Source: Prasinococcaceae sp. CCMP 1430
Lineage: Eukaryota; Plantae; Prasinodermophyta
Direction of reading: 5' to 3'
Assembly: GCA_013416795.1 (NCBI GenBank)
Contig: RQSC01000012.1
Location: forward strand, 1-64,000
Length of the DNA: 64,000 nt
Shown in pieces: positions 1 through 64,000 of this stretch (its first letter is position 1; each line of letters starts with the position of its first letter). The position numbers and the translations under genes were made by a program. The notes under the pieces are model-generated. The model searched no databases and was not told where the DNA came from. It worked only from the letters and a program-made list of their open reading frames with translations.

Positions 1-231
1 CCCCCCTCGGCCACCACCACCCCGCGGCCGCTCCGTCCCCCCCCGCCGCCCCGCCGCTCACAAAAAACGCGGTACCTCCCCGAGCGAAAACGTAACCGTA
101 GAATCCACCCGCTCCATCGTGCACGTCACTTCCCACGCCGAGTTTCGGACGCAAACGCAAACGCCGCTTAGGCGCCGCGCGGGCCAAGACGCTGGCAAAT
201 GCTTTATTAGAAATGGAAAAAATGGGCGCGC

Positions 232-957
232 TCACTGCAGGTCGCCGTACGCGTCGACAGCGGCCGCGAGCGCGGTGCCGCCGGCACCTGCAGCGCGCAG
301 CTTTGCGAGCTGCCTGTCGAGGCGCCTGCGACCCTTGGCAGTGGTGCGATAGCGGAAGTGGCGGTCGCCATCGGCGGGTCCCCCCTCCGGAACCTCGGCC
401 GCCTTGGCCGGCTTGGCGACGATGCGGCCGACGCGCTGCAGCTGTCGCAGGTGCTCGTGGACCACGCGCGGGGTGCCGCGGGTCGACGCGGGTGACGCAG
501 CCGCGTCCGGGCGATTGGCCGCCCCAAAGACGCCGAGGTTCTCTGCAAGCGCGATGACCTCCTTCTTCGTGGGCGCGGGTGCGCCTTTTTGCTCGCGCGC
601 CGCAAGGATGTGGAGCAGCCCGTCGGCAGTCGCAAATGCGAAGCGGTCTGAAGCAGCCTGGGCGGTCTCATCAACCTCCTCCGTTTGTGTAGCTGCATCA
701 TCGACGTCGGCCGCCTGTTCCTCCACGCCCGCAGCGAATCCACGCGTACCTGTGGGTCGCGATGCCGCCGCGCTCGCCGCAGCCGCTGAACGCAGCGCGC
801 CCCCGCGCAGCCACCCGGCCGCGCCCAAGGCCGCGGCGGGCGCCGCGCTGGCGATCGCGGTGAGCGTCGTGTCTGCGGCGCCGGCGGCGCTCACGATGGT
901 CGCGCCACCGCAGGCGGAGGCGCTGGAGGTCAAGTCGCTCTTCGGTAAGCAGAACAT
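232..957 (-). CDS. Hypothetical protein with C-terminal winged-helix (PadR/MarR-like) domain and possible organelle transit peptide
   Basis: Open minus frame. Only nearby in-frame ATG is at 957. C-terminus LLHILAAREQKG...VVHEHLRQLQRVGRIV...RHFRYRTTAKGRRRLDRQLAKL follows the PadR pattern (L..L...G.I / YY.LT.KGR..L). Start uncertain. Confidence 0.45.
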   Translation of the reverse strand: MFCLPKSDLTSSASACGGATIVSAAGAADTTLTAIASAAPAAALGAAGWLRGGALRSAAAASAAASRPTGTRGFAAGVEEQAADVDDAATQTEEVDETAQAASDRFAFATADGLLHILAAREQKGAPAPTKKEVIALAENLGVFGAANRPDAAASPASTRGTPRVVHEHLRQLQRVGRIVAKPAKAAEVPEGGPADGDRHFRYRTTAKGRRRLDRQLAKLRAAGAGGTALAAAVDAYGDLQ

Positions 958-1399
958 CAAGAACGAGATGGGCGGGCAAGACTCGTTCGCGGCGATGAAG
1001 GTGCGTGCGCCAGCGCGTGCGCCGCGCAGCTGGCGTTCCCCGACGCGCTCATCTGGCGCTCGCTGACACGCTCGGCGCGCCGTCCACGCCAGGCCGCAGC
1101 GGCAGCCAAGGCGGCGGACGAGGGCGTCGCCAGCCAGGTCAAGCTTCCTGAGACGTCGCTCTCGTGCCCGGAGGGCTCGTACCTCGTGTCGGAGAAGTCC
1201 TCTGCTTCTTTCTACTGCGCCAAGTTCGGGGTGTACGTCAGCGCGGCGCGAGCGCGTGCCACCCGTCCCGTGCCTTGGCTGCGCAGCGCTGACATTCGCG
1301 CGCGCGCACGCCCCAATCGCCCCTTTCCCCACGCATAGCGACGAGAACTATGATCCTGCACTCGACGAAGCGAAGGCGCGTCTCGAGTTCGAGGAGTAA
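608..1399 (+). CDS. Small 3-exon protein with thylakoid-lumen-type signal peptide (AxA cleavage) and a Cys pair
   Basis: Hydrophobic AAGAALAIAVSVVSAAPAAL..PQAEA/LEVK. Introns 1001-1092 and 1233-1338 have GT donors, CTGAC branch points and AG acceptors. They join in frame to ...SCPEGSYLVSEKSSASFYCAKFGVDENYDPALDEAKARLEFEE*. Start unresolved (in-frame ATG 608 or 896, or out-of-frame ATG near 762). Confidence 0.55.
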
Positions 1400-1515
1400 G
1401 TCGGCTGGACGAGGGTATGCACAGCCTTCCCGCGGCCGCACCGCGTAGTATCCAGCAAAGAGGCGCGCCCTTACCAGGCGCTGGCGAAAGGATGTTGCGG
1501 GCCCGAGTAATGGGT

Positions 1516-2021
1516 TCATATTATTGGGATCTGGGATGTTGCGACCTTGGCCTCCTCTTTCACCTGTGCATCCCACATCATGCGCATAGTGAGCCGGCTT
1601 TGTTCTTTCTCGTGCCTGCGTTCCAACTGCGTTCGCCGCAGCGGCTCGCTCAGGTCGGCGAGCTGCGCCTGCTCGGCCTCGAGCTCTTTCTCTCGGCGAC
1701 GGACGTCAACGAGCTCTTTTCTCGGCAATCTGCTCTTGCGCGGGGCGAGCCGGCTCGCGCTATGTATCAGAGCGCCGGGGTTGCGACGCGCGTCAGGGCA
1801 GGCTGACGGCGCGCGGGCGCGTGCACAGGCGCAGAGTGCCGCGCACCCCTGCATGACGCGCCAGCGTTGTGGCGGCCGAGCCGCGCCCCACCGCACCCGT
1901 TTCTGTCGCTCGGCACAGGGCGCCGGGGGAACTGCGGCCCGTCAATTTTCGGCTGTGTGCTCCGCACGTTGCGCCACAGACCGGAAAGCGCTCCCGAACC
2001 GCAGTTCGTCGATGGTGCCAT
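1516..2021 (-). CDS. Small hypothetical coiled-coil protein (about 112 aa, 2 exons)
   Basis: Exon 2021-1897, intron 1896-1730 (GTGCGG...CAG), exon 1729-1516. Spliced product reads MAPSTNCG...PSDRNGLPRKELVDVRRREKELEAEQAQLADL...IPII*. Confidence 0.5.
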
Positions 2022-2372
2022 AGTGCGCGTGTTGCGTTCAATCAGTCACGATGCTAGGCGGGACTCGCAGTACGAAAAGTGCATCGCACGCGGCACTGCG
2101 CGGGTCCCGAAGAGGCACGCGCGGCCGGACGGCGGGCGCGGGCGGGTGGGTGGGCGGCGCGAGCCAAGCGTGGCGGGGGCCGCGAGCGCGGGGCGTGTGT
2201 CTTTGGGTGAGGGGGTGAGGGGGCTAGGCCTGCCGAGTGATGGGGCGGCCGAGGGGGTGGGGATGTAGAGGTGTGTGGGCGTCGAGGCGGGGGAGGGGGC
2301 AGAGTGTGGGTGCAGTGGTGGGTCGCAGAGCCGTGCCACTCGGGGCGCGGGCAAGCGCTGCGCGGGTTGCTG

Positions 2373-4106
2373 ATGCCGACGAAAGCCGAGGCAGCGGCGA
2401 AGCCGACCATCGAGGTGACCGGCGCGGCTGTCTCATGGGTGCGTCGAGGATTCGCATTCGCACCTGTCGCAGCGTGGCCGCCTCCTGAAACGGCTGTCAA
2501 CGCCCACGGCCTCGCCGATGGGATCGAGGCCAGCTATGCAAGCGGAAGCATCCAGCCAGCGACTTCCGCGCCACATATGACTCGCACACCAGAAGATGCG
2601 AGTACCACAGCCTCGGATGTGGCGGTGGCCCGACCCGTCCCTGCGAACGCGCAGCGGGGCGGCAGCGACGCAGGAAGTCGCCTCAGTTCGAGCGGCGCAT
2701 GGCAGCAGCAGCAGCAGCAGCAGCAGCCGCCCATGCAGGAGCTGGACGCAGCCAACACTGAGACGCAGGTCGCGCTACTCGTCCAGCTCAACGATCGCGT
2801 GCGCGTGCTTAGCGACCAGCTGCGCGAGCAGGAGAAGTGTTGCGCCGAGGCCGAGCGCCGTGAGGGCGAGGCCAAGAACCAACTCGAGCACGACACGTCT
2901 GCGCTCAATCTGAAGCTAGCCGAAAGGAACCACGCCGTCGCGACCGCGCAAAAGGAGGCGCGCCGTTACGCTGAGGCCTTGGAAAAAGCCAAGGCTGAAT
3001 CCGTCAGGGCGAAAGCGCGTGAGGCCGAGCTGGACGCGACCATTGCAAAGGGCCGGCAGCAGGTTGAAGCACAGAATCAGGCCATTCAGGAGCTGCGCGC
3101 CAAGAGCGACGAGCTGCGCAAATTGCTCACGAAAGAGAAGCAGCTGCGTGAGAAGGATGCGCACGAGAAGGAGGCTCTCAAACTTCACTTTCAGCCATTG
3201 AAAGAACGCAACATAGAGCTCGAGTATCGGCTAGACAATCAGCGCGACGCCATGCGAAAGACCGACGCGGAGGTGACGCGGCTTACAGGCGCACTCAAGG
3301 CACAGGCGGACGCGGCGGACGCCCTCAGCCAACGATTGCGCACGGAGGTCTCCGAACGTCAGCGCGTTTCCGAGCAGGCCGCGCGCAAGCATCTACAGCT
3401 GCACGAGCTGTACGAAGGCACCGTCGAACTCGAGGGCAAGCTCGAGCACGCAGAACGTGAACGCGAAGAGGCGCGCACGGCGCTGGTTGCCACCGTTGCA
3501 GAGCTGAATGCTGCGCGCTCTCGACTGGAGTCTATGGAGCGGCATGCTGCCGACGACCGCTTGGCGCTCGCTGCCAAAGCGCGTGCTCTTGCAGAGCGTA
3601 CAGCGGCTTGCGAAGACTCTGACGACCTCGCGCGCGTGCTGGAAGATGAGCTCAGCCACGCGTGCGAAGTGGCGGCCGAAGCGCAGAATGCTCACGCGCA
3701 GGCCGCAGGCGAGCTGACGTCGCTCAAAGAGGCCCTCGGCGAGCTCCTCAGCGTCTACATGGCGCCGGCCGGAGGGCGCGTGCCCTTCCGCGAGAAAGCT
3801 GAGGCCGAGGTGCGCCTAGGGCGGCTGCTGAAGAGCCTGCGCGCACAGGGCGTATCCACGGTAGACGCCATAGCGCTGCGCAGCGCCAAGAGCTACGACC
3901 CCTTGCGCTCGGGCTCCAGGGCCCGCAAGACGGGCTCGGTGACTTCGCTCTCAAGTGCGAGCGCTCCTACTCCCCCCGAAACGCCGAGCCCGCGTGCGAC
4001 CTCGCGCAAATTGCCCGCCATCGGTGCTTCGCGTTTCGCGGAGGGGGAGGAAGGCGACGTGTGCGAGGCCCCGCAGACGCCGCTGCCCAGGGACGCGCGC
4101 CGGTGA
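2373..4106 (+). CDS. Long coiled-coil protein of unknown function with poly-Gln tract
   Basis: Uninterrupted ORF with heptad-rich E/K/A/L composition over about 350 aa and a Q8 tract near 2703. TGTAA at 4125. Start could be 2373 or 2577. Confidence 0.75.
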   Translation: MPTKAEAAAKPTIEVTGAAVSWVRRGFAFAPVAAWPPPETAVNAHGLADGIEASYASGSIQPATSAPHMTRTPEDASTTASDVAVARPVPANAQRGGSDAGSRLSSSGAWQQQQQQQQPPMQELDAANTETQVALLVQLNDRVRVLSDQLREQEKCCAEAERREGEAKNQLEHDTSALNLKLAERNHAVATAQKEARRYAEALEKAKAESVRAKAREAELDATIAKGRQQVEAQNQAIQELRAKSDELRKLLTKEKQLREKDAHEKEALKLHFQPLKERNIELEYRLDNQRDAMRKTDAEVTRLTGALKAQADAADALSQRLRTEVSERQRVSEQAARKHLQLHELYEGTVELEGKLEHAEREREEARTALVATVAELNAARSRLESMERHAADDRLALAAKARALAERTAACEDSDDLARVLEDELSHACEVAAEAQNAHAQAAGELTSLKEALGELLSVYMAPAGGRVPFREKAEAEVRLGRLLKSLRAQGVSTVDAIALRSAKSYDPLRSGSRARKTGSVTSLSSASAPTPPETPSPRATSRKLPAIGASRFAEGEEGDVCEAPQTPLPRDARR

Positions 4107-4124
4107 TCACGACACACTGTCACC

Positions 4125-4129
4125 TGTAA
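4125..4129 (+). terminator. TGTAA polyadenylation signal (representative; also 24633, 42601, 46353, 55501, and minus-strand 32939 and 38241)
   Basis: TGTAA recurs shortly after stop codons of several genes. It is the known green-algal poly(A) signal. Confidence 0.7.
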
Positions 4130-4145
4130 TTAATGTGTACTGTAC

Positions 4146-5432
4146 CTACTCAGCGGACGACGCAGCCTGTTCTTTGTCTGGCTTGGCATGTTGCCGATTC
4201 TCCCAGCGTGCTTCGCCCGACCTCACGAGAAGGCGCATCTGCGGGCTCCCCATCTCGAGCTCATACTTGCCGTTCGACTCTTTGCAAAAGCGGGAGAGTG
4301 CCGTCGCGTACTCATCTAAGTACACGCGGCCTTCTTGGCCGGCATCAAGCTCACGCATGAGATATCCTGCTTCTGCTGCTGCCATGTCCGCATCTCCCGT
4401 CAGCTCCTCAAGTGCGTCCTGGGCCTCTTTCAAATCAAGGTAGCCCGTTCCATTCGTGTCGTATGCAAGAAAGGTCTCGGCCACAGCAGCGTCTGTGATG
4501 ACACGCGGATCGGGGCCGTCCCAGCTCGCGGCAGCATCGAGGACGGCAGTGCGCACAGCGGCACGTCGCCGAGCCACAACCCGTGCGAGTGCAACCTCGG
4601 AGGCGGCAGCGATACACGACAGGTACAATGGAACGCCGACGAGCGTGTACACGGCCGATGCGAGGAGCTGGCCGCTCCCGCCTGCACCAGGCGCTGAAGT
4701 CCAGCCCGCTGTGGACACCGCGCTGAACGCTGAGAGGAGCGCTTGATGTGGGGGAAGGTTGCTCGAGGCTGTCGCAAAGACTGCACCCACCACAACCCAG
4801 ACAGCCAGCGCGACACTTCGTCTTGTAAGCACTGCCACCGGCCGCCTCAGAGTCTCGGCCGCGCCCGCGGCGGCCTCAACAGCCGCGTTGGCCGCGTAGC
4901 GCGCGAGCACTGTGCTTAGCAGCGCTGCGCCAACCAACTCAAAGCATATTGTAAATATCACATCCACCGGCTCAGCTATCGCCAGGCGGTTGCTCCCCAC
5001 GCTCAGTCCCGCGTCCACTGCCTGGAACACTCCCGCGGCAAGCCGTGCGAAGAGTCCCCCGCCGCCGCCGCTCCACTCGAGGAGCGGGGCACGCAACGTG
5101 TAGTACGCGACGCCAGCAAGCAGCCATCCGAGAGCAAATAAAACGGCGAAGGGCGCGCGCGTGGCCCCTGTCCACTCAGCGTACGACGACACGGCCTGTG
5201 ACTCAAGACCGACTGCGTCGACGTCTCCGTTCTTGCCCGTGTGCCGCCGCGGACGGTGAGCGCGCAGCACCTTCTTTAGCACTTCTCCCCCGGATTTGGG
5301 ACCGTCCGCCCCACCTGCTGCCGTGGCAGCCGCCGCACGCGGCCGCGCGCGCGTGCGCGGCAGCCGCGGCCACCGCGCGGCCCCGGCCGTGGTCCTCCAC
5401 CCACGTGACCGGGGCGTCACGGCCGTGGCCAT
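4146..5432 (-). CDS. Two-pore K+ channel-like (TPK/KCO-type) protein with two EF-hands and non-canonical pore loops
   Basis: Four hydrophobic helices flank two pore-loop positions (AVDAGLSVG; AFSAVSTAGW). EF-hand loops DTNGTGYLDLKE and DAGQEGRVYLDE. R/A-rich transit-peptide-like N-terminus from ATG 5432. Confidence 0.75.
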   Translation of the reverse strand: MATAVTPRSRGWRTTAGAARWPRLPRTRARPRAAAATAAGGADGPKSGGEVLKKVLRAHRPRRHTGKNGDVDAVGLESQAVSSYAEWTGATRAPFAVLFALGWLLAGVAYYTLRAPLLEWSGGGGGLFARLAAGVFQAVDAGLSVGSNRLAIAEPVDVIFTICFELVGAALLSTVLARYAANAAVEAAAGAAETLRRPVAVLTRRSVALAVWVVVGAVFATASSNLPPHQALLSAFSAVSTAGWTSAPGAGGSGQLLASAVYTLVGVPLYLSCIAAASEVALARVVARRRAAVRTAVLDAAASWDGPDPRVITDAAVAETFLAYDTNGTGYLDLKEAQDALEELTGDADMAAAEAGYLMRELDAGQEGRVYLDEYATALSRFCKESNGKYELEMGSPQMRLLVRSGEARWENRQHAKPDKEQAASSAE

Positions 5433-5628
5433 CCCCCCTGGCGCCCAGCCACAGGGGCGGGCGCTTGGAGAGTGGCACCGCGAAATGCGGAAATGGCCAC
5501 AGGGGCGCGCGCGCTGACATGGCAGCGGCAGTTGGCTCGCACAAAGATGCAAATCGAATCTACCAGCATGATGACACAACGCACACATCAGGTTTCTCCA
5601 TCAGGCCAGCCCATATCGCGCGCAGCTG

Positions 5629-7386
5629 TCACGTTGCCACATGCTTGAGCGTCGCGTCTACCTCGTCTGCATCATCGCAGAGGCGCCGCAGGCTCGACGA
5701 GTCGAGCCGCAGGAAGGGCTCGCCGCGGTCGCGGGCGCCGCCTGCACACCCGCCTGCGCTGCCCCCGCTGTCCGCGGCGGCGGCGGAGATGACGCGCTCG
5801 CAGTGCGCAGCGCACGCAGCAGCCGTCGCATTCGCCACGCGCTGCGCGCTGGCGTGCGCCATCCGACGCGCGTGCTGCGCGAGCGCTGCGCGTCGTGTGG
5901 CTAGTTCTCTCCCGCGCGCTGCGTCATCGGAGGCTGCCGCGAGCGTGTCGGCTGCCAGCCGCAACGCCATCAGCAGGAACTTGTCGTCGCGCGGCAGGTA
6001 GTGCAATTCTATACCTCCACGCGCCGCGTGGTACCCGACGAGCGTGCCTGGCGCGCCTGCCGCCAGTGCCTCAAGCTGAAGCTGCGGGATGTGGTACGGC
6101 GCGACTGATGCCCGCACCGAGCCCGCTCGCTCCGCGCAAACCTTGTACGAAGACATATTTGACCCACCGCGCAACCCTTCAGTTGACGCGACAAATGGGC
6201 ATCGCGACTTGACCTCGAGGGGTAGAACGGCATTCAACTCATAATCCGATGGCAGCGCGGATGGCGTTGCTGCGATTGCTGCGCGGAGCGACGCTGCCGC
6301 TGCCGGACAGCCCGCCGGGGCCTCGCCCGCGCCGCCACGCTCGCGCAGGCAACGGAGGAGCGCAGCCTCTTTGCGCGCATCGAAGCACATCAGGCCGTCG
6401 GGTGAAGCACCAATTCGTGGAAGTCCCTCCAGGATGCCGCGCAAAACCGAGCAGTCGCCAGGCTCAGGCACCTGCGAGAGTGGTGTTGCCATGTCCTCGG
6501 ACTTGGCCTTCGCAAGCGCCTTGGCCTTCTTGCGTGCGTTTGCCTTGACGCGCGCCCTCGCTTTGGCGCCCCGGTTGCTCGACTTGACCCCCTTAGTGAC
6601 CGAGCGCGCCGCTGCCGTAGCCTCAGCAGCAGCCACCACACCGACACTCGAGGCGGTAACGCGCGGCACCACGGCCATGAGGCCAACCTCGCACACTGCC
6701 GCCCTGGGGAGCGCTGCGAGCGCCGCCGCAAGCGCCGCGGGCTCTTGCGCGTGGCCCCAATTGCAAGCGACCTCGCCTGGGCCGACGCGGGCTGCGAGCA
6801 GCGCAGACTCAAACTCAAGCCTCAGCGTGTCTGAATCCGCGGGCACATCGTCGGATCGCCCGCGCAGGGCCGCCCTGGCGTCGCACGCGGCCGCTTGCTG
6901 CACCGCCGCCGAGGCGGCCTCATCAGCTTCCGCCGACCCGTTCTCCTCAGCGTCCCAAGCCCACACCTCACCGCGCGCGCCGCGCAGACGTGAGCGCGCC
7001 TCATCCATCCTCACGGGATTCTCCGCGCTCTTGGGCAGCCCGAGCGTTTTAGCCATCCCGCAACCGCGCTCGTAGAACCCACAGAGCGCCGCGAGGGACG
7101 ACCCCGTGAGCGAGCGCTCACGCGCAGAGCGCCACTCTGGCGTGTGCTGCCGTGTGTTGGCGAGCTCCAGTGGCGAGCGCGGTGGGGCGCACTGGGGCCT
7201 CTCATCGCCGCCGCGCGCCAATCTGTCGCCACGCGACCCCTGCGGCGGTAAGGCGACGTAGCGCGGGTGGTGCGCGCGCAGCTCGGCCTCGGTCGGCGCG
7301 AGCCAGCCGACGTTGGGCACACGGTGGCCGCGCACTCGTCCGGCGCCCCGCGGCGTGCGCGCGTCCGACTTTTGCGGGGCTTCCAT
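5629..7386 (-). CDS. YqaJ-like (lambda-exonuclease family, PD-(D/E)XK) nuclease
   Basis: Motifs in family order: EWRSARERSLTGS, WGHAQEP, GASPDG, LEVKSRCPF, YHIPQLQLE. Confidence 0.85.
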   Translation of the reverse strand: MEAPQKSDARTPRGAGRVRGHRVPNVGWLAPTEAELRAHHPRYVALPPQGSRGDRLARGGDERPQCAPPRSPLELANTRQHTPEWRSARERSLTGSSLAALCGFYERGCGMAKTLGLPKSAENPVRMDEARSRLRGARGEVWAWDAEENGSAEADEAASAAVQQAAACDARAALRGRSDDVPADSDTLRLEFESALLAARVGPGEVACNWGHAQEPAALAAALAALPRAAVCEVGLMAVVPRVTASSVGVVAAAEATAAARSVTKGVKSSNRGAKARARVKANARKKAKALAKAKSEDMATPLSQVPEPGDCSVLRGILEGLPRIGASPDGLMCFDARKEAALLRCLRERGGAGEAPAGCPAAAASLRAAIAATPSALPSDYELNAVLPLEVKSRCPFVASTEGLRGGSNMSSYKVCAERAGSVRASVAPYHIPQLQLEALAAGAPGTLVGYHAARGGIELHYLPRDDKFLLMALRLAADTLAAASDDAARGRELATRRAALAQHARRMAHASAQRVANATAAACAAHCERVISAAAADSGGSAGGCAGGARDRGEPFLRLDSSSLRRLCDDADEVDATLKHVAT

Positions 7387-7948
7387 GGCGCGCCACTTCT
7401 CCCGCTGGCCGCGCGCCCGCGCGCGCGGTCCTGAAGCTCGCCAAGATTTGGAAGAAGATGTCGGCATCCCTCGACCAGCGCCGGCGCCGCCCGCCCGCAG
7501 TGTGCCCGCCGCCGCCGCCGTGTGGCACGCGGCGTCCCGTCCTTTCGGCGCGCGTGGGTTGGGGTTACTGCATGATCGATGGTTTAAGGTTCAGGGTTCT
7601 GAATGGATTCGGCTCCCCCGCCGCGCCGCCGCGCTGCGGCGCGCGGCAGAGCCCGGCCGAACCGGCGGCTGCGGAATTCGAACCGCGGGTACGAGAGCGC
7701 GGGTTTTCATGGCTGGAACGAATGGCGCGGATCTGTCGGGGGGAATTTCGCAGCCCGTTTTTGTCTGTTTGAGAGATCGGCGCTCGCGATCGGAGCCGGT
7801 GCGTTTCGCGCGGGAGCGAGCGCTTGCGAGCGGGCAAGGGGGTCGGAGGGGAGGGGAGGGGAGTGTTGTTGGCACGCGATCGCGGGGTGTGGCACACGCC
7901 GCGCGGTGGGCGCGGCCTGCGGCGCGGCCGCCGACCGGGCGGGCCGCC

Positions 7949-10900
7949 ATGGACGCCGCGCAGATGCAGCAGCTCGCAGCGCTGTTCGCGCAGACGCTCG
8001 CGCCGGCGCCCGAAGCGCGCAAGGCTGCCGAGGCAGGGCTCGCGCAGGCGGCGGCGCAGCCAGGGTACGGCCTCGCGTGCCTGCAGCTGGCGGCGGCAGC
8101 CAGCGCGGAAGCCACCGTCAGGCAGTCCGCAGCCGTCGCCTTCAAGAACCATGTGAAGAAGGTGCGCGAGCCCGCGGCGCGCCCGTGTGCGATGCGACAT
8201 GCCAGCTCTTGAGCGCGCGTATCATGGCATCCATCGCGCCGCGCTGCACCGTGCTGCGCCGCGCCTCGCCCCGCTGCACTGCTTCCCCGCGCCGAGGAAT
8301 CTCTTTGAGACGGACAGAATGATGAATTTGGCTAGGCGCCTAGTGCAGCCGCGCGCGAAGTGGTGAAGGTAGAAGCGAAGCCCCCACCCCCCTGCCCTCG
8401 CGCTGACCGCAGCCCCCGATCCGTGCCGCACTGCTGCGGTGCGTGACGTCCGCCGGCATGCCATGGCCATGCGCGTATACGGCGCCATGTGACCACACGC
8501 CGCGCAGCACTGGTCGCTATCTGAGGAAGAGGCATCATCGCTGAGCCTGACGGACCGCGAACAGATCAAGACTCACCTGCCCAGTCTCATGCTGAGCACG
8601 CCACCGGTTGTGCAGAAGCAGCTTGGTGCAGCGCTCGCCATCGCCGCTGACTCGGACTTCCCAGAGAAGTGGCCGAAGCTGCTACCCGAGCTTGTGACCA
8701 AGCTGTGCACGGACGATTTCGCGGTGGTCAATGGCGTGCTTGAGGCGCTGCACTCGATATTTGAGTGCTACCGCTCGGCGCAACGCAGCACCGAGCTGCT
8801 GCTCGAGCTCAAGTACGTGCTGCCGATTCTGTGCGGCGCGAAGGAGACGAGTGCCGATGGCACCGAGAGGTACACGTCGCAACCACTCTACGAGATGCTC
8901 ATTCGCATATCTTCGGCTATGAAAGAGTCTGCGAGCAATCCAGCCGCGCTTAAGCCGCTGGTTCGCTGCCAGACGCTCGTCGTGCAAATATACTACTCAC
9001 TCTGCTGCGTGGATCTGCCGGAGGTCTTCGAGGACACCCTCAAGGAATGGATGACTGAGCTTCACTCGTACCTCGGCATGTCAGGCGATGGCATGGCAGA
9101 GTCAGACCCCGAGCAGGAAACATGCGTAGACGCCCTCAAGGCGAGCGTGTGCGAGGCTATCAACCTCTTTATAGACAAGTACGAGGAGGAATTCGAAAAC
9201 TACCTGCAGACCTTCGTAACATCGGCATGGAACCTTCTCGTGTCGGTTACCAACAGCGTGGCGCAGGACAGGCTGACCATTACCGCTATTAAGTTCCTCA
9301 CGACAGTGAGCAAATCCGTGCACCACGGCCTCTTCGGCGACCCAGCTACCCTCAAGCAGATCTGCGAGCGCGTGGTGCTGCCAAGTCTGCAGATCCGCGA
9401 GGAGGACGAGGAGCTCTTCGAGATGAATTGGCTCGACTACGTGCGGCGTGACAGTGAAGGCAGCGACAGCGACACACGACGACGCATAGCATGCGAGCTC
9501 GTGAAGGGGCTGAGCGTGCACTTCGAGGCGCAGGTGACCTCGCTCTTCAGCGAGTATGTGACGGCCATGCTGGGCCAGTACGCGACCAATCCAACCGCCA
9601 ATTGGAAGGCCAAAGACTGCGCCATGTTCCTCGTCGTAGCGCTCACCGTGCGCGGCAAGACCGCCAAGGACGGCGCGACATCCACCAACGCGCTTGTGAA
9701 CATCGGGGACTTCTTCACCCAGCATGTGCAGCCAGAGCTCACGAACGCTGACATCGAGGCCGTGCCCGTGCTGAAGGCGGATTCCATCAAGTTCCTGACT
9801 ACTTTTCGCTCGCTTCTCCCCCGCGAGTTGCTGCTCAGCATGCTGCCCGTGCTGGGCAACCTGCTCGGCTCGTCGGCAAATGTGGTGCACACGTACGCCG
9901 CCGACGCCATCGAGCGCATCCTGACCCTGCGCATGCCGCGCGAGCAGGGTGGAGGCCCGAAGCTGCAGCCGGGGGAGGTGGCGCCGCTGGCGGCCGCGCT
10001 GCTCGAGCGCCTCTTTGGCGCGCTGGGCATGGCTGAGTCGGAGCACAACGAATACGTGATGAAGTCAGTCATGCGCTTGTTGGCTTTCCTCGGTCCTGCC
10101 GCTCGCCCCTTTGCTCAAACGATCGTGCAACGCCTCGGCGCGCTCCTCATGGAAATGTGCAAGAACCCGCCCAACCCCGGGTTCGCGCACTACCTCTTCG
10201 AAAGTCTGGCGGCGGTGGTGCGGCATCAGGCTTCTGGGAGTGCCGCAGAGCGCAACGCTGTGCTCGCGGACACTGAGGCTGTGCTGATCGGCGCGCAATT
10301 CGATGGGCCATTCATGGCTGTTCTGTCCATGGACGTGGTCGACTACGCGCCGTACGTGTTCCAGGTCCTCGCGCTTCTCGTGGAGGCACGCGAGGTCGGA
10401 CCTGGCAGTCCGCTGCCGCAGCTGTACATGCAGATCTACCCGCCGCTGCTGACGCCAATGTACTGGGAGCGCCCGAGCAACATCCCGGGGCTCGTGCGCC
10501 TGCTGCATGCGTACCTAGCCAAGGCCGCCGCAGAGGTGACCGCCGGCGAGCAGCTTGAGCGCCTACTGGGCGTGTTCAGAAAATTGGTGGGCTCGCGCGC
10601 GCACGACCACGAGGGCTTTCTCGTGCTGACCGTGCTCATTGAGGGGCTGCCGCTGGCGAACTTGTCGCAGTACATGCCGACCGTTTGGCAGTTGATCTTT
10701 GGGCGCCTGCAGACCTCAGGCACGGGCAAGTTCCGGCGGGCGTTCATGGTGCTGCTCAGTGTGTTCGTGGTCAAGCATGGCGTGGCGGCTCTCGAAGAGA
10801 GCGTGAACGCCGTCCAGGCCGGCATGCTGAACATGCTCGTTGCGCAGGTGTGGCTGGCGTCGGCGTCGCTCGTTGCGGGCAAGGTGGACCGAAAGGCGCA

Positions 10901-11270
10901 GAATTTGGCGCTTACAAAGCTGCTGACCGAGTGGCCTTCCCTCTTCGCGGACAAGGCCACATGGGGCAAGGTCCTGGCGTGCGTGATCGGTTTGCTGGCG
11001 GCGGGTGACAATGGTGAGGACGAAGATGGCGAGGAGGAGGCGCCGGTCGAGTACACGGGCACCTACGTCCAGCTCGCTAACGCGAGTAAAGCTGAGCACG
11101 ACTACGTCCCCGACGTCAAGGACGCCGGGGCGGTCCTGGCCAAGCAGCTCGGAGCCATGGCTGCGTCGGCGCCCGGACAATTGGGGGCAGCCATTCAGCA
11201 GCACGTTGACGCGACCTCGCAGCAGCACCTCCAGGCTTTGCTGGGCGCGAACGGTGTCGCATTGGCGTGA
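7949..11270 (+). CDS. CSE1: Exportin-2 (CSE1/CAS)
   Basis: Exon 7949-8161 (importin-beta N-terminal, RQSAAVAFKNHVKK), intron 8162-8507, exon 8508-11270. Motifs SDFPEKWPKLL, DLPEVFED, EDEELFEMNWLDYVRRDSEGSDSDTRRR, NVVHTYAA, NPPNPGFAHYLFE. Confidence 0.97.
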
Positions 11271-11379
11271 GCGTTTCGTGCGTGTACATCGCGCGGGGCG
11301 CATGCATGCGGGCGAGGAACGCAAAGCGAGCGAGCATCGCTATAATGAACAATTGAGTACTGTACATACAAATCGTGCG

Positions 11380-14300
11380 TCATGCGCAGCGCAGTGCGGC
11401 GCAGTTCAGGCGCGTGCGCTCGATGGCAGATGGTAGTAGTCTCGCCAGGAGCTCCTCGGCTTGAGCGCCTTCGGTGCTGTCACAGTCGCCGATGGCCGTC
11501 CTGAGCTCGCCGAACGCAGCGTCGAGGTCGTCTGCCTGATGGTCCGTGAGCACGCTCTGGAGGTACGACGCATCCAGCAGCAGCTGTAGGCGTGCGTTCA
11601 CGGATGCCTCCAAACCACTGCCAGCGCCACCTTTCTGTAGCGCCACGGCCAGGCGCTTCACGAGATCCACGGCGATGGCGCCGACCACGACATTCACGAA
11701 GGGTTCGGCGCAGGCATACGTCTCCGCATGGGCCTCGACAAGCAAATCCGTCAGCCCCATCGCCGCAGGACGCACGCCCGAGGGCGGTGGCCACGTCGAC
11801 CAGCACTCAGAGCTGTTCTGCGCACTGTAGTCCGCGCGTATGAACCGCTCAGTGGCGAGCACCTTCGCGGGGACTTTGAGCTTCAGGTACGCTTGCATCA
11901 TGGTTTCCTCCAGCGCCATGAGGGCGTCGTCGACACCGTCGGTCATCTCGTCTGCCATTACCTCGGTCGCTGTCGCGTCGACTACCTGCGGCAGCAAAAG
12001 CTTAGAAAGGGCTTCCACCAGCTCGGGCACCAGTTGTGTGCGGCAGAACGCGACGTCGCTCAGCAGCACCAGCGTGCTGTGCGTGTGCTCCCTCGAGAGT
12101 TCGGCGGCCTCCACCATGCTGCCCCCCAAGCCGTCCACGGCGGGACGCAACGACGCCATAAGCTCACCCAGAGCATGGAAGAAGTCGCGCGCGCAGCGAC
12201 GCGCGAGTTGCGCAATTTCCTTGTCGACTCCGACAGCGACCGATGCAACAGCCGCGGCCTCGAGGCATGCCTCGCGAGCGAGCACCGGCAGGGCGCTTAC
12301 GCGGAAGAGGCTCTCCTCGACGCTCGTCACGCCTCCGCTCGCTGTGCTAATCACCTGCTCCAAGGACAGCGCCTGCCACGCCCTGGCTCCAGCCTGCGCA
12401 TGTGCGACTTGATGTTCCATGCGCTTGATGGCGCGCGCGAACGCTCGGCGTGTTGTGCCCTCTGCAGCGGAGCGGCAAAGCACCGCAATGCTGTTGACAC
12501 ATTCGGCAGGCATGTCTGCATCCAAAAGCGCGGCACGCACCGCCACAAGGGCGTGCATGACCTCAATCATCTTCGCCACTGCTGCGGCCTCCGTCGCTTC
12601 GCCCGCGGCAGGTTTGCCACCGCCGCTGCCGCTGCCGCCCTCAGGCACTGAGCTTACCTCGATGTCGCTCATAGACCGCGTGGGCATGGGCGAGAGCTCC
12701 TCCAAAATGGCCGAAAGATGTTCACAACACTGCGAGACGATGTTGCGAAGCAGCGCATTGAAGTCAACCGTCATTGAAAAACTGGCCCGGCCTTCGTCGC
12801 TCGCTAGCAGCACACGAACCGAGCGCCACCAGTCTGTCAGTTCATTAGCGAGCACGTTTGTCAGCGCCACGCCCGCTGCCACGGGGTCACGGCTGCTTCC
12901 GCTTCCAGCTTGGGTAGACTGGTCGTCCAGAGCCACGGCACGCGCGATATGCGCCTCGACGCGAGCAGCCTTGGACCGCACGAAAGCATCGACGAGTTTG
13001 GCCTCCTCGCTCTCGCCGAAAGACGACCCACCACTAAGCTCCAATACATTGCCGGCCGACATCATGGCCAGAGCCCTCCTGCTGCTTGAGCCTCGCCTGG
13101 CACTCTCAGCCGCGCGCGCCGCTGCGACATCGCGCAGCAAGACGAGAGCGCGGACTGCCTCGGAAGTCTCAATCTCGGCGGCGTGGAGTGACGACGCAAG
13201 CGCCGCGCAGGCGTCATCCACAGCGGCGTCCGCATCAGTGCGGATCTTGCCGAGCAAGCGGGTGCCGCCCGGGCGCTTGTCCTCCCCTCGACGGGCAACT
13301 GCGACGTCCCGCGGGCATATTGAGATTACCTTCCTGTAGTCCTTGGCAAGCTTGACGAGGTTGCCTGACGCGGCATGCTCGCGGATCGCCTGTGGCAGCG
13401 AGCAAATGTTGTCGTATCGACGGAGAACGCCGAGTGCGGACTTGATGCGCTCAGCCTGCGCCTGCCGATCGAGGAGCGGGGTGAACACTTCCAAAGCCTC
13501 GTCGTGCGCGGTGCCGACGGACGCCGCAAGCGCTGACTGCTCCGGGAGCTCGACGACGCTTGGAGTGCGGCTGTGTCCTCCGCTGTCCGCTCGCCCGAGC
13601 GCGCGGCGGCGCCCGAAGTCGCCGCCAGCGAGCCAGGTTCCAGCGCTTGCCTCAAATTGCTCCTTCTCGACCAACTTGTTGTGTATTGTGTCGATGGTGT
13701 TCTTGCAAGAGATGAAGCGCTCGAAGTTGTCCTTCACGAGGTCCTTCAACTGGCCAGTGCGCTCGCGCATTTCCCTGCGCAGCGCCTCGGTACCAACCCC
13801 CAGCTGGCTCTCTGTCGAGTGCGAATGCACCGATGCCAGGTATATGTTGGCATCGAAGGAGCCTGATGCGGGAAGCAGCGACTCGGTGGTGCCGCCGACC
13901 TCAGCGAGCCGTCTCGATGCGAGCAGAGCGCGCCGATCGCGCTCCTTGATGCTGCTTCTCGGGCCCGCGCTCATGATATCGAGCGTCAGCATGCTGGAGC
14001 GACGGCGGTCGCTGTCACTCAGGCGCCCCGTCGCGAATGAGCCACTCGCCGGACCGCCTATGCTCCCCAGCCTCGTGCCCCTCTCAGAGCCGTCGAGCAG
14101 CTCACCGTGCTTGCTCACGTAGCCCATGCCGAGCATGTCGCTCATCCACTGTGCGGCCGCGCCGCCGTCAGCCCCGCCTCCGTCTCGCTCCGCCGTGGCG
14201 CCGCTGAGCGTTGGCCGCGGCGTTATCGCGTCCCGCGCCTCCGCGCCGTCCCCCACGAGACGCTTCGCTTGCTCCTCGATTGCGGCCTCGTCGACCTCAT

Positions 14301-14432
14301 CCCACGCGCGCGGCGCGCGGCCCGCACGTCCCCCCGCGGCCGCGGCGGCGCTGCCGTCGGTCCGTCGGGCGCCTCGTCGAGCGACGAGAAGTCCGACGAG
14401 TCGCCGTCGCTCGCGTACGCCGCCGCGTCCAT
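11380..14432 (-). CDS. SEC5: Exocyst complex component SEC5/EXOC2
   Basis: FDANIYLASVH...LKDLVKDNFERFISCKNTIDTIHNKL, ALGVLRRYDNICSLP, LAKDYRK. Probable start ATG 14432 is in a different frame, implying a 1-nt indel near 14330. Confidence 0.93.
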
Positions 14433-14955
14433 CCCGCCCCTCCCCATCCCCTCGCAACACCCCCGCAGGGGGACCCGCGCCGCGCGCGGTGTGGCGGCCG
14501 GGCGGCAGGGACCGCCGCCCTGGCTCGCATGCATGCGCGCGGCGCCGCCCCCGCAGCAGCGCGCGCGACCGGACGGCGCGAAAAACGGCCTTCGGTCGGG
14601 GGCAGCGAAACGCGCGGGAAAAGGGAAGAAGACTGCGCCGGCCGGAAGACGGAGGCGAAAGACTTTAAAAACGAAAAAAGGCGGAAGGCGCTCCGGAAAG
14701 CCGGAAAGCGCTCGAGTGCCAGGGCAGCGCTTGGACCGACTGGAGCCAGGTCAGCGGGTGTTGGCGGGGGTGCGGGGTGTGGGGGGCAACAGGATTCAGC
14801 ATCGTCAGGATGACCTTCAGATACTTCATGGCGATCTGATGGGTGCGGGCGCCCGGGCGGCGCGCGGGAGGGAGAGGATTAAGGGGGGCGGGTGGCGCGG
14901 CGTGCTGCGCCTCAGGTACGACCCAGCGGTCCGGCGTGTGGCGGGCGCGCTCGGC

Positions 14956-16278
14956 ATGGGCGGCGGCAGCGGCGCGCCGCCCAGCGGGGCGCCGCTGCGC
15001 ATGCTGGGCGAGGCGTACGGCGGCGCAGGGGGTGGGGGTGGGACCTTGGGCGACGCAGAGCTGGAGGCCTTTCGCGCAGACTTTCACAGCCGTGTGTGGT
15101 GCACATACCGCGAAGGCTTCAAGTGGCTGCCCCGCCCTGGGCGTGGCAAGCCGCCGCGTGCTGCCGTGGGCGACACAGGTGACACGGACGTCGGCTGGGG
15201 GTGCACGCTGCGCTCCGGGCAGATGCTGCTGGCCAACGCGCTGCAGCTGACGCTACTGGGGCGCAGCTGGCGGTGGAGTGGGGCAAGGGGCGACGGCAGT
15301 GCCGAGGTGCGCGCCGACCTGTCGCACCTCTCGCTCCTGCGGTGGTTCGGTGACGCGCCTGTGGCCGCATGTCCATTCTCGCTGCATGCTATGCTGAGCG
15401 CCGGTCGACCCTACGGCGTGCGTGCCGACGAGTGGCTGGGCCCGACGGTGGTGTCCCGAGCACTGGAGCGGCTCGTGAACGAGGAGCGCCCTGGTGGGAT
15501 GGTTTGCCACCTCGCGGGGGCAGACCACCCGCCCGACACGGTGGGCGCTGCGGGTGGTTCGCCGGAGCTCTACGTCGACGAGGTCGTGGAGCTGTGCACC
15601 GGTAGTGCGGGCGGGGCGGCCTTCGGCTTGCAGCTGCCCTGCCTCGAACGCAGTCGGGTAGGCGGCGGCGATGGCGACGGCGCTCGTGAGGCGTGGTCTC
15701 CGCTGCTACTCCTGGTGCCGCTCAAACTGGGCGCGGGGCGCACTATCAACCCTGTATACGTGCCGCTGCTGCGCGAGGCGCTATCGCTGCCGCAGTCAGT
15801 TGGCATGGTGGGAGGCAAGCACAATGCATCTCTGTACTTCGTGGGCGTGCAAGGCGAGGCGGGAAGCACAGATGTGGAGGGCTACTACCTCGACCCGCAC
15901 ACGGTGCAGCCAGCAGCTGAGTCTGGCCCGTACTCGTGCTATTACGCCACGGGCGACAGCGGGCTCGACGCGGCCAAGCTCGCGCGCTTTCCGGCGGCGA
16001 CGTACCACTGTGACCAGCCGCGACACATGCCTATCTCGGGCATCGACCCCAGCCTGGCCCTGGGCTTCCGCGCGTCCTCCAGGCAGGAATTTGAGGCCCT
16101 CGCCGACGCTCTTGCGGAGCTCGCGCGCTCCTCTCCGCTGGCACCGCTCCTCACCGTCGCAAGCACCCGACCGCAGGGCGCCCCAGGTTCGCCCGCGGGT
16201 TCCGAGAGGGGCCGCTGTGCGACCGTCACCGTAGATCCAGACAGCGACGGTGAGGGGGGCTGGGAGCTGCTCGACTGA
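14956..16278 (+). CDS. ATG4: Autophagy cysteine protease ATG4
   Basis: FHSRVWCTYR, catalytic DVGWGCTLRSGQMLLA, LLLLVPLKLG, YYLDPH (Asp/His) and C-terminal LIR-like DGEGGWELLD. Start 14956 (alternative 14839). Confidence 0.96.
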   Translation: MGGGSGAPPSGAPLRMLGEAYGGAGGGGGTLGDAELEAFRADFHSRVWCTYREGFKWLPRPGRGKPPRAAVGDTGDTDVGWGCTLRSGQMLLANALQLTLLGRSWRWSGARGDGSAEVRADLSHLSLLRWFGDAPVAACPFSLHAMLSAGRPYGVRADEWLGPTVVSRALERLVNEERPGGMVCHLAGADHPPDTVGAAGGSPELYVDEVVELCTGSAGGAAFGLQLPCLERSRVGGGDGDGAREAWSPLLLLVPLKLGAGRTINPVYVPLLREALSLPQSVGMVGGKHNASLYFVGVQGEAGSTDVEGYYLDPHTVQPAAESGPYSCYYATGDSGLDAAKLARFPAATYHCDQPRHMPISGIDPSLALGFRASSRQEFEALADALAELARSSPLAPLLTVASTRPQGAPGSPAGSERGRCATVTVDPDSDGEGGWELLD

Positions 16279-16360
16279 TGTACACATACAACAAACGCAT
16301 TTATCTCGAGAGTGTCCCGGTCTCAAATGCTGCGCAGCTCGTCGCCGCGCGAATTCTAGC

Positions 16361-19300
16361 CTACACGCCGAGCACACCTTTGACGTGCCCGACCATTGCC
16401 TGGAGCTTGGTGTGGCCGAGCTCGCTCGCCTTCCACTTCTCGCACGCTTCGAGCGCCTTGGTGACTTTGTCGCACGGCGACCCCGTTTCTGAGGCGAGCT
16501 CGTACGAAGCGCCATCGGCCGCCTTCATGCGACCCTGGCACATCTTCGCTGCGTGATCCTGCCCCATCATCTCGAGCCGCCGCAGCAGCAGCGTCGGATG
16601 CGCCGCCGCACGGGCGCCCTTCGCATCCTTGGCATGCCTGGTATGCTTGCTGGCTGGGAGGCTGAAAGGCTTGAAGCCATTGCCACCATCCACGAACTCG
16701 ACAGCGAGAAGCTCGCACTTCGGGGATGGCGATGGGACTGCGAAGAACACCCACTGCGTGGTCTCGCCCTTGCCGGTCTCACTGGGCTCGCCACAGTGCA
16801 CAACACAACACACTGTGTCGAGCCGGTCGCCTGGTACCACGGCACGGATGTCCCAAAGCGGATCAGGCAGTGACATGCGCACGGCCTGCTCAGACAGCCG
16901 CGGCGGTGCCTCCCAGGGCATCCACGCAGTGCCCTTGGATTGCTGCAGCTGCGGCCGCTTCGCGCGCACATCAGGTACAAGGCCCGTCACCAGCATGCCC
17001 GCGCCCGGACGCATCATCGCGAGTAGGTCCTCATTGGGCCGCCATATGCTGATCTCGAAAATCGGCAGCTGGTCGTCATTCTGATGCCTTGGTACCGGGA
17101 TGACAAGAGCGGTGGCGCGGCACGTCACGTTGCGCTCGAGATTGTCGGAACCGCCGAGGCGCTCCGATATGCCCTCGCATGTCCGCTCCGGGTCGTTGGC
17201 GGCACCGCACTTGTCGTTGTGAGCGACAGCCTGCTCATACGCGTCGTTGATGAGTACCCTGTGCGCCTCACCAGCGAGCTCTTCAGCGCGCGCGGAGCGG
17301 AACGCGTGAGTTCCATCGGTACGCTTTTCCATGAATACCGTGGGCAGCACACGTACGATCACCACCCGCGTTGTGGGAATCGTCCCGCCATTCTGCAACG
17401 TGCCCTTCAGCGGCACGATGAAAGGCTCGCGGTGCTCACCGAGGCGCGCGGGCCATGCGGCAGGACGCACACTGTTGTAGCGCAGCGCAAGCACGCGCTC
17501 TCGTGCGCGGTCCAGCGGGGGCGCTGGTGTACTTGCTGCGGTCCCGATGAGCTCCGCGCAGCACACGTTGAGCTTGGTCCCTTCAGCGATGCGTTCCTGT
17601 CGGACAAGGTCAGCGAGATTTTGGTCCAACTCGGCGAGCACACCGTACCATCCATCGGTCACCTCCACGACTGCGCCGACCGACGACTTGCGCGTATCAT
17701 CCACACCGACGATGCGCGCCACGCATAGCGTCATAGGCGTGGCCGGTGAGAGGTCGTGCTCGCAAACCTTGCGGATGGCGGGGCGGCCCGAGCCAGCAAG
17801 CTCGCGCTCGTAGCGGTAACACAGCTGTTCCTTCACGTTGGCTTCGCTCAACGCCTGTCCCGCCAGCACGTCGCCGAAGGCGCGGTCGTAGCAAGCCAGC
17901 TTCCACACAATCCATCGCCACGCGTTCTGAACCCATTCCTGCGTGAGGAGCTTTTCATCCGCGCCCATCATCACCAGCTGGCCCCGGGCGGTCTCGGCAT
18001 TGAGCCCATACGGAGACTTCCCGAACTCAAAGTCTGCCGCTGTCATCGAATTCATCGCCGCGACGTGAGGCGGAACGGGTGCGGCGGGGCGACCGCGGGC
18101 AAAGGGAGGCTGGGCGTAGAAGGCACCCCAGAGGGGGCTGCGATCACGCCCGTTCTCATACATGTCGTGCAACGGCTGGCGCGGCGGCCTGGCCGCCGCG
18201 GGTGCCGACTTCGGCGTCATGAGACGCGAGGCCTTCTTCGGGTTGGTCGTCGCGGGCGTTTTGAAGCCCGCGCGGCGCTTGCCTCCGGCGAGCCCTGGCG
18301 TGTTGAACTTCACCGCCGAGCGAGGGAGCTGCCGTGACGTCTTTGCCGCCATAGGGGTGACTCCCCGCGGGATCGCGTTGTGTGGGCCGAGCGGCCGAGG
18401 CCGGTCCTGTGGCGGGGCGGAGAATGGCACCGCGCGAGGCACCCTCGAGGCTGCTCGAGGAGCTGCGGCAGGCGTAGCGTGTTCTGGGGCAGCCTTGCCG
18501 TCGTCTGCGTCCTCGCCAAGCATGGCGCGCGCGCGCGCCATCGCGGCCGCCGACACTTGCACGGGACGGTTGTTGCCAGTCACAAAGCCCCCCGTGGCAG
18601 CAGGCGGCAGAGCAGGCGCAGCCTTGCCGTCGTCTGCGTCCTCGCCAAGCATGGCGCGCGCGCGCGCCATCGCGGCCGCCGACACTTGCACGGGACGGTT
18701 GTTGCCAGTCACGAAGCCCCCCGTGGCAGCAGGCGGTGGCGGTATCCCTGAGCCGCCCGCACATCGCTCTTGTGCCTGATCCAGGGGCGCGTCGTCCCCC
18801 AAGAGCGGCATGTCGTCACCAAAGACGCGGCGCGCGCGCGCCATTGCGTCAGCAGAAATCTCGACTGGCCTGTTGTTCCCGGTGATGAAGCCAAGAGGGC
18901 CAGAAACACTTGGCCTCCCTTCCGGCGGCCGGACCTGGGCACCAGAGGCCGGTGCATCGTCACCAATCAGAGCTTTGGCTCGAGCCATGGCGCCCGCAGA
19001 AATCTGCACGGGCCGATTGTTCCCTGTCATAAATCCAACGGTGGCAGGTTGCGCCGCTGGTGTGGGTAGAGGCGCAAGCGGGTGCGGTGGCGAGCGTGAC
19101 TGCTTTTGGCGCTGTTCTTGATCCGGCGGCGCGTCCCCATCCAACATATCACGCGCTTGTGCCACTGCCGCCGATGGCACCTGCACTGGCCTGTTATTTC
19201 CAGTCACGAACACGCCCCCTGTGCTGGGCGGAGGGCCTGTCTGCGCGCGTACTTCACCACCCTGCAGGCACTGCACTGCCTCGGGCGGCGCGTCATCACC

Positions 19301-20614
19301 CAACACGGCCCGGGCACGCGCCAGTGCCGCCGCTGAGACGCGCACTTGCTCATTATTTCCTGTCAAGAATCCTCCCATGGTATGGGGCGGCGGACCCTGC
19401 TCTTCTTGCTGCGGCAGTCGCAGCTGGGACTGCGGCGGCGCAAGGGGGGGCTCGTCGTGCGCCAGGGCATCTGGCACGATGTGCACCGGCTGGAAGTGCA
19501 CTCCGCCCTCGCCACCAGTCGCGTCTACAGCAGCGTCAAGCATGTCGATGTCCTCCTGCGCTATTTGTCCTCCACGCTGTAGCACCGGAGAGGTCGTGGT
19601 TCCCTGCGCATCCAGCGCAAAGTCCAAGGGGAGGTCTGCAGCAAGCGACGATTGCTGGCACTCGTCAGGGCCATAAAAAGATGGCAGAGGCGGGGCCAGC
19701 GGGGCGACCGGCGGCGCGGTCGGCAGCGCGGCCGCCCCTCGTGCTGGGCTGACGAGCCCAACAGGCGACACTCGCTCCGGCGGGCACTCCTGTGAGAAGT
19801 AGTTGAATGCACCCGCAGGCGCCAGTGGCGGTTCGCACGCCTCAACGAGCGTCTCTGCGACTGTCGACGGGAGTGCGCTCACCGCCTGTCGCCTCTGCTC
19901 ACCGCCACTGCGCCCCCGCTCCTGCTGTTGCTGCTCATACACGGCTTCTTGCAGCTGCGTCCCTGGCACGGTCTGATACATAGTGGCGTGTACCACGTCA
20001 TCGCCGTCGCTGTCGCTGTCGAGCACGCCCGTGTTCAGCTGTGTGGCAGGCACCGCGCTCGGCGCCACTGCAGCAGCAGGCAAGTCCGCCAGTCCACTCT
20101 CGGTGTTGTCGCCATTGCTCAGCGGCACAGAGACCATGACGCCGTCGACCTCAGCTGCCGCAGCGATCTGAGCGGCGACGTCCGTTGCAGTGCGCACCAC
20201 GGGCGTCTCGGGTACCGCTCCGGCGCTGCCTCCACCAAATGAGCAGCTCGGTACCATGTCTGTGGCAGGCACAGACGCCGCCAAGTTCGCGAGGCCCGCT
20301 GGCGATGTCCTGCACGCGAACGGTGTTGCGTGGACCTGCGTCGCCTTCTGCGCAGCACCACCGTTCGCAGCGTTGGCGCGGCGCGCTGCGTCGAAGAGCG
20401 CGTCAAGCTGGCTGTCCTCCTCACGTGCGCCGCGCAGCGCCTCACCGATGGTTCCTAGCTTTGGCGGCGCTGTGCCGTGCGCTCCGCTGCCTACCGTCCA
20501 TTGCCCTGACACGCGCGTGCCGCCTGCGGACGGCTCCGTGCCAACCACGGCAGCGGCCGCGACATCAAGCCGCAGCGCGCGTAGCGCGCATTGCACAGAC
20601 GACGCAAACGGCAT
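16361..20614 (-). CDS. BRCA2: BRCA2 homolog with six BRC repeats plus helical/OB DNA-binding domain
   Basis: Six repeats of FxTGNNxxVxVSxxAxARAxxxL. DNA-binding-domain motifs WVQNAWRWIVWKLACYD, QLCYRYEREL, VEVTDGWY, LALRYNSVRPAAWPARLG. Single exon. Confidence 0.95.
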   Translation of the reverse strand: MPFASSVQCALRALRLDVAAAAVVGTEPSAGGTRVSGQWTVGSGAHGTAPPKLGTIGEALRGAREEDSQLDALFDAARRANAANGGAAQKATQVHATPFACRTSPAGLANLAASVPATDMVPSCSFGGGSAGAVPETPVVRTATDVAAQIAAAAEVDGVMVSVPLSNGDNTESGLADLPAAAVAPSAVPATQLNTGVLDSDSDGDDVVHATMYQTVPGTQLQEAVYEQQQQERGRSGGEQRRQAVSALPSTVAETLVEACEPPLAPAGAFNYFSQECPPERVSPVGLVSPARGAAALPTAPPVAPLAPPLPSFYGPDECQQSSLAADLPLDFALDAQGTTTSPVLQRGGQIAQEDIDMLDAAVDATGGEGGVHFQPVHIVPDALAHDEPPLAPPQSQLRLPQQEEQGPPPHTMGGFLTGNNEQVRVSAAALARARAVLGDDAPPEAVQCLQGGEVRAQTGPPPSTGGVFVTGNNRPVQVPSAAVAQARDMLDGDAPPDQEQRQKQSRSPPHPLAPLPTPAAQPATVGFMTGNNRPVQISAGAMARAKALIGDDAPASGAQVRPPEGRPSVSGPLGFITGNNRPVEISADAMARARRVFGDDMPLLGDDAPLDQAQERCAGGSGIPPPPAATGGFVTGNNRPVQVSAAAMARARAMLGEDADDGKAAPALPPAATGGFVTGNNRPVQVSAAAMARARAMLGEDADDGKAAPEHATPAAAPRAASRVPRAVPFSAPPQDRPRPLGPHNAIPRGVTPMAAKTSRQLPRSAVKFNTPGLAGGKRRAGFKTPATTNPKKASRLMTPKSAPAAARPPRQPLHDMYENGRDRSPLWGAFYAQPPFARGRPAAPVPPHVAAMNSMTAADFEFGKSPYGLNAETARGQLVMMGADEKLLTQEWVQNAWRWIVWKLACYDRAFGDVLAGQALSEANVKEQLCYRYERELAGSGRPAIRKVCEHDLSPATPMTLCVARIVGVDDTRKSSVGAVVEVTDGWYGVLAELDQNLADLVRQERIAEGTKLNVCCAELIGTAASTPAPPLDRARERVLALRYNSVRPAAWPARLGEHREPFIVPLKGTLQNGGTIPTTRVVIVRVLPTVFMEKRTDGTHAFRSARAEELAGEAHRVLINDAYEQAVAHNDKCGAANDPERTCEGISERLGGSDNLERNVTCRATALVIPVPRHQNDDQLPIFEISIWRPNEDLLAMMRPGAGMLVTGLVPDVRAKRPQLQQSKGTAWMPWEAPPRLSEQAVRMSLPDPLWDIRAVVPGDRLDTVCCVVHCGEPSETGKGETTQWVFFAVPSPSPKCELLAVEFVDGGNGFKPFSLPASKHTRHAKDAKGARAAAHPTLLLRRLEMMGQDHAAKMCQGRMKAADGASYELASETGSPCDKVTKALEACEKWKASELGHTKLQAMVGHVKGVLGV
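18489..18736. repeat. Tandem duplication with 129-bp period (BRC repeats 5 and 6)
   Basis: Copies 18489-18607 and 18618-18736 differ at one synonymous position (CACAAA vs CACGAA, Phe TTT/TTC). Period is 43 codons. Confidence 0.95.
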
Positions 20615-21042
20615 GGCGCAAGCAGCGGACGGCTACTGCTGCCACGCTTAGGGTGCGCCTATCCCCTCACGCCCGTCTCATGGGGCGAGCCAGGCAGTCG
20701 GCCCCGCGCACTGCCGCGCTGCCGGCGCCTCGCCCCGCGCGCTCGCACGAGCGCGCGAATGCACGAGCAGGCGCACACCCCAGCCGCCCGATTTTCGTTT
20801 GTCGTCCCCTCCTCCCCCTCTCTGTGCGAGGGGCGCGATGCGTGAGCGTCGCACGGGGCGGCGGGGCGGGGGGGCGGGTGGTGAGGGCCTGTGCGGGTCG
20901 GAGCGCACGTGCCCCACCTTGTGGCCGCCCCGGGCGCGTGCGCGCACCAACACCCCCGCCATGGAAAAATATTCGAAACTGCCCTCCCGCTAGGTACTGC
21001 ACCTGGCCGGCCCCATCTCCCTCACGCTGACTGACCGAGTGA

Positions 21043-24000
21043 GTGCGCGCATCTCTTACTGATGGCTGGCTGGGTCGAAGTGCCTGTCAAACGCGGGCGC
21101 GTTCCGGGGCGCGCGCGGCGCCGCGGGCGCTCGCGGATGCCGAATCGGATGGGGACCCTCCGTTGGCGCGGGCGGCGCCGCTGTCGCTCGACGGCGACGT
21201 GGAGGACGTGATCGCGGCCGCGGCTGCGGCGCCTCCTTTGCCCGAGCCGCTCGCGCGCGCGGCGGCCCGCACGGGAAAAGGCAGCGGCCCCGGAGCATGC
21301 GGCGCGACGGCGGGGGAGGGTGGCCTCGAGGCCGCTGAGGGCGCCGTCTGGGGTGCGCTGGGCGATCGCGAGCACGGTGACGCACCCGACAGCCAGGAGG
21401 GACTGCTGACGCCAGAGGAGGACTCGTCGGACGACGATGGATGGGCCGAACAGGACGCGGGTGGCGGCGGTGATAAGGCGGAGGACGAAGAGGAGGAGGA
21501 AGAGGAGCGGAGGAGGGTGCTGGCGACCTACGGCGAGGAGAAGGGCGATGCCGCGCCAGCAGATCCTGCCGTAGCAGGCGCGGCGCTCCCCACTAACGCA
21601 GATGGCAGCTGCGACGCGGGAGACGGCGCACACATTGGCGGCATAGGAGAGCGCGCCTGTGCAGGCGTGACTGGTGCGAGCGGCGGTGCAGACGTCGACG
21701 CGCAAGTGGTGGAATTTGATGCCAACGTGGAAGGTCGAGCGCTCGTCGAGCGTGCCAAGAGTACCCAGGCCGCTACGACTGGCAAGGGAGCGCGCGTGAG
21801 TGCCGCGGACAAGTTTCGGACCGAAATGGTGCACAAGATGCACGTGATGTGCATCGTGGCGCGCGGGCAGCGCCTTGACGCGCTGGCGGACTCAGATGAC
21901 TTGCGAGCCATGATAGTCAGCCACGATGCCGACAGTGTCATCAATCATGTGCGCGATAGGCGCGCGTCGCTGGAGTCGCTCGGTGCGTTCACCGATTGGT
22001 TTACCAAGGCCCTCCGGCGCATCGATGGCGATGGCGATGCGACCGTCGAGAGCTGCGTTGATGCGGCTGCTGCTATGAGCGTCACCGAGGACCAAGCAGC
22101 CGTCATTTGCTGCGCTGCCCTGCGTACTGCGAACCTCCCTGCAAGGCTGGTCGTTGCTGTTGATGCGGTAGCTGCGAAGGCCACCGTCGCGAGTGTGCGC
22201 AAGGAAGGGCTCCAGCACGCACCACCGTGCAGCGGCGCGATTGGCGGCAGCAAAGCGAAAGCCATGGTGCATGAAGTATCCTTCGTGCCCGACGTGCGCG
22301 CAACAACGAGGGGAAAGCAATCCGCTGCGAAGACACTCGCTTTGGGCACGGCGCATCGAGACAAGGGCAAGGGCAAGGCGGAGCCGCAGCCATGGCACAA
22401 GCCTGACGTGATCGCAATAAGCAGTGATAGCGATGATAACGACGTCATCGTGACAGGCTCGACGCCTGCGAAGAGGAAGGCGACAGCTGCGACTCCTCAA
22501 GCGACCGACGGAGATAATGAGGACGAGGAACTGCGCATGGCCATCGCCATGAGCCTGGACAATGACCAAGAGCAGCAACAGCAGCCGTCGCCGCAGGCGC
22601 AAGTTTCGTCGAGGGCGCGACAGAGTGTGCGTGATGATGCCCCCAGGCAGACGAAGCATGAGCCAAAGCGCCAAAAGACTAGCGAGGGACGTCGTGCGTC
22701 CCGTGCGGACGCGGAAGAAGAGGCTGCCCTTGCAATGGCCATGCAGGCGACAGCTGCAGCAGTTTCGAAACCCATCGGTCCTGCCCCTAAGGCATCTTTG
22801 CCGCCCAAGGAGCTGTGGAAACAAGCGCACATGCCGCGAAAATCTACCAAGACGAAGGTATATTCGTGTGCAGCGCGCGCCAGGCACATACGAGCGCCAA
22901 AGCACATATTCTAACTTTGCGCACATTTTGCGCTCACGCGCGCGTGCCGCCCCCTCCCCCCCCCGGCCTTCCTCCGCGCCATTCCAGTGCTACGCGGAAA
23001 CGCACTGGGTCGAAGTCTTCTCTGAAAGTGAACGGCGCTGGTTGCACGTGGACCCACTCTCTGGCGAGATCGACTGCCCCGAGGCAATCGGCGAGCGCCG
23101 GCAGAAGGCGCACAGGCCGGCATTCAGCTATGTCGTCGGCTTTGCCGGTGGCGGCGGCAAGGACGTCACGCGGCGGTACGCTATCGCGTGGCAAGTGGTC
23201 GTGCGCATGCGCACAGACGCCAGGTGGTGGGCGGCGCTCATGGCGCCCCTCGAAGCGCGCGAGAGAGCGGCAACCAACGCAATCACTACGTGGGTGAACA
23301 CATCCAAGCCAGACACCGACGATGACGTATACGAGATACCGCCACCAGTGAGCACAGCGGGCGCCTCTGGCTCTGGTTGCGCGAGTGGGGCTGGTGCTAG
23401 TGGCACGGCGCGCAAGGGTAGCGTTGCCGGCGCCAATGCGAACGCCAAGGCCGCCAGGGCTGCAGCCAATGTCGAGAAGCGCCTCGCGTCGGGCGCAGGC
23501 GGCATCGGCGGCTTTGTTGTGCAACCCACGCGCGCGATGGTCGAAGAGGCTGAACTGATGGAGCGCGCTGTGAAAGAGCCGCTGCCGACGACCATAGAGG
23601 CGTGCAAGCGGCACCCGCGCTACGCCATGGAGCGTCATCTGACAAAGTACGAGGCGATACACCCGCGCAAGGTCGTTGGCTACGTCCGTGGCGAGGCTGT
23701 GTTTGCGCGCTCCTCTGTGAGGCTGTTGCATACTCGGGACAAATGGCTGGCGCACGGCCGCAAGGTGCGCGAGGGCGAAGAGGCGTTCAAGAGCGTTTCC
23801 GCGCGGACCAATCGCGCCGCAGAGCAGCGCAAGAACCGCAAGGAGATTGAGAGGCGCAAGGCCAAGTACGCCAACGCTGAGGCTGAGGGTGAGCTTGAGC
23901 AGGCGATGGCAGAGGACGGTGTGGGCGACGACCAAGTGGGCGTGGGCGATGCCGGCGACGGCGCAGGTGATGACCGGCCCGCTCTGCCCTCGACGGAGCT

Positions 24001-24622
24001 CTTCGGTGAGTGGCAGACAGATGCCTGGCGCCCAGCCGCGGCAGAGGACCCACTCAAGGTGCCCAAAAATTCCAGGGGTCAGGTGGACCTCTTCAGCGAT
24101 AAGATGCTGCCCGAGGGCTGCGCGCACGTGCGCCTCCCGCGCGTAGCTGCTGTGGCCAAGAAGCTCGGCGTGGACTATGCGCCGGCTATGGTAGGTTTCG
24201 AGCGGCAAAAGGGGCGCAGTGTCCCCTCCTTCGACGGCATCGTCGTCGCGCAGGCACAGGCGCAGCTCGTGGAGGATGCATGGCACCAGCAGGAGGAAGA
24301 GCGCAAGCGTCAGGCGCAGCAGAAGGCGCGAGAGGAGGCCCGTGCCACGTGGCGGCGTCTCCTGCGCACTCTACATGATTTCCGCCGGTTCGAGGCGATG
24401 TGCGATGACGGCATAGCCGCTGCTGTGGGTCCGAAAGCTGGGGAGAAGTCCGCGTACGCCGCGACCCCAAGCGCCGAGGCCGAGCATGGCGCCGCGGGTG
24501 ACGCTGTAGGTGCGTCCACGGCCGACGAGGCCGATGGCGCTGCCACAGCGTCAGGGGCAGACGAGGACGGGCCCGCTGCTAATCGGTACAACGCTGTGCC
24601 CGAAGACATTGAGACCATATGA
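21043..24622 (+). CDS. XPC: XPC/RAD4 nucleotide-excision-repair damage sensor
   Basis: EMVHKMHVMCIVARG, HWVEVF...WLHVDP, GKDVTRRY, HPRYAMERHL, LFGEWQT, VPKNSRGQVD, DYAPAMVGFE, GIVV. Intron 22858-22987 is in frame. True start not identified (open frame begins at GTG 21043). Confidence 0.95.
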
Positions 24623-24663
24623 AACCCTTTTGTGTAATTTATGTATGTGTACATGTCTGACTG

Positions 24664-25890
24664 CTACCGCGCGTCAGGGTCAAACTCGACGGCGCCGCTG
24701 CCAAAGATCTCCTCCTTCGCCACGAAGCCGTCGTCATTGACGAAGGCGCCCGGCAGAGGCACGAGGCTGTTGTAGTGCTCACCGAGGCCGAATGCGTGCT
24801 GGTGGAAGGTGACGCGAATGGGAGGCTCACGAATGGTGGCAAACTCGGTGCCCATGTCAATGGTGGGCAGGTGGGCTGAGTACACTTTGATGTGCTTGCG
24901 CAGCGTCCGCGCGAGCGCGCCAAGCTCGACCTGCCCTCCCCAGGCGGCAGTGGTCTCCATCTGCTCACAGTAGCGATCGAACGACGCGCCGCCCGCACCG
25001 TCGGCCACGAATGGCTCGAAGTCGCTCTGATTGGCACGCATGTGGCCACACGTCATCGAGCGCAGAGTCGCGTGGTCAGGCACGAAGCCTCCGGGGGGGG
25101 TCGTCCTCCTAAGCTGCGCCTCGATGGATCTGAACATGCAGTGGCCGTCAGCGGTGATTTCCTCCACAATCAAGCCGCGCGGTTTAAGAAGCTTGTTGAG
25201 CTTGTCCTCCTCGCGCTCCTGGTCGGTCGGGCCCAGCGCTGCTTTCTCGGCGGCGATACGCTCGTTGCGCTCGGCCTCCTCACGGCGCTTCTTCTCGAGC
25301 CGCTTTTGCGCCTTGGACTTTTTGCCGGTGCCGCCACTCAGCCCTGCGTCTTCGACGTCGTCTGAAGCTGCGCCGCTGGCGCCCCCACCCACGCCCGCGC
25401 CAGTATTCGCGAGCTCGCGCGCGTGGCGCGCCTCCACCTCCGCCTCGAGCAGCGCCGCCTTCGCGGCAGCCTCTTGCTTGGCCTTCTTGCCCCCCTTCTG
25501 CCCATCCTTCTTGATGCGCATGAGCTTGGCCTGCAGCTCCTTGATCTCCTTTTTGTGGCGCGCGGCCATCGCGTCGGCACTCTCCACGGGCTCGGTAGGC
25601 TCGCTCGCCCTCGCGCTTTGCTCTTCCCCACCGACAGCATCTTCTCCCCCTGGCGCAGCCTCCTCTACAGCCGGCTCGGTGACAGCGGCACCTGCCTCCT
25701 CCTCCCCGCCAGCGCCGCGGCCCTCCCCGGCCGCCTTCTCCTCCTTGGCAGCCTTGGCCGCCTTTGCGGCCGCGGCGGCCGCCGCAACGCCGCCGCCACC
25801 GCCGCCCGGCCGCAGGCTCATCATCATCATCGCCGCGGACATGCCGCCCGCACCGCCGCCGCCACCCGGGCGTAGACTCACGCCTTCCAT
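24664..25890 (-). CDS. OTU-domain deubiquitinase, OTUD6/Otu2-like
   Basis: Catalytic ADGHCMFRSI, WGGQVELGAL, HAFGLGEHYNS. Typical lysine-rich N-terminal helices RHKKEIKELQ and KKSKAQKRLEKK. Confidence 0.92.
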   Translation of the reverse strand: MEGVSLRPGGGGGAGGMSAAMMMMSLRPGGGGGGVAAAAAAAKAAKAAKEEKAAGEGRGAGGEEEAGAAVTEPAVEEAAPGGEDAVGGEEQSARASEPTEPVESADAMAARHKKEIKELQAKLMRIKKDGQKGGKKAKQEAAAKAALLEAEVEARHARELANTGAGVGGGASGAASDDVEDAGLSGGTGKKSKAQKRLEKKRREEAERNERIAAEKAALGPTDQEREEDKLNKLLKPRGLIVEEITADGHCMFRSIEAQLRRTTPPGGFVPDHATLRSMTCGHMRANQSDFEPFVADGAGGASFDRYCEQMETTAAWGGQVELGALARTLRKHIKVYSAHLPTIDMGTEFATIREPPIRVTFHQHAFGLGEHYNSLVPLPGAFVNDDGFVAKEEIFGSGAVEFDPDAR

Positions 25891-26213
25891 CGCTGCCGCC
25901 GCGGGGGGCGCAGCGCGCGTCTCCTCGCACCTACCCAGCGAGCCGCCGCCCGCGCGCACTGTGGTTTTCGACCCTAGCTCGGCGAGGCTTCCAGGTTTCG
26001 ACTGGGTGCCTATCTAGCTAGGTGGGGGCTACGTACGAGCTCAGCGAGAGAGGCGGCGACGCATGGGTGATGTGGCAGAGCGTGTGCGCCACGCGGCACC
26101 CCCGAGGCGGGCGGTGAGGTGTTGGGAGGAACTTGGCGTCGCACGCAGGTGCGGTCACCTCCGGACCTCTGGTTCGTACTTTGCGAGGGGAGTCGAGGGG
26201 GCACGCGGCGCAG

Positions 26214-27859
26214 ATGGCGGCGCGCGCGCTGCGCGCGCTCGCGGTGGCCGCCGCGCCGGTGCGGGGCGCGGGGCGGCTCTCGGCGCGTGCAGGGGGCGAC
26301 TCCCGCCGCTGCAAGGGCCCGTCAGAGACCGCACTGGCCCTAGCGACCCGTCGCGCGTGCGCGGTGTCTGCGGCGGGCGCGGCGTCCGCAGCCGCCGGCG
26401 CGAGCGCGAGCGCTCTTGCGCCTGGGACGCTCGTGCTGGGCATCGAGTCCTCCTGTGACGACACTGGCGCCGCGGTCGTATCGGGCGACGGCGTCGTGCT
26501 TGGCGAGGCGATTGCGTCGCAGGATGCCATACATGAGCGCTGGGGGGGTGTTGTGCCGAAGCTCGCCGAGGAGGCGCATGCGGCTGCCATTGACGCTGTA
26601 GTGGACGAGGTGCTTGGCAGCGCTGGCATCGATGCGGCGCAGCTGAGCGCTGTTGCGGTGACTGTCGGGCCGGGCCTGAGCCTCTGCCTACGCGTGGGTG
26701 TCACCAAGGCGCACCGCATTGCGAGGGAGCACGGCCTCAAAGTCGTTGACGTGCACCACATGGAGGCGCACGCGCTGGTGGCGAGGCTCACAGAGAGGCA
26801 AAAGGCGCGGGAGGCTACTGCCGAGGGCGCGGCCGCTGCAGACGCTGCGGTGGCGTCCGCGGCCGCCGAGGGCGTGGCCTTCCCTTTCGTGTGCCTGCTC
26901 GTGAGCGGTGGTCACAGCATGTTCCTCCTCGCGCACGGCATCGGTGACTATACCATCCTGGGTACGTCGCTCGACGACGCTGTCGGCGAGGCCTTCGACA
27001 AAACCGCGCGGCTTCTGGGGCTGCCAGTCGGCGGCGGGGGCGGCCCGGCGCTCGAAAAACTCGCAGCCAAAGGTGACCCGACCGCGGTTCCCTTCCGCGT
27101 GCCCATGCGGCAGAAGCCTACGTGTGACTTGTCTTTTGCGGGGCTCAAGACGGCCGTGCGGTACGCGGCGGACGACATGCTCGGCGGAGGCACCGAGAGG
27201 AACGGCCACAGTGGAGGTGAGTTTTCGCCGTCGCTCCGCGCTTAGCGCTGCCCAGGGAGGTATCTGGTATGCGTGCTGACTGGCTGCTTGCGCGCGTTTC
27301 GCGCTCCAAAGGCGAGCGTATCGAGTGGGAGCCTAGCGCTGCAAACGAGCAGGTCCGTGCGGACATCGCCGCAAGCTTCCAACGCGTGGCCGTGCAGCAT
27401 CTGTGCGACCGCGCCAAGCGTGCGCTGCAGTGGGCGAGGCAACGCGAGCCGCATGTAGGCGCGCTGGTGGTTGCCGGGGGCGTGGCAGCCAACGCGACGC
27501 TGCGCGAAGGCCTCGTGGCGGTGTGCGACAAGGCAAGCGCTGGTTTGGAGGAACCCGTTCGCCTCGTGTGCCCGCCGCCGCGCTACTGCACGGACAACGG
27601 CGTCATGGTGGCGTGGGCCGGCGTGGAGAAGCTCCAGCGCGGGGAGGGGCGCATTCTGCCGCCGCTGGAAGGTGGCACTGCCGCGGAGGGCGAAGGTGAC
27701 TGGGTGGAGCTTCGGCCTCGCTGGCCGCTTGGAGTGCCGCACGAGGCTGCGACCTCAGTCAAGAGTCAGAAGAACGAGTGGGAGAGCCACATGAAGCTGA
27801 GCAGCAAGGACAAGCCCGAGGCGGAGACACAGGCAGGCGCGGCCGTCGCGAGCAAGTGA
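26214..27859 (+). CDS. OSGEPL1: Organellar tRNA N6-adenosine threonylcarbamoyltransferase (TsaD/Qri7/OSGEPL1/GCP1)
   Basis: LGIESSCDDTG, VTVGPGL, HHMEAH, LLVSGGHS, DDAVGEAFDK, SFAGLKT, VAGGVAAN, CTDNGVMVAW. Intron 27217-27311 (phase 1). Transit-peptide-like N-terminus. Confidence 0.96.
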
Positions 27860-28054
27860 CTGCTCGGGGACGCAGCTGCTCGCTCTCGCCGCCGCTATGT
27901 CAGCGGGTAATCAACCGCCTCGTGCGCATTTCTGTACAACTGGCGAGAAGGGATGGTAGGCGTACGGTTCAGTTTGCGACATGCGATTACTACGGGGTGA
28001 GCTCTGGGCGTCTCTAGGTCCGGGTAGGCGCGTGCCCGCTCGGAGGTCCACCGG

Positions 28055-28693
28055 TCACGAGAAGTCGCCCGCGCTCTTCTTCGCGATGTGCACTGACTCT
28101 CGCTTGAGCACCGTCAGCAAGGTCTGCGAGCTCTCCAAAATCTTCATGTACGCCGCCTCGGTCTGCGTTGCGCGGCAATGCAGCAATCATGTTTGTCAGC
28201 AAGACGACACGGGAGGCGCGCACGTGGCGTGGCGTGGCCGCGGCGCCCCCGGGTCCGCCATGCTCCTCGCCATCTTACCTCCTGGATGGTCTTGTCATAT
28301 TCATTGCGCGACTGAATCTTGCGCGCGAGGTTGTCGTTGAGCTGCGTGAGGCGCTTCGTGAGCACCCTATGCGCGGGGACACAGCGTGCGGAATGCGGAG
28401 ATCAGGGGGAGTTGACGGCGCATGGGGTGTCAGCTTAGTGAGTTTGCGAGTAGACGCGCACATGCTGCGCCTCGCCTGTGCGCTTGCGCCTTCTGGTGGT
28501 GGTGCGCGCTTTCGAGCCACGCGCGGAGGCGCACGCACGTCAGGTCGTTCTGGATCTTGGCCTTCTCCTCCTCCTCACGCACGAGCTGGCGCGCGATCTC
28601 CTCGCGCTTCTCTCGAAGTTCCTCGATGCACTTCACCAGCTCGTTGTTGTGGTTCTGCGCGGGCGCGGGCGGCACGGCGCCCGCCCCCGGCAT
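28055..28693 (-). CDS. SSNA1: SSNA1/NA14/DIP13 basal-body and flagellar microtubule protein
   Basis: Exons 28693-28539, 28366-28279 and 28162-28055 splice in frame to [21 protein letters not shown]...[56 protein letters not shown]. Confidence 0.95.
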
Positions 28694-29816
28694 AGCAGCA
28701 GGCGCAGGGATCTTCAGGGTCAGCGTGTGCACCGCAGTCGGATGTCAGCTTCGCGCAGCGCGGCGCTGTCACCCGCTGGCGGGCGCGGGCCCGCGCCGCA
28801 AAGCCGCCCGCGCCGCAAAGCCGCCCGCGCCGCAACGCCTCCACGGCGCCGCCGCCGGCCCCAGGCGCGCACCTGAAGGGCGGCGCTGGAGGCGGCCATG
28901 TCGCGCTCACACGGCACGCGCGGCGCTCAGCGACACGCCTGTGGCGCACTGCCCGCCCCTCCCCCCTCCCTCCGCCCCACGCACCCTCCGCCACGCCCCT
29001 TGTCCCACCGCGCCGCGTCCCCCTGCTTCCGCCCGCCCCCCTTGCGCCCGCCCGTCGACGGCCGCAACGTTCGAACGGTCGCATGCTCGCCTCTGCGCGG
29101 CTGCGCCCCCACCACGCCCCCGCCCGGCTGGCCAGCTCCAGCCAGTTCCCCCAGCCCGCAGGCCAGCCAGCGCGCCGCGGATCTGCGCGCGCGCGCGCTC
29201 GCCGGGGCCGCGCGCATTCGACATTCGCGACCCCACAAAAACACCCGCGAAGCGTCACCGTCGCGCGCCCGGCAAGCAGCGTCGGTCGACTGGCTGGCTG
29301 GTGGGCGCGCTACGAACGAACCGGCAGCGCGACGCATGGATGGTGGATGGATGGCGAGCCCGGAAGTAGATCGTTGGAAGAGCGCTGATTCCGGCACATC
29401 GCGGGGCGGGATGGAGCTGACGTGATGCGGCCGTACATCCGCCCGGCGAGGGACGCTCCTCTTCGCTCCGGCCGGGCGGCGAGGGGCGTGCGGTCGCGCT
29501 CGCGCTCGGTCGGTCGGGGAACGACCGCATGCGATTTGATCTCGTTTTCGCCGACGCTCCCGCCCCCGCGCGCTCGTTTGTTTGTGCAATGCATTCAGAG
29601 GCGCCCTGCATTCGGAGGCGCTGCCGCGCACTCCTGTCGCACCGGCCGGTCGCACCGGTGCGGCCGATGGGGACTGCGTAGAACTTGCGTGCACCGCTGC
29701 GGATTGGACGCACCTGACTGATGACTAAAGCAGCGCGTGCTGCGGCCGGCTGGATGTGCAGGTTCCCGGGAGCGCGACGGCCAGACTGCGCGCCCGCCGC
29801 GAGGCCCGTGCGCACC

Positions 29817-30074
29817 ATGGCGCCGCCGGCGGGTGTGGAGCTCCCCATGCTACCGGGATTCTCCCCGCAGGACCCGACGGTCCGTGCGCGCCTGGCTCGC
29901 CAGCCCGCCGCTGCGCCGGGCTCCGCCCTGCTGCTGTGGCGGGCAGTGCGCACCGCACGCCGCCGCGCCTGTTGCGTTCGCACACGCTCGCTCGCTCGTT
30001 CGGCCGCGTCCGCTTTCGGGCGATGCCCGAAAAGGCAGGAGCTCGCGTTTGGCACGCGCGCGCGGGGGGGGGGG

Positions 30075-30112
<38 letters not shown>

Positions 30113-32674
30113 TGCGTGCGCGCACGCTGCGCCCTCCGCGAGCAATTCAGCTGGTGGGAAGGGCTGATAGGTTCCGATGGTATTGACGTGGGCGGTGGGG
30201 AGAGCCCCGCCCGCCGGAGCGTGGCATGTGAGCCTCGCGCTCTCCCACTGTGCGCGCGCCCGCGCGGGTCTCTCATGTTCATTTTCCTCACTTTGTTCCC
30301 CTCGCAATGCAAGCGACTGACGGTTTTGCGTATGGCGCGACTCCCGGCACGCCGCGGCACCCCGCTACCGCTGCTGCCGGTTGCTTGCTTGCACTCCCTC
30401 GCATCTCGCACCAACCGGATGGCCCGCTTCGGGACCGCGCGTGCCATGGCTCTGCAGGCGACGCCCAAGAAGAAGACGCAGTCGCTCAAGTTCGTGGTGC
30501 GTGCGCGTTGGTGTTCGCTGCGCGACGCTTGAGCGAGTACGCGCGACAGGGAGCCGGCGCCAAGGCACCCCTGTGGCGTTGCGCCGTTGTACTCATGTGA
30601 TCGCAGGGACTTGCGCTTGGCATCTTTGCGCGCGTAGCAGCCGCCGCTGGAGCAAGCGCGCGATGGCATGCTAGAGAGCATGGCATCGGCGCAACATGCG
30701 GGGTGCGCCGTCGCGTTCCGCTTTGGTGTCATCAATCCACAGCAGCCGCCCGCGGCGCGGCGCGCCCCGACAGTGGGCTCTTTCACGTCGGTTTTCAGTG
30801 GCTCACGAATCTCACACCATCCAACACGGCCGCTTCCGCTCCCACGCCCCCCCCCCACACACACCCACACCATCACAACCTTTCCGCACACGCCCCTACA
30901 GAATGGCTATGCTATCGCGGCTGATGTGCCGGGCACCCAGTCGGTGCAGAGCCCGATGGCAGCGACGATGAGGGTGCCACCGGCAGCGAGCACTGCAATG
31001 TCTGGCCCGACGGCGGAGGCGCGCCCCGCGTGGGTGGCGTACGACCGCAAGGTGCTGCGCTTCTACGGCTACTTCAAGGAGACTGTCACCGAGTCCTCCC
31101 AAGAGAACTTCCGCGTGCGCCGCTGCGTGATCTACTACTACCTCGAGGACGGGAGCATCCACGTGGAAGAGCCCAAGCAGGCAAATTCGGGCATCCCGCA
31201 GGGCGTCTTCTTGAAGCGCCATCGCATCCCCAAGAGCGACGGCAGCTACGTGGGCCTGAGCGACCTCGTAGTCGGCCAGGTAGCCAAGTTCTACGGTCGC
31301 TCGTTCTGCATTCTCTCGTGCGACCCCTTCACGCGCTCGTTCCTCACAGAGCAGGGCATCGAGGTGGCCCCCGATCAGGACCTGTCGAAGGAGGGCGAGC
31401 CTATCGAGGAGTACCGCGCGGCGCACATGAAGAAGGGCACTGGCGGCCCACCCAAGCCGCGCCACGACAGCCTCACGCGCTTCATCGAGGCCAATCTTGG
31501 CCGCGCATCCAACTCGTTGAACGACGACAAGCTTGCGCAATTTGTGGAGAACGACGGCAAAGTGCTGCGCTTCTTCTGCGTGTGGGATGATCGCGACTCA
31601 TACGCTGGCGACCGTCTCAAGTACATCCTCCACTACTTCCTGGCGGATGACACCGTCGAGATCCTCGAAAAGCACGGGGCCAACACCGGGCGCACGCCCT
31701 TCCCGGTCTTCCTCAAGCGCGACAAGCTGCCACTCGGTCAGGCGCCCGCGTCGACCCTTGGCTCGACTGGCCCTCCTGTGGGCAGCGTGCGCGCGGAGCA
31801 CCTACGCGTGGGTTCGACGCTCAGCGTCTTCGGTCGCAACTTTTTCATCTACGCGTGCGACGAATTCACGCGCAACTACTACATGGAGACCATGGGCCTG
31901 GACGCCGCCGCGCTGGCGCCCATTGACGTCACGGAGGAGGTCAAGCCGCTGGCCACGAACGAGCTGCCGCCCCACAACGGCTTCGGCTCGCTCGAGGACT
32001 CGAGGCAGAACTGCATCATGCTCATTGCAAAGCCGCCCAAGAAAAACTTCCACAAGATTATGGACAACGAGAAGAAGCTCATGCGCTTCATCGCCCGCAT
32101 GTCGGAGGACCCCGTGCTGGCGCCGGGCTACAAGCTCGCCGCAGCCGACGTGGACCGCCGCTTCATCCTACAGTACTTCCTCGCTGACGACACCATCTCC
32201 ATCTTTGAGCCACCATCGCGCAACTCGGGCGTCATCGGCGGCAAGTTCCTCGAGCGCACCAAGGTCACCGCGCCCAACAGCACGCAGGCGTACCCGCAGA
32301 ACGCGCTCTTCGTGGGGGCGCGCCTCAGGGTGCACAACCGCTGCTTCGACCTGGTGGAGGCTGATGAGTACACGCTCTCCTACATGGAGCAGAACTCCGA
32401 CCTCTTCACCATGAGCGACGCCGCGAAGGTGAGGGCCAAGGCCGGTGAGGCCCTTGCGGGCGCGGACGAGAAACTGCGGAGCGCGTTCATCGAGTTCGAC
32501 ACCGACGGCAGCGGCAGCCTGTCGGCCTCGGAGATCGAGGTGGGTGTCACCAAGACCGGTGCTGATCTCACCAGGCAGGAGATCACCACGCTCGTGCGCT
32601 CTTTCGACAAGGGTGACGGGAAGGTGAGCATTGCCGAGTTCTTCCAGGCCTTCGGAAAATCGTACAAGGAGTAG
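29817..32674 (+). CDS. RIB72: RIB72/EFHC1 axonemal inner protein (three DM10 domains plus EF-hand)
   Basis: Exons 29817-29879 (LPMLPGFS), 30458-30496 (ATPKKKTQSLKFV) and 30902-32674 (NGYAI...; DRKVLRFYGYF, DGKVLRFFCVWDD, KKLMRFIARM...FILQYFLADDTISIFEP; DTDGSGSLS). Confidence 0.95.
30064..30111 (+). repeat. Poly-G tract (G13-A-G34) in RIB72 intron 1
   Basis: Seen directly. Length may be unreliable. Confidence 0.9.
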
Positions 32675-33019
32675 GCGGACACAAAGCTTTGTATGCCCAG
32701 CGCCAAGGATGCGACGCAGCGAGGGGCGGCGACGCGCCCCTTTTTTCAAAGCCCTGTGACCCCCCTCGCCCCCTCCGTCGACCCAACGCTACTCCATCCC
32801 ATGGCGTATCTCGCAGCTCACAGCGCTGCACCTATATACAGTACTATCCCGTAAAAAGGCTTGAAATTGGAATCACCTCGAGCCCGCCAGCCAAGAAGTG
32901 GACACGCGAAGCACACTTCCACGCCCGCTGCAGCCAACTTACAAAGAAAGATGTGGGGGGGAGCGAGCTGCGTGTGAGCTCAAGCACGCCGTCGTGTACT
33001 TCTGCGTGGCCATGCGTCA

Positions 33020-35338
33020 TCACTCGCCGACAATCGGGCTCGCAGGCCCCTGCGTGCGACTGAGCTTGGCGATGGCGTAGTGCCCGCCGAGGTACTCGAA
33101 GCACACTTTCAGATCGGTCGCGTTCGCATCACCTTCCTTCTTCAGCACTTCGACGGTGGTCTTGTTGGTCATCGCCGCGCGCATGAGAGCCTTGCATTCG
33201 GCGTCGAGCTCAACCACGCCCTGTGTCATGTGCTGGTGCTTCCTGTAGTGCTGCAGGCACATCACCGTGCTCTGGAAGCACTCCCCCGCGTACGTCAGCA
33301 GCTGCGTCTGGTCAAAGCTCGATGCGTCCGTCGATTTCAGGTACGATTCGTACTGCAGCGGTGGCGGCAGGGTCACACGGTGCAGCACGACGTAGCGCTG
33401 CTCGAAGCGTTCCCGTCCGCCGTTCATCTTCGTGTCCCACTCGCGCGTGTGACCGCCCACCTCGAGCGCCGCCAGCAGGCGCACGATCCCCCGAAAGCAC
33501 CAGCGCCGCGCCTCAGACAGGATCGCCAGGCTCTGCAGTGAGGCAAGCTTGCGCCGCATGGCCTGCGACGCCTTGCTTTCCGTGGACTTGCTACCGGCCG
33601 CGCCCCCCGCGCCACCGGCCTTGTCCTTCTTTGCCTGCTTCTTCTTGTCTTTCTTGCCCGCCTTGCTGCCGCTGCCACTGGCAGCCTTCGCGTCCGCCCC
33701 GCCACCCTTGCTGCCCTCGCCGGCACCGCCGCCCTTGCCCTTCTCCGCCTTCTCTGCCGCGTCCTTCTTTTCTGCCTCAAGCGCCTTGAAGCCACTGGTG
33801 ATGAGCTGCGTGTAGCCCTCGCCCATCATGCCCAAGAGGTAATCACAGTACCAGTAGAACATAGAGAGCTCCGCCTCGTGGTAGAGCTTGAGCTCGCAGC
33901 CGAGCAAGAGGTGCTGCAGCTGCAGGCTGGTCGACAACAGCGTGGTGTACGTGCGGCACATGGCCCCCGCCCATGGCGTCTCGCGCCAACTGCTGGACTG
34001 CGCCTCAAGGGCCTTCGCGATGGCAGGGTAGTCCACTACTGCCGCATCCTGCGCCATGACCTCGCAGTCCTCCAGACAGTGCAGCAGGCGCCGGCGGTGG
34101 CGCCCGCGATTGCAGAGCTTAACGCGTGCGACGTTCGTGACGGCAGTCACGCCCGAGCGCAGGAACGTGAGCAGGCTGTCGACGTCGGTGGGCACAGGCG
34201 TGGGGCTAAGCCATACATCCGAGGCGACCATCGCGAGCGGCGAGCACACGCCCATAACGAGCTTGGAGGGCCCCGTCTCGAGGCGCTTCGCCAGAGCGCC
34301 GCGCGACAGGCAGCTCTTGAGCGAGGGCGCAACGCGGCCGAGCATCTCGAGCAGGCCGAGCGCGCCGCTCGAGCTGTCCCAGTCGAGGCGGGCAACGCTC
34401 TGCAGCTGCTCAAGCACGCCGCGGAGGTACACCAACGCCTCGCTTCCGCGTGCGATGGTGATCTTGCGCGGCGGCGCGGGCGCGAGCAGACGCCGGGTGA
34501 CCGACTCATCGAAGCCGTGCTGCGCGCTGGGCTCAGTCGGCTCGCAGCCATCCTGTGCGTAGGCGTCACGCAGCTCGTCGAGCGCCGCCAGTGCGAGCGT
34601 GAGCGCCTTAACACCATCTGCAGGGACGGGCCCCTCCGCCTCGATCACCCAAAGCAGCGAGTTGAGATGCAGCCGGCGCATGCGCAGCCGCTTCAGCACC
34701 GCTCGGCGCTCCGCGGGCTTCCACGCCGCTGGGGCGTGCGCCGGCGCCGCCTCGTCTGCGGGAGCGTCTCCCAGCGCCTCGATGCTCTCCTCCGTCTTGG
34801 CCAGCGCGAGGCTTGCCGCGTGGCCCTCACCCACCGTCGGTGAGTCGCCGGGCAGACCGAAGGTGTACGTGACGAAGTCCTCCTCCTCGTGCACGGAGCT
34901 CGTCTCGAGCAGCGTCTTGGCAGCGCAGACAGCATGCCACGTGGCCGTGCAGTACGCGCCGAGCACAGGATTGCCCGCCGTGGTCCGTTCAAGGTCATGA
35001 ACGTACAGACACGTCAGTACCGTCTGCGCCAGCGAGTAGCCAGTGTACCATCCCGCCTCGAGCGCGAGCACCTCGTCGAGCACAGCCAGCGTGCTGGCCG
35101 CGCCGAGCTCCAGCGGGGCGCGCCCAGCCGCAACTGCCTCCGCGACGGAACCTGCGGGCTCCTCCGCGCCCTCGTCATCCGGACGCTTCATGCCTGCGTC
35201 CAGCCGCGGGTCCATCACCTCCAGCGCCGCCATCGAGTCGAAGAGGCTGAAGCCCTCCACATGGAGCAGCTCACCGAGGTGCATCTGCGCTCGCGCGGCC
35301 GCGAGCGCGCCGCGCGCGTCTGCGTACGCGCGCGCCAT
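33020..35338 (-). CDS. NAA35: NatC auxiliary subunit NAA35/MAK10
   Basis: LGELLHVEGFSLFDSMAALEVMDPRLDAGM, WYTGYSLAQTVLTCLY, EEEDF, LYHEAELSMFYWYCDYL, RFEQRY. TTACA (minus-strand TGTAA) at 32939. Confidence 0.93.
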   Translation of the reverse strand: MARAYADARGALAAARAQMHLGELLHVEGFSLFDSMAALEVMDPRLDAGMKRPDDEGAEEPAGSVAEAVAAGRAPLELGAASTLAVLDEVLALEAGWYTGYSLAQTVLTCLYVHDLERTTAGNPVLGAYCTATWHAVCAAKTLLETSSVHEEEDFVTYTFGLPGDSPTVGEGHAASLALAKTEESIEALGDAPADEAAPAHAPAAWKPAERRAVLKRLRMRRLHLNSLLWVIEAEGPVPADGVKALTLALAALDELRDAYAQDGCEPTEPSAQHGFDESVTRRLLAPAPPRKITIARGSEALVYLRGVLEQLQSVARLDWDSSSGALGLLEMLGRVAPSLKSCLSRGALAKRLETGPSKLVMGVCSPLAMVASDVWLSPTPVPTDVDSLLTFLRSGVTAVTNVARVKLCNRGRHRRRLLHCLEDCEVMAQDAAVVDYPAIAKALEAQSSSWRETPWAGAMCRTYTTLLSTSLQLQHLLLGCELKLYHEAELSMFYWYCDYLLGMMGEGYTQLITSGFKALEAEKKDAAEKAEKGKGGGAGEGSKGGGADAKAASGSGSKAGKKDKKKQAKKDKAGGAGGAAGSKSTESKASQAMRRKLASLQSLAILSEARRWCFRGIVRLLAALEVGGHTREWDTKMNGGRERFEQRYVVLHRVTLPPPLQYESYLKSTDASSFDQTQLLTYAGECFQSTVMCLQHYRKHQHMTQGVVELDAECKALMRAAMTNKTTVEVLKKEGDANATDLKVCFEYLGGHYAIAKLSRTQGPASPIVGE

Positions 35339-35606
35339 CCCCGCCGGCGCCCGCCACCACCACGCGCAGGTTATCTACCGCCCGCGGGTCCTGCTCCCAC
35401 GCACACCAGCTGCCGGCGTCGCCTGTCGCCATGCCTGCGCCCGCAGCGCCGCCCGCGCAGCCCGCCACGAACGGCGACTCGTCGAGCCGCACACGCGTGA
35501 GCTTGGACACGTCGCACTGCGACGGCAGCTGTACCAGCACCAGCTCCTCGTCCTCGCCGAGCGGCTCAATCTCAGGCGCCTCCCATGGGTGTGTGGCCTC
35601 CTCCAT
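35271..35606 (-). CDS. Small ORF (111 aa), weakly reminiscent of RNA polymerase I subunit A34/PAF49 N-terminal domain; overlaps the NAA35 start
   Basis: MEEATHPWEAPEIEPLGEDEELVLVQLPSQCDVSKLTRVRLDE has coding-like composition and an E-rich ELxLxQxP pattern. Family assignment is tentative. Confidence 0.4.
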   Translation of the reverse strand: MEEATHPWEAPEIEPLGEDEELVLVQLPSQCDVSKLTRVRLDESPFVAGCAGGAAGAGMATGDAGSWCAWEQDPRAVDNLRVVVAGAGGDGARVRRRARRARGRASADAPR

Positions 35607-35717
35607 CGTCACACCGGCGCGCGCGGGAGGGAGGGAGGGAGGGAGGGAGGGGGACAAAAGAGCCGGCGCCCTCGAGCACTCGCGCTTGACGCGGGCCTCC
35701 TTCCCCCTTCCCTGCCN

Positions 35718-36484
35718 CGGCGGCGCACGGCGCGCAGGCGCGCTGCGCGCGCGCTGCGCGCCCGCGGAAGCGGCCGCGGAGACCAAGGAGGAGAAGCCGG
35801 CGCCGCCGCCGCTCTCGGTCGAGGACTCCGTCGGCAAGCTCGACATCCGCGTCGGCACCATCACCGCAGTGGAGAAGCACCCGGATGCGGACAGGTGCGC
35901 TCTACCCGCCCTGCCCTCTCGCGCGCCCTGGCCTACAGCGCTGCTGCGCACGAGCCTCCGGAAACCCTATGGCGCCCCTCTCTGCTGCCTGTTCCCACCT
36001 TCCCGCGCTGCTGCTGACCCCTACCTTGCCGCTCCTGTTCAGCCTGTACGTGGAGACCGTCGACATGGGCGAGGAGGAGCCGCGAACCATTGTGAGTGGT
36101 CTCGTTAAGTACGTGAGCGAGGACCAACTGCTCAACCGCAACGTGCTGGTGCTCGCCAACCTGAAGCCGCGCAACATGCGCGGCATCAAGAGCTTCGGCA
36201 TGCTCCTGTGCGCGTCCAACGAGGAGCACACGGAGGTCGAGCCTCTCACGCCGCCCGAGGGCGCCGTGCCTGGGGAGCGGCTGCGGTTCTGTGGCGGCGA
36301 AGACGGCGAGACTCCCGAGCCCGAGCCTGCGACGGGCAACGCCCTGCAGAAGAAGAAGATCTGGGAGCGCTCGCAGCCTGACTTCGCCACCGACGCAGAC
36401 GGTGCGCCTTCGTTCCGTGGCATCCCCTTCGTGACGTCTGCGGGGCCAGTGACGCCAACTATCCCCAACGGCACCATCTCATGA
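35718..36484 (+). CDS. EMAPII/Arc1p-type tRNA-binding OB-fold protein, probably plastid-targeted
   Basis: [60 protein letters not shown]. Intron 35895-36042. Start codon probably lost at the N at 35717. Confidence 0.9.
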
Positions 36485-36681
36485 GCCTGCGTCGTCGAAG
36501 CGCGCTCGCCAGTCGGTGGGAGCACACGCTTGCGCGTGTGTGTGCGCTAGCCTGACAGCCAATTTTAATAGAGGGACCTTACCTTGCCTGTAGGTGGCGT
36601 GCCACGGCGCGCGCGTCCCCTTATGACACACCACACTCACATGTTACAATACTTGTACGCGCGCGGCCCACGCGCAGGCGC

Positions 36682-37416
36682 TCAGCCCGGCCGTCGGTAA
36701 GGAGTGACGAGCTGCAGCAATGCCCGAGCGGGAGGCGTGTGCCAGACCTCGTCATAGCTGAAAATGCGGCCACCTCGCTCTTGCTCACGGAACGAGAAGA
36801 CAGTTGTGCCCTCCAGGTCGAGCCGCGCACCCCAGACAAAATCACCTACCATGCGCCAGCGTGCGGTCACAGTGCGCGTGTCTTCATCGAGCTTCGCGCT
36901 GAGCAACGCGCATTCTCGCGTGTCACGCCGGACGAGGCGCTCGACCCACGGCGTGAGGCCCTCCATGTTCTTCTCGAACGTTTGCAGACCGACGAACGAG
37001 AGCGTGGGATCGGTGAATCTGCACGCTTCATCGAAGACGTCCCTGCTGATGGCACCCGTCCAAAGATAGCTTTCATTGGTTTCGTGCAAGCACGTGCAGT
37101 ATTTGTACAGTATGCGTCAGCCAAGGCCAGAGCCAGCGTTGGAAGAGCGCCGGAGCTACGTGCGGAGCAGGGACGCTCACCTGTTGTCGACGAAGTCAGC
37201 ACGCACCCCCTCCAGCACCTGCTGTGGGCTGATGGGCTCGCGTGTATCTTCTTCTGAGAGGCGCTGCGCCTCGCGCTCGGCAGCGCGCGCGTCGACACCG
37301 GCTACCGCGTTTGCCACCGCCGTGAGCCCCGCGACGAGCGCCTTCACGGGCGCCGCCGCGCTGCCGCCGCGCCGCCCGNGCGCCGACGCCTTGCTCCGGA
37401 CGACTCTCGAGGTCAT
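36682..37416 (-). CDS. NTF2/SnoaL-like (DUF2358-type) protein with transit peptide
   Basis: Exon 37416-37181, intron 37180-37070, exon 37069-36682. Reads ADFVDNSYLWTG...FDEACRFTDPTLSFVGL...RWRM...GTTVF...IFSYDEVW. Confidence 0.8.
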
Positions 37417-37675
37417 GATTGCAGCGAATCAGTCCAGCGCCCCGCCGAGTGCGTTGTGGAGCATGTTCACGTTCCAACGATCACTGGCATGCACCGATAG
37501 CACCGATGTGCGAGGACAGGCGGGCGTCGGCGCTCTAGTGCCTGGTGCTGCGCCGGACGCCTCGATCGGCTGCGAGCGCCGCGTGCGCGTCCTCGCGGCT
37601 GGGGCGCGGCGGACGGGGCTGCCCGCGCCACGTGCGGGGGCTGGCGGCGACAGCAAGACCGCCGACGGCAGCGCC

Positions 37676-38221
37676 ATGGCGTCCAACGCCGAGCGCACGC
37701 AGGACATGTACGAGGAGTACGGCTTTGCGGCCGCTGGGGTGAAGGAGGTCGACGCTGCCACGCTCGACCTGTGGATGAAAGACGCGCCCGCCGGCTCACT
37801 CGCAGTCGTCGATGTGCGCCTGCCGGCTGAGCGCGAGGTGAGCATGATCCCCGGCGCGGTAGCCAAGGAGGAGTTCGAGAGCGGCGCAGCGGGTGCTGAG
37901 GCTACCAAGGTGGTTGCCTACTGCACCATCGGCAAGCGTTCTGGCGACTACGTCAAAAGCCTCGCAAAGTCGCGGCCCGAGCTCGAGTGCTACAACCTCA
38001 AGGGCAGCGTGCTCGCGTGGACGCACGCAGGGCTACCCCTCGTCACCGGCGACGGCAGCGACGCACCCACGCGCAAGGTGCACTGCTTTGGGGACAAGTG
38101 GAACATCCCAGGCGCGGGCTACGAGGGCATTGTCTTTGAGAAGACGCCGTGGGGTAAGCTCATCAAGGACAAGGCCAGCGCCATGCTACCCAAGTGGATG
38201 CGCGGCGGGGGCGGCAAGTAA
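37676..38221 (+). CDS. Single-domain rhodanese-like protein
   Basis: VVDVRLPAEREVSMIPGA, active-site loop YCTIGKRS, NLKGSVLAWTHAGLPL. Confidence 0.88.
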   Translation: MASNAERTQDMYEEYGFAAAGVKEVDAATLDLWMKDAPAGSLAVVDVRLPAEREVSMIPGAVAKEEFESGAAGAEATKVVAYCTIGKRSGDYVKSLAKSRPELECYNLKGSVLAWTHAGLPLVTGDGSDAPTRKVHCFGDKWNIPGAGYEGIVFEKTPWGKLIKDKASAMLPKWMRGGGGK

Positions 38222-38282
38222 GTTGTCTGTCTTGCTATAATTACAAATGGCGCCAGAGGGTCTCGCAGTCCCGCTCGCTCGG

Positions 38283-39746
38283 TTACGCACCGCCCGCGGC
38301 CTGCACCTTGCTGCTTGTGGCGTGCGCCGTCCTTCCAGGCTTCATCTTCCCCCCCTCTTGCATGGCACGCCCGTGCTCCAGGACCGCGAGCTCGGTGTCT
38401 GCGCCCACCTGGCAGCCGCGGAGATCCAAAGTCATCAGGGTGGTGTTCTCCTCAAGCGCCTCGTGTATGAGCCTGCCACCGTCGACGCCGATGAGGTTGC
38501 AACTGAGGTCGACCTCCTTGAGCGTGATATTAGCGCGCAGCATGTCCGACACAGCCGAGGCGGAGGCCGTGCCGAGCGCATTGGCAGAGACGTTGAACCT
38601 CTCCAGCGAGGTGTTGTGCACCAGCGCGTCACACATAGCGCGGCCGCCGTCGTCGCCCACGCGGTTAAGGCGCATGTTGAGACTGAGAAGGCTCGTGTTG
38701 GTCTTGAGCGCGCGCGCGAGCGCCCGCCCGCCCTCGGTGTGGATTGAGTTGTCGCACAGGTCAAGGTAGAAGATGACCGAGTGATGGTCGAGCAGCTTCG
38801 CCAGCGCGCGCGCACCGCGGTCGGCGATGCGATTGTGGCTCAGATCGAGATGTGTGACGCTCGCATTGTCGACGAGGCCACTCGCGAGCATGCGACAGCG
38901 GTCGTCGTCGATCAGGTTGCTAGAGAGCGTCAGGTGCGTGAGCGTCTCACAGCGCTTTAGCGCTGCCGCCAGGCTTTGGCAATCGCTCAGCTTCATCCCG
39001 AAGAGGCTCTTGTCGTAGTCCATTCCCACGTTGCGCATCGAGTATGTCAGGTCCAAGCCCGTGAGGTGCGAGCCCATCGAGTCAAAGAGCACGTTGAGGT
39101 CCATGTGTGACGGCAGCTGGCGCACGGTGAGGTTGCGAACGTAGCGCCGGCTAAAGGCTAGGAGGCGCTTGAGGTCGCTCACGTCGGTCTTGCTTGGGTC
39201 GTACGTCTCTAACACGGCCTGCAGATTGCGTTCGAAGTAGAGCTGCTTCCACGAGCCACCGTGGCTCACCACGTCCAAGTTGTGCCAGCGCGCCGCCGAG
39301 CGCCGCTTCCAGTAGCCCTCATCGGCGACCACGCGGCCCACGAGCTCGAGTGGCAGATCTAGACGCAGCTTGTCCACAATAGACTTCACATGGCGCGGCG
39401 GCAGGTCGCCGAAGGTAGGGCGGTCCTCGAAGTTCGACGCGATCACCTGCACGCACATGTCCCTCAGCGGCGTCAGGAAGCGCTGCTGGTACGGCTTGCG
39501 GTTGAGGCCAGACACACGCACGGTCTCGGTGGCCTCGGTTTCCTCTATAGCGCCTGCAGCACCCTCGACCTGCTGCTGATGTGTCAGGCTCAACCGAGAG
39601 CTCGAACGCCGAATCCGCGAATCGCTCGTGCCCGGTGTTGCCACGGGTGTGCCGTCCGCAGTGGGCCCCACAGGCCCCGGGGTCGTGTCAGCGCCGGTGG
39701 GCGCGGCGACACTGACCTCCGGGACGGGGGGCGAATCGACGGCCAT
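38283..39746 (-). CDS. DRC5: Dynein regulatory complex subunit 5 (TCTE1/DRC5), LRR protein
   Basis: LRDMCVQVIASNF, LDLPLELVG..VADEGYWKRR, HGGSWKQLYFERNLQ, YSMRNVGMDYDKSLFGMKLSDC, followed by RNI-like LRRs. Confidence 0.9.
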   Translation of the reverse strand: MAVDSPPVPEVSVAAPTGADTTPGPVGPTADGTPVATPGTSDSRIRRSSSRLSLTHQQQVEGAAGAIEETEATETVRVSGLNRKPYQQRFLTPLRDMCVQVIASNFEDRPTFGDLPPRHVKSIVDKLRLDLPLELVGRVVADEGYWKRRSAARWHNLDVVSHGGSWKQLYFERNLQAVLETYDPSKTDVSDLKRLLAFSRRYVRNLTVRQLPSHMDLNVLFDSMGSHLTGLDLTYSMRNVGMDYDKSLFGMKLSDCQSLAAALKRCETLTHLTLSSNLIDDDRCRMLASGLVDNASVTHLDLSHNRIADRGARALAKLLDHHSVIFYLDLCDNSIHTEGGRALARALKTNTSLLSLNMRLNRVGDDGGRAMCDALVHNTSLERFNVSANALGTASASAVSDMLRANITLKEVDLSCNLIGVDGGRLIHEALEENTTLMTLDLRGCQVGADTELAVLEHGRAMQEGGKMKPGRTAHATSSKVQAAGGA

Positions 39747-40854
39747 CGCGCCTTGAGGGGGGGAGGGGGGTCACGTGCACGACAGGCGCGCGCGCACGCG
39801 CGGCAGCTCTCGCGCCCAGTGTTCGCCCGCCTCCACGCGGCAGGTTCCCCACCGCGGCTTCTCCCCCTCTCCCTTGCGCCTCTGCGCCCTCGCGCGCGAG
39901 CGCCCCGCAGCCGGCCCGCTGCGGCCGCTGCGCGTGTGGCGCCTGGACGCCCGCTGCTCCCTCTGCTCACCACCTCGGGCGCCTTTCCCCTCCACCACCG
40001 CCACACGCACCACCCCGCGTGCGGCGCGTCCGGCTGCCGCCGCGGCCGCCCGCCTCGTCTACCGCCTGCAGCTTCCTGTTGCCCTCCATCATCTTGAGCA
40101 CACTCCCGCCCCGGCCCTGGCGCGAGCGTACGCGGGCCCGGCTGCGGCCCCGACACGCGTTCCCCGCGCACGGGCGTCGCCCAAATCGGTCTCCCTCCTC
40201 CGTTTAGGTTTCGGTTTGACGTCTGTTCGGCGTCGCGGTATTTAAGGTTTTAACGGACCCTCTCTCGGGACGTCAGCATTGGCACGGGCGCGTGGCCGCG
40301 ACGGCCCGCGTGCACGTGCCGGGGAATCATCGCGCACGTGGCCCCGTGGGACCCCTTCACGACTCCGGCGGTGCCCCGCCGCCGACCCGGAACCTGCCAC
40401 CGGCGGCGGGGGGGGGGGGGCAACCTCCGCGGGTGAACCCGGGTCGACCGTCCCATTTACTCGCAGGAGAAGAAGAAGAAAAATCGGCTCCCGCACCCGC
40501 CAACCAATAGCGCGCAGTCGCCGGCGCGGCGGCTGCTGACGCCCGCCGAAATTCAGGTACGCGATGAAAAGGGTCTGTATCAACGCGTCGATGTGTGCTT
40601 TTTGGCGTCGCTTCGAAGGGACCTTCGTTCGGGTTTCGGCGCGCGCGCGCCAGCCGCCGGACCGGCGGCGCTTTTTCCCCCCTTTTGCGCTGCGCGCGCA
40701 CGCGCGCGCGTTCATCCGCGCCGGATTTCGTTTTTCGTCGTTCGTCGCGCGAAACGCGCGCGCGCGCTCTCGGCCCCCCCGTCTGCGCGGCGTTCTCGCG
40801 GCCCAAAGGACACGCGCGAGCGCGCGGGTCGCCCATCCGCAGAAGGGCCGCCGN

Positions 40855-41089
40855 GGGGCGGCGGGCTCGGCGGAGGGCTCGGCGGCGGGCTCGGCGGTGG
40901 AGAGGGCGGCTGGGGCGGCGGGCTTGGTGGAGGTGACGGCGGCGGGATCGGCGGTGGGCTCGGCGGCGGTCGCGGCGGAGGCGACGGTGGCGGAGAGGGC
41001 GGCGGAGAGGGTGGCGGCGAAGGTGGAGGAGACGGCGGTGGCGACGGCGGTTGAGATGGCGGTGGAGACGGCGGTGGAGATGGCGGTGG
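40855..41089 (-). repeat. (Ser-Pro3)n extensin/HRGP-like coding repeat, antisense to and just upstream of the AVT1-like ORF
   Basis: One minus frame reads PPPSPPPSPPPSQPPSPPPSPPPSPPPSPPPSPPPSPPPRPPPSPPPIPPPSPPPSPPPQPPSPPPSPPPSPPPSPPP. Ser uses TCT/TCG/TCA/AGC codons. Abuts the N at 40854. Confidence 0.8.
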
Positions 41090-41092
41090 TAG

Positions 41093-42472
41093 AGCGCCAC
41101 GCGGGCGAAGGCGGCGGCGGCGGGGGCGGCGGCTGCGAGCGCAGCGAAGCAGGCGACGGTGGAGAACGTGGGCGCGAGCGGCACGGGTGTGCGCATTGAT
41201 GCGCTGGCCGTCGACGCCCTCCCTGCGCTCGATGACGCGGCAGCGGACTCGCCCGGCGGCGTCACGTTCGCCGAGGCGCTCTTCAACTCGGTGAACATTT
41301 TGATGGGTGTCGGTCTTCTATCCGTTCCCTTCGCGCTCAAGGAGGGGGGCTGGGCGGCGCTGGGCGTGCTGCTCGCGCTCGGCGCGACCACAAATTACAC
41401 GGGCAAGCTGCTGATGCGCTGCCAGGAGGTCAACGTCGTGCCGCTGGGCGCCTCCAAGGCGGAGCGCCGCGAGGCGCTGCGCGTGACGACCCCGCTGCAG
41501 ACGTACGAGGACATTGGCGAGGCCGCCTTCGGGGCGAGGGGCCGCCAGTTCATCCAGTGGGTGCTCTACACCGAGCTTGTGGGCACGTGCTCGCTCTTCT
41601 ACATACTTGAGGCGGATCACCTCGAGCTGCTCTTCGGCTCCCCTGTGATCGCGCGCGAGGTGTTCACTGCGGTGTCCTTCCTGCTTTTCACGCCGACGCT
41701 GTGGCTCAGCGACCTGTCCGGGCTCGCATACGTCGGGCTCGCAGGGGTCGTGAGCTCCCTGGGGGTGGCTGGGCTGACGACGTACGACTTCGTCGTGGGC
41801 CATGGCGCCCAGGTGGCCGAGACGACCGCGGCTGCCCACATCGCGGCGCTGCCTGTGACCTTCGGCATGATCGCCTTCGTCTTCGCCGGGCACGCCGTCT
41901 TCCCCTCGATATACAGCTCGATGGAGCAGCCGGAGGAGTACGACGAGGTCCTTGACTTGACGTACGTCATCGTGGGCGTGGTGAGCCTGCTCATCGGCGG
42001 TTGCGGATACGCAGCGTACGGTGCGGGTTCGCTGGAAGAGGTGACGCTGAACTTGCCGGCGGGCCCACTGGCCGCCGCGGCGGCGTCGCTCGTGCTCGTG
42101 AACCCCTTCGCGAAATTCGCGTTGACGCTCGACCCGGTCTCCAAGCAGGTGGAGAAGGTGCTCGACATCTCAAACCGCGCTGGCTCGCCGACGAAACCGC
42201 TCGCGGTGGCCACGCGCACGTCGCTCTCGATGGCGTGCCTCGTGCTGGCCACCTCGGTGCCGAGCTTCTCGTACTGCATGTCGGTGTGCGGCTCCTTCCT
42301 GACAATGACGGTGAGCTTGATATTTCCCTCGCTGTGCTACGTGAAGCTGTACGACAAGCAGCTGGGTGCGCCGGAGAGGGCGCTCAACTGGGGTATTGTT
42401 GCCGTCGGCGGCGCCGCCAGCGTCTTCGGAACGTGGTCGGCGCTGCAGGCAATCGCAGACGCGACGGCGTAG
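41093..42472 (+). CDS. Amino acid/auxin permease (AAAP) family transporter, AVT1-like
   Basis: TFAEALFNSVNILMGVGLLSVPFALKEGGW, TYEDIGEAAFG, FVFAGHAVFPSIYSSM, NPFAKFALTL. Frame is open from 41093 after a TAG (possible acceptor). First exon not found. Confidence 0.92.
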   Translation, partial: SATRAKAAAAGAAAASAAKQATVENVGASGTGVRIDALAVDALPALDDAAADSPGGVTFAEALFNSVNILMGVGLLSVPFALKEGGWAALGVLLALGATTNYTGKLLMRCQEVNVVPLGASKAERREALRVTTPLQTYEDIGEAAFGARGRQFIQWVLYTELVGTCSLFYILEADHLELLFGSPVIAREVFTAVSFLLFTPTLWLSDLSGLAYVGLAGVVSSLGVAGLTTYDFVVGHGAQVAETTAAAHIAALPVTFGMIAFVFAGHAVFPSIYSSMEQPEEYDEVLDLTYVIVGVVSLLIGGCGYAAYGAGSLEEVTLNLPAGPLAAAAASLVLVNPFAKFALTLDPVSKQVEKVLDISNRAGSPTKPLAVATRTSLSMACLVLATSVPSFSYCMSVCGSFLTMTVSLIFPSLCYVKLYDKQLGAPERALNWGIVAVGGAASVFGTWSALQAIADATA

Positions 42473-42799
42473 GGCGCAGCGCGCTCGCCTGCCTGCTCCC
42501 AGGACGCAGAAACCTCTGGCGGGGGCACGCATCCTCCAAGAAAGCTTCATCCAACGCGGCAGGTCGAACAAGTCACAAGCGACCAACCGTTTCGATGAAA
42601 TGTAAAATAGTGACGTCGCAAGGCGTTCTTCATGGGAATTGGCGGCAGCGAAATCTTTTGCGCGCCGCGTGGCGCACTCTCCACGCGCGCATGCGCGCTT
42701 CCGGGCTTCGGAGGGGGGTGCCCGGGCGCGGGCGCGGGCGTGGGCGCGCGACGCCGCGCGAGCGCGCCTGCTCGCCACAGCCTGCCCGCCCAGCGTTGC

Positions 42800-44162
42800 A
42801 TGTTGCAGGCGATCTGCTCATCGGCGCGCAGGAGGGCCGCGCAGGCAACAGCTGCCGCCGCCGCTGCCGCACTCCGCGTGCAGCCAGCGCGCGCGTCCTC
42901 GGCCTCGTCAGTGGCGGCGCCGCCGCGCGAGAACTCGATGATGAAGCTCCCCGAGAACGCCGAGTACTGCTCGAGCTGCATCCTGCCCACGGACTGGGCA
43001 GAGGTGCCGCTCGTGTCGAAGAAGAAGTACAACCACGACAGCACCGTCTTCACCTTCGGCCTGCCCGAGGGCAAGTCGCTCTCGCTGGTGCGTCTGCCGC
43101 GAGCCGCCGCTGCGCGCGTGTCGCGAGGACGGCCGTGCACCGCGCTGCGCCGCCATTGGATCTAGTTCGGTGCTGCGCGCGCCCCGCGCTGACGCCGCGC
43201 GTACCCCGACGCGCGATTCCCAGCCGGTGTGCGCGTGCGTGCTGCTGCGCGGCTACGACGCCAAGGGCGAGGTCGCCGTGCGCCCGTACACACCGACGAG
43301 CTCCAACGACGTCAAGGGCTCTTTCGACCTGCTCGTCAAGGTCTATGAGAACGGCACCGTGTCGAAGTGGCTCGATGGCCTCGAGATGGGGGCGCCGGTG
43401 GGGTTCAAGCACATCCCCTTCAATATGTGCGTTCGCGTTGCCTGTGGTGCGATCGCGGATTCGTTCCATCCTGCCCCTTTTGCCCCGGCTGCCGCGTCGC
43501 CGGTGCACGCAAGGGCAGCGCAAGAGACAGCTGCTGACGCCCCACTCCCTCCCTCCACACGCACGCACCTGTGAATCCGCCCTTCGGCCCTGCAGCAAGG
43601 CGCAGTACCCCTTCGGCAAGAAGACCATTACGATGATTGCGGGCGGCACGGGCATCACGCCCATGTACCAGGCGCTGCAGCTCCTCGCGCAGAGCGACGA
43701 CGCCACCGAGGTGACGCTGCTGTACGGCAACAAGAGCCCGGCCGACGTCCTGCTCAAGGACGAGCTGGATGAGCTCGCCAAGAAGTCGAGCGGGCGCATC
43801 AAGATTGTTAACGTCGTGGGCGAGCGCCCCGATCAGCCGCCCATCGAGGGCTGGGATGGCGAGCTGGGGTACGTCGTCGTGCGCCTGCTTTGCGTCGCGC
43901 GCGTCTGACGCGCCCCCATTGCCCGGCGCCCGAGTTGCGAGCTGCTGACCCAGCTCGACGACTGCCCGCCCTCCGCAGCTGGGTGGACAAGGCCAAGCTG
44001 GAGAAGTACGCGCACAAACCGAGTGAGGACACCATGGTCATGGTGTGTGGCCTGCCCGTGATGTACGACGTGTTCTGTGGCCCACGCGGCGAGAAGGAGC
44101 TCAAGGAGGGCACCGTGCTGCACCAGCTCGGCTACACCACCGAAATGGTCGCCAAGTTCTAG
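42800..44162 (+). CDS. NADH-cytochrome b5 reductase family flavoprotein with transit peptide
   Basis: Introns 43088-43223, 43427-43595 and 43869-43978 join in frame. Motifs NHDSTVFTFGLP, RPYTP, LLVKVY, HIPFNIK, MIAGGTGITPMYQ, LLYGN, VCGLP. Confidence 0.93.
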
Positions 44163-44962
44163 AGAGAGGGGAAACGACAAAGAAAGAGGGAGAGGGAGAG
44201 CGAGCCGTATTCTCCACGCGAGCGCTGCCAGCAGGCGCAGTGCCGACCACATATCTTGTCAGACTCCGTTTGCTACGTGTGGGCACGAGCTCCCGAGTGC
44301 CAGCCAGGCTCGCAGGCCAGGCGCCAGCGCCATCACTGTTTCTGCTGCGGCAGGTGCACCGGCACTCGCTGGCGCCGGCGCCAGTGCGGTCCATCGCTGC
44401 TCATTGCTGTCGCTGGCCCGCGCCTGCCCCCCTGCGCCCGAGCGCGTGGATCCGCGAACGGTTCGGGTTTGCAAACGATCGGAACACGGCCCGCCCGGCC
44501 CTCGCGCGCACACACACAGGTCAGAACGCATGGAAGCACTGCGTATCACAGGGTCTATCTGTGCGCCGGCGCGGACGACGTTCCCCACCAGCGCCCGCGC
44601 TGTGGCATTTGGGGTCAAGCGATCGCGCGACGCGAAAAACGCGACGAAATTGCCGTCTCCCCGGCACGCGCAGCCATCAAATCGCATGCGCGCCTAAATT
44701 GCATTTTTTAATTCCTTTTTTTGTGCGTGCGGCGGCTGGCCGCTGCGGGCTGTGCGGGTTGGCACGAGGCGGTGTGGCGAGGGGGACAGGGTGAGGGGCG
44801 CGCTCGGGCGCACCAGAGAGGCCGCGCGTTGCGCGGCCTCTCGGGCGCCTCGATCGATCTCGTCCGTCCGCTCTCTCCGCCTTCCACACCTCTCTCCGCC
44901 CCTCTCCTCCCCACCTCCGTTGTAGGGCGCGCCTCGCGCCCGCACGAGCGGCGGGTGCGGCG

Positions 44963-45625
44963 ATGCCGACGCGCCCGCGCGCACGCGCGCGCGTTGCCCT
45001 AGCCGCGTGCGCCGTGGCGGTGGCGGCAGCGGCCGCTGCGCTGGTGCCCGCGGGAGCGCACGCGGAGGGGGCCGCGCAGCGGGAGTGCGATGTGGTTGGG
45101 ATTGGCAGCGGGTTGATGGATGGCGAGCCCGCGCCCAGCAAGCAGCCCGGCGGTGGAGCGCCAATGGTGAACTCGCTCGCAGCGATGCGCACCAAGGCGC
45201 GTGATGAGGGCGAACGCGAGGCGGCGGACATCGCAGCGGCGACGCCCCCGCCGCGGCCTATTTCGCTCGCGGAAGCCGCGAGATCTTTCACGAGCGATGT
45301 GCGTGAGCTAGCCGAGCTCGTCGACGAGTTCCTCGCCGCTGAGGGCGATGGCGCCGATGTGCGCTTTCGTGCGTTGCTCGATCGCCGCTCGAAGAGGGAG
45401 CGCAAGATGCTCAGCGACGTGCTCGACTTCGTGCTGCAGATCGAGTACATGGTCCTGGCGTTCGCGGTCGGAGCGATTCTTCTCGGCGGACGCAGCGGTC
45501 CCAAAAAGGACAAGGGAGACGCATCCGATCCTGCGTCCGGCGGCGCGGAGCCGGAGGCAGGGGGAGAGCCGGTGCCGCTGCAGACACGAGCGGTGCGGAA
45601 CGCGAGCACGGACGTCGCCCGATGA
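44963..45625 (+). CDS. Hypothetical membrane protein (signal/transit peptide plus one TM helix)
   Basis: Hydrophobic VALAACAVAVAAAAAALVPAGAHA and a second hydrophobic stretch VLDFVLQIEYMVLAFAVGAILLGG. Coding-like middle region. Confidence 0.65.
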   Translation: MPTRPRARARVALAACAVAVAAAAAALVPAGAHAEGAAQRECDVVGIGSGLMDGEPAPSKQPGGGAPMVNSLAAMRTKARDEGEREAADIAAATPPPRPISLAEAARSFTSDVRELAELVDEFLAAEGDGADVRFRALLDRRSKRERKMLSDVLDFVLQIEYMVLAFAVGAILLGGRSGPKKDKGDASDPASGGAEPEAGGEPVPLQTRAVRNASTDVAR

Positions 45626-45742
45626 GTGACCTACGACGGCCCGGCGAGCGGGCGGGCGGCATGGCGTATCAGCGGCGCACTTCACTCTGGTGTGGTTACT
45701 CAGGTGCGGCCGATTTGCCCTCAGCGACTGCGCGCTCCCCCC

Positions 45743-45827
45743 GTGCCATGATGACCAAAAACGATCAAGCCAGTTCTGCTACTGAACTTCATTGACGAGC
45801 CAATCGTTTACAGTGACTTCTGAGCAC
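45743..45827 (+). ncRNA. Box C/D snoRNA, U38/snR61-like
   Basis: Terminal stem GTGC/GCAC, C box ATGATGA 45748-54, D' CTGA 45782-85, C'-like TTGACGA 45792-98, D CTGA 45820-23. Guide GCCAGTTCTGCT (45769-80) is antisense to conserved LSU AGCAGAACUGGC. Confidence 0.88.
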
Positions 45828-46069
45828 TCGACGGCGCCTAGCTGCCGGACCGCTGTGCCGTGCAGGAACGCTGCCCGACTGGCCGCCCGCTGACGCGCCT
45901 CGCCCTTACGTGCCCCCTTACAGGCTACCATTGAATGGAACGATCCCCCTTCTGCACGGCTGCCTGACGAATCCCTCCGCGCAAGCGCAAGCTCATCGGG
46001 GCCGTCATCTCTTCGCCGCGAGGTACGCCCAGCAGCAGCAGCGCGGCCGCGGCGCCCTGCGCGCCGCTC

Positions 46070-46164
46070 GCTGGCGATGATGAAGATATTACCCGCGCTC
46101 CTGAATCTTGATGCACAACTGGTACTATTTTTTATGAATTTCTTCACGTTCAACATGAGCCAGC
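46070..46164 (+). ncRNA. Box C/D snoRNA, U36/snR47-like
   Basis: Terminal stem GCTGGC/GCCAGC, C box ATGATGA 46077-83, D' CTGA 46101-04, variant D box ATGA 46155-58. TTACCCGCGCT (46089-99) is antisense to LSU AGCGCGGGUAA. TGAATTTCTTCAC (46135-47) is antisense to LSU GUGAAGAAAUUCA. Confidence 0.85.
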
Positions 46165-46538
46165 AAAGACGACGACGGCCTCGGCCGACGCCGATCGCTG
46201 GTGGCCGCGCCTGTTACTGAGAGAAGCGGCCGGTCGTGCTGACACGATGCCGCACGCGCGTCGCAGGGCAGCCGACCTACCATCGCTTAACCATTGTACC
46301 ACAGCGACGCCTGGAGCACACATGTACAATACTCTTCGACGGCGTCTGAATCTGTAACTACTTGCTTGATATAGGCACGACACAATGAAGAAGCGCGAGC
46401 CGCCGCCTGTGCTTTGGACTGGCGGTGCGCCGGGCCAGGTAGCCTCTTCGAGCGCGCGAGAGAGCGAGCGAGCAGGCGAGCGGAGCAGTCGTGCTTTTTG
46501 GTCTTTTTCTTATTTATTCACAGCGGGCAGCGAGGTGT

Positions 46539-46787
46539 CTACTCGACGTTCGTCGCGCGGGTGTACACGTACTGCGAGCTGTGCTTGCACACCGGGCGGA
46601 TGAGGTCCTTCTCCACGAGCAGGTGGATGGCCTTGCGCGCGAGCGAGCCGTTGATGCGCAGGCGGTCCGAGAGGATCGACGGGGTGATCATCTTGTACTT
46701 GGGCACCTCAGCCATGAGCTTGTCGAACGTGTTCTTGTCGAACAGCACCAGGTTGTTCACCTTCTCCTTGACCTTGCCCTTGGACCA
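46539..46787 (-). CDS. RPS25: 40S ribosomal protein eS25, 3' exon only
   Basis: After an acceptor CACAG: [54 protein letters not shown]...YTRAT. No N-terminal exon found. Confidence 0.92.
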
Positions 46788-47453
46788 CTGTGCTCATGGC
46801 GCACAAGGACGCCTGTGTCAGAAGGCTGTGCAAACACGCGGCGCGACGCCTCCTAGCGCCGCACTACGCCTAGGGCGCGCCTCGCCTCGCCCGACACGCG
46901 CCGGCGGGAGCGCACGCGGGCGGGTGCGCGCAATAGTGGCCACACGCCAGAGGCGGGACAACAGGCCAGGCCTCACGTCCCCACACGCGCATGGGCAATC
47001 GCGCCGTCGTGGCAGCACGCCCGAGGCGGGGCCGCCGGCGCGCTGCGGCGCCCCAGCGCGAGCTACACCCACGCCCAGGCCAGCGCGTGGGCGAAACCCT
47101 TCGGCAGCACCACCCACGAACCGCGGGATGATGCGCAAACCCACGCGCGCGGGGTAGGCCGCGCGCGCGCGCCGCGCGCCATCCGGCCCCGCGCGCGGCG
47201 CTCGCCGCCGCCACCGCCGAGGAGGTCCGCGAGACCGCCATCTCCAACCGCGGCGCGACCCCCACCCTTCGCCTCCGCCGCGCCCTTCCGCCCCGCTGCT
47301 GGCCGCGCCCACCCCGCGCGCGCGCTCTGTGGCCCGCCGGCCCCCCCGTCCCCCTGGATGGATAGAATCCGGATCTCGTTCCGCCGCCCCGCTTTCGCCC
47401 GCCCGCAACTTTCGCGCGCGCGAACCGGCGACCGTCCGCCTCCGGGCCGCCCG

Positions 47454-47464
47454 TTTTAGGGTTC
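47454..47464. promoter_or_regulatory. Telo-box-like element in the RPS25/RPS9 divergent intergenic region
   Basis: TTTTAGGGTTC here and TCAGGGTTT at 47738-46. Telo-boxes (AAACCCTA) are known from plant ribosomal-protein promoters. Confidence 0.4.
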
Positions 47465-48096
47465 GTTCGGCGCTCCGAAGGGTCCATTTCATACGTCACG
47501 ACACACCTCGCCCCCGCGCGGGGCTCGCCGGCGCGCCGCCCGCCGGCGGCTGGTTTTCGCGGCGAGCAATTTCGCGCGCATTTCGCGCCGGCGCTCCGCT
47601 CTCTGAGCCGTCAGAACCCACGCGCTCGCCTTTTCGCGCTCGCGCAGGGGAGATGACGTGCGGCGTTCCCAATGCAATTTGACCTCGCCAAGTTCTGGCG
47701 GCGTCCGCTTCGGTGGGGGTCGGCATCCGCCCGGAAATCAGGGTTTACAAATACGCGGTTTCGACGCACGTCCCCTCCGTAGGACTTCCGAATCGCATGT
47801 GTTACTTCGTCGGTGCGGTAACGCCGCGCGCCCGTCAATGCCGCAATGCGCGTTGCGCCTGTGTTTGGGTTTCCTTTTGACCGCAACTCCGCGCGCGCGC
47901 GCGCGCGCGGCCCCGCCAGCCGCCGCGCGGGCGATCAGCGCGGGAACCACGGGCTGCATTTCGGCGGCGGCTGAGGCGGCCAGCGCCCTGCGGGAAGCAG
48001 GCGGCGAGCCACAGGTTGCGCGCGCGAGCGCTGGCGGGGGCTTTGCTTGCGCGGGCGCGGCGCCACAGCGAGTGCGACGCGCGCCCGCCTGCCACC

Positions 48097-49596
48097 ATGG
48101 TGAAGGTTGCCAACTTCCGCAACCGTACGTAGCGCGCGAAGAGGAGGCGAGTGGCTCGGGGAGGGGGCGGCGGAGGGCGCGCGGCTGTGCGGCAGCGGCG
48201 GCCGCACGGCGGCGGCGGCCCCTCGCCTCCCCCTTTTTTTCCTTCCCTTTTCCTCTTTTTTTTTGATGGCGTTTCGAGCCGCCGCCGCGCGCGCACGAGG
48301 GGGGTGGGGAGCGCGGGGGAGGCGGGCCCCGCCGCGCGCACGAGGGGTTGGCCCTGCCGCGCCGCGGGGTTGAATATTGGGGGCGACAGGCGGTCGTAGC
48401 GATCCCAGCGGGCGTCGTTCGCCGCGCGCTCGCGGCAGGGACGCGCCGCGCGCGCGCGCGCGCGATGGGGAGGCAGCGCTCGTATGCGCGCGTGCTGTTT
48501 TTTTTATTTGCCGCGTGCGCGTCGAGCCCCGAGACCACCAACCCTAGCGGGGTGCACGCGGCCGCCGGCCCCAGCGCGGAGGCGGCCAGGCAGGCAGTGG
48601 TGGTGCACGCATGGGTTCCGCCGCCTCGCAGCGTGAATCGCGCCGCCACAGCCCCGCCACGGCCCCGTGATCGCCTGCGCACCGCAGCTGCGCTGCCGCT
48701 GCTTCGCATCGCCTGGGACGCGTGCTGACTCGGGCCCGCTGTGCGCCCGCAACAACAGATGGCAAGACCTTCAAGAAGCCGCGCCGCCCGTTCGAGAAGG
48801 AGCGCCTCGACCAGGAGATGAAGATCCTCGGCGAGTACGGCCTCCGCGCGAAGCGTGAGCTCTGGCGCGTGCAGTTCGTGCTGTCCAAGCTCCGCAATGC
48901 CGCCCGGTACGTCGAACAGCGCCGCGCCACACACCGCGCGACGCGGCACTGCGCTTGCCTTGATGCGCTGCGCGCGCTCCGGCTCTGCCCGGCCCAGGCA
49001 ACCCACGGCGGCCTCGCCGGAACAGAACGACGAGCGGGTGTGCAGCTGGACGGTCGGGCCGACGAACCGCAGCAGCATCCCCCACCCCCACCACCAGCAA
49101 GCTCGGCGCTAGGCCGCCGCCCGTGCGTCGAGCCCGCGCTGACCCCTACCGCTGCACGCTTGCACCGCACCCAACCACGAATAGTACCCTGCTCACCCTC
49201 CCGGAGAAGGACCCCAAGCGCATCTTCGAGGGCAACGCCATCATGCGCCGCTGCCACCGCTACGGCATCCTCGACGAGGCGCAGGACGATCTTAACTTTG
49301 TGCTGGCCCTGCAGCCGCAGGCCTTCCTGGAGCGCCGCCTGCAGACCCTCGTGTTCAAGCTGGGTCTCGCTAAGTCGGTGCACCACGCGCGCGTGCTTAT
49401 CAAGCAGCGCCACATCCGCGTGGGCAAGCAGATCGTGAACGTGCCGTCGTTCATGGTGCGCGTTGAGTCGCAGAAGCACATCGACTTCGCGCTCACGTCC
49501 TGCTTCGGCGGCGGCCGCCCGGGCCGCAACAAGAGGAAGGCGCTCGCCGCCAAGGCCGCCCGCAAGGCCGGCGAGGGCGACGAGGACGAGGACTAG
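48097..49596 (+). CDS. RPS9: 40S ribosomal protein uS4 (S9)
   Basis: Exons 48097-48124, 48759-48906 and 49185-49596 give [27 protein letters not shown]...[46 protein letters not shown]...GGGRPGR. Confidence 0.98.
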
Positions 49597-50335
49597 ACAC
49601 CCGGCCCTCCGCCTCTCACGCTGCAGCTGCTGACAAATGTTAAGAAAGAGCCCTCGCGCGACGGCGCGGGGTGTGACACAACAATCCCCCAATGAAGAAG
49701 CGGCGCGTAGCTGCGGCCAAGCCAGCCAGCTGGACGGACGGCCAGTGATTTTAACCCGGCCGTGCGCCGCGCCGTGTGTGTAGGACAACGTTGGCACGGA
49801 GGCGGGCAGCAGCAAAGAGCGCCGCGCGCCGAGGTCGTCCTGACCCTGGTCTACGCGCGACCACCCGCATTCTCATCCGGATCTTTTAACACAAACCCGG
49901 TCTAGCAGGAGGAGACCATGTTGTGATGGCCTGTCCCCGTTGTTTTTCGGGAGGTGTGTTTTGATTCGGCGACGCGTTCGAAAGTTATTCGGCGGCGGGA
50001 ATCGGCGTGCTTGAGCGCGCGCGCCCCTTGCGCTGCGGCGGGCCCCCGTGGCCGCCACCGTCGCCGCCACACTCGACGCGCTCGCCAGCGAGCGGGCGGC
50101 GAGGCGGCTGCGGCTGTAGGGAGCGCCGGCGCGGTGCGTGGATTGACCTGACGCCTCCTGCGGGGGCGCCGCCACTCTGCGCCCCAGGGGTGACGCTCAG
50201 CGTCGCGGCAGGCGCCAGGGGCGGCCCAGCTGGAGGCGGGCAGCTCCGCGTGGCGGCGGGCGAGGTTGGGCCAGGGGCGGGGATCGGGCGTTTGGAGACG
50301 GCTACATCCCGGCGCGTATGTGCTCGCAGCTAGGC

Positions 50336-50698
50336 ATGAAGCGCTCGCTCGACTCAGAGGGCGCGGCCTGCGTGGCTGGCCCGACCCGTGGGTCCAAGGC
50401 GACGCACATCGACTGGGACGCGATCCACAGCCGCACGCTCGAGCGCATGGGTGCGGCGCAGCGGCTGCAGGCGCAGCTGCACAAGCTCGCCCCTGCCGAC
50501 GCCGCGGCAATGGTGGCTCCATCAGAAGCGCCGTGCGCGGGGACGTGCGCTCACTGCGCGCGCGAGGCCCGGGCGTGTGGCGGACGGCTCGTAGCGTGCT
50601 GCGGGTGCGGGGAGGAGTTCTGCTCGCTGTGCTCAGTTCTCGACTACTCACGCGGGCGAGACACGGTGTCCATGTGCTTCGAGTGCCGGAGGAGATAA
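50336..50698 (+). CDS. Siva-like Cys-rich zinc-finger protein
   Basis: C-terminal CAHC..C..CCGCGEEFCSLCSVLDY...CFEC matches the Siva C-terminal Cys spacing. Confidence 0.55.
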   Translation: MKRSLDSEGAACVAGPTRGSKATHIDWDAIHSRTLERMGAAQRLQAQLHKLAPADAAAMVAPSEAPCAGTCAHCAREARACGGRLVACCGCGEEFCSLCSVLDYSRGRDTVSMCFECRRR

Positions 50699-50813
50699 CA
50701 CGAACGAATATAATTACTGTACTTATGGCGTGGCTGTGGGGCCAACTGAAGGCTGCTTACAGCGAGACGCCCGCGCCAGCACCGCGGTGAGGCCCATAGC
50801 CCGCACGCCCCAG

Positions 50814-52837
50814 CTAGTTTTCGCCGCGCTGGAAGTTGACCTTGTCGCGGCCGCCCCCCTGGAAGGCACCGCTGCCGCCGCCAGCGCCAGTGCTGCCCGC
50901 GAGCATCTGTCCTGAGGTGCCAATCTTGTCCAGGGCCTTGCCGCCACCCTTGACCTCCGACAGGAATTGGTCCAGCCCGAAGGGGTCAGCCTCGGGCGCC
51001 TCGCGCTCGAATTGCACGGGCCCCGTCCGCTGCGCCGAGCCGGTGCCGCCCTCGGCGCCAGCGAAGCCCTTGTCTGCGCGGAAACGCGCGGTGCTGAGCG
51101 GGTCCTGCGCACCATCCCTGCCCACGTCGTCGTCCGCAGCAACGCCGGCCTTGGGGCGGTAAAGCCCCGTGCGCGCCTCGTGCCCTGCAAAGAGCGCCTT
51201 GTCGTACAGGTTGTACGACTCGTCGTTGCCACCCATGCCTGCCACTGTGCCCTGGTCCTGATTGAACAGCCGCTGATCGTACATGACCGCTCCGCCCCCT
51301 CCAATATTTGCTTGCCCCAGCGCGATCGCCTCGCTGATGTCGCGGTCCTCGTTGCGGTCGATGCGCGAGCGCTTCGGACCGCGCCCCTCCTCGGCGGCGC
51401 GAGCGTCCAGTCGCCTTTCCTTCTCGCGCTCGCGCCGGCGCTCCTCTCGAATCTCGTCACGCTCGCGGCGGGCGACAGCATCCCCTTCGGCTTCGAGTGG
51501 CGGCCCTCCAGACGGCGGTGGCGGCGGCACCATCCCGAGCCCTCCGGCGGCAGCGCTGGCGCCCGGCGGCCCGCCCGGCGGAGGGCCCGGAATCGCGGGC
51601 GCATCATCCACCTGCCTGTCCGTGAGCACGCCGCCTGTGCGCTCGAGGCGCGCCCTCTGCGCAAGTTCCCTGAGATCCTGCTCCTTCTTCTCTTTCTCGC
51701 GCAGTGCCAGCTCGCGCTGGATGTTGGAGCGATGCTCGACCGCCTCGCGCGCCTTTTGCTCGGCGATGTACAGTGCCTCTGAGAGCTTGGCGAAGCCGTC
51801 GTTGATCTGAACCTCCTGCAGGCCGCGGCCGTCCGCGGCGAGGCGCTTGTCCAGGGGGATGGTGTATCCCTGGGAGTTCTTCCAGTTGGATACGCACACC
51901 GGAATCTTCCAGTCTTGCTGGTCCTCGTAAGTCACCTTGCGAGGCGGCGAGTGCATCACGGGCACCGGCGCCTCGTCCGCCGCGCGCGGCACCTTTGTCA
52001 TCTTGAACCTGGAAGGTTCGAGCGGGTCGGGGGCGGCTTCCACCATGCGGATGATGCGCTGCTTCGGCGCGTCGCCACCAGCGGTTGATGCAGGCGTGTA
52101 CTTGATAAATTGAGCGTCGCCCGCCTCCTTGACCTGCGCGCCTCCTTTCTTCGTCTGGCCCTCCACGAGCGCTTCCATTGCCGCCTTGGTTCGTGCCGTC
52201 GTTGCTGCGGCGTCCTCCTCGCTCGGCTTGGCCAGATCCTGTGTCGGGCCGAGTGCGAACGCGCGGTGGGCGTCAGCCTGATGAAAGCGCAAGCATAGGC
52301 GGTCGAAGGTGCGCGGTGCAGTGCGCGGCGCGAGAGAGCGGCACGCGCAGCAGCCAGCAGCGATTTGGTAAGGCCTTTTTGGTTAGGGTTTCTCCTGTGG
52401 GAGGAGCACCCCGTTTGCGCGCGGCGGCGCAGCGACGCGCGGTGCCCGGCAGCTCGCACCATCTCCGTCTGGTCCTTGGCCACGAGGTCGCTGTGCTGAG
52501 CCTTGACCAGCTGTGTCGCTAGGTTGCCCTGCTTGACAAGTCCGTCGTACTTGACGTTGCCCTCCGCATCCACGGTCACCGGCACGACGGCGCCACTGGT
52601 CCCCGCCTTCTTGTTCTTGCGCCCCTGGCCAAGCGGGTATTGTGCGATGTGCACCTCCGGGAACGCCCCGCCGCCGCCATAGTCGAGGTCCGACCTCGGC
52701 CGCCAGCCCTGCCTGCTACCGTACGGCGGCGGCGCAGGCCCCGCCGGCGCGTCGCCGCCCGCCGCGCCTGCCTGCCGTTGCGGCGCCCCGCCGCCCGTGC
52801 GCCGCGGCGCGGGCAGCCCCGCCAGGATGCCCGACAT
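50814..52837 (-). CDS. SNW1: SNW/SKIP (Prp45) splicing factor
   Basis: DYGGGGAFPEVHIAQYPLGQGR, DPLEPSRFK, PVMHSPPRK, DWKIPVCVSNWKNSQGYTIPLDKRLAADGRGL, YDQRLFNQ, DPFGLDQFL. Intron 52459-52239. Confidence 0.98.
52383..52391 (-). promoter_or_regulatory. Perfect telo-box (AAACCCTAA) in SKIP intron 1
   Basis: Plus strand TTAGGGTTT at 52383-52391. Confidence 0.35.
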
Positions 52838-53243
52838 TGCTCGACCCACCACACCGCAGCGACCCTTCACCCCCTCCACGCCGCCCCTTCACTCCGCGCA
52901 CACACACACCACACACCCCACGCGCGCACGCGCGCCGGGGCGCACCAGGCGCACGCTGTGTGGCTCGCGGCGGGGAAGGCAGCGCTCTCATCAGCGCCCG
53001 CCGGCGGCTCTTCTTTCGTTCGTTTGTTTCCAGAATCTTTTCGGTCTTCGAATTTGGCGACGGCGCCTCTGCGGCCCGCATGCGAAACGAGACCGAAAGC
53101 CGCGTTCGAAGACATTGGGTTGGGATTTTGGACGGCCAGGCGATCGCATCTGCGGCGCTGGCCGCAGGGCAGCCCCTGCGGCGTCCGGCGATGGCGGCGC
53201 TACCAGAGACCGGGCTGCGGGCATGATACAGTGAGTATTTACA

Positions 53244-54773
53244 CTACTTGAAGCCGGCGTCGCCCTCGTCGCCGCCCTCGTCGCCGTCGAGGTGGCGGCC
53301 GAAGTCATCGAGGCGCTTGGCCTCGAGCTGCTCGATGAGCTCTGTGTTCTGTGGGAAGAGCTCGTAGCCATTCCAGATGGAGGCGTGGACGCGCCTGCCC
53401 CCGAAGTACCGCCCGTGCATGAGTTCGACGCACTCGTGTGCGGGATCCACGTTCTCGAAGGCTACAGTCACCACGCAGTCGGCGCTCTTGGGATGCACGC
53501 GGACCTTCTTGACAGCCCCGAGCTTGCCGCACTCCGCACCGACGTCCTCCTCGAGCTCCTTGACAAAGGCCTCGCCACCGTCGTATGCCTCCTCCAGACC
53601 GAACATGTTGCGCAGCACAACAGTGCCCTCGTTGCCCGTCGCTACGTCGTCCGCGTGCTCCCACCCGAGCTTGCCGGCCTCGATGCGCGCCATCATCGCG
53701 CGCTGGCGCTGGCGCTCACGCTTTGTCATCGGCACACGCGACTTCCCGCCGCTCTCAGGCTTTTCAGCCTCCGTCCCCGCCTCCGCACCTGCGCCCTCGC
53801 CACCGCCTCCCGCGCCCTCGCCTTGGGCTGGCCGCTCGAACACTGCCTCGCTGAGGCGCATTGGCGCCCCACCCGCGCGCAGCGGCGCGCCATCCAGCAG
53901 CGTGAGCGCTAGGTCGACGCTGGGGCGCTTGAGGAACGTCACAACGCCGTCGCCCTTGAGCATGCCGTCGCGGGCCGGGTCGCGATACAGCTTCACGCGC
54001 GGGCGGCCGCTCTCTGGATCGGGCTTCACGACGCCGCACTTGGCGAAGTGTGCCGCGATCTCGTCCTCGTCCGCGTCGTCGGGGACGCCCTCGAAGTACA
54101 CGCTGGTGACCTTGCCCTTCGCGGTGTTCTGCGCAGCACGAGCCCGCGCACGATCGGTGTTCTTGGCCTTCTGCGCCGCTAGCCGTTCACGCTCACGCTC
54201 GACGGCACCCGACGCCTGCACCTGCACTCTCTTGCCCCCCTCGCCGCCCGAACGTGGATCGTCCTGCGCTTTGCGCTTCGCGCCAGCCACAGCCGCCGTT
54301 GCGCCATCCGCCATCGCCGGAACAACGTCGGGCTGGAAGACCATGTCCTCCTCACGGATCCGAGGCCGCTCTTGCGCCCGCTGCTCACCGACAGGCACGG
54401 TCACCGGCGCGGCTGCGCCGCTCGCGCGTGGCTTAAACCGCCGCTCGGCGCGGTCCCAGTCGTACCACGTGCCGTCGTCGTCCTCGAAGCTCGTCTCCTC
54501 GGGCTCTTCGGAATCGCCGTGTGCGCCGTGCCCCACACCCACGCTGGCGTCCTGTTGCTGCTGGTGGTGCTGGTGGCGCTGCCCCTGCTGTGCCGCGCCG
54601 CCACCAACTGCGGCGAGCGCATCGTCAAGCGGCTGCCACGCCGCGTCTCCCTCGCGCCAGACGCTCGTGCCCGCGCGCGGCAGCGCGGCGAGGTCGCCGT
54701 CGCCGTACGGCCCCGCAGGCGCCGACGGGTCGGCGCCTGCCACCAGCGCCCACCACCTCGCCGGAGCCGCCAT
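53244..54773 (-). CDS. HTATSF1: Tat-SF1/CUS2-like U2 snRNP-associated RRM/UHM protein with N-terminal GYF-2-like domain
   Basis: GPY..DL...TSVWREGDAAWQPL; SFEDDDGTWYDWD; FAKCGVV...RVKLYRD..KGDG.VTFLKRPSVDLALTLLDG; VVLRNMF...ECGKLG.V; HGRYFGGR. Confidence 0.93.
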   Translation of the reverse strand: MAAPARWWALVAGADPSAPAGPYGDGDLAALPRAGTSVWREGDAAWQPLDDALAAVGGGAAQQGQRHQHHQQQQDASVGVGHGAHGDSEEPEETSFEDDDGTWYDWDRAERRFKPRASGAAAPVTVPVGEQRAQERPRIREEDMVFQPDVVPAMADGATAAVAGAKRKAQDDPRSGGEGGKRVQVQASGAVERERERLAAQKAKNTDRARARAAQNTAKGKVTSVYFEGVPDDADEDEIAAHFAKCGVVKPDPESGRPRVKLYRDPARDGMLKGDGVVTFLKRPSVDLALTLLDGAPLRAGGAPMRLSEAVFERPAQGEGAGGGGEGAGAEAGTEAEKPESGGKSRVPMTKRERQRQRAMMARIEAGKLGWEHADDVATGNEGTVVLRNMFGLEEAYDGGEAFVKELEEDVGAECGKLGAVKKVRVHPKSADCVVTVAFENVDPAHECVELMHGRYFGGRRVHASIWNGYELFPQNTELIEQLEAKRLDDFGRHLDGDEGGDEGDAGFK

Positions 54774-54785
54774 CGCGCTGCGGCG

Positions 54786-55343
54786 ATGGCGGCTGCGGTG
54801 ACGGCGCTCGTGGGGCGGTCCTCGCGAGGCCTCCGCGTGAGCGCCGCCGTGCACCGCGAGAAGTCCGTCGACAGCGTGCGCGTGGACGAAGACGGCACGG
54901 CCGGGTACATCGACGAGCTGCTCGTACCGCAGTCGGCGCGCGAGCCGTCCGACGAGAACGACGCCGAGCGGCTGCGCCGCGCGAAGCTCACCTCGACGCG
55001 GCGCGAGGCGCTGGCGCTCTACCGCAACTGCCTCCGGGCCACGCGGCTCTTCGAGTGGGAGGATGAGCTCGGGCGCCCGTGGCGGAGCGTGCTGCACGAG
55101 AGCACTCGGCAGGAGTTCGAGGCAGCGCGCTTCGAGCGCGACCCGGAGATCGTCACGAGACTGCTTGTCGGCGGGAGGGACTGCCTCACCAAGACGCTGG
55201 AGAAGTTCGCGGCCAAGCAAGACAAGCTGCTGCGAGGAGGTGGCGGGGGGCTCGATGGCGCAGGGAGCGCCGCCGACGGCGCTGCCGCAGGTGGCGGAGG
55301 CGCCGGAGGCGGTGCGGGGCGGAACGGCTGGCCACCCCGGTAG
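54786..55343 (+). CDS. Mitochondrial LYR-motif (Complex1_LYR) protein
   Basis: LTSTRREALALYRNCLRATRLFEW...ESTRQEFEAARFERDPEIVTRLLVGGRDCL. Transit-peptide-like start. TGTAA at 55501. Confidence 0.88.
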   Translation: MAAAVTALVGRSSRGLRVSAAVHREKSVDSVRVDEDGTAGYIDELLVPQSAREPSDENDAERLRRAKLTSTRREALALYRNCLRATRLFEWEDELGRPWRSVLHESTRQEFEAARFERDPEIVTRLLVGGRDCLTKTLEKFAAKQDKLLRGGGGGLDGAGSAADGAAAGGGGAGGGAGRNGWPPR

Positions 55344-55658
55344 CGCCACCGGCCCTGTGGCGCGCGCAGCGCGTGGTGCCGCGTCGAGCAACTGTGCGTC
55401 ACGTCTGTACCTTAAATAGCTTCGGGGCCCTCTGCCTTGCCGCATGGCAAGGTAGGGCTCTGGCGGCGCCTTCCGGTGGCGCGAAAGGCTGGTGCCACCG
55501 TGTAATAAATAGTAGTGCGTGCGGGTGCGTGCATGCGGCCATCTCCTGTATAAACCAAGCGCTGTGTGTGCTCTCTGTGGCACGCCCCTGCCGGCGCGAC
55601 CTCTCGCTCCCTCGTCGGCAGGGTTCGAGCCTGTCGTCGACTACTGGACCGCCCGCGC

Positions 55659-57545
55659 CTACTTCTGCGGGCACTTGTAGCCGTCGAAGTTGTCGGCGTC
55701 GAGGCCCTGGCAGGCATCGCAGCAGCAGTCGCCCAGCGTGAAGCAGTACTGGTCGCAGTTGCACTTGGATGCCTGCTCGCACTGCGGGCACGTGCCCCCG
55801 CACCAGGGGTCCGCAAAGTCTGGGCACGCGTCGTTCGGCACGACTGGCTGTTTGGGCTTGGGCTGCGGATCCTCCGGCTCTTTGGCAGGCTCCTGCTGCT
55901 CGGGCGCGTTGGCAGGCTCCTGCTGCTCGGGCGCGTTGGCAGGCTCCTGCTTCTCGGGCTGCTGCTCTTCGGGCTCGGGCTTGGGCTCCTTGGCCTCAGG
56001 CTCGTCGACAGCCTGCTCTTCGATGGTTGTGGGTTCCGCCGGGCACTCGAAGATATCCTGTTCGCCGTTTGCTTGCTTGCCCGCGCAGTCACTGCAGCAG
56101 CAGTCGTCGTAGGCTTCGCAGTGCGTGTCGCAAGAGCAGCTCTCGCGCTCCGCGCAATTGGCGCAGTTCTCGCACAGCCCCTCAGCGACAGCGTCGCACA
56201 AGAAGATAGGTTCGGGAGGTGGGGGCACGGGCACCGGAATGGGCACGGTACCGAAACTGCCAGGCTGCGTATCAGGCTTGGGCGGCGACGCGGGCTGCTG
56301 GGCGGCCTGCTCGGGCTTGGGCTCGGGCTTGGGCTCGGGCTTGGGCTCGGGCTTGGGCTCGGGCTCGGGCTTGGGCTTGGGCTCGGGCTTGGGCTCGGGC
56401 TTGGGCTCGGGCTTGGGCTCGGGTTTCGGTGCCTCTGGCTCCTTCGAGGCCTCGGCCTCCTCCTCGGCCTCCTCGGCCTCCTTCTCGTCGACCTTGTCCT
56501 CCTGTTTCTTGGGCGCGGGCACGGGACTGGGCGCCGGCGCCGGGCCGGGCGCGGGCGCGGGTGCGGGTGCGGGCGCGGGTGCGGGGGCTCCCAGGGCCTG
56601 TGGCCTGAGCTCTGGCGGCAGGCACGCGATTGGCTGCACGACGGTGACTTCTATGAGCCCGTCGTCGCCGCAGCCGTCGTCAACCGCGGCGGTGGAGGCC
56701 TCCGTCGACGAGGAATCTCCCGGCAGGCTCGGAACGGCGAAGCTGTTTGGATGTGTGAGGATTGCGTCGTCGACCTTGATGCACACCTGTGGGAAGGGCA
56801 CGCACGCGCCGCCGCCTTCCGCACCAGTCTCCCAGACGCATCCGTTCGGCAGCGAATCCACTTTGGCGGTGGAGCACTCCGCCTCGGTGGGCGCGGCAGC
56901 GCACTCTGCCGCAGCGGCGGCCGGGTCGTCGGGTGAGACGCCCTCCAGCCAGACCCGCGCGAGGTCCACGGCCCCCTCCGTGCTGTTGACGTCGATCTCG
57001 TCGGCCCCTGTGACGGGCGGGAGCGCGTTGGTGCCGCCGATGAAGCCTGAGACGGCGAAGACGCGCGCGTCGCTGGCGTTGCCCTGCACGTCTACCAGCG
57101 GCCAGGCTTCGAGGGGGCCGCCCTCGAGCCTCTCCACACGGAGGTTTTCGACCCCCACGCGGTGCGTCACGCTGATGGTGGGGTCGCCGGCGCCGAGGCT
57201 GGCGGGGTCGTCGATGGCCTGAATGACCTTGGGTAGAACTGCGGCGTCGACCGAGGGTGCGGCCTCGTGTGGCGGTGCCACGATGCCTAGCTCGAAGCCG
57301 AAGAGCGGTACGCTGTTGCGCACCGAGACGATGCCGCTCGCATCGAGCACGACCGTGGCGACGCAAGCGCCGCCGGTCGGGGACGCAGAGGGCGGGGGCT
57401 GCTCGTCGACGGTCTGCGCAAGGGCGACGGGGACAGTCACGGCGGCAGCTGCAGCCGAGATCGCCGCGAGCGCGGACGCAGTGTTGCGGCGGGCTCCTGT
57501 CGCCCGACGAGCGCGCTCAACGGGTTCCGGCGAGTGCGGCGCCAT
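55659..57545 (-). CDS. Secreted Cys-rich protein with AP and EPKP repeats and two somatomedin-B-like modules
   Basis: Signal-like ALAAISAAAAAVTVPVALAQ. Two related modules: CSCDTHCEAYDDCCCSDC and CNCDQYCFTLGDCCCDAC. Pro-rich linkers. Confidence 0.8.
   Translation of the reverse strand: MAPHSPEPVERARRATGARRNTASALAAISAAAAAVTVPVALAQTVDEQPPPSASPTGGACVATVVLDASGIVSVRNSVPLFGFELGIVAPPHEAAPSVDAAVLPKVIQAIDDPASLGAGDPTISVTHRVGVENLRVERLEGGPLEAWPLVDVQGNASDARVFAVSGFIGGTNALPPVTGADEIDVNSTEGAVDLARVWLEGVSPDDPAAAAAECAAAPTEAECSTAKVDSLPNGCVWETGAEGGGACVPFPQVCIKVDDAILTHPNSFAVPSLPGDSSSTEASTAAVDDGCGDDGLIEVTVVQPIACLPPELRPQALGAPAPAPAPAPAPAPGPAPAPSPVPAPKKQEDKVDEKEAEEAEEEAEASKEPEAPKPEPKPEPKPEPKPEPKPKPEPEPKPEPKPEPKPEPKPEQAAQQPASPPKPDTQPGSFGTVPIPVPVPPPPEPIFLCDAVAEGLCENCANCAERESCSCDTHCEAYDDCCCSDCAGKQANGEQDIFECPAEPTTIEEQAVDEPEAKEPKPEPEEQQPEKQEPANAPEQQEPANAPEQQEPAKEPEDPQPKPKQPVVPNDACPDFADPWCGGTCPQCEQASKCNCDQYCFTLGDCCCDACQGLDADNFDGYKCPQK
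56310..56430 (-). repeat. 12-bp coding tandem repeat (EPKP)n
   Basis: Plus-strand CTCGGGCTTGGG repeated about 10 times with variants. Confidence 0.95.
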
Positions 57546-58669
57546 GTGGGCTTGTAGCCGCTCGGCAGCGGCAGAGCCGCAGAGAACGCTGCGCGCGCGC
57601 GCCGCGCGATCGATGCGGCAGTCAACCGCTTCGGCCAGAGCGCGGCCTCGCGGCGTGCGCGGCGGAGCGCGCGCGTGCTGTGACCGCCTCGCGCCCGACG
57701 CGCCGGGTGCGGGAGGGAGGGGGGAGGCATCGGCACGCTCGAGCGCGTGCGGACGGGGAGGGGATCACTCCGGATCGGGCGGGCGCGCGCACGCGGCACG
57801 CGCCTGCGCCCCCAGACTCGCCAGACGCGTCGCGCGCACTCGGCCAGGTGGCAACAATTTGAAAATTCGCGCACAATCGCCAACAATTGGCAATGTGCGG
57901 CTGTTCATCGGCCACAAGAGGGCCTACTACCACTCCCGGCAATCAATTGAGATGCGCGCACGCCTCATTACTCGGGTGTCTCGGGTATCGCATGACGCAG
58001 CCCCGAAGAGTCGTTGGCACCGACGCCACGCGCCCCCCGGCGCGGCCCAACGGCTATCGGGTGACGACAGCCCACCCGTCGCTGGTTTTTTCCAGAGGCG
58101 TGGCGTGGCATTCGCGGTCAATTTTGTGCGTCGGGCGGTCGAGGCGGTGCTGCGTTTGGGTCATCGGAGCCGGGTCGCCACACCGGCTCCCACCTCCTCA
58201 CGCGTTTCACACGCGCCTGCTCGGGTGCGAGCCTAAGCCGAGCTGCCCCTTCCTCCGGTGCGGCGCCGCGTGAGCTGCGTGGAGCCTGTGGCCCGCGCGC
58301 GCCCCGCGGGCCCGCACGAATGCGTGCGCAGCAGAGCGCGTTTGCTGGGATGTTTCTTTTTTTTTTTCCGTCCCGTCTCCCGAGGGCGCGCGCGCGCCGC
58401 CGCGTGTACTGTACACGCCCGCGTGCGCGCGACTCGCAAACATACTGTATGGCATCAATTCTTCGCATGAGCCCAAACCCTCATTTCTGGTGGGCGCCCA
58501 GCTGACAAAGACTCGTGAGCAATTCACCTTTCGACGCCGGGCGCACCCTAACTAAGCGTGCGTTTGGGTTCGGGTTCGGGTTCGCGCGGGCGTGCGTGCG
58601 CGGGCAGCGCGGGCCGCTGCCAATTCTGACGCCGAATCCGGGCGGGGCCGCGGCCGCCGCGCGGCCGGC

Positions 58670-58983
58670 NNNNNNNNNNNNNNNNNNNNNNNNNNNNNNN
58701 NNNNNNNNNNNNNNNNNNNNNNNNNNNNNNNNNNNNNNNNNNNNNNNNNNNNNNNNNNNNNNNNNNNNNNNNNNNNNNNNNNNNNNNNNNNNNNNNNNNN
58801 NNNNNNNNNNNNNNNNNNNNNNNNNNNNNNNNNNNNNNNNNNNNNNNNNNNNNNNNNNNNNNNNNNNNNNNNNNNNNNNNNNNNNNNNNNNNNNNNNNNN
58901 NNNNNNNNNNNNNNNNNNNNNNNNNNNNNNNNNNNNNNNNNNNNNNNNNNNNNNNNNNNNNNNNNNNNNNNNNNNNNNNNNNN
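58670..58983. other. Assembly gap (314 N); smaller Ns at 35717, 37379, 40854 and 63550-63560
   Basis: Seen directly. Confidence 1.
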
Positions 58984-61900
58984 GGCGGCGGCGGGCGCGC
59001 CCGCCGCTGCGCTCGCGGCGGTGGCAGGCGCGGCTGCGGCGGCTTCTGTATCGGCATCCGTGTCGGCGCCGGCGCGGGCGGCGGCGTCCACTGCCGAGCC
59101 AACAGAGGGGGAGGATCGCGCATGCAGGAAAGGAGAGCGCCACGCGAGCGCCAGCCGCGCCGATGGCGCGCACGCCTCTGACGTGGCCGCGCGGGCGGGC
59201 GGCGAGGAGAGTGCTCGCGGTGGCGTGGACAGCGGCCAATTCGAGCTCGAGCGCGAACGGCATATCGACGAAGCCTGGAGCGAGGAGCTGGCGCGGGACG
59301 AGCGCGTCGATGGGGCCACGAGCGACCGTTTGCCTGAGCAGGGCGCGGACGATGCCGCGAGCGCAGCGGGTGCACCAGAGAGCGTTCGCAGGGCCTGCGC
59401 GCGCGATGCGGATCACGCGGAGGCCGTCGTTCCTCCAGACGCTAGATATGCTGTAGAGAAGGCCGTCGCCGACGCTGCCCCCGCGTCCTACGCAAATGAG
59501 CTCCGCGAGTGTGATTCGCTGCTCAGCTACATGCAGTCGCTCGTCGACAGGCACAACGCGCTCGCAGGCGGGCACAACGCGCCGGCGGTCATCAAGGAGG
59601 CAGCTACGAAGGACTTCCGCGTGCTTGACGGTCGTACGCGCAATGCGGTCGATGGGCCCGAGCGTGTGGCCCAGGCTGATGGTGGGAGCGCGCAGGGGAG
59701 CGAGTCCGATGGAGCAGGTGGTGGCATACACACAAGTGATCGCGTCGCTCCCACCAGCGACGCCGACGACACGAAAGCACCGACGGGAGGAATGGCGTGC
59801 GCTGACCAAGTGCTCGTGCATGAGAGCGCGCTCGCCGCGGCCCATGCGCACTCTTCGCGCCTCGAGTCGTCAGAGCGCGCCGCACGCGAGCGCGTGATTG
59901 AGCTACAGCGTACCCTGGCCGAGCTACGCCAGGCACGCCTCGATGAGGCTGAGGAGCGCGTGCAATTGCGCTGGGAGAACGCCTGCCTCCGCCATGAGAA
60001 TCGTCGCGCGATGAGGAGCCCCCGCATGTCACCCTTGGGATCTTTTGAGAGCGAGGGTTCGCCTGCTCACGCCAGACTGGCGGCCGGTGCCATTCTGAAC
60101 GGCGCGATGGGCGTCGACGGCGAAGGAGGTGCGACACCCATTGCGGGCGGTGGCGGTGCAGACGACGCAGCTGGGCGCGTTGCTGCCCATGCAGACGACA
60201 CCCTCGTTCGGTGCGCGGACGTCGTATCGAAGTCCACGGGGGGCATACCGGGAGCGCGTATCACGGGTCCTTCGACACCGGCGTCGCGCCGGAGGGGTGC
60301 TCGCTATGAGCGTGCGCTGCGAGTGCTGCGCCGCATTGGAACTGCGCGGAATCACGGCAGTGGCCTGCAGTCTCCAGGTGCAGACGTGGTCGAAAGGGGC
60401 TGTTCAGACGGCCTGGGCGCTGGTGGAGCTTCTGTGTGCCAACATGAGAGCGGCTGGGACGGCAGAGGCGATGGCGGTCCTGCGATCACGGGTCGTGGAG
60501 CGCCAGAAAGTGGAGTCATCACTGAGGGTGACACAGGCGTTGGAGGCGACGGCCGCCTCACAGGCATTGAGGCGGGCAACGCCAACAATCGCGGCGTCGG
60601 CCCAGGCAGCGCTGGCCAAGGCGACTCCGCTGGCGCTGCTAACGCTCCCAGCACAGCCCACGTTGGCATGGATGTCGGTGTGCAGACGGACCCAGAGCCG
60701 CATCGAACGCGAGCGTTGCGCCGCGCAAATACATCACCTGCGCTCGGCAAGCAACTGCGATCTCTCTCGGCCGCAAGCCCTGACGGGAGGCCTCCGAGAG
60801 GGAAAAATAAAATGGTGCTCTCACGGAAGAGCGTCGAGACGCCTCTGTCCGAATCGAGCACAAGCTCGCGCGCGATCTCTTGCACCGACGTGCAATTCCC
60901 CATCTCGGTATGTGCGCACAGCTGCCGTGCGCGCTCGCCGCGCGTGGTAAGTGTGGCGCGATGGAGCCGTGCGTGGCGGGTCCAGGCCTGACCCAGTCGC
61001 CGCGAACCCGCTCGCCCTCACGTGCTATCTTTGCAGGCACCGAAGGAGGAGCTCACACCGCAGGAAGTGCTCGAGCGCGGCCCGCTCACCCTGTCCCCAG
61101 CGCCGCTGAAGAAGAAGGAGCACAAAGAGTTGACGCCAGAGCCAACAGCACCGGCATCACAGCCGGCTGCCAAGCCCGGCATCCCTCCACCTCCACCACC
61201 ACCTCCGGGCTCCCGTCCGGGCTCCCGCGGCGCCCCGCCCCCGCCACCCCCGCCGCCGCCTGGAGGGAAGCTGGCCACGCGTCAGGTAGTGTCGCACGTG
61301 CAAACGGGGGTCGTGCGTAACCCCGCACTCGTGCGCATGTACCAAGACATTATCCGGCGCGAGTCTGGGCTGGGCGGCAGGGGCATGGGTAGCGCCGCAA
61401 AGCTCGCCGCGAGCACCAGCTCCCCCAGCGGTGACAACGCCGCGCGCGGCATGTTGCTGAGCGAGTTGACCTCAAAATCTGCGTACAAGCAGGCGATCGA
61501 TGCGGATGTGAAGAACCAGAGCACATTCGTCGCTGCCATCGCCTCCGAGGTGTCCGGTGCGACCTTCGATTCTATGGAAGATGTGGTTGATTTTACGTGC
61601 TGGATGGACACAGAGCTCAGCCTGTTGCTGGACGAGACGGCCGTGTTGAAGCAGTGCGAGAGCTGGCCAGCTGCCAAAGCCGACACCCTGCGAGATGCGG
61701 CGGCCGCGTACACCTCGTTCAAGCGCGCTGTCGACTCAGCTGAAGAGGCTGCTGAGGACGCCGAGCTCGCACGTACAGAGGCGCTCGAAGTTCTCGCGAG
61801 CGGACACTTCGAGGCGGCGGACGGTGGTCTCGACCCTGCTGCCTTCGAGCTCCTCACCTCCACGCTGCGCTCCATGGAGTCGCCCGCGCAGGCCGCTCAT

Positions 61901-62431
61901 ACGCGGCTGTGGGATCTGACGAAGACTCGCGAGTCCAAGATGGAGCAGTGGTCGGCCATGGGAGTGCCGACCGGCTGGCTGGCGAGGGCGGGGCCCGATT
62001 CGATCGCGGAGCAGATGCAAAAGCTCATTCTGGCGCCTGCCACCTCGTACATGAAGGTCGTGGCCTCGTTTGCTTCCGTGGCGGCAGAGCTCGCCGAGGC
62101 AATCGCTGCCGACGAAAACGCGCCTCCCGGATCGCCCTCGGGGAAGGGGAAGCAGGACGCGCGCGCTGGACCGGGGCGGCTGCTACCGCGGCACAGGGAG
62201 CACCTCGACGCGGCGGTGCGCTTCGCGTTCAGGGCACACCAAGCTGCTGGCGGCTTCGATCGCGCGTCCTCCAAGGCGTTCGAGGAGCTGCAACGTGTGG
62301 GCATTCCGAGCCTCAGCAAGGAGGCCGACGCTGAGGACGCTGACTCTGCGCGGCGACAACGAAGTGCCGGCTCGGCAAGGCAGGCTGGGATCACCAGTGC
62401 ATCCGCCCCGACTCTCATCATGGCGTCCTGA
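58984..62431 (+). CDS. CHUP1-like protein (coiled coil, poly-Pro FH1-like region, CHUP1 C-terminal domain); 5' end in gap
   Basis: EERVQLRWENACLRHE; intron 60908-61036; IPPPPPPPPG..PPPPPPPPPG; RNPALVRMYQ, SELTSKSAYKQAIDADV, WMDTELSLLLDETAVLK, WPAAKADTLRDAA, VRFAFRAHQAAGGFD. Confidence 0.88.
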
Positions 62432-62740
62432 CGCAAACGCGCCCTCAATTGTACAAAATCAACGTATCATCGCACGCGTAGCACAGCGCCGCGGCGCGCT
62501 GCGGCGGTGTCGCGCGCTCGCGAGGGGTGGGGGGCACGTGTGCTGTGTACAATTAAATTCACCCCTCGCCAGTTTACCCAACACCGACCACGCCGCCGGG
62601 CGGGTTGGGGTGGGGTGGGGCACGCGAGTCTGTGGCTAGTGGCGAGGCATTTCATTCTAGCTGCCCCTCGCTCCCGTCGCCGAGCGCGCACCTCAGCGCA
62701 CGCCGGCGCCACCCGCCCGCTGGCGCCGTCCATCGTCCAC

Positions 62741-63619
62741 TCACTTCTCGCTGGCCTTCTTGCGAAGCGCGTCCAGCTCGGCGTCGATGTCCGAGTCAAT
62801 GGCGTCCTTGATTGGCCGCCCCTCGGGCAGCTCCTTCTTCTTCCCGTCGCCCAGCATGCCCGCCTTCATCGCTGCCAGCTCGTCGTCCACAGAGTCGCCC
62901 TCCAGCGCCTTGAACTTCGACTCGAGGCTGGAGTCGCCCGCGGTGAGCTGCGCGACCGAGTCGGCCTCGGCCTCGAGCGCCATCACCTTCTCCTCCATCT
63001 TCTCGAAGGCCGCGAGCGAGCTGTCGACGTCGATCGCGCCGGAGATCTCGTTGACCTTCTTCTGCGTCTTGGCGCTCTGTGCGCGCGCCTTGAGCGTGTC
63101 CTTCTTGCTCTTCGCCTCGGCGAGCTTGGTCTCCAGGATCTTGCCGTTCGCGAGCAGCTTCTCCACACTCTCCTTCTGCAGCGCGAGCTGGCCCTTGAGC
63201 TGGTCGGCGTTTTCCTGGTTGGACTTCTTCCGCGTGAGCGCCTCACGCGCCAGCTCCTCGTCCCCCTTGCTCAGCGCAAGCTGCGCGCGCTGGTACCAGT
63301 CGTCCGCGGCGCTCTGCGCGGCCTCGTACTTGCGCTCGAGCTGCTTCTGCGACGCCATCACCTGCGCCGTCGCCTGGCGCAGCTTGGTGAGGTCCTGCGT
63401 CATGTCGACCACGGTCTGATCGAGGATCTTCTCGGGGTCCTCCGCCTTGTCCAGCACGGCGTTGGCGTACGATCGCACCACGCGCCCCAGCCGCGAGAAG
63501 ATGTTCGCGCGCGGCGCCATGCGCCGCGGCCGGGGCGGCGCGCGGCGCGNNNNNNNNNNNGCGCGCGCGGCGCCCCGCACACGCGCGCCGCGACGCGCGC
63601 GCCCCCCGTCTGATCGCAA
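62741..63619 (-). CDS. VIPP1: VIPP1/IM30 (PspA family) thylakoid membrane-remodelling protein
   Basis: NIFSRLGRVVRSYAN...EDPEKILDQ, LRQATAQVMASQK, WYQRAQLAL.KGDEELAREAL, FEKMEEKV, plus the VIPP-type C-terminal extension IDAELDALRKK. Transit peptide interrupted by Ns. Confidence 0.96.
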   Translation of the reverse strand: MRSDGGRARRGARVRGAARXXXXXRRAPPRPRRMAPRANIFSRLGRVVRSYANAVLDKAEDPEKILDQTVVDMTQDLTKLRQATAQVMASQKQLERKYEAAQSAADDWYQRAQLALSKGDEELAREALTRKKSNQENADQLKGQLALQKESVEKLLANGKILETKLAEAKSKKDTLKARAQSAKTQKKVNEISGAIDVDSSLAAFEKMEEKVMALEAEADSVAQLTAGDSSLESKFKALEGDSVDDELAAMKAGMLGDGKKKELPEGRPIKDAIDSDIDAELDALRKKASEK

Positions 63620-64000
63620 TTCATTTTGATCTATTTTACGGACGAGAGTGCTCCGAAACGCGCGCTCCGGCGCCCCGCCGAGGAGGGCGCCCGGCGCTGC
63701 GAACCGTGCCTTTTTGAGGTTTGGTTTCGATCATAGGGTTCACATGTTAATTCGGGCGTAGGTGGGAATGCACGCGGTTTGGTGTGGGGCGACGCCGCTG
63801 CCGTCCCGCGGGGCGGGCGAGGGCGGGTCGGGGTTGGCGAGGATCGATCGGCGCGGCGCGCGCGCCCCTGCCGCAGCGGAGCTCGCACTCTGCATCCCTC
63901 TGTTTGTTTGTCTGTCTTGTCGGGCCGGCCGCGGCCGTGGCGCGGTGAGGGCCAGCGAGAATGGGTCGGTCGGCGCTCCACCCCACACACCTGCCTGCCT

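Follow-up and report, generated by a model that had tools for sequence, protein, structure and literature searches.

In the 64,000-nucleotide stretch of green-algal DNA that was analysed, which we call the window, the 3'UTR of a small protein-coding gene (the open reading frame at 44963-45625, hereafter ORF220) probably contains two introns, each with a single box C/D snoRNA. This reading, which draws on sequence comparison, places ORF220 and the snoRNAs on a shared transcript on the basis that the two are linked in two species and that the stop codon lies close to the first 5' splice site. The initial annotation had described the same region as a dedicated non-coding host gene of the GAS5/SNHG kind. 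Its two canonical introns, each with one C/D snoRNA about 100 nt before the acceptor, are borne out by coordinates, splice signals, Rfam matches and the orthologous locus of a related species (L055). The dedicated non-coding host is not, since ORF220, which is under selection, ends 78 nt (2 nt in the related species) before the first snoRNA intron. The annotation had itself allowed that coding sequence farther upstream would make this a protein gene, and ORF220 is such a sequence. The features of the locus, by position in the window, are:

44963-45625, + strand, ORF220, 220 codons, putative coding part of the host mRNA
45626-45703, + strand, spacer from the stop codon to the first 5' splice site, 78 nt, putative first part of the 3'UTR
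45704-45923, + strand, intron 1, 220 nt, with GTGCGG 5' site, branch motif CTGAC at 45890-45894 and ACAG acceptor
45743-45827, + strand, sno1, box C/D snoRNA of the U38/snR61/Z1 family, 85 nt, in intron 1
45924-46022, + strand, exon 2, 99 nt, non-coding
46023-46266, + strand, intron 2, 244 nt, with GTACGC 5' site, branch motif CTGAC at 46239-46243 and GCAG acceptor
46070-46164, + strand, sno2, box C/D snoRNA of the U36/U36a family, 95 nt, in intron 2
46267-46357, + strand, exon 3 up to TGTAA at 46353-46357, a likely poly(A) signal
46542-46790, - strand, last exon of RPS25 (PF03297), convergent with the host gene, whose 3' end it limits

We used the guide elements and Rfam models to assign the two snoRNAs to families, scanning the whole 64 kb with 4227 Rfam families. 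No match anywhere in the window reached the gathering thresholds; at permissive thresholds, sno2 and sno1 were the two top matches of the whole window, sno2 to RF01302 (U36a; 38.6 bits, E 1.5e-5 on 4 kb and 2.4e-4 on the whole window) and sno1 to RF00476 (snR61/Z1/Z11; 38 bits, E 0.0028 on 4 kb and 0.044 on the whole 64-kb window). Both lie below the gathering score of 45 bits that applies to RF01302 and RF00476, as do the copies in the related species (32.7 and 33 bits, respectively), and it is on the basis of guide identity that we treat sno1 and sno2 as putative divergent orthologues. In both Rfam alignments the boxes agree as well as the guide elements. Each snoRNA has box C near its 5' end, box D near its 3' end and a terminal stem.

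The boxes of sno1 are C (ATGATGA), D' (CTGA) and D (CTGA), and its terminal stem of 4 bp (GTGC/GCAC) is present in the minimum-energy fold. Its D' guide, GCCAGTTCTGCT, agrees with the consensus guide in the Rfam alignment of RF00476. RiboMeth-seq in Arabidopsis assigned U38 to 25S A1143 (PMC8053127), and sno1 is predicted to be a U38/snR61 orthologue guiding 2'-O-methylation at the 25S equivalent of that nucleotide. Over its 5' half, sno1 has 86% identity with the L055 copy, where shuffled sequence gives 59%; the 3' guide shows no conservation between the two species.

The boxes of sno2 are C (GATGATGA), D' (CTGA) and C' (TGATGC), with a degenerate, non-canonical box D (ATGA), and its 6-bp terminal stem (GCTGGC/GCCAGC) likewise appears in the minimum-energy fold. 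Its identity with the L055 copy as a whole is 81% (shuffled, 57%). The D' guide, TTACCCGCGCT, corresponds to 25S Gm2237 and agrees with the consensus guide of RF01302, and the 3' element, GAATTTCTTCACGTT, is predicted to pair beside the A2221 site (both in Arabidopsis numbering). In Arabidopsis, RiboMeth-seq assigned U36 to 25S A2221 and G2237 as a dual guide for sites 16 nt apart (PMC8053127). By this comparison sno2 would be a U36 orthologue whose D' guide is predicted for the 25S equivalent of G2237. A search of viral contigs for LSU rDNA with the 25S target sequence gave no match.

The 3' end of the U36-like snoRNA is odd in both species. Box D reads ATGA in the window (46140-46164) and CCGA in L055 (2998-3023), where box C is GTGACGA, and in both the 3' guide is shifted by 3 nt along its 25S target, with CACGTT conserved. 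In both, box D is 6-8 nt too distant for the A2221 site. The 3' guide of sno2 thus breaks the spacing rule, by which an antisense element of at least 10 nt abuts box D or D' and pairs its fifth nucleotide with the rRNA target; among the metagenomic green-algal U36a copies compared, CTGA directly follows the 3' guide in 24 of 24. Because box D is both degenerate and displaced, the 3' element, which would pair with the same rRNA stretch 16 nt farther upstream, probably acts only as a helper pairing. Alternatively, it may address another target nucleotide.

These metagenomic copies came from a pattern scan for U36a, which found 31 loci (L022-L052), probably green-algal and many of them above the Rfam gathering threshold. 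None of the 31 is syntenic with the window or similar to it beyond the snoRNA, and they were used for family comparison only; both U36 guides are common to 24 metagenomic U36a homologues. Some loci carry 2-5 copies in tandem at intervals of 165-220 nt, others a single copy with a 5S rRNA gene about 1.7 kb away, and in another marine alga (L033) a lone U36a homologue sits inside an intron of an SF3B4-like gene. According to an earlier survey, the snoRNAs of land plants have, with very few exceptions, no identifiable green-algal homologues (PMC5122169), a reported absence that the green-algal U36a loci contradict.

The splice signals of this genome can be read from the introns of RPS9, RPS25 and cytochrome b5 reductase, which were placed by homology (for RPS9, the intronless relative L020 served as the reference). 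They consist of a GTRCG 5' site and a CTGAC motif 24-57 nt before a YAG acceptor. The two snoRNA introns carry the same signals, with boundaries CAG/GTGCGG at 45703/45704 and ACAG/G at 45923/45924 for intron 1, GAG/GTACGC at 46022/46023 and GCAG/G at 46266/46267 for intron 2, and CTGAC 24-30 nt upstream of the acceptor in both. Signals of this kind flank a random 90-nt segment, in real or Markov-shuffled sequence, in about 1% of cases. The snoRNAs end 66 and 78 nt before the branch adenosine in the window and 55-72 nt before it in L055, and the distances from sno1 and sno2 to their acceptors (96 and 102 nt) fall, together with those of L055, within 84-102 nt. Taken together, sno1 and sno2 appear to be intron-encoded, on the sense strand and upstream of the branch point. 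We scanned JGI metagenome and metatranscriptome contigs for exact matches to the spliced junction 45703/45924, allowing for a G/T polymorphism, and found none in this collection, from which the species may be absent.

Variation within the species sets the snoRNAs apart from their surroundings. When ENA, Logan and JGI assemblies were queried with ORF220 and the RPS25 exon, 20 contigs (Tara Oceans metagenome, Logan) were returned, with 98.4-99.2% identity to the window and 15 distinct haplotypes among them; all are collinear, unspliced genomic DNA, with no spliced copy among them. Across the 15 haplotypes the two snoRNAs show no substitution in 177 nt (one T-run in sno2 changes in length), compared with 18 variable sites in 287 nt (6.3%) of non-snoRNA intron sequence (Fisher p = 2e-4). 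Overall, 6-9% of intron-flank sites vary, including 9 of 96 nt 3' of sno1 in intron 1 and 7 of 103 nt 3' of sno2 in intron 2. The upstream intergenic region reaches 8.8% and exons 2 and 3 about 2%. The lower SNP density of exons 2 and 3 relative to the intron flanks is marginal (p = 0.04) and is lost once exon 1 is included (p = 0.07).

The same locus is found in a related species on a 4.5-kb contig (L055), which carries an ORF220 homologue (P0121). RPS25 on contig L020, apparently from the same species as L055, is 84% identical to that of the window in protein and 87% in DNA. The gene order of L055 is that of the window, namely cytochrome b5 reductase, the ORF220 homologue, a gap of about 880 nt and a convergent RPS25, and Rfam models find a U38-like and then a U36-like snoRNA in the gap, in the order of the window. 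The features of L055 are:

2498-2500, stop codon TGA of the ORF
2503, first 5' splice site, AG/GTACGT, starting 2 nt after the stop codon
2604-2692, U38-like snoRNA
2761, branch motif CTGAC of intron 1
2789, acceptor of intron 1
2790-2858, exon 2, 69 nt
2859, second 5' splice site, GTGCGC
2928-3023, U36-like snoRNA
3075, branch motif CTGAC of intron 2
3107, acceptor of intron 2
72 nt into exon 3, TGTAA

When the two gaps are compared, the snoRNAs alone are conserved (80-86%, against about 58% for shuffled sequence), whereas exons and intron flanks remain at the shuffled level. We also looked for further relatives through RPS25 homologues (P0004, P0005, P0012, P0050, P0021), and their contigs were too short or non-syntenic.

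Upstream of the introns, the protein encoded by ORF220 is small, with an N-terminus that resembles a signal peptide and a single hydrophobic helix near its C-terminus. Among its polymorphic codons, 11 are synonymous and 5 non-synonymous, where 27% would be expected to be synonymous (p = 5e-4), which shows purifying selection; the contigs behind this test were fetched through RPS25, so that sampling was unbiased towards ORF220. No frameshift or stop interrupts the frame in any of the 20 contigs. An exhaustive HMMER search recovered two homologues, P0121 (53% identity) and P0122 (43%), which share with ORF220 its central region and the hydrophobic helix. Pfam assigns ORF220 to no family, and word-indexed protein searches with ORF220 and with its three-member alignment returned nothing new. 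Its GC3 is 0.78, compared with 0.88-0.99 in neighbouring genes. Because of the purifying selection, the intact frame and the two homologues, we conclude that ORF220 is a real, lineage-restricted protein gene. In contigs L053 (1022-1030) and L054, the stop codon TGA of P0122 (from Tara runs) is directly followed by GTGAGT, which resembles a 5' splice site; the 274 nt available 3' of that stop contain no snoRNA.

Another way to view the locus is as an independent long non-coding host of the UHG/GAS5 type, with its own start in the spacer or the 3' end of ORF220 and with the ORF220 mRNA ending separately, a reading that we consider unlikely. It would account for the layout of one snoRNA per intron and for the non-coding exons 2 and 3, which evolve at a neutral level like SNHG exons, and in the window its exon 1 could be as long as 78 nt. 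In L055, however, the 5' splice site lies 2 nt past the stop codon, and therefore the promoter and start of a separate host gene would have to sit inside the coding sequence, which makes a single transcription unit with snoRNA introns in its 3'UTR the simpler account. The linkage between ORF and snoRNAs, kept in two species, also speaks against an independent host, as does the spacer itself. This has a GC content of 0.69-0.74, 4 SNPs in 78 nt (5%) and no coding periodicity, and 45626-45703 contains no AT-rich, motif-bearing or promoter-like patch, unlike other intergenic regions of the window.

The start that the initial annotation gave to its exon 1 (45661, which is 36 nt past the ORF220 stop codon) was defined by a 17-codon ORF. 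This ORF exists in the window and stops within exon 2, before intron 2 begins, but its ATG (45661-45663) is not conserved. The A is private to the window haplotype and the codon reads GTG in all 14 other haplotypes, so that the short ORF is missing from 14 of 15 and is not a feature of the species, a further point against an independent host. The upstream stop that the annotation had taken as the mark of an NMD-prone layout is present all the same, in both the window and L055, as the stop codon of ORF220 and of its homologue.

We next consider whether exons 2 and 3 might be coding. Exon 2 is open in two of three frames, the frame that follows the TGA stays open to the 5' splice site, and one frame runs from exon 2 to a TAA inside TGTAA, so that alternative splicing or stop-codon read-through could in principle give ORF220 a C-terminal extension. 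Open frames of 30-60 codons are, however, expected by chance at 68% GC, and codon periodicity is absent from exons 2 and 3 in every frame, all positions having a GC of 0.54-0.66 against a GC3 of at least 0.88 in real exons. Exon 2 has two SNPs among the haplotypes. The polymorphisms tell the same way, some altering the stop codon of one frame and others being non-synonymous in the other. Compared with L055, the exons show no likeness at any level, neither exon 2 nor exon 3 being conserved above shuffled sequence (exon 2 has 47% identity, shuffled 48%, and measures 99 nt against 69 nt). A coding reading of exons 2 and 3 was rejected on composition, polymorphism and lack of conservation, and the extension is highly improbable. 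The short exons without coding signal that the initial annotation had recognised are thus real, and since they lack both codon periodicity and conservation between species, exons 2 and 3 are most likely the non-coding tail of a coding mRNA.

That the snoRNAs are instead expressed from their own promoters or as a dicistron, with coincidental GT-AG boundaries and no splicing-dependent processing, is a reading to which we give hardly any weight: most land-plant snoRNAs are non-intronic (PMC5122169) and U36a forms tandem arrays in other green algae, but here GTRCG, CTGAC and an AG acceptor flank both snoRNAs in both species at similar distances (with a chance of about 1% per snoRNA), no upstream element outside the snoRNAs is conserved between the window and L055, and the lone U36a homologue of L033 is itself intronic.

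The putative 3' end of the host mRNA is marked by TGTAA. The motif that the initial annotation had called a signal is indeed present at 46353-46357 and recurs in exon 3 of L055, lying 72-87 nt into that exon in the two species within otherwise unalignable sequence. It is not, however, enriched in the window (18 found, 16.3 expected) and there is none downstream of the neighbouring cytochrome b5 reductase gene, so that TGTAA alone is weak evidence; as a general poly(A) signal it was rejected for want of enrichment. Its recurrence at the matching place in L055 supports a role at the snoRNA locus. GC content drops to 0.50 at 46300-46399, and we infer that the transcript ends between 46357 and about 46500.

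Beyond this end, the neighbouring ribosomal protein genes differ in their introns between the two species. In the window species RPS25 (46791-47700) has one or more introns and RPS9 (48128-49185) has two, whereas in the related species RPS25 and RPS9 are intronless (L020 1-1544; L055 3385-3699), with aligned exon DNA 87-92% identical; such a difference suggests that introns were gained or lost recently. In the window, the first exon of RPS25 was not located. The plant telo-box core AACCCTA occurs five times in the window (35963, 47457, 48540, 52384 and 63734; 0.9 expected), with two of the five copies at the head-to-head RPS25/RPS9 pair and none near ORF220 or the snoRNA introns. The sole sizeable repeat of the window is a 122-nt tandem duplication (18486-18607 and 18615-18736, 98% identity), probably inside a coding region.

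Returning to snoRNA introns in the 3'UTR of ORF220, the steps of their expression can be proposed by analogy with intronic snoRNA biogenesis in animals, fungi and plants. RNA polymerase II would transcribe the ORF220 gene to a poly(A) site just past the TGTAA at 46353, and snoRNP proteins would assemble on the C/D motifs within the pre-mRNA. Splicing would then free two lariats, and debranching and exonucleolytic trimming to the terminal stems would leave RNAs of about 85 and 95 nt, which as mature snoRNPs would guide methylation of 25S rRNA.

The position of the introns also bears on the fate of the spliced mRNA. An exon junction beyond roughly 50 nt past the stop codon is the best predictor of NMD (PMC5238794). 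The distances from the stop codon to the exon junctions in the spliced mRNA are:

window, junction 1 at 78 nt and junction 2 at 177 nt
L055, junction 1 at 2 nt and junction 2 at 71 nt

Because at least one junction lies more than 50 nt past the stop in both species, the spliced ORF220 mRNA is predicted to be an NMD substrate. NMD of the host mRNA would uncouple snoRNA output from mRNA output. A stronger claim is that this is a hybrid host, that is, a lineage-restricted membrane-protein gene whose constitutive 3'UTR is a conserved, NMD-marked module for UHG-like snoRNA delivery, or else a stand-alone non-coding host with an internal promoter; we put it forward tentatively, as a minority possibility. 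Were the hybrid host true, each productive splice that yields a snoRNA would mark the mRNA for NMD, and only an isoform that is alternative, unspliced or proximally polyadenylated could yield protein. We know of no stand-alone non-coding snoRNA host described in the green lineage, although our knowledge of the literature does not stem from a systematic search.

Orthologues of the rRNA methylation guides U38 and U36 are thus now identified, as judged from their guides, in a little-studied marine green alga. Their guide elements and inferred targets (A1143 for U38; the region of G2237 and A2221 for U36) are those of plant U36/U36a and U38/snR61/Z1, and sno2 has the dual-guide design of plant U36, for sites 16 nt apart. 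Compared with 24 green-algal copies, however, the box D of sno2 is degenerate and offset by 6-8 nt, and its 3' guide has moved by 3 nt. The genomic arrangement differs too, since U36 and U38 lie in polycistronic clusters in Arabidopsis and in tandem arrays in other algae, whereas here they are single and intronic.

Land plants mostly have polycistronic snoRNA clusters (PMC5122169), and Chlamydomonas has intronic clusters according to the account of Chen et al. 2008 given in PMC5122169. Chlamydomonas thus resembles the present case in producing green-algal snoRNAs from introns of polymerase II genes, but it places several snoRNAs in an intron, where both species examined here have strictly one. 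[quoted passage not shown]

Hosts with one snoRNA per intron, unconserved exons and a tendency to NMD occur in vertebrates, Drosophila and fungi such as Neurospora (PMC2780460). The vertebrate UHG/GAS5/SNHG hosts and the UHG-like hosts of Neurospora (PMC2780460) share with the locus described here the single snoRNA per intron, short unconserved exons, a stop upstream of the exon junctions and a fixed distance from snoRNA to branch point or acceptor. In the window, as in a host of the UHG/GAS5/SNHG type, each intron has one snoRNA and the exons are poorly conserved relative to the snoRNAs; such a host also has no protein-coding ORF under selection, whereas here the selected ORF220 stands directly upstream, most likely in the same transcript, and the UHG-like part is its 3'UTR. 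Hosts of this type are transcribed from promoters of their own, in vertebrates with a 5'TOP start, and yield a spliced, polyadenylated and NMD-sensitive RNA. For annotation, the comparison carries a caution, in that exons which look like a non-coding block may form the tail of a lineage-specific ORF that has escaped annotation.

The arrangement of an intronic snoRNA in a polymerase II host is ordinary; what is less common is that both introns lie past the stop codon. Coding snoRNA hosts are enriched among NMD targets, and protein-coding hosts are known as NMD substrates in human cells (Lykke-Andersen 2014, cited in PMC5238794); these human NMD substrates resemble the ORF220 mRNA in having a spliced product predicted to be unstable, with a junction more than 50 nt past the stop. 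Since post-stop snoRNA introns are kept in two species, the locus offers a simple natural case, outside animals, in which a possible coupling of snoRNA production to mRNA stability via NMD could be studied. Most described coding hosts, however, have coding exons on either side of their snoRNA introns, and their NMD targets are alternative isoforms, whereas here both introns would be constitutively in the 3'UTR, and the host protein is lineage-restricted and has no link to translation.
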